NCBI GenBank assembly: GCA_017609205.1
Contig: JAFCEL010000001.1
Location: 180,001 to 212,000, forward strand
DNA from: Candidatus Saccharimonadota bacterium
Lineage (GTDB): Archaea > Nanobdellota > Nanobdellia > Pacearchaeales > GW2011-AR1
DNA: 32,000 nucleotides
Reading direction: 5' to 3'
The notes below the pieces were generated by a model, which saw only the letters and a list, made by a program, of their open reading frames with translations, searched no databases and was not told the DNA's origin. Position 1 is the stretch's first letter. Each line of letters starts with the position of its first letter. Positions 1-32,000 of the stretch are shown here, piece after piece. A program made the translations under genes and the position numbers.

Positions 1-35
1 ATACATTACTAAATATAAAGAGATCAAAAAATGAA

Positions 36-117
36 TAGGGTAAGTGCGTCCGTCAATCCTACTAACCGCATCAAGAGCAAGCTCCAGCACGGGGTTCGTC
101 AGGTCGCGTTTCCCTAT
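36..117 (-). ncRNA. candidate small structured RNA, class unknown
   Basis: An ~80-nt island is clearly more GC-rich than its AT-rich flanks, as is the tRNA at 15344-15415. The termini pair (ATAGGG/CCCTAT plus AA/TT and TGCG/CGCG, ~12 bp). On the minus strand an internal GGAG-CUUG-CUCU hairpin and a CCGUG/UGCGG helix fold using G.U pairs, which favours minus-strand transcription. No tRNA cloverleaf fits. Confidence 0.3.
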
Positions 118-201
118 GTATTATTTACTACTCACTACTATTTAAATTTTATGACTATGGATATTTTAAATAAATTTTGAATATGTTGAGGGGGTGTGAA
201 T

Positions 202-1044
202 ATGGTAAGATTTATCAATAAAAATTTAAAGTCTCATTCTTATACCTCAAGTGAACCTTTAAATTCTTTAATGGACAACATTGTTCAATCCGAAATAGCT
301 AAATTATTGGCATTTCACTTTAGAGATTTTGGGAAGAAATCTAGTACTGATCTTACTCATTTGCTTCAGAAAACAACAATACAATTAGGATTATCTTCTC
401 CAAGGGAAGTGGATTTCTGGTTTGGATCTGGGCAAATAAGCGTTAAAGAGTTTTTTTTGTTAATTGAACTTATCCTTGAGACTTATGTAGAAAGCAATAA
501 AAGATGGTTAGAAGAATCATACATTCTAGATTTTGTAAATGATATTAATGATTTTTTTCTTATCCATAAAGTTCCCTTATCAATTAGATATTTTTCAAAT
601 AAAAAAGAATTTTATGTTGAAAAAATAATTTCTCCTGAAATTAGTAAAGAAATCAAAAAAACTTTAGAAGATTTCTCAAAGGAGGAAAAAGTGTTTGAGG
701 ATTTTAAGGAGGCTATTAAAAAATATAGTTCTGGAAATTATGAAGGTTCTATTGAAAAATGTTGTGTTTCAATTGAAGATTATCTCTGCATTCTTTTAGA
801 GAAAAAAACATGCTCTAGTATTGACAAGTATTATAAAGATATTGCTAAGAGGTTAAAAATTCCTGAAGATTTAAATGATAGATTCACAAATATCATACAT
901 TACATCCATAAACACAGATCTCATCAAAACCATGGATCTATTGAGAAGAAGGTAATTGAAGATATTGAATTGATTAATGAAATTATTATTGGATTTACAA
1001 TGACTATTTTAAATTATTTGAAAAAGAAAAATGAAAAAAGTTAA
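202..1044 (+). CDS. AbiJ-like abortive-infection protein with C-terminal HEPN (Abi_C-type) domain
   Basis: The C-terminal ~110 aa match the Abi_C pattern (FEDFKEAIKKYSSGNYEGSIEKCCVSIEDYL ... IHKHRSHQNHGS). An R-x4-H HEPN motif sits at R241/H246 (nt 916-933). ATG 202 lies 7 nt after GAGGGGG; the ORF track starts at GTG 196. The gene overlaps the next ORF by 14 nt. Confidence 0.6.
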   Translation: MVRFINKNLKSHSYTSSEPLNSLMDNIVQSEIAKLLAFHFRDFGKKSSTDLTHLLQKTTIQLGLSSPREVDFWFGSGQISVKEFFLLIELILETYVESNKRWLEESYILDFVNDINDFFLIHKVPLSIRYFSNKKEFYVEKIISPEISKEIKKTLEDFSKEEKVFEDFKEAIKKYSSGNYEGSIEKCCVSIEDYLCILLEKKTCSSIDKYYKDIAKRLKIPEDLNDRFTNIIHYIHKHRSHQNHGSIEKKVIEDIELINEIIIGFTMTILNYLKKKNEKS

Positions 1045-1282
1045 AGAGAAAACTGAAGATCTGCCAGATTGGATTAAATTAATCTTTAAATGGGTTTTTC
1101 TTTTAGCAGGAGTTCCTAGTCTCTCCTATGTTTTTTTATGGGCCTCTGTTCAAAGTGCTTTTGAAGCTGCAACAACAGGTTGGCAAATTTTTCTGGGATT
1201 TAGTCTTTTTAGTATTTTTCTGGGATATATTTATTTTTCAATTAAATATTTAGTCGAAGAAACTATTGGTTATTTTAAATGA
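1031..1282 (+). CDS. small 2-TM membrane protein, unknown function
   Basis: 83 aa with two hydrophobic helices (WVFLLAGVPSLSYVFLWA and IFLGFSLFSIFLGYIYF). It overlaps the upstream HEPN gene and overlaps hsdS by ATGA. Confidence 0.5.
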   Translation: MKKVKEKTEDLPDWIKLIFKWVFLLAGVPSLSYVFLWASVQSAFEAATTGWQIFLGFSLFSIFLGYIYFSIKYLVEETIGYFK

Positions 1283-2724
1283 AAATTAATTTTATTCCTC
1301 TAACTTTTATTAAATCTCAAGAAGATTTGAATTTCCAAATAAGAAATACCTTAATAATGAAGAAGATTTTAGAAAAGTTTAGTGATGAAAAAGAATTAAA
1401 AGAACTTCTAAAAAAAACACAATATGGATTTACTACTTCAGCAAAAAAGGAAGGGAGATATAAATTTCTTAGAATTACTGATTTAAAAAATGGAAAAGTT
1501 GATTGGGAGAATGTTCCTTCTTGTGATGGAGATTGTAATAATTATTTATTAAAAGGAGGGGATATTGTGATAGCAAGAACAGGAAATAATAAAAGTTTTC
1601 TTATTAAAGATGTTCCAAATAATGCTATTTTTGCAAGTTATCTTATAAAATTAGAAGTTAATAGAAAAGTTTTACTTCCCGAATATCTATATATGTTTTT
1701 GAATAGTTATTTGTTTTGGAGCCAAGTTTTAAAAATGCAAACAGGGACTACTCTTTCTAATGTTAATGGAGAAAAGTTGAAAAAATTAAGGATTCCTTAT
1801 TGTCCAATTAAAGAGCAAGAAAGGATAGTTAAAGGAAATTTTGATAAAAACCTTAAAGAAGTAATAAAAAAGGTTGAAGATTTTTTAATTAGTAAAGAAA
1901 AATTGGCATTAAATTCTCAAAAAGACCATGAACTCTTAAAGAAACTCAAACAATCAATCCTCCAAGAAGCTGTTCAGGGAAAACTCGTTCCGCAAGATCC
2001 AAAAGATGAACCTGCATCAGAGTTGTTGAAAAAAATTAAGAGAGAAAAAGAAAAGCTAATTAAAGAAGGGAAAATCAAAAAACAAAAGCCCTTGCCACAA
2101 ATTGAAGAGGATGAGATTCCTTATAAATTGCCTAAGGGTTGGGTTTGGGTGAGGTTGGGGGATATCACAGAGGTTTATACAGGAAATAGCATATCTAAGA
2201 GTATTAAAGAAACAAAATATACGAATCTACCCGAAGGTTATAATTATATTTCTACTAAAGATGTTAAATTTAATGGGTTGGTTAATTATGAGACTGGAGT
2301 AAAAATTCCTTTTAATGAAAAGAAATTTAAAATTGCTAAATCAAATTCTACTTTAATTTGTATTGAAGGGGGAAGTGCTGGAAAGAAAATTGCCAAAATT
2401 AATGAGGATGTGTGTTTTGGGAATAAATTATGTTCTATTAGTTCTATAGTTACTAATTGTGATTATACTCTTTTTTACATTAATAGCCCTGTTTTTAAAT
2501 CGTTTTTCTTTGTAAAAATGAATGGTATTATTGGAGGCGTGGGAGTTAATAAAATAAAATCTCTTCTGTTTCCACTCCCTCCCCTAGCCGAGCAAAAACG
2601 AATTGTTGCCAAAGTTGATGAATTAATGAAATATTGTGATAAGTTGGAAGAGAAAATAAAACAAAATAAAGAATATTCTGAAAAGTTGATGGGGGCTGTT
2701 TTGAGAGAGAGTTTTGAAAAATGA
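1279..2724 (+). CDS. hsdS: type I restriction-modification specificity subunit HsdS
   Basis: Two target-recognition domains are separated by a long central coiled-coil region (LKQSILQEAVQGKLVPQDPKDEPASELLKKIKREKEKL). Conserved HsdS motifs are present: IPYCPIKEQERIV and LPPLAEQKRIVAKVDELM. The second TRD starts with LPKGWVWVRLGDI. Confidence 0.9.
   Translation: MKINFIPLTFIKSQEDLNFQIRNTLIMKKILEKFSDEKELKELLKKTQYGFTTSAKKEGRYKFLRITDLKNGKVDWENVPSCDGDCNNYLLKGGDIVIARTGNNKSFLIKDVPNNAIFASYLIKLEVNRKVLLPEYLYMFLNSYLFWSQVLKMQTGTTLSNVNGEKLKKLRIPYCPIKEQERIVKGNFDKNLKEVIKKVEDFLISKEKLALNSQKDHELLKKLKQSILQEAVQGKLVPQDPKDEPASELLKKIKREKEKLIKEGKIKKQKPLPQIEEDEIPYKLPKGWVWVRLGDITEVYTGNSISKSIKETKYTNLPEGYNYISTKDVKFNGLVNYETGVKIPFNEKKFKIAKSNSTLICIEGGSAGKKIAKINEDVCFGNKLCSISSIVTNCDYTLFYINSPVFKSFFFVKMNGIIGGVGVNKIKSLLFPLPPLAEQKRIVAKVDELMKYCDKLEEKIKQNKEYSEKLMGAVLRESFEK
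2664..2724 (+). repeat. direct repeat copy 1 (authentic hsdS 3' end)
   Basis: About 61 nt encoding NKEYSEKLMGAVLRESFEK*. It is repeated imperfectly at 3269-3328. Confidence 0.85.
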
Positions 2725-3248
2725 GTGGTGATCTTTTAAAATACCTTCCGGGAATAATTATCTCATTTTCTACAATTTCATTGGCAATTTTAATTCCTAT
2801 TTTAGAAAGACGAAATAAAATCTTAAGAAAAAAAGTTTTAGATTGTGAAGAGAAAATAAGCAGAGAGAAATTGAATCTTATTCTCGATTCTATCCAAAAA
2901 TCAAAAGTTGCATCAATACATGGGACCCAAGTTATTTTAGAAGAATTAAAGTCTAGTAAAAAAAAGATTTTTGATAAGGCTATGAAAAATTTATCGGTGA
3001 ATAATCTTAATGCCCTATTGAAAGGCAAAGTTAATTCAAAAGAGCTATACTCTAAAACTGATGAAAAATTAATAGAATTAATCAAGCAAAACTTTAGGAT
3101 TAATATAGAAAAAGTGAACAAAGAAGTTAAACAGCAAAAAATGTTAAAGGAAAGCCTCTCAAAATTAGAAAGGAATAAGTTTATTATTTACATATCTCTG
3201 ATGATCATTCAATCTTTTGGATTAATATTAAATCAATTCTTAATCTAA
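2721..3248 (+). CDS. TM - coiled-coil - TM membrane protein, unknown function
   Basis: 175 aa. N-terminal TM (LPGIIISFSTISLAILIPIL), Lys/Glu-rich central coiled-coil, and C-terminal TM (FIIYISLMIIQSFGLILNQFLI). ATGA overlap with the hsdS stop. The gene is flanked by the hsdS 3'-end direct repeat. Confidence 0.5.
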   Translation: MSGDLLKYLPGIIISFSTISLAILIPILERRNKILRKKVLDCEEKISREKLNLILDSIQKSKVASIHGTQVILEELKSSKKKIFDKAMKNLSVNNLNALLKGKVNSKELYSKTDEKLIELIKQNFRINIEKVNKEVKQQKMLKESLSKLERNKFIIYISLMIIQSFGLILNQFLI

Positions 3249-3268
3249 ACTATTTTTGAATAAAGAGC

Positions 3269-3328
3269 AAATAAAAAATACTCTCAAAAGTTGATGGGGC
3301 TGTTTTGAGGGAGAGTTTTGAAGATTAA
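3269..3328 (+). pseudogene. relic of an hsdS 3' end (direct repeat copy 2)
   Basis: Aligns to 2664-2724 with a few substitutions and a 1-nt deletion in the G-run. It still reads NKKYSQKLMG, then in the shifted frame AVLRESFED*. No upstream hsdS body is attached. Confidence 0.75.
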
Positions 3329-3329
3329 T

Positions 3330-3713
3330 TTACCATCTTCCAATACTTCTTTGTAAACCCCGAGAATAAGATCTTACAGATTTCAAAGGAACTCCAAATA
3401 AAAATAAGACTCCTGCAATAATTAATGCAATAATAATAAATCCTTCTGGATTTTCATTTAGTAAGTTTATGAAAAAATTTCCTGATTTTTTTTCTGCATT
3501 TGATTTTGGATCTAAATTATTTATATCTTTAGATAGTTGGTAGGAGTTATTTAATACCTCTATTTTATCTTGCTCTGAAAGTTCGTTAACGATTTCATCT
3601 TTAGCTTGTTCTTTTATAGGATTAATTACTGACAAAATAGCTAGAAGAATCATTACTCCAAATACTAATCCTACTAATTTATTATATTTGTAAAAAGTAA
3701 ATGCTGGAGGCAT
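3330..3713 (-). CDS. TM - linker - TM membrane protein, unknown function (last gene of the 4-gene operon)
   Basis: N-terminal TM (LVGLVFGVMILLAILSV) and C-terminal TM (FIIIALIIAGVLFLFGV). The ORF track starts at 3731, but ATG 3713 lies 1 nt after the stop of the upstream Zn-ribbon ORF and ~8 nt after GGAGGAGG. Confidence 0.5.
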   Translation of the reverse strand: MPPAFTFYKYNKLVGLVFGVMILLAILSVINPIKEQAKDEIVNELSEQDKIEVLNNSYQLSKDINNLDPKSNAEKKSGNFFINLLNENPEGFIIIALIIAGVLFLFGVPLKSVRSYSRGLQRSIGRW

Positions 3714-3714
3714 T

Positions 3715-3873
3715 CTAATTTCCTCCTCCACTAGTCATTTCACAAGCACAATGTTGTATTTCATTACATCCAGAGAATCTACAACCTTTCTCTTTTGGTC
3801 TTCCGCATTTCCAACAGTGTCTTGTATGCTGTTTACTTATCTTTTTATGTCTTCTAAATGTTCTTTGATCCAT
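3715..3873 (-). CDS. small Cys-rich zinc-ribbon-like protein (52 aa)
   Basis: Hand translation gives MDQRTFRRHKKISKQHTRHCWKCGRPKEKGCRFSGCNEIQHCACEMTSGGGN*. It has a CxxC pair plus further Cys/His and a basic N-terminus. It fills the gap between two coupled genes exactly (1-nt spacers on both sides). It is below the ORF-track length cutoff. Confidence 0.4.
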   Translation of the reverse strand: MDQRTFRRHKKISKQHTRHCWKCGRPKEKGCRFSGCNEIQHCACEMTSGGGN

Positions 3874-3874
3874 T

Positions 3875-4114
3875 TTAAAACCTAGGTAAGTTATCTAAAT
3901 TATTTGTCCAGTATCCATCGGCGTGGGTTCTTATCCATTTTTCTTTATAGATGCCTATAGGAATCTCTGAGTTTCCCTCTTTTACATAAAATGAATCAAC
4001 CTTTTTATTTATTCTTTCTACAACCTGAAAAGTTGTTAAAATTAAGTCATAAGTTTTAACTGCAATTATATTGTCATTCTTATCTTTTCTTACATGTGTA
4101 ATATATCGTTTCAT
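3875..4114 (-). CDS. DUF3892 domain protein
   Basis: 79 aa matching the DUF3892 pattern along its full length (YITHVRKD..NIIAVKT....F.VVERINK...FYV......IPIGIYKEKWIRTHADGYWTNNLDNLPRF). Confidence 0.7.
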   Translation of the reverse strand: MKRYITHVRKDKNDNIIAVKTYDLILTTFQVVERINKKVDSFYVKEGNSEIPIGIYKEKWIRTHADGYWTNNLDNLPRF

Positions 4115-4401
4115 CTTCCTTTGTTTCTGTATCCTTTTTTTCTCATCCTTTTATTTATTGAACCATCTTTATTCCACATTTCTACAATAGCACGACCATA
4201 TCTATCTATTGCAATTTTCTTGACTTTTACAAACCCCTTAGTTCTTCCAGTCATTCCTGCGGCTGTTCTTGTTGCAGTAGACCCTCCAAATTGATGTTTC
4301 TCATGTGCTCTTACTCCTTTTAGTCTGAATCTAGTTCCATCAGTAAAAACTCCACTATCTCCATCATCCCATTCTCTTATTCTTTTTCTTTGGATTGCCA
4401 T
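4111..4401 (-). CDS. minimal SNase-like (thermonuclease OB-fold) protein with altered active site
   Basis: 96 aa, colinear with the staphylococcal nuclease core: DDGDS (DGDT), FRLKGVRAHE (FRLLLVDTPE), IDRYGRAIVEMW..DGS (TDKYGRGLAYIY.DGK). The Ca-binding Asp of VDTPE is replaced by Arg. ATGA overlap with the DUF3892 gene. Confidence 0.5.
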   Translation of the reverse strand: MAIQRKRIREWDDGDSGVFTDGTRFRLKGVRAHEKHQFGGSTATRTAAGMTGRTKGFVKVKKIAIDRYGRAIVEMWNKDGSINKRMRKKGYRNKGR

Positions 4402-4430
4402 TTTTATCTATCTTTTTTAATTCTTTTGTG

Positions 4431-4438
4431 TTTATAAA
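4431..4438 (-). promoter_or_regulatory. putative archaeal TATA box for the minus-strand 4-gene operon
   Basis: Palindromic TTTATAAA lies 30 nt upstream of ATG 4401, implying a very short leader. Confidence 0.3.
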
Positions 4439-4477
4439 TCTTTTGGAAAGTGGAATTAATATTTCCACAAGATAAAA

Positions 4478-4485
4478 TTTATAAA
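4478..4485 (+). promoter_or_regulatory. putative archaeal TATA box for the Csa3-like regulator gene
   Basis: An identical palindromic TTTATAAA ends 22 nt upstream of ATG 4507. This fits a leaderless transcript and argues against the GTG 4450 start. Confidence 0.3.
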
Positions 4486-4506
4486 GACATTACACCCATT
4501 TTAAAT

Positions 4507-5139
4507 ATGAAAAAAGAGAGGGTATTAATTAGTAGTATCTTTAGTTCAAATACAATAAAACAATTAGTTCTTAGAACATCTCCTTCCTTATTGATCTTAG
4601 TTGTAGAAAAAAATTTATTTAAATCTAAGAATGAGGATGAACTGAAAAAGATAAATGCTATAAAACAAATTCAACAAAGTTTAAGCGATATAATAAAAAT
4701 AGAAATCCTAGAGACAAAATCTCTTTATGATTTATACGAAATAACAAAAGATGTTGTTAATCAGATTGATAAACTAAAAAACCAGGATATAATTTTGAAC
4801 ATTAGTGAAGGGAGAAAAACTCTTGCTTTTGGGATGTATTTTGCTGGGCAACTTAGAAAGGAAAAAGTATCTTCAGTATATTACTTAATCAAGGAAGATA
4901 ACACCCTCCTTAAAATGCCTTTGCCAGATTTCAATATCAATAAAGTCCAAAAAAACATACTCCTTATGATAAAAAATACAAAAAAAGATATAAAGGAGTT
5001 AAGAACTAAAATAGAAAAAGAGGGGAAATCTAAAAGTCTTTTTTATAAATATATAAAGCAACTAGAAGAAGAAGGTTATATTGAAATGCAAGAGAATAAA
5101 TTAGAGATAACAAATATGGGAAAAATGGTTTTGCTTTAA
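4507..5139 (+). CDS. Csa3-like CARF (Rossmann-like) plus C-terminal winged-HTH transcriptional regulator
   Basis: The architecture and motif order resemble Csa3. There is an N-terminal strand (RVLISSIFSS), a second strand (SLLILVVEK), a ligand-pocket-like motif NISEGRKTLAFGMYFAG (cf. DLTMGMR in Csa3), and a C-terminal wHTH (KNILLMIKNTKKDIKELRTKI......YKYIKQLEEEGYIE). The ORF track starts at GTG 4450. Confidence 0.5.
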   Translation: MKKERVLISSIFSSNTIKQLVLRTSPSLLILVVEKNLFKSKNEDELKKINAIKQIQQSLSDIIKIEILETKSLYDLYEITKDVVNQIDKLKNQDIILNISEGRKTLAFGMYFAGQLRKEKVSSVYYLIKEDNTLLKMPLPDFNINKVQKNILLMIKNTKKDIKELRTKIEKEGKSKSLFYKYIKQLEEEGYIEMQENKLEITNMGKMVLL

Positions 5140-5155
5140 TTTTTACATAATCTCC

Positions 5156-7522
5156 TCAAACTCTCCTATTTTTATCTCCATTAACTCGATACAACCTCTC
5201 CTCAATCTCCATCACCATTTTCTTATAACCCAACTTCCCTCCAAAGAGTTTCATAATTTCAAGAGGTCTTCCAAATCTTCTCAAAGGTTCAACTCTTAAT
5301 ACTTCAGCATCTTCGAGATTTTCTATTCCTTCATCTGCGTATTTGTCTAAAAGAGCACTTATTACTTGTCTTGCTTTTTCTCCATATTTATCAAAGTAAG
5401 AATCTTTTTTTACTTTTTTTGCTCTTTCACTTCTTGTTTTTGGTTTTTTTCCATATGCAATATGCAAAATAAGGTCAAAAGGATCATACTCTTTTCCATT
5501 AGGAATTGTCTCTCTTAATGCATCAAAGTTAATCCCTTTTTGATATAGCTCTTCAATTAAAACTCTTTTTTGATCAAATATATTCCATTTCTCAATAAAA
5601 TCATTTAAAGTTCTATAATCTTTTTTTATCCCTTTTTTAGTGTAATCAATAAGTTTTTCTGTGATTAATTTCCCTGAAGGATCAAGATATTGTTCTGATT
5701 GGTTAATAACCGAAACATCTGCTTCTTTAACATAAAACTTTCTTGGTTTTTCCTCCTCATCATAAATATTAATATCTTGCTTTTTCATTAATTCAAGAAC
5801 TTCTTTTTCTTCAATCTCTTCTGGTTTTATTTCTTCATCTTGTTTAAAAGTTTTTAACTGGACAGGCTCTCCATCAAAATCAGGGTCTGCAAAATGGTTT
5901 GTAACATTTCTAAAGTCCATAATTGTAAAAAAGAATTTATTGTAATCCGGATTTATCCTTGTCCCTCTTCCAATTATTTGTTTAAATTCTGTCATAGAAT
6001 TAATAGGAGAATCCAAAACAATTAATTTACAGGTTTGAGCATCTATACCTGTAGTCATTAGTTTTGAAGTGGTTGCTATAACAGGGTATTTCATTGAAGG
6101 ATCCATAAAATTACCTAATTGGTTTTTTCCTATTTTATCATCTCCTGTTATTCTCATAACATATTTTTTATTTTTAGAATATAAATCAGAATTTTCATTA
6201 ATTAAGGCTCTTTTCATTCTCTCAGCATGCTCCACATCAACACAAAAAACAATTGTCTTGCTCATCCTATCTGTATTTTTCAAATATTCAGTTATCTTCT
6301 TTGCGACAATCTTTGTTCTTTCATCAATAACAAGAGTTCTATCAAATTCTCTATTAGTATAAACATAATCAGGAATTTCATTTCCATATTTGTCTTTTTC
6401 TCCTTTACTTGGTCTGTATCCATGAACATCTTTGTTAATTGCAACTTTGATAACACGATAAGGTGCAAGAAATCCGTCCTCGATTCCTTGTTTTAATGAG
6501 TAAGTATAAATGGGCTTCCCAAAATAATCTATGTTTGAGATATCATTAGTTTCTTTTGGAGTTGCAGTCATACCAATCTGAACAGCATCAGAGAAATATT
6601 CTAAAACTCTTCTCCATGCAGAATTAGCTCTTGCACTTCCTCTATGACACTCGTCAACAATAATCAAGTCAAAAAAGTTTCTGGAAAATTGTTTAAAAAT
6701 ATCTTTTTCTTCTTCATTTCCAGAAATCCCCTGATAGAGTGCCATATATACTTCATAAGACTTATCAGCTTTTCTATTTTTTATTTTGGTCATCACCTTC
6801 TTTAGAGGTTTAAGATCTTTATTCATTGGATCATCTACTAAAATATTTCTATCTGCAAGATACAAAATCCGTGGGTTACTTCTTTTTGGTTTCCATTTAT
6901 TTCTTAATCTCCACATGATTTGGAAAGCAGTGTAAGTTTTTCCTGTTCCTGTTGCCATAACTAACAGAATTCTCCTTTGTCCTTTGGCAATCGCTTCAAT
7001 GACTCTATTTATTGCAATAGTTTGATAATATCTTGGCTCTTTCCAATCTGCTTCAAAATAATAATCAGTCGTTATTAAATCTTCTATCTTTTCTGTTATC
7101 CCCTTGTATTTTTTATATCTCTCCCATAAATCTTGAGGAGAAGGAAATTGTTCCAGTGTTAATTCTTCATTTTTTCCTGAGATTAAATCCTGAAAAATAA
7201 AACCATCACCATTTGAACTAAATGCAAAAGGTATATCTAAAATTTCAGCATAATCTACTGCTTGCTGCAATCCATCCCCCAACGCATGTTTATTATCTTT
7301 TGCTTCAACAACTGCAATAGGTAAATTATTTTTGTAATAAAGAATATAATCTGCTTTTTTAGGAATTCCTCTTTTTATTATTTTTCCATAAACATAAATT
7401 CTCCCATCTGTAAAGTATTTTTCCTCGCGAATTTGCTTATCTCTATCCCATCCTGATTTTTCAAGACTAGGAAGGATAAATTTAGTCCGAATATCTGCTT
7501 CAGTTAGTTGTTTTTTATTCAT
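5156..7522 (-). CDS. hsdR: type I restriction enzyme R subunit HsdR (EcoEI_R_C-type C-terminus)
   Basis: N-terminal PD-(D/E)xK nuclease (ADYILYY...IAVVEAKD). SF2 helicase motifs are present (MATGTGKT, VDECHRG, MTATP, QIIGRGTR). The C-terminal domain is typical of EcoEI-type R subunits (FDLILHIAYG...EPLRRFGRPLEIMKLFGG). Confidence 0.92.
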   Translation of the reverse strand: MNKKQLTEADIRTKFILPSLEKSGWDRDKQIREEKYFTDGRIYVYGKIIKRGIPKKADYILYYKNNLPIAVVEAKDNKHALGDGLQQAVDYAEILDIPFAFSSNGDGFIFQDLISGKNEELTLEQFPSPQDLWERYKKYKGITEKIEDLITTDYYFEADWKEPRYYQTIAINRVIEAIAKGQRRILLVMATGTGKTYTAFQIMWRLRNKWKPKRSNPRILYLADRNILVDDPMNKDLKPLKKVMTKIKNRKADKSYEVYMALYQGISGNEEEKDIFKQFSRNFFDLIIVDECHRGSARANSAWRRVLEYFSDAVQIGMTATPKETNDISNIDYFGKPIYTYSLKQGIEDGFLAPYRVIKVAINKDVHGYRPSKGEKDKYGNEIPDYVYTNREFDRTLVIDERTKIVAKKITEYLKNTDRMSKTIVFCVDVEHAERMKRALINENSDLYSKNKKYVMRITGDDKIGKNQLGNFMDPSMKYPVIATTSKLMTTGIDAQTCKLIVLDSPINSMTEFKQIIGRGTRINPDYNKFFFTIMDFRNVTNHFADPDFDGEPVQLKTFKQDEEIKPEEIEEKEVLELMKKQDINIYDEEEKPRKFYVKEADVSVINQSEQYLDPSGKLITEKLIDYTKKGIKKDYRTLNDFIEKWNIFDQKRVLIEELYQKGINFDALRETIPNGKEYDPFDLILHIAYGKKPKTRSERAKKVKKDSYFDKYGEKARQVISALLDKYADEGIENLEDAEVLRVEPLRRFGRPLEIMKLFGGKLGYKKMVMEIEERLYRVNGDKNRRV

Positions 7523-7539
7523 ATTTTTATCAAGGAATC

Positions 7540-8871
7540 TTATTTTAAAGCCTTTTCCTCTCTCATAACCCTCTTCTCCCTATCCCCTCCCAACCCCTCA
7601 ATCCCCCTCGCTATTCTTAACATCAATTCGTCTTGAAATCTGTCACAAGCAATCTGCATTCCAATAGGAATTCCCTTGATTTCTCCTATAGGGATTGATA
7701 TTGCACAATTGCCGACGATATTTATCGGACAAGTCAAGGCATCATATTGAAACATTTCCTCTGAGGAAATTTTATCCCCTATTTTATGGGGAAACTTTGG
7801 AACTGTCGGTGAAACAATGCAGTCAAACTTTTTGAAAACTTTTTCAAACTCTTTCTGCAATAATGTTCTAACTTTCAATGCCTGATTATAATGTCTTCCT
7901 TTATACTCTGCTTTTGTTATCTCACTTCCACCTAAGATTCTTCTCAAGACTTCTGGTCCACAGACATCTTCAATTTTTTTTCCATATTTACGTCCGTCAA
8001 ATCTTCTTGTCGAAGAAAAAAACTCAACATACACAATAGGGTAGTATGTAGCAATAGCTAAGTCAAGATAAGGAATTTTAACTTTCTCAATTTTCCATTT
8101 ATACTTCTTCTTTGCCTCATCAATTATTTTATCAATAATATCCTGAATTCTCTTGTCTTTTACAGGGAAATCAAGTAAACCTATTTTTATCTTTTTAGGA
8201 GGTTCTTCTATTTTCTTCAAATCAATTATCTTGCTCTCTTGTGAAATAGCATCACAATCGTCTTTTCCCTGAATAACACTTAATAGCAAAGCAGCATCAG
8301 AAACATTTTTTGCAATCGGACCAATTTGATCAAAACTCATACACATATCAATCAGACCATAACGCGAAACAGTTGAATAAGTTGGCTTAACGCCTACAAC
8401 ACCACAATGCGACGACGGAACTCTTATACTCCCCCCTGTATCAGAACCCAAAGCCATATCACAAAATCCAGCAGCAACTGCAGCAGCAGAGCCAGAACTT
8501 GAACCTCCAGAAACTAAATCAATCTTAACTGGATTTCTTGTGGGGCCAAATGCAGATGTTTCACCACTCCAACCACATGCAAATTCATCCATATTAGTCA
8601 TTCCAATAATAATCCCTCCTTCGTCCTTAATCCTTTTGATAACACTTGCATCATAAGGAGACTGGTAGTTTTCTAAGGTCTTTGATGCGCAAGAGCAGTT
8701 CAATCCCTTAACATTAATATTAGATTTAACAGCAATAATCTTTCCAGTTAGTTTACCTTTTTTAGTATTTTCAACTGGTTTAACTTGCAGAAAAGCATTT
8801 ATTTTTTTACCTTTTTTGTCATTCTTCTCAATCTCTTGTAGATATTTCTTCAGATTCTGTTTTGTGTCCAT
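7540..8871 (-). CDS. gatA: Asp-tRNA(Asn)/Glu-tRNA(Gln) amidotransferase subunit A
   Basis: Amidase signature GGSSSGSAAAVAAG and SDTGGSIRVPSSHCGVVGVKPTYS. ATG 8871 (MDTKQNL...) lies 1 nt after the stop of the upstream ORF; the track ORF extends to 8907. Confidence 0.9.
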   Translation of the reverse strand: MDTKQNLKKYLQEIEKNDKKGKKINAFLQVKPVENTKKGKLTGKIIAVKSNINVKGLNCSCASKTLENYQSPYDASVIKRIKDEGGIIIGMTNMDEFACGWSGETSAFGPTRNPVKIDLVSGGSSSGSAAAVAAGFCDMALGSDTGGSIRVPSSHCGVVGVKPTYSTVSRYGLIDMCMSFDQIGPIAKNVSDAALLLSVIQGKDDCDAISQESKIIDLKKIEEPPKKIKIGLLDFPVKDKRIQDIIDKIIDEAKKKYKWKIEKVKIPYLDLAIATYYPIVYVEFFSSTRRFDGRKYGKKIEDVCGPEVLRRILGGSEITKAEYKGRHYNQALKVRTLLQKEFEKVFKKFDCIVSPTVPKFPHKIGDKISSEEMFQYDALTCPINIVGNCAISIPIGEIKGIPIGMQIACDRFQDELMLRIARGIEGLGGDREKRVMREEKALK

Positions 8872-8872
8872 A

Positions 8873-9079
8873 TTAAAGTGAATTAAAAAATTTTTCACAT
8901 TCATCAATGATAAGAGGATTGTTTCTGCTTAATTTTTCAAGACCCCTATAAACCTCATCAAAATCTACCTTAAAATTTCCAATAGGAGTTACTCCCTTAA
9001 AGATGAGATAACTTCTTACAACTAAGGGAAGTTCTTGAAAAATCTCCTCTGGAGTTGAATAGTCATTTAATTGTTTCAT
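8873..9079 (-). CDS. hypothetical protein (68 aa) between the Nudix gene and gatA
   Basis: An ORF coupled on both sides (4-nt overlap upstream, 1-nt spacer downstream). No recognisable motif. Confidence 0.4.
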   Translation of the reverse strand: MKQLNDYSTPEEIFQELPLVVRSYLIFKGVTPIGNFKVDFDEVYRGLEKLSRNNPLIIDECEKFFNSL

Positions 9080-9480
9080 TGAAACTCCTTTTCTACTAAT
9101 GCCTTAACATTAGGAGAAACATTTTCTTTTTTTATTTCCTTTACAGAAACCCATTTCAAATCTTGCTCAGGAGGTATTGGTTTAATCTCCCCAGGATTTT
9201 TTAATTCTGCAAGATAATTTATAAGAATAATGGTCATCTTCTCTTTTGTCTGGGGATTTTCATAAAGTATATTCGGCGACAGAGGTCTGATTATTTCAAT
9301 CTCAGCACCACATGCTTCTTTCGCTCTTCTTTTACAGGCTTCTTCTAAACTTTCTCCTTCTTTCACAGTTCCTCCAATAAACTTATAAAAATCATCCTTG
9401 CTATCTTTAGAAACTAAGATTTTTCCATCTCTAAAAATTACAGGTCCAGACACTACAATAAATTTACCCTCGCTTACCAT
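9076..9480 (-). CDS. Nudix-fold protein with degenerate Nudix box
   Basis: GTVKEGESLEEACKRRAKEACGA aligns to G-x5-E-x7-R-E-U-x-E-E-x-G-U, but reads RRAKEA where REUxEE is expected. Confidence 0.7.
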   Translation of the reverse strand: MVSEGKFIVVSGPVIFRDGKILVSKDSKDDFYKFIGGTVKEGESLEEACKRRAKEACGAEIEIIRPLSPNILYENPQTKEKMTIILINYLAELKNPGEIKPIPPEQDLKWVSVKEIKKENVSPNVKALVEKEFQ

Positions 9481-9749
9481 TTCTTAACCTCAGCAATTAT
9501 AAAATCTTCATTTTTTTCAGGAGCATTCTCAAACATAATTTTCCTATCAAAATTATTGCAATGTTTTTTACCTTCATCTCTCTGACACTCTTTGTTTTCC
9601 TCACTTTTCTTTTCAATTAAGGACTTATTTATTTTATTAATTTTTGAAAGTTTTTCTGAAAAGGTATCTAAAATCTTTTTTGCATCTTCTCTAATTTTCT
9701 GCTTTTCTTTCTCATTTACTTTATGCCATAAAAATTCCATTATATTCAA
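9474..9749 (-). CDS. gatC: amidotransferase subunit C (GatC-like)
   Basis: 91 aa. EKEKQKIREDAKKILDTFSEKLSKIN and QRDEGKKHCNNFDRKIMFENAPEKNEDFIIAEV match the GatC pattern (..ReDe......l.NAP....g.f.vp.v). It lies between aspS and gatA. Confidence 0.6.
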   Translation of the reverse strand: MNIMEFLWHKVNEKEKQKIREDAKKILDTFSEKLSKINKINKSLIEKKSEENKECQRDEGKKHCNNFDRKIMFENAPEKNEDFIIAEVKKW

Positions 9750-9786
9750 TAGAAGAATAAGTTTATAAGATTATTTGTAAAAAATA

Positions 9787-11082
9787 TTAAGGAACTAATC
9801 TATCGCGGTCACGAGGGAATAAACATGCTTCTCTAATATTTGGTAGATCTAAAATCAACATAGTCAATCTCTCTAAACCAACTCCCCAACCAGCATGAGG
9901 AGGAGCCCCATATCTAAAACTATCAATATAACTTTTGAAATCTTTTGGTTTCAAGCCTTTTTCTTTCAAACGTTTTTCTAATAGTTCTGGAATATGAATT
10001 CTTTGTCCTCCAGAACTTATTTCCATTCCCTTGTAAATTGCATCAAAACCTCTTGATAATTTCTCTCCCTTAGGCATAATGTAAAAAGGCTTTCCAGAAA
10101 TAGGCCAATCATGAACAAAAACAATAGTATCAGGAAAAAGCTCACCTAATTTTTTTTCTGCTTCGCCTGATAAATCATCTTTTCCCATTGGAATTTTTGA
10201 TTTCTTCATTATATCAGAAACTTCTGCAAAAGTCAAATATTTTGTTTTAGGGACTTTTAATTTAACCCCTAATGACTCTAAATCTTCTTTATTTTCTTCT
10301 AATATTTTCTTGATAATATACTTAACACATCTTGCTAATACATCCATAACTACAAATTCATCAGCAAATGCCTGTTCATAATCTAATTGCCGGGATTCAT
10401 TCAAATGACGGATTGTGTTGTGCTTTTCTGCTCTCCACACAGTAAATAATGCAAAAACTTTCTCCATAGAGCAAGCAAGCATTTGTTTATATAACTGGCA
10501 ACTTTGTGATAAATAGGCTTTTTTTTCAAAATATTTGGCTTCAAAAAGTTCTGTTCCTCCTTCAGAACTTGAACTAATTATCGAAGGAAATGCACATTCA
10601 ACCGCACCTTCCTTAATCATAAATTCCCTAAACCCTTGAATTATTGTCGACTGTATTCTAAAAATTGCCTGTATCCTTCTTCTATGCAAATCAAGAAATC
10701 TATAATCAAGTCTTTTTGGAAGTTCTGTCTTTGAGAAATCCAAAACATCAATAGGCAGTTCATCTGCAGTAGCTAAAACTTCAATCTCATTGGGAATAAT
10801 TTCCTTGCCACCAGGAGCCTGCTTGGATTCCACAACTTCTCCTCTAACATAAATCACAGATTCCCGAGAAATCTTATCCATAATTTCAAAAACTTTCCCA
10901 GGAACTTTTGTCTTTAATCCAGTAATCTGTACAATACCTGAAATATCCCTTAACAAAAGAAACCTTATTTTTCCTAATGATCTTGTCTGATGAACCCACC
11001 CCACAATCTCAACATTCTTCTTATTCTTGCTAAAAATGTCTTTAATTAAAAGTCTGTTCTTAGTAAGTTTCTGTAAATCCAT
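9787..11082 (-). CDS. aspS: aspartyl-tRNA synthetase, archaeal type (class IIb)
   Basis: N-terminal OB anticodon-binding domain (VGWVHQTRSLGKIRFLLLRD). Class II motifs are present: FRAEKHNTIRHLNE, GGQRIH, PPHAGWGVGLERL. At 431 aa it has the archaeal length. Confidence 0.92.
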   Translation of the reverse strand: MDLQKLTKNRLLIKDIFSKNKKNVEIVGWVHQTRSLGKIRFLLLRDISGIVQITGLKTKVPGKVFEIMDKISRESVIYVRGEVVESKQAPGGKEIIPNEIEVLATADELPIDVLDFSKTELPKRLDYRFLDLHRRRIQAIFRIQSTIIQGFREFMIKEGAVECAFPSIISSSSEGGTELFEAKYFEKKAYLSQSCQLYKQMLACSMEKVFALFTVWRAEKHNTIRHLNESRQLDYEQAFADEFVVMDVLARCVKYIIKKILEENKEDLESLGVKLKVPKTKYLTFAEVSDIMKKSKIPMGKDDLSGEAEKKLGELFPDTIVFVHDWPISGKPFYIMPKGEKLSRGFDAIYKGMEISSGGQRIHIPELLEKRLKEKGLKPKDFKSYIDSFRYGAPPHAGWGVGLERLTMLILDLPNIREACLFPRDRDRLVP

Positions 11083-11118
11083 GAATAAAAAGAAAAATAT
11101 TCTTTATTAATTTGTTGG

Positions 11119-11493
11119 TTATTTTTTGTTCTTTTTAATAGCTTTTTTAATTGTATCTCTGACTTTTTCCTCAATTTCTTTTTCTGCCCTTACACTCTTT
11201 TTTATTTCGCGGACTTTCTGACCAACATGTTTCTTGAAAATTGCGCTACTGATTAGAGATAATACATAAAGTGCGGTTGCAACCCCGAAAAATGCGAAAA
11301 ACATTGTAAAAATTTTCCCTATTATTGTCTTCGGAACTAAATCCCCGTATCCAATAGTCGTTACAGTTATAACAACAAAATAAAAAGAATCCAAAATACT
11401 CCAACCTTCAACAGTATGATAAGCAAATGCCCCCCCAATAATTCCTAAGATAAATATCATTAAGATTAATGTAAGATTACCTCTTATTTCCAT
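11119..11493 (-). CDS. minimal two-TM potassium channel
   Basis: Selectivity filter TVTTIGYGD lies between two TM helices. There is a short charged C-terminal tail and no RCK domain. Confidence 0.8.
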   Translation of the reverse strand: MEIRGNLTLILMIFILGIIGGAFAYHTVEGWSILDSFYFVVITVTTIGYGDLVPKTIIGKIFTMFFAFFGVATALYVLSLISSAIFKKHVGQKVREIKKSVRAEKEIEEKVRDTIKKAIKKNKK

Positions 11494-11524
11494 AAAAGAC
11501 CTAAGAAAAATTATTTTATAAGTT

Positions 11525-12970
11525 TTAAGGTTTCTTTAATTTTTTAATTATTTCATTTGCGGTTTTACCGTCGATTTTACCATGAAACTCTTTCATTACT
11601 AAACCCATATATGCCTTTTCAGAAAGCCCTGGTTTATTCTTCAGAAGATTTATAATGAAACTTTCTACATCCTCTAAATCGACTTTTTCGAATTTAACTG
11701 CTTCTTCCAGATCAATACCGCTAACAATTTTTTCCAAAACATCCTTAACTTGTGATTCTGAAATTTTCCCTTCTTTAAGTTTTTCTAAAACAAAAATCAG
11801 AACATCAGAATTCAAAATTTCATTAATTTTTTTTGAAGATAAGTTTCTATGGCTTGCAATTTCCCTAGGGTAAATTAATAATATCTTTGCAATAAGTTGG
11901 GGGTTATTCATAACAACAGATAATTCTTTGAATTCCTCTAATTTATTTTGCTTAAATAATAATTTAATCATCTCAGGATTTAATCCTTTTTGTTTCAATT
12001 CACTTTCTATACTTGATTTTAATGCAGGAAGAGTTTTTTTTGCCTCATTGATAAAATTTCTGGAAATCTTAAGTAAGGGTAAATCTGTTTCAGGATACAT
12101 TCGTGCAGAACCAGGCAAAGGCCTCATAAATTCTGTAGTTCCATTAGGCAAAGCATTTCGCACTTCCATTTTAGTTGGCTTTCCTTCATCAGACAATTTT
12201 TTCTGCCTCTCAATTTCGTTTTTAATAACATCAAGAAAGATTCTCATATCCTGCATTCCTTTAATTTCTACCCGATTTTCGCCTCTGATAGACACATTAA
12301 CATCCTGTCTAATTGTGCCAATTCCTCGTCGGACTTTGCAACTTCTCAGAATTTCTCCAATCTTAAGAGCAACCATCTTTGCCTGCTCAGGAGTTTTTAT
12401 ATCTGGCGCAGTTACTATCTCCACAAGAGGAATTCCTAATCTATCTAAGCGATATATTATTTTCTCTTTTGATTTCTCAATAATTCTCGCAGCATCTTCT
12501 TCCAGATATAAAGAATCGATCCTAACTTTACCACTTTGTGTCTCAATAAAACCATCTCTAGCAATAAGAACTGTTCTTTGAAAACCAGACGTATTAGAGC
12601 CATTAATAACAACTTTTCTCATTATTTGTGTAATAGGAACAATCTTCATATTCATTAAAAGAGCTATTTGGATTGCAATTTTCAGTGCTTCATTATTTAT
12701 ATTGTGGGGTGGTTCTTCATCCAACTCAACAAGACAAGTTGTATCATATCCCTGGTAGATGAACTTCTTATTTTTCTCAGTCTCATATTTAGCAGCCACA
12801 TCAATCTCTCCTGACTCTCCTGCAACAGCATGCAACTTTCTCTCAACCTCAAAATCAGGCTCATCCCTTCTCAACACCGACGGGCATCTACAAAAAAGTT
12901 TGCTAGTATCTAACTGCTGATGAATTTCCAAACCTGCTTTGAATTTAAGTTTAGAGTAATCTTCTGACAT
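11525..12970 (-). CDS. gatB: Asp-tRNA(Asn)/Glu-tRNA(Gln) amidotransferase subunit B
   Basis: GLEIHQQL, YLEEDA and TIRQDVNVS motifs, plus a C-terminal YqeY-like tail (YMGLVMKEFHGKIDGKTANEII). At 481 aa it fits GatB rather than GatE. Confidence 0.9.
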   Translation of the reverse strand: MSEDYSKLKFKAGLEIHQQLDTSKLFCRCPSVLRRDEPDFEVERKLHAVAGESGEIDVAAKYETEKNKKFIYQGYDTTCLVELDEEPPHNINNEALKIAIQIALLMNMKIVPITQIMRKVVINGSNTSGFQRTVLIARDGFIETQSGKVRIDSLYLEEDAARIIEKSKEKIIYRLDRLGIPLVEIVTAPDIKTPEQAKMVALKIGEILRSCKVRRGIGTIRQDVNVSIRGENRVEIKGMQDMRIFLDVIKNEIERQKKLSDEGKPTKMEVRNALPNGTTEFMRPLPGSARMYPETDLPLLKISRNFINEAKKTLPALKSSIESELKQKGLNPEMIKLLFKQNKLEEFKELSVVMNNPQLIAKILLIYPREIASHRNLSSKKINEILNSDVLIFVLEKLKEGKISESQVKDVLEKIVSGIDLEEAVKFEKVDLEDVESFIINLLKNKPGLSEKAYMGLVMKEFHGKIDGKTANEIIKKLKKP

Positions 12971-13014
12971 TAAAGAATAAAAGAAAAAGGGTTTAATAAA
13001 TTATTTAATAGAAA

Positions 13015-13473
13015 TCATTCTTTTTCGAAATTGTCATAGTCAATTCTGTAAGGGCTAACATTATCTCTTGCACCAACATGACGTTCATAAACCCCGCCAT
13101 GTCTCCAATTAATCCATTCAGGAGGCCATAAAAGTTTTTGCTTGTAAATATCCAATTGCATGCTTCCATTAGGCGATCTCGGGTAGGATTGTACTGCATA
13201 AGACTCAAACGATCTAAAAAGAGCGAGTTGTCTTTTATTATAACGAGATTTTAAAAAACTCACGATATCAATAGGGCACTTTTCTCCTGCATTCCTCCTT
13301 TTTCTCATCTTCTTTTTTCTTGCTTTTGCCTTATTCTCGCAATCCTCCAAAAAGAGAGTTATATCTCTCTGCATTCTCCTTAACTCCTTGATTTCCAAAT
13401 CAGAAAAACGAGATTTTCCGCTTTCTGCTTCCTTTCTCATTCGTTCATCAATTTGTTTCCAGGTATTACCCAT
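13015..13473 (-). CDS. hypothetical protein with basic N-terminal half and Trp/Pro-rich C-terminal half
   Basis: 152-aa ORF containing KAKARKKKMRKRRNAGEK and LLWPPEWINWRHGGVYERHVGARD. It appears somewhat more GC-rich than its neighbours. No family recognised. Confidence 0.45.
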   Translation of the reverse strand: MGNTWKQIDERMRKEAESGKSRFSDLEIKELRRMQRDITLFLEDCENKAKARKKKMRKRRNAGEKCPIDIVSFLKSRYNKRQLALFRSFESYAVQSYPRSPNGSMQLDIYKQKLLWPPEWINWRHGGVYERHVGARDNVSPYRIDYDNFEKE

Positions 13474-13588
13474 AGCATAGTTTCATTTTAATGATATTTA
13501 AACCTTTCTATTCTCACTCCTTTAGAGTTACGACACTTTCTGCTCAATCACTAATAAGATTTATAATCCCTTTTTTATATTAACAATC

Positions 13589-13987
13589 ATGGAAAAGAGT
13601 GAGAAAAAAATTAAACATCGTCAAAATCCTCCTCCATTATTCAAAATCTCAAGAACATTCGGACAAAAAGCAGCAGACTCTTTAACAAAGTGGGCAGGTA
13701 GTTGGACATTTATACTAATGTTCGGGGTTTTTTTAGTTCTCTGGATGATAATCAATGGCTACTTGATGATTCAATATAAACTCGGAGAACCATGGGATCC
13801 TTACCCATTTATCTTATTAAATCTTGTATTATCTTGTCTTGCTGCAATTCAGGCTCCCATAATCTTAATGAGTCAGAACAGACAAGCAGAAAAGGATAGA
13901 CTGAAAGCAGAATATGATTATGCTGTTAATAGAAAAGCAGAAAAAGAAATTAGAGAGATAAAGAATCTATTACTGAGGAGAAAATAA
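13589..13987 (+). CDS. DUF1003 family membrane protein
   Basis: GSWTFILMFGVFLVLWMIING....DPYPFILLNLVLSCLAAIQAPIILMSQNRQAEKDR matches the DUF1003 pattern. Confidence 0.75.
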   Translation: MEKSEKKIKHRQNPPPLFKISRTFGQKAADSLTKWAGSWTFILMFGVFLVLWMIINGYLMIQYKLGEPWDPYPFILLNLVLSCLAAIQAPIILMSQNRQAEKDRLKAEYDYAVNRKAEKEIREIKNLLLRRK

Positions 13988-15265
13988 TTACTCAACCAGC
14001 CTATCATTTAATTCGTGGCTAAAATTCTTCAACATTACTTCTTTTATCTTTTCCTTTGATTTTGCCCATTCATCATGCCCAAGCACCCATCCCAATTTTA
14101 GCAGTGCTGTTTCAGCGAGCATATCTTCCAAATAAATAATCCCTGTTTCCAATAACTCCCTACCATTTGAATAAACAAGAGGATTAACTCTTCCAAAAAT
14201 ACACTGGCTTGTTGCACAGATAATAAGCCCTTTTTTCTGAACCTCTTTTAATTTTTTAGTCCAACCAATTCTTGCCCTTTTTGTCGGAGCATGTCCTAAA
14301 CCAGACATCTCTAATATAACCCCCTTATATTTTTTTTTCATATAATAATCAAGAATATCAGGTGATTGTCCTGGATAAATTTTTACTAAAGCGACCTTTT
14401 CCTCAAATTTTGTGTCTAATCTTAATTTCCTCCCATTATCTCTAAGCCGATAATTAGAAACCTTGATAATCTTATCAGGATAAATTTCTGCAAAAGGCCT
14501 TGCATTCACAACCTTAAAAGCATCCCGTCGTGAAGTATGCATCTTTCGAACTTTTGTCCCAGGCATTGCATAACAAAAATCATCGTTAGAAGAAGCATGT
14601 CCAACAAGCATAACCTCTGCTATATCTGAAATCGCAGCTAGTGCAGCACATTGCAGATTCAAATTAGCATCACTAGAAGCCCTATCAATGCTTCTTTGTG
14701 AATAAGTTAACACAACCGGTTTGTTGAGATTTCTCAAGAAAAAACTCAGGATAGCAGAAGTATAATGTAGAAAATCAGTTCCATGAGTAATTATAACACC
14801 ATCTACATTAGAATCTCTCAGAAGTTTTTCTGTTGTCTTAGCAATTTTTTTCCAGTCGCGAAAATCCATATCTTCAGATGCTTTCATAAACGGAACTTCA
14901 AGTTTTATTACATTAACTTTATCAAATATTTCAGGATAGAATTTGAATAAATTCTCTGGAGTATCAAGCCAATCAACCCCTCCTCTTCTTGGATTTAAAC
15001 GAGCAGCGATTGTCCCTCCTGTAATAATCATTGCTATATTTCTTTTTTCTCTGTCTTTTTTCAATTCAATTTTCTCTTTAATATCCAGACCTTTCTTAAT
15101 CAATCTAACCTCTAAGATATCCCGTTTATTCAAACCAATATTATATCCTGAATCAAGTTTTAGCATAATAATTCCTGGCTCTGTAGATTCTAATAAGACC
15201 CCTGAATAATCTTCATTAGGAAGAGAGATTTTTACTCTGTCTCCAGGATGGATATTTTTTTTCAT
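13988..15265 (-). CDS. gatD: Glu-tRNA(Gln) amidotransferase subunit D (asparaginase-like)
   Basis: N-terminal GatD-specific domain followed by asparaginase motifs (ITGGTIAA, HGTDFLHYT). At 425 aa it has the usual archaeal GatD length. No gatE is present in the window. Confidence 0.88.
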   Translation of the reverse strand: MKKNIHPGDRVKISLPNEDYSGVLLESTEPGIIMLKLDSGYNIGLNKRDILEVRLIKKGLDIKEKIELKKDREKRNIAMIITGGTIAARLNPRRGGVDWLDTPENLFKFYPEIFDKVNVIKLEVPFMKASEDMDFRDWKKIAKTTEKLLRDSNVDGVIITHGTDFLHYTSAILSFFLRNLNKPVVLTYSQRSIDRASSDANLNLQCAALAAISDIAEVMLVGHASSNDDFCYAMPGTKVRKMHTSRRDAFKVVNARPFAEIYPDKIIKVSNYRLRDNGRKLRLDTKFEEKVALVKIYPGQSPDILDYYMKKKYKGVILEMSGLGHAPTKRARIGWTKKLKEVQKKGLIICATSQCIFGRVNPLVYSNGRELLETGIIYLEDMLAETALLKLGWVLGHDEWAKSKEKIKEVMLKNFSHELNDRLVE

Positions 15266-15343
15266 AATAGAAGTAAATAATTAGAAGTTAAAAAATTATG
15301 TGTTGGCAATTTTATAAAAATATTTTAATTTAAGAAAATCGAA

Positions 15344-15415
15344 TGGACCTGCGAGGATTCGAACCTCGATCAGCCGGGCCGAAACCGGATATTCTATCCA
15401 TTGAACTACAGGTCC
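15344..15415 (-). tRNA. tRNA-Arg (anticodon UCG)
   Basis: Hand-folded cloverleaf. The acceptor is GGACCUG/CAGGUCC and the D arm is GUUC-AAUGGAUA-GAAU. The anticodon arm is UCCGG-UUUCGGC-CCGGC, with a U27.C43 mismatch. The T arm is CGAGG-UUCGAAU-CCUCG, the discriminator is A, and no CCA is encoded. Confidence 0.85.
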
Positions 15416-15479
15416 TGATATTTAAAAATAAAAAAGGTTTTTATAGTTTAAGATTCTTAAAATTCAAAAAAGAGTTCAA

Positions 15480-16361
15480 ATGCCACTAAAGAAACATCAT
15501 AAAATTATGATTGGAAGTTTTAGTTCTTTTTTAATAATCTTATTAATAGCTAACAGTGTCTTTATCTATATTCTATACGGACAATTACAGATAAATTATG
15601 CAAAATTAAATTCAGAAATAACCACGCTCAAAGAAGATACTCAAAGCAAATTAAATGAACTTACAGAAAGCGCCATTAAAACACAGCAAGAAATAACAGA
15701 GATAAATACTCGAGTAGGTTCTATTAATGAAGAATTCAGCCGATTAGGAGAACAATTTAATGAACTAAAAAGTTCTGTTGGAGAGGATTTTTCAGACATA
15801 ATTGGTGATGTTGTGAAAGCAGTTGTAACCATCAAAACAGATGTCGGGCAAGGAACAGGATTTATAATAACTAATGATGGATATATTGTTACTAACGCTC
15901 ATGTTTTATCTGGAGGGAGAATAATTCAAGCAATTGATTATAATCAAAATACAATAAATGCTGATTTTATAGGGTATGATGGAACACTTGATATAGCTCT
16001 CCTAAAAATCCCTGGGACATATGAAAGATTAGAATTGCAAGATTCAGATGATATTCAAATTGGAGAAAAAGTTATAGCAATAGGAAATCCTTTGGGGCTT
16101 CAGTTCTCAGTATCACAGGGTATTGTATCAGGAATTCACAGAACAGGACCTAATGGAATGGATGCATATATACAAACTGATGCTGCATTAAACCCTGGGA
16201 ATTCAGGAGGCCCTTTAGTAAATAAAGAAGGAAAAGTTATTGGGATAAATAACTTCAAAATAGGTTCAGGTGAAAGTCTTGGCTTTGCGCTTGAATCAAA
16301 TTACATAAAAAGTGCTGTAGATAAAATTTCTGAGCAGGTGTTGAATAAAACATTAGTCTAA
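15480..16361 (+). CDS. membrane-anchored trypsin-like serine protease (HtrA/DegP-like, no PDZ)
   Basis: N-terminal TM plus coiled-coil, then an S1C protease core: GTGFIITNDGYIVTNAHV (His), DIALLKI (Asp), GNSGGPLV (Ser). Confidence 0.85.
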   Translation: MPLKKHHKIMIGSFSSFLIILLIANSVFIYILYGQLQINYAKLNSEITTLKEDTQSKLNELTESAIKTQQEITEINTRVGSINEEFSRLGEQFNELKSSVGEDFSDIIGDVVKAVVTIKTDVGQGTGFIITNDGYIVTNAHVLSGGRIIQAIDYNQNTINADFIGYDGTLDIALLKIPGTYERLELQDSDDIQIGEKVIAIGNPLGLQFSVSQGIVSGIHRTGPNGMDAYIQTDAALNPGNSGGPLVNKEGKVIGINNFKIGSGESLGFALESNYIKSAVDKISEQVLNKTLV

Positions 16362-16483
16362 TTTACCCAAGAGATATAATCCAGTTTAAACTAATAAAAC
16401 CCTCACTATCCTCTAATTCTTATTTAATACTTTTCTATAAAATAAGATTATTTTAGTAAACAAATACAAAAAAACATTGGGTA

Positions 16484-17125
16484 CTAATCCAAAAGAAAAT
16501 GTTTTGAGAAAATGTGTCTTCTTTTATTTATAAATTTGAATAAATAAAGGATTACTATACTCAGAATTATTACAATAAAAATAAACTTGCCAACGTATTG
16601 GTCAATTATCTCATAACTCTTTCCAAAGAAATAACCAATCAAAACAAATGAGATCGCCCAACTAATACCCCCAATTATGTTGTATGCAAGAAATTTTAAA
16701 AAAGATACATCTGATGAACCAGCAACAAAAGGAGCAAATGCTCTTGTCAGAGGATTAAATCTACCAATAATCAGGGTTTTTCCTGTATGATGGTTCATTA
16801 ACCTTTTTGTCTTTTCAAAATATTTTCTCTTTAAGAAAAAATATTTTCCATATCTTGTAATAAAAGAGTATCCATATTTTTTACCTAACAAATATCCTAT
16901 TAAATCCCCTAAGACTGCTCCCAATGCCACAATAAAGATGGTATCACCAAAATCCAGAATTCCAAGTCTAACAAAAAAACCTCCAATAACCACAATAAGC
17001 TGACCAGGAATTAACAAACCAAAAAGAGGTGATGACTCTAATATTGCAGCAAGTAAAAGAACCCAATATCCCCAATGATTTAAAACCGGAAATGGCAAAC
17101 CCAAGATTTTGTTAATTATTGACAT
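16484..17125 (-). CDS. DedA/VTT-domain family membrane protein
   Basis: Multi-TM protein with the DedA signature region (IIGRFNPLTRAFAPFVAGSS). Confidence 0.8.
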   Translation of the reverse strand: MSIINKILGLPFPVLNHWGYWVLLLAAILESSPLFGLLIPGQLIVVIGGFFVRLGILDFGDTIFIVALGAVLGDLIGYLLGKKYGYSFITRYGKYFFLKRKYFEKTKRLMNHHTGKTLIIGRFNPLTRAFAPFVAGSSDVSFLKFLAYNIIGGISWAISFVLIGYFFGKSYEIIDQYVGKFIFIVIILSIVILYLFKFINKRRHIFSKHFLLD

Positions 17126-17239
17126 CAGAAATAAAAAATAATCAGGGTTATAAATTTATTCAATAGATTCTTTAAGAAATCCGGATGCGACAGAACCTCT
17201 CAAGATTAATTTAATAAACCCTTTTTTCTTTAGGGAGAT

Positions 17240-18712
17240 ATGTCTAAAAAATCGCAGCAAGGAATTACTGCAAAAAAAGAAGAGAATTTCAGCGAATGGT
17301 TTACACAAATTGTCCAAAGATGCGAACTTGCTGATTTGAGAAGTAATGTTAAGGGGTTTCTGATTTTTCAACCGTGGTCTGTTTTGGCAATGGAAAAAAT
17401 GTATAAGATTCTTGAGGAGATTTTGCAGAAAAAAGGACATAAACCTTACTGGTTCCCGACATTGATTCCTGAAAAAAATCTTAAAAAAGAAAGCGAACAT
17501 TTAGGAGGATTCACTCCTGAAGTTTTTTGGGTTACGCATGGAGGAAAGAAGAAATTCGAAGAGAAATTAGCATTAAGACCAACCTCTGAGACAATAATTT
17601 ATCCTATGTTTGGGATATGGATAAGGAGTTACAATGACCTCCCATTCAAAGTCTATCAAAGAGCAAATGTTTTTAGATATGAAACAAAAGCAACGCGTCC
17701 ATTCTTAAGAAGCAGAGAATTCCATTGGATAGAAAGACATTCTGCACATTCTACAGAAGAAGATGCCTTCAATCAAGTAAAAGAAGACATGAAAACCACA
17801 GAAGAATTTCTTCATGACATACTCGGAATACCTTTTATTTTCTTCAAAAGACCTGAATGGGATAAATTCTCAGGAGCAGCAAGAACATTTGCAGCAGATG
17901 CATTAAATCCCGACGGAAAAGTTATACAACAACCATCAACACACATGATATCGCAAAAGTTTTCAAGAGCATTTGATGTGAAATTTAAAGACAAGGATGG
18001 AAAAGATAAATATTGTTATATCACTTGTTATGGTCCTGCTATATCAAGGATATTCGCAAGCGTCATAATAACTCATGGTGATAATAAAGGGTTAAAATTC
18101 CCATGGGAGATTGCTCCAACACAGGTTGTAATAATCCCAATAGACAAGAAAGTAAAACAAAAAGCAGAACAGCTAAAAAGAAAAATTGAGAAAATCGCGT
18201 CAGTCGAGATTGATTATTCCGACAAACGTCCAGGAGAAAAATTCAATTACTGGGAAATGAAGGGGGTTCCTATTAGAATTGATTTAGGATTAAAAGATTT
18301 AGAAAAAAATAGAATAACAATTTTCCGCAGGGATTTAAACAGGAAAGAAATCTCAGTGAAGTCCAAGGATGTAAAAGAACCTATAGAAAATATTGTTCTC
18401 AAAAGGATCAAAGAAATATCAAAAGAATTCACAAAAAATCTAATAAAACAGGCAGATAAAGTCTTTGAAAATAGGGTCAAAGAAGCAAAAAGCATAAAAG
18501 AAATAAATTCTGCAATCAAAGAAGGTGCAATTGTAAAGTGCAATTTTTGTTCTCTAGAAAAAGATGGAGAAAAATGCGCAGAGGTTATTGAAAAAGAAAT
18601 TGGAGCAGAAGTCCGAGGAACAAAACTCGATGAGAGACAAAAACCAAGTGGAAAGTGTGTAATCTGTGGAAAAGAAGCCAATCACATTGTTTATATTGCT
18701 AAAAGTTACTAA
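17240..18712 (+). CDS. proS: prolyl-tRNA synthetase, archaeal/eukaryotic type
   Basis: FSEWFTQIVQRCELADLR, RPTSET, FRYETKATRPFLRSREFHW, and a C-terminal Zn-binding domain ending in ...IAKSY. Confidence 0.92.
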   Translation: MSKKSQQGITAKKEENFSEWFTQIVQRCELADLRSNVKGFLIFQPWSVLAMEKMYKILEEILQKKGHKPYWFPTLIPEKNLKKESEHLGGFTPEVFWVTHGGKKKFEEKLALRPTSETIIYPMFGIWIRSYNDLPFKVYQRANVFRYETKATRPFLRSREFHWIERHSAHSTEEDAFNQVKEDMKTTEEFLHDILGIPFIFFKRPEWDKFSGAARTFAADALNPDGKVIQQPSTHMISQKFSRAFDVKFKDKDGKDKYCYITCYGPAISRIFASVIITHGDNKGLKFPWEIAPTQVVIIPIDKKVKQKAEQLKRKIEKIASVEIDYSDKRPGEKFNYWEMKGVPIRIDLGLKDLEKNRITIFRRDLNRKEISVKSKDVKEPIENIVLKRIKEISKEFTKNLIKQADKVFENRVKEAKSIKEINSAIKEGAIVKCNFCSLEKDGEKCAEVIEKEIGAEVRGTKLDERQKPSGKCVICGKEANHIVYIAKSY

Positions 18713-19097
18713 TTTCAATAATCATTTTGCATACACCATACTAAGTAAGGCAAGGAAAACTATCTTTGATTACTGATTATTCTTTTCAGTTATCTCCTTT
18801 AATTCACCTTCTAATCTTAAAGTAAATTCTATTAAATCTCTCAATTCATCTTCAAGAGTTGCTTTCTCTGAAAGTTGCATTTTTTAACAAAAATTCAATT
18901 CCTTTAAGTTCTGAATTTTAAGAAACAAACCTTAATTCAATTCAGAACCCAAAAGAACCGAATTAAATTAAGGGTATTTAATTATAGTAGAGACTAAGCC
19001 AAAACCATAAAGGCTCCAATTAAGACTTAGTCCATTATTCATAGAAAACTAAAGAAATTATTATTTATAATCTTTTCGTTAGAAAAGGATGCTAATC

Positions 19098-20144
19098 TTA
19101 ACCCCTCTTATAAACTTTATTTGCAACAATTCTCATCTTAGTTTCAAAATCTTTGAGAAGGGAAGCATTCATTCTTGCTCCGACAGATCTCTCATGCCCT
19201 CCTCCAATAGCATTCTCAAAATCCTTGATAACCTCCTTAAAAATTTCAAGAGCATTCTTTCCTCTGATGGAAATATTTGCATAAGAGTCTTTAACATAAG
19301 CAATAACCACTAGTTTATTAGGAAATAAATAACCCATTTCATCTGCAATTGAAGAGCTGATACTCATATCTCCTGAATAACAGAAGAATAAAACTTTATC
19401 ATTAATTCTCTCGCATTCAATTGCTCTCTTCAATAATCTTTTATACTTCTTATTAATATAATTAAATCTCTTATGCATAGTATAATTCTTAGAGTTTTCT
19501 TCGAGAACTTCATAGGGGGTTTTGACAGAAACAAGGAAATTTATAAGTTTAATAATATTAGTTGTCCTATCTTTCAGAGCAAAATTAAAGATTTCTGTAA
19601 TCTTCCCTATTCGTGACCTATACCTTATATCAAAAGCATCTGAATGTTTACAAGATAAATCAGGATATCTTTTTTCAAACTCATCATAGAAATCAGGAAT
19701 AAACCTATCAGCGATGCATCCGATAACTGCAATCCATAAATCCTCTTTTCTTTCTGTTGCTTTATAACAAAGATAAGTCGTAGGCAATGAAAGATTTTCA
19801 ATAAGAGGGTTATAATAATTAACAAAATCAGGTATCTTAGATAATTCAAAATCGTGATGGTCTATCCAGACAACAGGAAGATTTATTTCCTGAACTCTCT
19901 CAAAAAAACCTTCAGAAACAAGAGCTTTATCAAGGATAAAGATGTAATCAGGATTAAATTCTCTTACTTTTCCAAAATAACTTTTTGTCAATTCTCCTTT
20001 TACACAAACTCCTTTTCCAACACCTAATGCTCTCCTTAATAAAAGAAAACTGCATAGTCCATCAGCATCATTATCAAAAAAGAAAACAGGATTTTGCGCC
20101 TTATTAAGACTTTCCTGAATATCTTTTATCTGATTGGATAGCAT
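19098..20144 (-). CDS. DHH/DHHA1 family phosphoesterase (RecJ/NrnA-like)
   Basis: DHH motifs FFFDNDADGLCS, VWIDHHD and DHHA1 GGGHERSVGA. It lies immediately downstream of disA on the same strand. Confidence 0.75.
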   Translation of the reverse strand: MLSNQIKDIQESLNKAQNPVFFFDNDADGLCSFLLLRRALGVGKGVCVKGELTKSYFGKVREFNPDYIFILDKALVSEGFFERVQEINLPVVWIDHHDFELSKIPDFVNYYNPLIENLSLPTTYLCYKATERKEDLWIAVIGCIADRFIPDFYDEFEKRYPDLSCKHSDAFDIRYRSRIGKITEIFNFALKDRTTNIIKLINFLVSVKTPYEVLEENSKNYTMHKRFNYINKKYKRLLKRAIECERINDKVLFFCYSGDMSISSSIADEMGYLFPNKLVVIAYVKDSYANISIRGKNALEIFKEVIKDFENAIGGGHERSVGARMNASLLKDFETKMRIVANKVYKRG

Positions 20145-20178
20145 GAATAAAATCAGAAAGAGACTATTTAAGATTTTA

Positions 20179-21276
20179 CTAAATTATCTTCCCTTCCATA
20201 ATCTTCTCCTTTAAACCATCAAGCTGTGTTTTAAGGGAACTTGCAGAATCTTTGTCTTCTCTAATTTTAAAGAGAGATTCTTTATCTATATCTAAAATAT
20301 TTCCTATATTCTCAAAACTATTTATTAGTTTAGATGTCTCTTCTTCAGAAAGATTTAATTTGCTTAAAATTCTTTTACCTTTAGAAGAAATTATATTATT
20401 TTTTGCATCTCCAAAAAGAACCCTCTGAAGATTAGAAAGCTCAAGAAGAGAATCAAAATTCAGGTCTTTAAGAGAATTTTTAATTTTAGTAGAACTATTA
20501 GGGAAGTAATCCTCAATCAGAAGATTTTTTTCTTTTGAAAGATTTCTAGTTAATTCCTTTAGTCTCATGCTTACAATTATCCCTTCTTTGCCTAATTCTA
20601 TGAGATATCTTTTTATGATATCTGAAGTTCTTTGAATTATCTCCATCTTCTGGATAACATTGCAAACATCCATAGAAGTTGCAAGATTATTTATCTCAAG
20701 AATATTTAGATTCGTAAATAATTCATCTAAGATATCTTTCTGCTTCTCAATAATTTGAAGCGTCTCTGTGGCTCTTCTTAAAATCTCTGAACTATCTTCA
20801 AGCACATATCTTGCATTTCCATAATAAACAGTAATCTTATTCTTTCTCTTTGAAACAGCAATAATAATTGTTTTTATCTGTTTAGAAGTCCTCTCAGCTG
20901 CCTTATGTCTTGTTCCGGTCTCCCTTGTCTTGATATGAACATCAGGTACTAGAAGAGTATTTGCATACAGAATTTTTTTCATATCTTCAGATAGAATAAT
21001 TGCACCATCCATTTTTGCAAGCTCAACTAATTTTTGAGGACTAAATTTTGTATTAACCCTAAAACCCCCGTCTACAATACTTAAAAGACTTCCCTTATCA
21101 ATAGCAATTAACGCCCCAATTCGTGCTCTTAAAATATCATCCAGAGCATTCCTAATTGAAGTTCCAGGGGAAAATAGTTTCAGTACGTCTAAAAAATCTT
21201 TCTCTCTTTCAACATTTCTAGTAGATACCCTCCTATCCCCTCTCCCAATAAATTTTCCAGTTTCGTCTTTTTTCAT
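20179..21276 (-). CDS. disA: diadenylate cyclase, DisA-type (DAC domain, DisA linker, HhH-like tail)
   Basis: Colinear with bacterial DisA: FSPGTSIRNALDDILRA, ELAKMDGAIILSEDMKKILYANTLLVPD, ETGTRHKAAERTSKQ, followed by a linker-domain match. Confidence 0.88.
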   Translation of the reverse strand: MKKDETGKFIGRGDRRVSTRNVEREKDFLDVLKLFSPGTSIRNALDDILRARIGALIAIDKGSLLSIVDGGFRVNTKFSPQKLVELAKMDGAIILSEDMKKILYANTLLVPDVHIKTRETGTRHKAAERTSKQIKTIIIAVSKRKNKITVYYGNARYVLEDSSEILRRATETLQIIEKQKDILDELFTNLNILEINNLATSMDVCNVIQKMEIIQRTSDIIKRYLIELGKEGIIVSMRLKELTRNLSKEKNLLIEDYFPNSSTKIKNSLKDLNFDSLLELSNLQRVLFGDAKNNIISSKGKRILSKLNLSEEETSKLINSFENIGNILDIDKESLFKIREDKDSASSLKTQLDGLKEKIMEGKII

Positions 21277-21315
21277 CTAGTTCTAGAGGCTAAGAAATAT
21301 ATAAAGATTTAGGAG

Positions 21316-22347
21316 TTATTCGATAATTTTTGTCTCTAATTTCTTATATCCGAAAAAATCAGTTGTATAATTATAAGCACCTGCATTCAGAAAAATTATT
21401 TTATCACCAACCTTGGGTTCTTTTAATTTAACCTTATATCTAAAGATATCATCCCTCGTAGGAGAATTTCCCTTAATTAAAAAATATTTGCCCTCATCTT
21501 CCTCTTCTAATTCTCCCTGAACTAACATCTTTGTTCCAGTTAAGAGAGTGTCCAAAGCGCAATTGTAGATAGTTGTATTAATTATAATATTGTTCTCTTG
21601 TATCTGGATTATTTCTGTTTCAAGTTTTATACATGGTGCTGCAAGAAATCTTCCTGGCTCTATCCAAGTTTCAATATTATAATCTTCAAGAAATTTTCTC
21701 ACTTCAAGAATCTTCTCAAAAATGTAATCTAAAACTTTCAAAGCATAACTTCGGTATCTTATAGGCAAGCCCCCTCCTATATTCAAAAAAGATATTCTAT
21801 TCAAAGTCTCTTTAGTCAAGGAATCCTCAATCTCCTCCTTAATATCCCATTCAGAAACATTTTGTGATTTTCTGTGAATGTGTACCCCTAAATGAGCTAT
21901 ACAATTATTTCTCCAAATTCTCTCAACAATCTTATTAATTTTCTTCGCGGGCATTCCATAAACAAAATATTTCCCACTTCCGATTCTATGCTCAGAGAAT
22001 TTCATTCTTAAGGACAAATTAATTTGATAGCCATTTATAACACTCAATAATCTTTCTAAGTCAACCTCATTATCAACAACAAAATTCCTGACACCATCCT
22101 CCAGAATCTCCCTTAATTCCCCCCTACTTTCTGCTTGAATAAAAAACCAAATTCTCTTCTTATCAAGAATAATATCAATTTCTTCTCGAGAATGGATTGA
22201 GAAGTCAATATCAGAAATCTCCTGCAAAACATTTCCAACCTCCTTATTTGTCTTATAAGAATAGGAAATTCTCATTCCAAGAGATTTTAATTTATCAACT
22301 TGTTCCAATAATTTCCCCTTAGATAGGATAAACCTTGCTTCACTCAT
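21316..22347 (-). CDS. PLP-dependent decarboxylase, Orn/Lys/Arg/DAP decarboxylase family (fold type III)
   Basis: YSYKTN (PLP lysine), NIGGGLP, EPGRFLAAP and NAGAYNY motifs. It is short (343 aa). It overlaps the deoxyhypusine synthase gene by 8 nt. Confidence 0.7.
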   Translation of the reverse strand: MSEARFILSKGKLLEQVDKLKSLGMRISYSYKTNKEVGNVLQEISDIDFSIHSREEIDIILDKKRIWFFIQAESRGELREILEDGVRNFVVDNEVDLERLLSVINGYQINLSLRMKFSEHRIGSGKYFVYGMPAKKINKIVERIWRNNCIAHLGVHIHRKSQNVSEWDIKEEIEDSLTKETLNRISFLNIGGGLPIRYRSYALKVLDYIFEKILEVRKFLEDYNIETWIEPGRFLAAPCIKLETEIIQIQENNIIINTTIYNCALDTLLTGTKMLVQGELEEEDEGKYFLIKGNSPTRDDIFRYKVKLKEPKVGDKIIFLNAGAYNYTTDFFGYKKLETKIIE

Positions 22348-23281
22348 TTAAAAGCCCCTCGTTTTTTAATTCATCCAGAACATAACTCATCATTAAAGGA
22401 AATGTTATACAAACATCACCATTTACTGTAGCAGCTTCTGCATTATCTCTAATCTTCCCCCATGATTTTGCCTCTTGTGTAGTCGCACCTGAAAAACTCC
22501 CTGATGAAGCATGTGAAGTAGTCATATAAACAGCATAATCAAAACCTCCAGAAAGCAAGGCAGCAAAAATAGCGTAGTGTTTTGATATGCTTCCTCCCAA
22601 TGAGATTAAACCTTTTTTCTCATCAAAACCCAAATCAGTAACAATCTTTTGCATGTCTTGAATTGTATCGACTATAAAATCATCATGGGTTTGCTGAAAC
22701 ATAAAAAGTTGAAAACCAAAACTTGAATCAGCAATTCCGGGACAATAGATTGGAATATTTCTTTTTGCAGATTGGTATAAAATAGAATTCTTATCGTTCA
22801 GCATCAACCCAATTTCTTTTAATAGTTCTGAAACAGAAATCCTTTTCTTTTTCTTATAAATCTTTTCTAAAAAGCTTCTCATTAAATCCTCAAACCGCAT
22901 ATAACTTTCAGTCCTAATCAATATATTTCCAATTCTATTCTCTCCACGTTCATGAAGCTGTAAATCGTCAGCATTAAAATTAGAGAGTTCAAAGTCTTCC
23001 CCAATTGCTTTCATAATATCCTCCTCAATGCTCCCTGAAGTTGTAACGAGAATATCTGGTATTCCTAGATTACATAACTGAGCAAAAAACCCTCTTAATC
23101 CAGACGTTACCATATTGGAAGTAAAAGTCAAGAAAACTCTCGCTCCAGACCTCTTCATTTTCAAGACAACTTTCGCTGCCTCATGAAGTTCAATGGCCTG
23201 GTAGCCCAAATTTCCAAATAATCCAACACATTCTTTTACAGACATATTCGGCTTCCATAGAAAATCCTTAACTTTTTTCAT
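22340..23281 (-). CDS. dys: deoxyhypusine synthase
   Basis: FLTFTSNMVTSGLRGFFAQL, IPIYCPGIADSSFG and SLGGSISKHY motifs. At 313 aa it has the usual archaeal DHS length. Confidence 0.85.
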   Translation of the reverse strand: MKKVKDFLWKPNMSVKECVGLFGNLGYQAIELHEAAKVVLKMKRSGARVFLTFTSNMVTSGLRGFFAQLCNLGIPDILVTTSGSIEEDIMKAIGEDFELSNFNADDLQLHERGENRIGNILIRTESYMRFEDLMRSFLEKIYKKKKRISVSELLKEIGLMLNDKNSILYQSAKRNIPIYCPGIADSSFGFQLFMFQQTHDDFIVDTIQDMQKIVTDLGFDEKKGLISLGGSISKHYAIFAALLSGGFDYAVYMTTSHASSGSFSGATTQEAKSWGKIRDNAEAATVNGDVCITFPLMMSYVLDELKNEGLLNE

Positions 23282-23439
23282 TTTAGATAATAAAGTTTAC
23301 ACTAGAGAATTAAAAAATTGGAATTGCTAAACAACTCAAACAATAATCCATAAATCTAAAATAAGAAATTGTTTTAAAACCTTTCGATATACTTTATCAC
23401 AAAAATATTTTTAAACTAAATTAAATAAGTATCTTCACA

Positions 23440-23625
23440 ATGAACAAATGGTTAGAGATTTTTATTGGACTGATTTTAGTAGTCCTGGCAATTTATATCT
23501 GGGGAATGAATTACCTCGGAGCAGGAACTGCAGCATTTGAAATCCTAAAGGGAGGAATTCTCTGGATGATAATTCTCATTGGAGCAATGTTCTTACTTTT
23601 AGGAATAAGCGATCTAAGAGAATAA
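23440..23625 (+). CDS. small 2-TM membrane protein
   Basis: 61 aa with two hydrophobic helices. No family recognised. Confidence 0.4.
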   Translation: MNKWLEIFIGLILVVLAIYIWGMNYLGAGTAAFEILKGGILWMIILIGAMFLLLGISDLRE

Positions 23626-23657
23626 TTCTAATAAAAAGAAAAGAAAAATAAAATATT

Positions 23658-23837
23658 TTATTTGAAAATTTTATACAGTGCAAAAACTCCGCATAGAGCT
23701 ATAACATAATAAACAAGTGCTTCAATAGATGCCCAATTTCCAAAAATCAGATTCACAAGATTAAATCCGAATTCATTAAGGCCCCAATTTATAGCCCCAA
23801 CAGCAGATAAAACTAATGCTGTCTTTTCATACCACAT
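23658..23837 (-). CDS. DUF378 family small membrane protein (59 aa)
   Basis: Hand translation gives MWYEKTALVLSAVGAINWGLNEFGFNLVNLIFGNWASIEALVYYVIALCGVFALYKIFK*. It matches the DUF378 pattern (G..NWGL..f.fNLV..lfG). It is below the ORF-track cutoff. Confidence 0.65.
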   Translation of the reverse strand: MWYEKTALVLSAVGAINWGLNEFGFNLVNLIFGNWASIEALVYYVIALCGVFALYKIFK

Positions 23838-23913
23838 CTTAACCTCTTTTTATTTTAATTTACATAGGGATAGTCCCTATAAATATACAGAGAAAAGAAT
23901 ATATAAAATTAAC

Positions 23914-24513
23914 TCATTGAAGAAAAATAAGGGTTCCTTCAATAATTGCTGCAAGAAATAATAAGGGGAGAACAAAAAGAAAGAATATCCTAATGGAATT
24001 CCAAAGATAATCTATAAAGGATTGTTTTTTGTCTTTTTTGAAAATAAAGGTCCCTAACTTTAATCCAAGAGCGAATGAAAGAAAAACCGCTGGTAATTCA
24101 AAGATTCCATGGGGAACAAGTTTCCAGAGAATTGTGAATCCCTCAGCAGAAGTTGTAATTCTAGAAACAAAACCAAGAAAATAACCATTAACAAAAGCGG
24201 CAATAACAGGAAAGACACCAAAGATTATTCCGAAAAGTATTCCGAAAAAACTGCTTTTTAGATTATTTAAGAAAATAAAAACAATTAATTCTAAATGAGA
24301 CATCCCTTCTGTAAGCTGAATTAATTCTCTTATATAAGATATTAACTGGTTATAAACAGACTCTGGAGGTTCAAAAAAATATCCAAAAATAGATGAAACC
24401 AAAAATATCCCAACAATAATAAAAATAAAATTTTTGGATTCATTTAGATAATTAAGAGATTCTTTATACTCTTTAACCAATCCTTTGCTTACTTTCTTTT
24501 TTTTATTTTTCAT
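23914..24513 (-). CDS. SpoIIM-like (DUF95) membrane protein
   Basis: Multi-TM protein with the family hallmark VPHGIFELPAVFLSFALGLKLG. 4-nt overlap with the rhomboid gene. Confidence 0.75.
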   Translation of the reverse strand: MKNKKKKVSKGLVKEYKESLNYLNESKNFIFIIVGIFLVSSIFGYFFEPPESVYNQLISYIRELIQLTEGMSHLELIVFIFLNNLKSSFFGILFGIIFGVFPVIAAFVNGYFLGFVSRITTSAEGFTILWKLVPHGIFELPAVFLSFALGLKLGTFIFKKDKKQSFIDYLWNSIRIFFLFVLPLLFLAAIIEGTLIFLQ

Positions 24514-25184
24514 ATGCTGAAATAACGATTTATCTTTCTAACCTTATTAGGAAATTTACTTTTCAAATAAAAACCATAAGCTAATCCTGCGATTAGCCCT
24601 CCAAGATGGGCTACATTTCCAATAGGAACATTTCCTGCAATAGAAATAATCCATAACAAAAATAAAATCCCTGGACCTGCATACTTCATTTTAACTGGAA
24701 TTGGGATAAACATAATATAAACGGGAAGATTGGGAGTTAATAAAATCAATAGACCAACTAAACCAAATAAAGCTCCAGATGCTCCGACAGCATAAGTATT
24801 CAAATCAGAAGACAAAAACAAACTGGATAAAACAAAAAAAACTCCTGCAATTAATCCTGAAAAAAGATATAGTCCTATATATCTTTTACGTCCTAAAATT
24901 CTCTCAGCAAGTGAGCCTATAAAAAGTAAAGAAATCATATTAGCGAATAAATGAAAAAAGCCCCCATGCATGAACATACTTGTTAAAAAAGTCCAGATAT
25001 ATTTTCCACTCAGAATGTTTGAAGGCTTAAGAGCAATATAATCTAAAAACCTCTGATTCGAATAAATCAGAATAGTAAATACAAAAAAAAGTGCAATATT
25101 AAGAATCATCAGGAGAGTATTCACGCTTATTGAACTCAGAAAATTCTTTTTTTTCGGCGGATAGGACTTATAAATATGTATCAT
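24510..25184 (-). CDS. rhomboid family intramembrane serine protease
   Basis: MFMHGGFFHLFANM (HxxxN), GASGALFG (GxSG catalytic Ser) and AHLGGLIAG (catalytic His). Confidence 0.88.
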   Translation of the reverse strand: MIHIYKSYPPKKKNFLSSISVNTLLMILNIALFFVFTILIYSNQRFLDYIALKPSNILSGKYIWTFLTSMFMHGGFFHLFANMISLLFIGSLAERILGRKRYIGLYLFSGLIAGVFFVLSSLFLSSDLNTYAVGASGALFGLVGLLILLTPNLPVYIMFIPIPVKMKYAGPGILFLLWIISIAGNVPIGNVAHLGGLIAGLAYGFYLKSKFPNKVRKINRYFSI

Positions 25185-25185
25185 T

Positions 25186-25914
25186 CTATTTTTTCTTTCC
25201 CTTAGATTTCTTTTTAGTGGATTTTTTCTTTATTGATTTCTTCTTAGTAGATATTCTCTTTTTAATTGTTCTTTTTTTTGTTTTAGTTACCTTTTTTACA
25301 TTCTTTTTACTAACTGTTTTTTTAATTATAGATTTCTTAGTTTTTTTCTTTTTTTGTTTATTTTCTTTTAAGAGCTGCTTAGCCTTTTTTTTCTCCTCTT
25401 TTTCAATTTCTTCATTAACTTCTTTTAATTCATTATTTAACTTAGTTATAGACTTTTTCAATTCTTTAATTAACTTTGTATCATCTTTCATTGCAAAAAC
25501 ATCTCCACATTCATTACAAGTAAAATTATAAAGTAGGGCATTCTCCTCTGTAAATTCAATTTTGCACCTATTGCAAATATAGAATCTCTTAGTCTCTCTG
25601 CTTTTCAACTGAGAACTAAGCTGATCAATCTTTTTGGAAAGAGAATCTCTAAGAAACTCAAGACACCTAATCTTCTCAATCCTCCAAAAATAAGTATACC
25701 ATCCTTTTCGTTTATCTTTTTTTCTTATTGAAGAAACAAGCCCATAATCAGAAAGTTTATACAAAAGATTTCTCACTTGATTAATTGTTAAATTCATTTT
25801 CTTGGCTATGTTAAACTCATTCACATGTCTTTTACTATTTAAAAAATCTGCAATACTCTCCGACGGTTTGCCTAAGACAATTAACACAGCCTCTCTAAGA
25901 AAATTTTTTTGCAT
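25186..25914 (-). CDS. tfe: transcription factor E (TFE alpha) with ~70-aa Lys-rich C-terminal tail
   Basis: Winged helix (NQVRNLLYKLSDYGLVSSIRKKDKRKGWYTYFWRI), Zn ribbon (CNRCKIEF...CNECG), then KKKKTKKSIIKKTVSKKNVKKVTKTKKRTIKKRISTKKKSIKKKSTKKKSKGKKK. Confidence 0.75.
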   Translation of the reverse strand: MQKNFLREAVLIVLGKPSESIADFLNSKRHVNEFNIAKKMNLTINQVRNLLYKLSDYGLVSSIRKKDKRKGWYTYFWRIEKIRCLEFLRDSLSKKIDQLSSQLKSRETKRFYICNRCKIEFTEENALLYNFTCNECGDVFAMKDDTKLIKELKKSITKLNNELKEVNEEIEKEEKKKAKQLLKENKQKKKKTKKSIIKKTVSKKNVKKVTKTKKRTIKKRISTKKKSIKKKSTKKKSKGKKK

Positions 25915-26019
25915 TCATTTAACAAAAAAAATCTAAATAAATACCTTTCGGTTTCTAAAAATAAGATAAGATTTTTAAACTAAACTATCTATCTAAACAT
26001 ATATTTTAGAAGATATAAA

Positions 26020-26604
26020 ATGGGGTGGTTTAATAAAACAAAAAAAGAGGAAAAAAAGGAATCTTCTATTCCTGAATTGCCAAAACTTCCAGATATTCCA
26101 AATCTCGATGATGAACCTCCAAAAATGAATTTAGATTCTCAAAAGACAATATCGCAATTACCTATGTTCCCTAACAATTCACTCGGAGATAAATTTTCTC
26201 AAGACACAATTAAAGATGCTATTACTGGGAAAAAAGAGGAGACAGAGGAGTTTGAAGCAGATGATTCTGAAGAAGATCAGATGACGCCAAAAATTCCTCA
26301 AATAACTCATGTTCCAGAGTTCTATCGAGAAGGAACAGAAAAGAGAAACTCTTATGGTTTTAGAAGAGTTACAAAAAAAGTGAAAGAAGAACCTTTATTC
26401 ATAAGATTAGATAAATTTGAAGAAAGTTTGCATAATTTTGAAGAGATTAAACAACAAATAGCTGAAATAGAAAAGATATTGCAAGAAACAAAAGAGATAA
26501 AAGAAAAAGAAGGAGCAGAGCTTGAATCATGGGAAAAGGAAATAAAGGCTGTAAAAGAAAAGATACAGAATATTGACAGAGAAATTTTTTCTAAAATAGA
26601 TTAA
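26020..26604 (+). CDS. hypothetical acidic protein with Pro-rich N-terminus and C-terminal coiled-coil
   Basis: 194 aa. PELPKLPDIPNLDDEPP, an acidic middle, and a C-terminal PLFIRLDKFEESLHNFEEIKQQIAEIEKIL coiled-coil. Confidence 0.5.
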   Translation: MGWFNKTKKEEKKESSIPELPKLPDIPNLDDEPPKMNLDSQKTISQLPMFPNNSLGDKFSQDTIKDAITGKKEETEEFEADDSEEDQMTPKIPQITHVPEFYREGTEKRNSYGFRRVTKKVKEEPLFIRLDKFEESLHNFEEIKQQIAEIEKILQETKEIKEKEGAELESWEKEIKAVKEKIQNIDREIFSKID

Positions 26605-26605
26605 A

Positions 26606-26968
26606 ATGAAAAATAAACATAGCGAAGATAAATTTATTCATATAAAATTTGAACGTCAAGAGGCAATTATTTCAAAAAGAGATCTTCTTGAATCTGAAAA
26701 AGGCGTTCTTAAAATAATGAGGGCGGTAAACAATTATAGAAAACTCAGAAATGCTGAAATGAGGTTAAAAATTCGTCTTTATAGAAGATTGAAAGAAATG
26801 AACAGGAGAATCCAAAAAATTCAAAAGAGTGTTCCAGAATTAAGAACCCCTAAAATAATTTCTTCAAAGAAAACAGAGATAAAAAAACCTTTGAAAAGAG
26901 AATATGATGATAATATTGAATTAGAATTAAAAGAAATTCAGAAAAAATTAGCTGCCTTGCAACAATAA
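26606..26968 (+). CDS. hypothetical basic coiled-coil protein
   Basis: 120 aa. It starts 2 nt after the upstream stop. FIHIKFERQEAIISKRDLL is followed by an Arg/Lys-rich helix. Confidence 0.5.
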   Translation: MKNKHSEDKFIHIKFERQEAIISKRDLLESEKGVLKIMRAVNNYRKLRNAEMRLKIRLYRRLKEMNRRIQKIQKSVPELRTPKIISSKKTEIKKPLKREYDDNIELELKEIQKKLAALQQ

Positions 26969-26999
26969 AACTCTTAAACCTCTTTTCTTAATAAGAAAC

Positions 27000-28742
27000 A
27001 TGGACAGAAAAAAATTAATTGAAAAATACATTGAATTTTTTATATCAAAAAACCACAAGGAAATTCCGAATGCGAGTCTAATTCCCGAGAATGATCCCAC
27101 TGTCTTATTTACCACAGCAGGAATGCATCCACTGACTCCTTTCCTTTTAGGACAAAAACACCCTTTAGGAAAAAGACTTGTAAATGTTCAGAGATGCATA
27201 AGAACACAAGACATTGAAGAAGTTGGAGATACAATTCACCATACTTTTTTTGAGATGCTTGGAAACTGGAGTCTGGGAGATTACTTCAAAAAAGAAGCAA
27301 TTGAAATGAGTTTTGAATTCCTTACAAAGGTTCTAAATATCTCTATTGATAAACTTGCAATAACTTGCTTTGAAGGAGATAAAGATGCTCCGAGAGATAA
27401 TGAAGCAGCAAGCGTCTGGATGTCATTAGGGATTCCAAAAGAGAGAATTGCATTTTTAGGGAAAAAAAGTAATTGGTGGGGTCCTGCTGGAAAAACAGGG
27501 CCATGCGGACCAGATACAGAAATGTTTTACTGGAGCTCATCAAAACCAGCCCCGAAAGAATTTAACCCCGACGACAACAATTGGGTAGAAATATGGAATG
27601 ATGTTTTGATGCAATATAATAAGGATGAAAAAGGCAATTATATTGAAGCAAAACAAAAAAATATAGATACAGGAATGGGTGTTGAGCGAACAGTAGCCAT
27701 TCTCAATAGACTAGAAGACAATTATCTTGCAGATATGTGGAGACCGATAATCTCACAAATAGAAAAAGTATCAGAAAAAGAATATGAAAAGCATAAAAGA
27801 GAGATGAGAATTATTGCAGACCATATTAAAGCGTCTGTTTTCATAATTGCTGACGGAATAACTCCTTCAAACACAGAACAAGGTTATGTTCTAAGAAGAT
27901 TAATAAGGAGGGCAATAAGATATGGAAGAAACTTAGGGCTTAAAAATTTCATCCAGAAGATTGCAGAACCAATCTTCAAGATCTATGATGACTACGATCA
28001 TTTGCAAAAAAATAAAAAACAAATTCTAGAAGAACTTGAAAGAGAAGAAAGAAGGTTTAATCTTACACTAGAAAAAGGGTTAAGAGTATTTGAAAAAGTA
28101 ACAAAAAATAAAAAAGAACTTGATTCCAAAAGTGCCTTTTTGCTTTATCAATCATATGGTTTTCCCATTGAGATGACCAAAGAATTAGCAAAAGAAAAAA
28201 AAATAAAAGTCGATGAAGAAGGTTTTAGGAAAGAATTAAAAAGGCACCAAGAACTTTCCCGCACTGCAACAGAAGGAAAGTTTAAATCAGGACTTGCAGA
28301 TAATTCAGAGGCAACAACAAAACTTCACACAGCAACACATCTGTTACTGAGAGCACTTCAAATTGTTCTGAAAGATGATTCCATAATCCAAAAGGGTTCA
28401 AACATTACAGCAGAAAGATTGAGGCTCGACTTCTCATTTCCTAGAAAACTCACAAAAGAAGAGTTGAAAAAAATAGAGGATTTAGTAAATTCCCAGATAC
28501 AATCTTCCTGTGAAGTCGTTCGGGAAGAAATGCCTCTTGAACAAGCCAAAAAAGAAGGTGCTCATGGAATATTTGACAAGAAATACGGAGAAAAAGTCTC
28601 TGTTTATAGTATAGGAGATTTCTCAAAAGAAATTTGTGCAGGTCCTCATGTCAAAAATACCTGCGAACTAGGACATTTTAAAATCAAAAAAGAAGAATCC
28701 TCTTCGCAAGGAGTGAGAAGAATCAAAGCAACTCTTGAATAA
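27000..28742 (+). CDS. alaS: alanyl-tRNA synthetase, short bacterial-type form lacking the C-Ala domain
   Basis: Bacterial-type N-terminus (FFISKNHKEIPNASLIPENDPTVLFTTAGMHPLTPFLLG). Editing-domain metal motifs HTATHLL and CAGPHV are present. The protein ends at 580 aa right after the editing domain. Confidence 0.9.
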   Translation: MDRKKLIEKYIEFFISKNHKEIPNASLIPENDPTVLFTTAGMHPLTPFLLGQKHPLGKRLVNVQRCIRTQDIEEVGDTIHHTFFEMLGNWSLGDYFKKEAIEMSFEFLTKVLNISIDKLAITCFEGDKDAPRDNEAASVWMSLGIPKERIAFLGKKSNWWGPAGKTGPCGPDTEMFYWSSSKPAPKEFNPDDNNWVEIWNDVLMQYNKDEKGNYIEAKQKNIDTGMGVERTVAILNRLEDNYLADMWRPIISQIEKVSEKEYEKHKREMRIIADHIKASVFIIADGITPSNTEQGYVLRRLIRRAIRYGRNLGLKNFIQKIAEPIFKIYDDYDHLQKNKKQILEELEREERRFNLTLEKGLRVFEKVTKNKKELDSKSAFLLYQSYGFPIEMTKELAKEKKIKVDEEGFRKELKRHQELSRTATEGKFKSGLADNSEATTKLHTATHLLLRALQIVLKDDSIIQKGSNITAERLRLDFSFPRKLTKEELKKIEDLVNSQIQSSCEVVREEMPLEQAKKEGAHGIFDKKYGEKVSVYSIGDFSKEICAGPHVKNTCELGHFKIKKEESSSQGVRRIKATLE

Positions 28743-28773
28743 AACTTTTAAACTATCCTATATTATCTTCTAT

Positions 28774-28911
28774 ATGACAAATGAAAATTGCATTTTTCCG
28801 ACATGCCCAAAATGTAAAAAAGGGTATCTTGTTCCTTTTTCATACAAGGAAGATGTTTTTGAAAAATGGAAATGCACTGAATGTGGACATACAATAAATA
28901 AAAGGGACTAG
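28774..28911 (+). CDS. small zinc-ribbon protein (45 aa)
   Basis: Hand translation gives MTNENCIFPTCPKCKKGYLVPFSYKEDVFEKWKCTECGHTINKRD*, with two CxxC knuckles (CPKC and CTEC). It is below the ORF-track cutoff and explains the intergenic gap better than the overlapping minus-strand ORFs. Confidence 0.45.
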   Translation: MTNENCIFPTCPKCKKGYLVPFSYKEDVFEKWKCTECGHTINKRD

Positions 28912-29804
28912 AAAAATAATCCAATAGATTTCCCCTCTGAGATAACAATCACTTCTGGTTTTGAAATAAAATTCGTCGCTGTTCCAAGGTATTTTTCTCC
29001 ATTTTCTAAAGGACTTGTTGTTTCTATAAAACAATAGCCTGTATCTTTAAAATCCATATAAAAGGGACACTTTATTCCAACAGCTTCATGATTTTTATTT
29101 GGAAAATAGAAAATAGCCACACCATAATCCAGTTCTTTTAATAAAAAAGCGAGCAACAAGGATTTTTCTCCACAAGACCCTTTTTCATTATAAATAACTT
29201 CATAAGGGTATTTTAAAGACATCGCCTTTTTCCAGATAGTGCTATTCGTTTTTCCATTATCATACTCAATATTCTGAACAATGCTTATCGCTGCTTTTGC
29301 TTGCTGATTTCTGTTCTTAAATCTATTTTTAATTTCTATAACAAGGGGCATTAACATTACTTTTTGTTCCTCATTATCTATGCTCCTCAATTTGAAATCT
29401 TCACGAGTAGGAACTTTATTCCCCTCTACTGGAATAAATCTTGGAATTTTTGAAACATAATCATAAAAACCTTCATAAGCAATAAAATCAATTGAATCCC
29501 TTACTCCATCGACATTATACTCTAAAGAAATCCTTTTTGAATTAGAGTAATATTTTGAAATACATGAAGAACCATTAAAAAATAAAGATTCAGGACATCC
29601 ACAAACAGAAGGATTCTCAATTAACTTTCCTTTATCACAGAAAAAAGGAGGATTTTTAGAACATTTTCCTTGAGGAGTCTTATCATTACACGAAGAAGGG
29701 TTTAACAAAAAGAAGAGAATAAAAGTGAATAAAAAGAAACCCAATAAAATGAATATCCAAGGGTATTTAGTAAAAAAAACTGAATGCTTTCCCTCATTGT
29801 CCAT
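28908..29804 (-). CDS. membrane-anchored Cys-rich protein with transglutaminase-like cysteine-protease core
   Basis: N-terminal TM, a Cys-rich stretch, then EKGSCGEKSLLLAFLLKELDYGVAIFYFPNKNHEAVGIKC...GYCFIETT. This resembles the Cys...His...Asp/Glu transglutaminase-like core. Confidence 0.45.
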   Translation of the reverse strand: MDNEGKHSVFFTKYPWIFILLGFFLFTFILFFLLNPSSCNDKTPQGKCSKNPPFFCDKGKLIENPSVCGCPESLFFNGSSCISKYYSNSKRISLEYNVDGVRDSIDFIAYEGFYDYVSKIPRFIPVEGNKVPTREDFKLRSIDNEEQKVMLMPLVIEIKNRFKNRNQQAKAAISIVQNIEYDNGKTNSTIWKKAMSLKYPYEVIYNEKGSCGEKSLLLAFLLKELDYGVAIFYFPNKNHEAVGIKCPFYMDFKDTGYCFIETTSPLENGEKYLGTATNFISKPEVIVISEGKSIGLFF

Positions 29805-29837
29805 TAACCAAAAAGAAAGAAAGTTATTTAATTATTT

Positions 29838-32000
29838 CTACTCAAGATAAATAGCAGGCTTATTTGGTTTAGCTTTTTTACTTTTATTTTCTGGGTCATA
29901 TTTATTTTTATCATTGACTGCAAAAACTTTTATCCCATCAACAGATTTGTAAATCTCCAATTCTCTTGGCAAAACATAAACATAAACCTTTGGTGCTTTT
30001 TTTCCAGTTAATTTCTTAATCTGCTCTATATCGGATTTTAATTTTTTAACTGCCTGCTCCTGCATATCAAATCTCTCGTCAATCTTTTTCTCATCTGCAA
30101 TTGGCCATTTTTCCAGAGTAATGAAACTCTTGTTTCCTAATTTCTCCCATAATTCTTCTGTAATATGTGGACAAAAAGGGTGGAACAATTTCAAACTTTT
30201 TTCTAAAACATCTTTAGAAACTTTCTCAGGCAAGGAATTAAACAAATCTCTTATTTTTATAATCGCGAGATTATATCTTAAACATTCTATATCTTTTGTT
30301 ACTTCCTTTATTGTTTTATTTAATTTACTCTCTATTCTAGCTTCGACATTTTTAATAATCTCGACTTTATCAAAATAGTTTATAACCTTTCTAATAAATC
30401 TTGAACTACCTTCAATTCCCCTATCACTCCATTCTATATCCTTATCAGGAGATGCAATTGACATTAAAAAGAGTCTTGCAGTATCAATCCCATATCTCTC
30501 ACTAATCTCCTCTGGTAAAACCACATTTCCCCGTGATTTCGACATAACCGCGCCATCCTCTCCATGAAGCATCCCTTGATTAAATAGTTTTATAAAAGGC
30601 TCGCCAAATTTAACAAAACCCATATCTCTCAGGGCCTTTGTGAAAAACCTAGAATATAAAAGATGCAAACATGCATGCTCTGCACCTCCGATATACTGGT
30701 CAACAGGCATCCAGTAATTCACTTTCTTTTTATCAAAAGGTTCTTTTTTATTTTTATTATCACAATACCTCATATAATACCACGAGGAATCAAAAAAAGT
30801 ATCCATTGTATCTGTTTCTCTTCGGGCTTTTGATCCGCATTTTGGACATTTAGTATTTACAAATTTCTCATTTGTTGCAAGAGGATTTCCTTCTCCGAAT
30901 TTAACATTCATAGGCAACAATACAGGCAAATCTTTTTCAGGAACAGGAACGATTCCGCACTTATTACAGTAAACAACTGGAATAGGTGTTCCCCAATATC
31001 TTTGACGAGAGATTAACCAGTCCCTTAATTTGAATTGTATTGTTTCTCTCCCTAACTTGTTTTTCTCTAAGAATTTTGTGATTTTTATTATTGCTTCGCG
31101 ATTGTTCATATTGTTGAATTTATCTGAGTTAATTAAATTACCCTCACCAGTATAAGCGCGCGACATTTTCTTAGCGTCTAATTCATAAGTCTCAGGCTGA
31201 ATTACAACTTTAATATTAATATTATATTTCTTAGCAAATTCAAAATCCCTCTGGTCATGTGCAGGAACCGCCATTACCATTCCAGAGCCATAATCAGCAA
31301 CAACAAAATTTCCAGCCCAAACAGGAACTTTTTCTTTTGTAACTGGATTAACAGCATAACTTCCTGTGAACACCCCCTCTTTATCTAATTCCTCAACTTC
31401 TTTCATTGATTTTTGGGAAACTCTCTTTATTTTCTTAAGAAATCTCTCAACCTCTTTTTTCTGTTCCTTTGTTACAAATTCCATAAGACGCGGATGCTGT
31501 GCAGAGATGACCATAAAAGTCACACCATAAATTGTATCTGGACGAGTTGTGAAAACAGGAAATTTTTTTCCATTCACCTCAAAATCAATTTCAGTCCCAT
31601 GACTTTTTCCAATCCAGTTCTTCTGCATGGTTTTAATTTTGTCAGGCCACTGCAAATTATCAATACAATCCAAAAGCTCATTAGCATATGCAGTTGTCTT
31701 GATAAACCATTGTTCAAGATGCTTAATTTTAACTTCAGTATCTTCATGTCTCCAGCAACATCCACCAAGAACTTGTTCATTTGCTAAAACAGTATTGCAT
31801 TTTGAACACCAATTCACAGGAGATTTCTTTCTATAGACTAATCCCTTTTCTAAAAACTTCAAAAACCAAAATTGATTCCACTTATAATATTCAGAATCAT
31901 GACTCATTAAAATCCTATTCCAATCATAACTTAAACCAAGAGTTTTTTGCTGTTTGATGTATTTCTTAATTGCCTCATCAGTGCTCTTCTTCGGATGCTT
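29838..32000 (-). CDS. leuS: leucyl-tRNA synthetase, bacterial type (5' end outside the window)
   Basis: The frame stays open upstream of the track Met to the window edge ([41 protein letters not shown]...). Bacterial-type motifs are present: [44 protein letters not shown], and KMSKS as VMSKSRGN. Confidence 0.92.

Follow-up and report, generated by a model that had tools for sequence, protein, structure and literature searches.

Organisation of the locus

Within a type I restriction-modification (R-M) gene cluster of a DPANN-type archaeon lies a compact cassette, in which a gene for a CARF-wHTH regulator diverges from a four-gene operon on the minus strand (positions 3330–5139 of the window, the whole 32-kb stretch of DNA analysed). 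On its left is hsdS (1279–2724, plus strand), encoding the specificity subunit (PF01420, 6e-29), and on its right is hsdR (5156–7522, minus strand), encoding the restriction subunit (ResIII, 3e-41; EcoEI_R_C, 7e-30) and convergent with the regulator gene; hsdM is found just beyond the left end of the window. The first-pass annotation had placed the cassette exactly between hsdS and hsdR, which is right as to position except that an additional gene, for a 175-aa protein (2721–3248, plus strand), separates hsdS from the cassette, giving the order hsdS, 175-aa gene, cassette, hsdR.

The operon encodes a truncated staphylococcal nuclease-like (SNase) protein, a DUF3892 protein, a putative Zn-ribbon protein and a 2-TM membrane protein. 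The tight coupling noted previously is present, with an ATGA overlap at the SNase/DUF3892 junction followed by two 1-nt spacers, and the operon is head-to-head with the regulator gene. No terminator hairpin was found 3' of the 2-TM gene (z -1.2), where there is only an oligo-U tract. As had been reported, neither a CRISPR-like array nor a cas or Cas10 gene was found in the 32-kb window, and with these three looked for no source of cyclic oligoadenylate (cOA) is visible there. This distinguishes the locus from a type III CRISPR cOA module, with its Cas10 cyclase and array. The window does contain a gene for a DisA-type diadenylate cyclase (20179–21276), and a tRNA was its only Rfam match.

The CARF-wHTH regulator

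The regulator (4507–5139, plus strand) belongs to the Csa3/HFX_2341 family. Its open reading frame (4450–5139) begins upstream, at GTG 4450, but the most likely start is ATG 4507, since profile alignments begin at residue 23; this gives a protein of 210 aa, one residue shorter than the 211 aa first annotated. It passes the cutoffs of HFX_2341_N (PF19810; 41.6 bits, cutoff 30) and TIGR01884 (cas_HTH/Csa3; 62.8 bits, cutoff 60.2), falls just below that of Csa3_N (26.9 bits, cutoff 27), and matches PADLOC CARF3 over its full length (7e-40), being the only cassette protein to match PADLOC, and then only its generic CARF models. Searched against the PDB as a single sequence it returned only noise, whereas the family profile matched the CARF domain of Can2 (8bao, 1e-8). 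The AlphaFold2 (AF2) model has a pLDDT of 90, and all 50 Foldseek matches listed for it are either CARF proteins or structural-genomics entries of a CARF-like kind. The C-terminal winged helix gives weak Pfam matches (HTH_24, HTH_45 and DUF6293_C) and, at positions 130–187, profile matches to the winged helices of PH1932, AdcR and ArsR; in the model, residues 146–201 form three helices and then a beta hairpin. The identification as a CARF-wHTH protein, made by four independent profile sets and by the predicted structure, agrees with the original Csa3-like assignment, and placement in a non-CARF family did not occur.

The regulator contains the NISEGRKTLAFG motif. The general CARF ligand loop, located between beta4 and alpha4, has been defined as (D/N)-x-(S/T)-x3-(R/K) (PMC8844856), and the regulator reads N-I-S-E-G-R-K at this point, with K104 invariant and R103 nearly invariant among 22 homologues. 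Motif 1, the Csa3-specific cA4-binding sequence Phi-G-F-(N/D)-x-zeta-F between beta1 and alpha1, is absent; in its place is L-I-S-S-I-F-S-S-N-T (family consensus LISTIF/Y), in which only the aromatic residue is kept.

Comparison with the Csa3/HFX_2341 factors, such as Sso1445 Csa3 and Haloferax HFX_2341, reveals a shared architecture of N-terminal CARF domain and C-terminal winged helix, together with the two family profiles, an N-x-S-x3-K loop and a predicted divergent promoter containing a palindrome. The regulator differs from Csa3 in having neither nearby cas genes nor an array, in lacking motif 1, in facing an operon for a nuclease, DUF3892, Zn-ribbon and TM protein instead of genes for Cas or repair proteins, and in being only ~16% identical to solved Csa3. 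HFX_2341, namesake of the best-matching Pfam family, has been shown experimentally to be a transcriptional repressor, mainly of nutrient-transport genes, and its homologues are also present in species without CRISPR (PMC11434293).

The best structural matches are Crn1-type ring nucleases, Sso1393 and Sis0811 (E 3e-10, TMq 0.63), followed by Csa3, and the two-domain architecture is common to the regulator and Crn1. In terms of predicted structure, the top matches are ring nucleases no less than transcription factors, which counts against the interpretation preferred below. Unlike Crn1, the gene is head-to-head with the operon it would regulate, an arrangement that favours a role as a transcription factor.

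Divergent promoter and candidate operator

The regulator and SNase genes are separated by a palindromic 105-bp region (4402–4506), predicted to contain a divergent promoter and candidate operator. Two TATA-like TTTATAAA boxes (4431–4438 and 4478–4485) flank an inverted repeat, ATCTTTTGGAAA / TTTCCACAAGAT (4438–4449 / 4462–4473), with 12-nt arms that are 92% complementary. The palindromy of the region was reached in only 1 of 200 dinucleotide shuffles. A 13-mer, GTTTATAAATCTT, is common to the window and locus L086, where it flanks the divergent promoter of the Csa3-like homologue. An operator shared across the intergenic regions of the Csa3 type was considered and rejected, as only the window and L086 surpassed their shuffles (1/200 each), the others being at chance.

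The mini-SNase

The first gene of the operon (4111–4401, minus strand) encodes a 96-aa protein with a truncated SNase OB fold, here called mini-SNase. It scores 25.5 bits against PF00565 (cutoff 21), and its AF2 model (pLDDT 88) superposes on the OB-fold core of SNase structures with a Foldseek TMq of 0.82 and an rmsd of 1.9 Å. The protein is extremely basic (pI 11.4), and neither a signal peptide nor a TM segment was detected in it.

Across the family alignment, the DGD motif that corresponds to D19/D21 of SNase is kept, the catalytic equivalents R26 (R35) and E34 (E43) are invariant, and R70 (R87) is nearly so. All 28 aligned members have R, Q, K or N in place of D40, so that while the D21 equivalent is kept, the full SNase Ca2+ site (D21, D40 and T41) is not present. 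The alignment spans chain residues 19–102, and the protein stops near SNase residue 106, lacking the C-terminal helical region with Y113/Y115. With a Ca2+ ligand (D40) and the C-terminal nucleotide-binding helices missing, catalysis is not assured. Judged by its alignment and model, the protein is a truncated rather than degenerate SNase; the label "degenerate" originally given to it was an overstatement, the fold and the equivalents of R35, E43, R87 and D21 having been retained and only the D40 equivalent and C-terminal helices lost. Unlike SNase it has no secretion signal. At ~95 residues it ranks with the smallest seemingly intact examples of the fold, and this small size, combined with the loss of one canonical metal ligand, makes it of enzymological interest.

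In PHROGs the mini-SNase matches a generic "endonuclease" family, and no relatives were found on viral contigs in the collection scanned. This, like the lack of a PADLOC match, neither contradicts a role in defence nor independently supports one.

DUF3892, Zn-ribbon and membrane proteins

The second gene (3875–4114, minus strand), whose start overlaps the SNase stop codon, encodes a 79-aa DUF3892 protein that covers the full PF13031 model (8e-13; 49.1 bits, cutoff 22.3). It matches a PHROGs family of unknown function, and a PDB sequence search returned no match. RNA or ribosome binding has been proposed for DUF3892. The protein is a member of a tight subfamily of 79-aa proteins (66–89% identity) whose genes, in the contexts looked up, lie downstream of a mini-nuclease in operons that diverge from a wHTH regulator gene; one such cassette adjoins a ribosomal-protein operon. 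DUF3892 has also been tied to defence operons with divergent HTH regulators (bioRxiv 10.1101/2022.04.27.489752; 10.1101/2025.01.14.632903).

Next is a gene (3715–3873, minus strand) for a 52-aa protein with no Pfam match, which resembles a Zn-ribbon or zinc knuckle: H16, H19, C20, C23, C31, C36, H41, C42 and C44 are invariant among its homologues (L026, L027 and L090). Genes for these homologues are always directly 3' of DUF3892 or the mini-SNase.

The last gene (3330–3713, minus strand) encodes a membrane protein of 127 aa from ATG 3713, a length shared by the JGI gene call, although the mechanical open reading frame reaches a GTG at 3731. A hydropathy scan places hydrophobic segments at about residues 9–35 and 87–115; the middle of the protein is polar and its tail basic. 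The protein is an orphan, with no homologues found outside an identical contig, and non-homologous small TM proteins take its position in the operons of L026, L027 and L090.

None of the four operon proteins matches an NCBIfam model. PADLOC returned no families for the SNase, DUF3892 and Zn-ribbon proteins and a chance-level match for the 2-TM protein (E 0.34); since none of the four matches a PADLOC model, the earlier view that this is no named system stands.

Recurrence and neighbourhood

The mini-SNase cassette has been found in ~60 other uncultured genomes, with regulators and partner genes swapped. In total, 64 distinct mini-SNase loci were identified, mostly in DPANN archaea (largely Woese-, Pace- and Nanoarchaeota), and their distribution is patchy and crosses domains at ~70% identity. 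A divergent wHTH regulator from one of three recognised families is immediately upstream in 44 of the 52 loci with enough upstream flank. The Csa3-like type is not the commonest: it occurs in 11 loci, compared with 30 for F1, a wHTH family of ~340 aa, and three for TrmB-like regulators. In F1, PDB and Pfam searches match only the N-terminal winged helix and not the C-terminal domain of ~280 residues.

Where at least 600 nt of downstream sequence was available (51 loci), a tightly coupled downstream gene is present in 37 and a predicted TM protein is among the first three coupled genes in 28. The gene after the SNase varies between loci, while 4-nt overlaps and 1-nt spacers recur. In L026 and L090/L091, on at least three contigs, the order SNase-DUF3892-Zn-ribbon is completed by a small TM protein, with 65–82% identity for the first three genes across independent contigs; SNase-Zn-ribbon-TM occurs in L027 and SNase-DUF3892 in L023. 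The expectation that the genes co-occur elsewhere is hence borne out for this order, whereas the five genes do not form one unit. The 2-TM gene is an orphan. The conserved anchor is the mini-nuclease with its divergent wHTH regulator, and not the set of five genes. Even the nuclease can be exchanged, as a mini PD-(D/E)xK-like protein takes the place of the SNase in L084 (under Csa3) and in L096 (under F1, with DUF3892).

The orthologous locus L022 demonstrates this modularity. Its HsdR and SNase are 88% and 82% identical to those of the window, but F1 and a PIN-like gene replace the Csa3-like gene, and the downstream genes also differ. Such a regulator swap between orthologous loci is a clean natural experiment in the modular evolution of defence islands.

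Type I R-M genes are found within 6–8 kb of the mini-SNase in 17 of the 64 loci, in several arrangements; among the 15 loci whose flanks extend for 4 kb or more on each side, 8 have them. Among 150 neighbour proteins, the commonest Pfam families are N6_Mtase, Eco57I, Methylase_S and HsdM_N, followed by C5 methylase, RadC, DUF2779, TraG/HerA and PIN, and the same neighbourhoods also hold SocA/Panacea and MazE/PemK genes. The defence rather than housekeeping context initially suggested is in keeping with this abundance of R-M, PIN and RadC genes.

Comparison with known defence operons

In the prr locus, prrC sits between hsdS and hsdR. The cassette nuclease gene has the same position, and is plausibly also a latent second line behind restriction. 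It differs from PrrC and RloC, the R-M-embedded anticodon nucleases, in that no ABC-ATPase or anticodon-nuclease domain was detected in the cassette proteins (Pfam, NCBIfam), and its control would be transcriptional, via a sensor regulator, instead of masking by the R-M complex. The CapH/CapP and BrxR/CapW operons similarly have a regulator divergent from a variable defence-type operon, with DUF3892 among the cargo of CapH/CapP. In contrast, the cassette regulators are of the CARF-wHTH, F1 wHTH and TrmB-like types, in which neither a metallopeptidase nor a WYL domain was detected; the cassette is hosted by archaea, and its constant first gene is the mini-nuclease.

Possible functions of the cassette

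Recurrence with swapped regulators and partner genes gives the cassette the appearance of an undescribed modular element of defence islands. Our preferred interpretation, to which we assign a probability of roughly one half (0.5), is that the locus is a horizontally exchanged, transcriptionally gated nuclease/membrane effector cassette of such islands, mainly in DPANN archaea; a defence function and ligand sensing are what we infer from context. A dimer of the regulator would bind the palindrome between the TATA boxes (4438–4473) and repress both promoters, until repression was lifted by a nucleotide-type ligand bound in the conserved pocket of the CARF domain (the NISEGRK loop). The highly basic, cytoplasmic mini-SNase might then cut nucleic acid, with DUF3892 and the Zn-ribbon protein targeting or restraining it, and the membrane protein could provide an anchor or a second, envelope-directed activity. 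From its place inside type I R-M loci, the cassette is proposed to be an inducible second-line effector, PrrC-like in position. Against the proposal, a response that runs through transcription would be slow for abortive infection; the missing cOA source, motif 1 and D40 equivalent, and the DUF3892 cassette next to a ribosomal-protein operon, weigh on the same side.

In DPANN archaea, whose genomes are tiny, few defence systems have been recognised and experimental genetics is almost lacking. A recurrent, shuffled cassette in the R-M islands of these organisms would extend archaeal immunity by a component not yet catalogued, and would be a concrete case of a CARF regulator away from CRISPR-Cas, bearing on what many "orphan" CARF proteins sense. 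A speculative extension, which we consider improbable as it stands, is a CRISPR-independent CARF pathway in DPANN archaea, where the Csa3-like regulator senses a nucleotide signal not made by Cas10 and switches on minimal effectors (the 95-residue SNase or PD-(D/E)xK protein, partnered by DUF3892, Zn-ribbon and membrane proteins). Possible signals would include c-di-AMP, given the DisA cyclase 15 kb away, nuclease products or a restriction-linked signal, and through the F1 and TrmB-like regulators other sensors would be connected to these effectors. No cas loci were seen near the related loci examined, and a literature search found no work combining CARF, Csa3 and SNase, or DPANN and thermonuclease.

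The cassette could instead be an accessory of the R-M system itself, either finishing DNA cut once by HsdR, in archaea that lack RecBCD, or acting as a PrrC-like backup released when R-M is inhibited, with the regulator otherwise silencing it. The prrC position, the proximity of type I R-M genes (a few kb) in 17 of 64 loci, and the retention of the SNase beside related HsdR proteins (63–88% identical) when all else is swapped are compatible with this. We nevertheless regard it as unlikely: most long-flank loci have other R-M types or no R-M gene, some cassettes adjoin housekeeping genes, and the proteins have no domain able to contact HsdMSR and nothing of the PrrC-type ABC-ATPase/anticodon-nuclease architecture.

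Nucleotide scavenging, in which the nuclease and membrane proteins, under the control of the regulator, would break down nucleic acid for salvage during nutrient shortage, is somewhat less credible again. To our knowledge DPANN archaea cannot make nucleotides, and these are the predominant hosts; the products of many downstream genes are membrane proteins or resemble lipoproteins, and the regulator's characterised relative, HFX_2341, mainly acts on nutrient transport (PMC11434293). Against this, the nuclease carries no signal peptide or TM segment, the patchy, domain-crossing distribution is typical of accessory genes, the neighbours are R-M, PIN, RadC and TraG genes and not those of transport or salvage, and the DUF3892, TIR and Cas4-like partners point to conflict.

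The small, tightly coupled genes, shuffled as modules at orthologous sites, would also suit an addiction or toxin-antitoxin-like module, in which a nuclease or membrane toxin is neutralised by a co-transcribed small protein or the regulator and the R-M island is stabilised with no antiviral role. PIN, SocA/Panacea and MazE/PemK in the same neighbourhoods are in line with this, and the presence of TraG/HerA-type ATPases and RadC is suggestive of integrated elements. The gene that follows the SNase, though, differs from locus to locus, leaving no fixed toxin-antidote pair, and a plain autoregulated locus of this kind would not need sensor-type regulator domains, making the idea highly unlikely.

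Least probable of all is that there is no system, only unrelated small genes gathered in a variable island beside a general regulator or unconnected ring nuclease, since for all that the 2-TM gene is an orphan, the best structural matches of the regulator are ring nucleases and its closest homologues face other operons, a divergent regulator directly upstream of 44 of 52 mini-SNase genes and the recurring spacers, overlaps and gene order (65–82% identity) speak for a unit. Those closest homologues of the Csa3-like regulator control operons that have no SNase, and Csa3-like homologues are also paired with an operon for a ThsB-like TIR protein and 8xMP, beside DNA methyltransferases.

Gene organisation of the locus

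The cassette contains four tightly packed minus-strand genes, encoding a 96-aa mini-SNase (4111–4401), a 79-aa DUF3892 protein (3875–4114), a 52-aa Zn-ribbon protein (3715–3873) and a 127-aa membrane protein (3330–3713). The ATG of the DUF3892 gene overlaps the preceding stop codon as ATGA, and the next two genes each begin one base after the stop before them; the mechanical ORF of the membrane protein extends to GTG 3731, and JGI, too, annotates 127 aa on the identical contig. A gap of 105 bp separates this operon from the plus-strand CARF-wHTH regulator gene, the ORF of which runs from GTG 4450. As the profile alignments of the regulator all start at residue 23, the ATG at 4507, giving 210 aa, is the likely start.

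The cassette is flanked on the left by hsdS (1279–2724, plus strand) and on the right by hsdR (5156–7522, minus strand), with hsdM just outside the window, past its left end. The remainder of the window carries housekeeping genes of archaeal type (GatA/D/E, AspRS, ProRS, AlaRS, LeuRS, TFE-alpha, deoxyhypusine synthase and one tRNA), and searches of the 32 kb found neither a CRISPR-like array nor any cas gene, including Cas10. The ORF layout, the flanks and the missing cas genes and array show that the first-pass annotation, made from the sequence alone, was correct in describing four coupled genes and a divergent regulator, lying between hsdS and hsdR and away from any CRISPR system. A 175-aa gene (2721–3248, plus strand), which matched nothing in a family search, overlaps the hsdS stop by 4 nt and looks co-transcribed with hsdS; both ends of its product are hydrophobic and the middle is charged.

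The regulator and its possible ligand

The initial assignment of the regulator as a Csa3-like CARF-wHTH protein is borne out by several independent searches. It matches the PADLOC CARF3 model over its full length (7e-40), exceeds the cutoffs of TIGR01884 (Csa3) and Pfam HFX_2341_N, and a profile of 22 homologues matches the CARF domains of Can2, Card1, Csx1 and Crn1, as well as archaeal winged helices. Searching the PDB with its AlphaFold model (pLDDT 90) brings up CARF proteins alone; the best structural matches are Sso1393 and Sis0811, two ring nucleases of CARF-wHTH layout, and Csa3 comes next. The canonical CARF loop reads N-I-S-E-G-R-K, with the Lys invariant and the Arg nearly invariant, and the Csa3-specific cA4-binding motif 1 (as defined in PMC8844856), which stacks on adenine, is not kept. 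The regulator belongs to the Csa3/HFX_2341 kind of CARF-wHTH protein, but lacks both motif 1 and the association with cas genes that are hallmarks of Csa3. Experiments have shown that HFX_2341, after which its best Pfam family is named, acts as a repressor, and the protein is also present in CRISPR-less species (PMC11434293).

A DisA-type diadenylate cyclase (20179–21276, minus strand; DAC 4.6e-25, DisA-linker 2e-31), the sole cyclic-nucleotide synthase that the window encodes, is a conceivable source of a CARF ligand. Adjoining it is a weak DHH-family match (19098–20144, minus strand), which at 25.5 bits falls under the 28.1 cutoff.

The divergent promoter region

Two TTTATAAA boxes are found in the intergenic gap, at 4431–4438 and 4478–4485, each lying about 21–29 bp from its start codon, a spacing that fits leaderless or short-leader archaeal transcripts. 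Between them is a 12-nt inverted repeat (4438–4449 / 4462–4473), and the palindromy of the gap was reached in only 1 of 200 dinucleotide shuffles. At L086, one of the related loci gathered from other genomes and metagenomes (L numbers), the regulator homologue is 45% identical and the 13-mer GTTTATAAATCTT, as in the window, flanks the divergent promoter on both sides. At other Csa3-type loci the intergenic repeats are not above chance, so a family-wide operator cannot be claimed.

The mini-nuclease and its partner proteins

The mini-SNase passes PF00565, and its model (pLDDT 88) superposes on SNase with a TMq of 0.82 and an rmsd of 1.9 Å, stopping before the SNase C-terminal helices. The protein is strongly basic (pI 11.4) and lacks a hydrophobic leader. 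In the family alignment DGD and the residues matching R35, E43 and R87 are retained; the D40 equivalent is never acidic. The protein had been called a degenerate SNase; with its fold and these residues kept, it is better described as truncated, a member of the SNase family without one metal ligand and without the C-terminal region.

The DUF3892 assignment is solid (49 bits) and places the window protein in a tight 79-aa subfamily; a role in binding RNA or the ribosome has been proposed for DUF3892, which has also been tied to defence operons with divergent HTH regulators (10.1101/2022.04.27.489752, 10.1101/2025.01.14.632903). In the Zn-ribbon protein nine Cys/His residues are invariant across the four known homologues. 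The membrane protein has two hydrophobic segments, and a search for homologues found none.

Distribution of the mini-SNase family and its regulators

The mini-SNase family is compact, comprising 68 clusters at 90% identity, all 53–83% identical to the query, and three 50% clusters below 1e-30, within a wider halo of ~90-aa SNases. Genome and metagenome scans gave 82 loci, and a scan of viral contigs none. The hosts are mainly Woese-, Pace-, Nano- and Nanohalarchaeota; Methanosarcinales and some bacteria (Anaerolineales, Bacteroidetes, Mcinerneyibacteriota) also have a few copies, ~70% identical, which indicates horizontal transfer.

De-duplication left 64 distinct mini-SNase genes, 52 of them with enough upstream flank to be judged, and in 44 of these a divergent wHTH regulator from one of three recognised families lies immediately upstream. 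The commonest is F1 (30 loci, among them L005:6548–7576, L022:4770–5834 and L090:3503–4561), followed by Csa3-like (11) and TrmB-like (3) regulators. F1 proteins, of ~340 aa, carry an N-terminal ArsR-like winged helix with partial DUF7342 matches, and a C-terminal domain of ~280 residues with no Pfam or PDB match; they are often flanked by a convergent PIN gene or a co-directional PIN-like/DUF8169 gene.

In the bacterial copies L003:7995–10115 and L004:64–2179 (Anaerolineales and Mcinerneyibacteriota), where none of the three wHTH families was detected as a divergent gene, the mini-SNase is followed by a 426-aa protein, HD-domain-like by eye, and then a SocA/Panacea-family protein. ORFs of ~58 aa lie between regulator and mini-SNase in the regions L011:7768–7974, L061:5752–5991 and L066:2914–3165, sharing the pattern GNKNT-x-EVH...C-Q...GFDNC-x-WC, reminiscent of Ada-type zinc-binding motifs; at L031 an HNH-like ORF occupies this gap instead.

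Exchange of modules

At least 600 nt of sequence is available downstream of the mini-SNase in 51 loci; 37 of these have a tightly coupled gene there, and in 28 one of the first three coupled genes encodes a protein with a predicted TM segment. The families are variable, and include a YdjM-like hydrolase, lipoprotein-like proteins, 2- to 4-TM miniproteins and DUF3892, among others.

Near homologues of the Csa3-like regulator face operons that differ from that of the window: a 95-aa PD-(D/E)xK-like protein with YdjM; a wHTH-like 180-aa protein with YdjM and two small TM proteins; a CAP-domain protein; and, at L086:3933–6621, a 295-aa protein, a ThsB-like TIR, an 8xMP membrane protein and a 52-aa peptide, in an operon directly adjoining two DNA methyltransferases. 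The PD-(D/E)xK-like protein, with weak AHJR/Hjc matches below cutoff, replaces the mini-SNase as first operon gene at L084:1647–1934 and L096:4711–4998, and occurs under either regulator type, Csa3-like with YdjM at the former and F1 with DUF3892 at the latter.

All four contexts examined for near homologues of the DUF3892 protein are operons divergent from F1. In L090/91 its companions are the mini-SNase and Zn-ribbon, then TM proteins; in L092/93, a divergent SNase of 83 aa plus a Cas4-like nuclease; in L094/95, which adjoins an Eco47II R-M pair, an 83-aa SNase plus a TM protein; and in L096–98, next to a ribosomal operon, the PD-(D/E)xK-like protein plus a Gly-rich TM peptide of 51 aa. Genes for SNase, DUF3892, Zn-ribbon and a small TM protein also follow one another in L026 and L090/91, with sub-sets of this order in L027 and L023; in all of these loci the regulator is F1 and not Csa3-like.

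At L022, HsdR is 88% and the mini-SNase 82% identical to those of the window; between them F1 and a PIN-like gene stand in place of the Csa3-like gene, and two unrelated small genes follow the mini-SNase. L005, with an HsdR 63% identical, has a third combination. Such different combinations beside related HsdR genes are as expected of a hot spot with interchangeable modules.

Genomic neighbourhood and proposed role

The best-supported model, to which we give a probability of about 50%, is that of a defence-island effector cassette gated at the level of transcription. Its wHTH regulator, equipped with a sensor that in the window is the CARF domain, would keep the operon of a cytoplasmic mini-nuclease silent and release it upon a signal, with DUF3892 and the Zn-ribbon as putative adaptors or restraints, and the membrane protein as a possible second effector or anchor. 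Gene anatomy, folds, residue conservation and context aside, all of this model is what we infer.

The neighbourhoods are accessory and conflict-type, not housekeeping, as had been anticipated. Among 150 neighbour proteins of long loci, the top Pfam families are N6_Mtase, Eco57I, Methylase_S, UPF0020 and HsdM_N, followed by C5 methylase, RadC, DUF2779, TraG/HerA ATPases, nucleotidyltransferase and PIN. Of the 64 loci, 17 have type I R-M genes no more than 6–8 kb away; among the 15 loci with at least 4 kb of flank on both sides the number is 8, and the arrangements vary between loci. Like the cassette, prrC is placed between hsdS and hsdR. That the cassette is a direct R-M accessory is doubtful. 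Nucleotide scavenging is unlikely, and an addiction module built from the coupled genes is improbable. That these genes, with an order that recurs, form no system at all is the least credible reading.

No PADLOC system covers the operon, in keeping with the earlier view that it is no named system, and a search of one literature library found no paper describing it. We rate the cassette as new as a variant, defence-island cassettes under a divergent sensor-regulator being already known; it is of interest for its CARF regulator, which is CRISPR-independent, for the minimal size of its nucleases and for module swapping, on which the evidence is clean.

Elsewhere in the window R-M locus, between hsdM and hsdS (196–1282, plus strand), are genes for a 282-aa protein, with a weak precomputed Abi_C match on the identical contig, and an overlapping 83-aa protein, with predicted TM segments; this pair would be a second cargo insertion.
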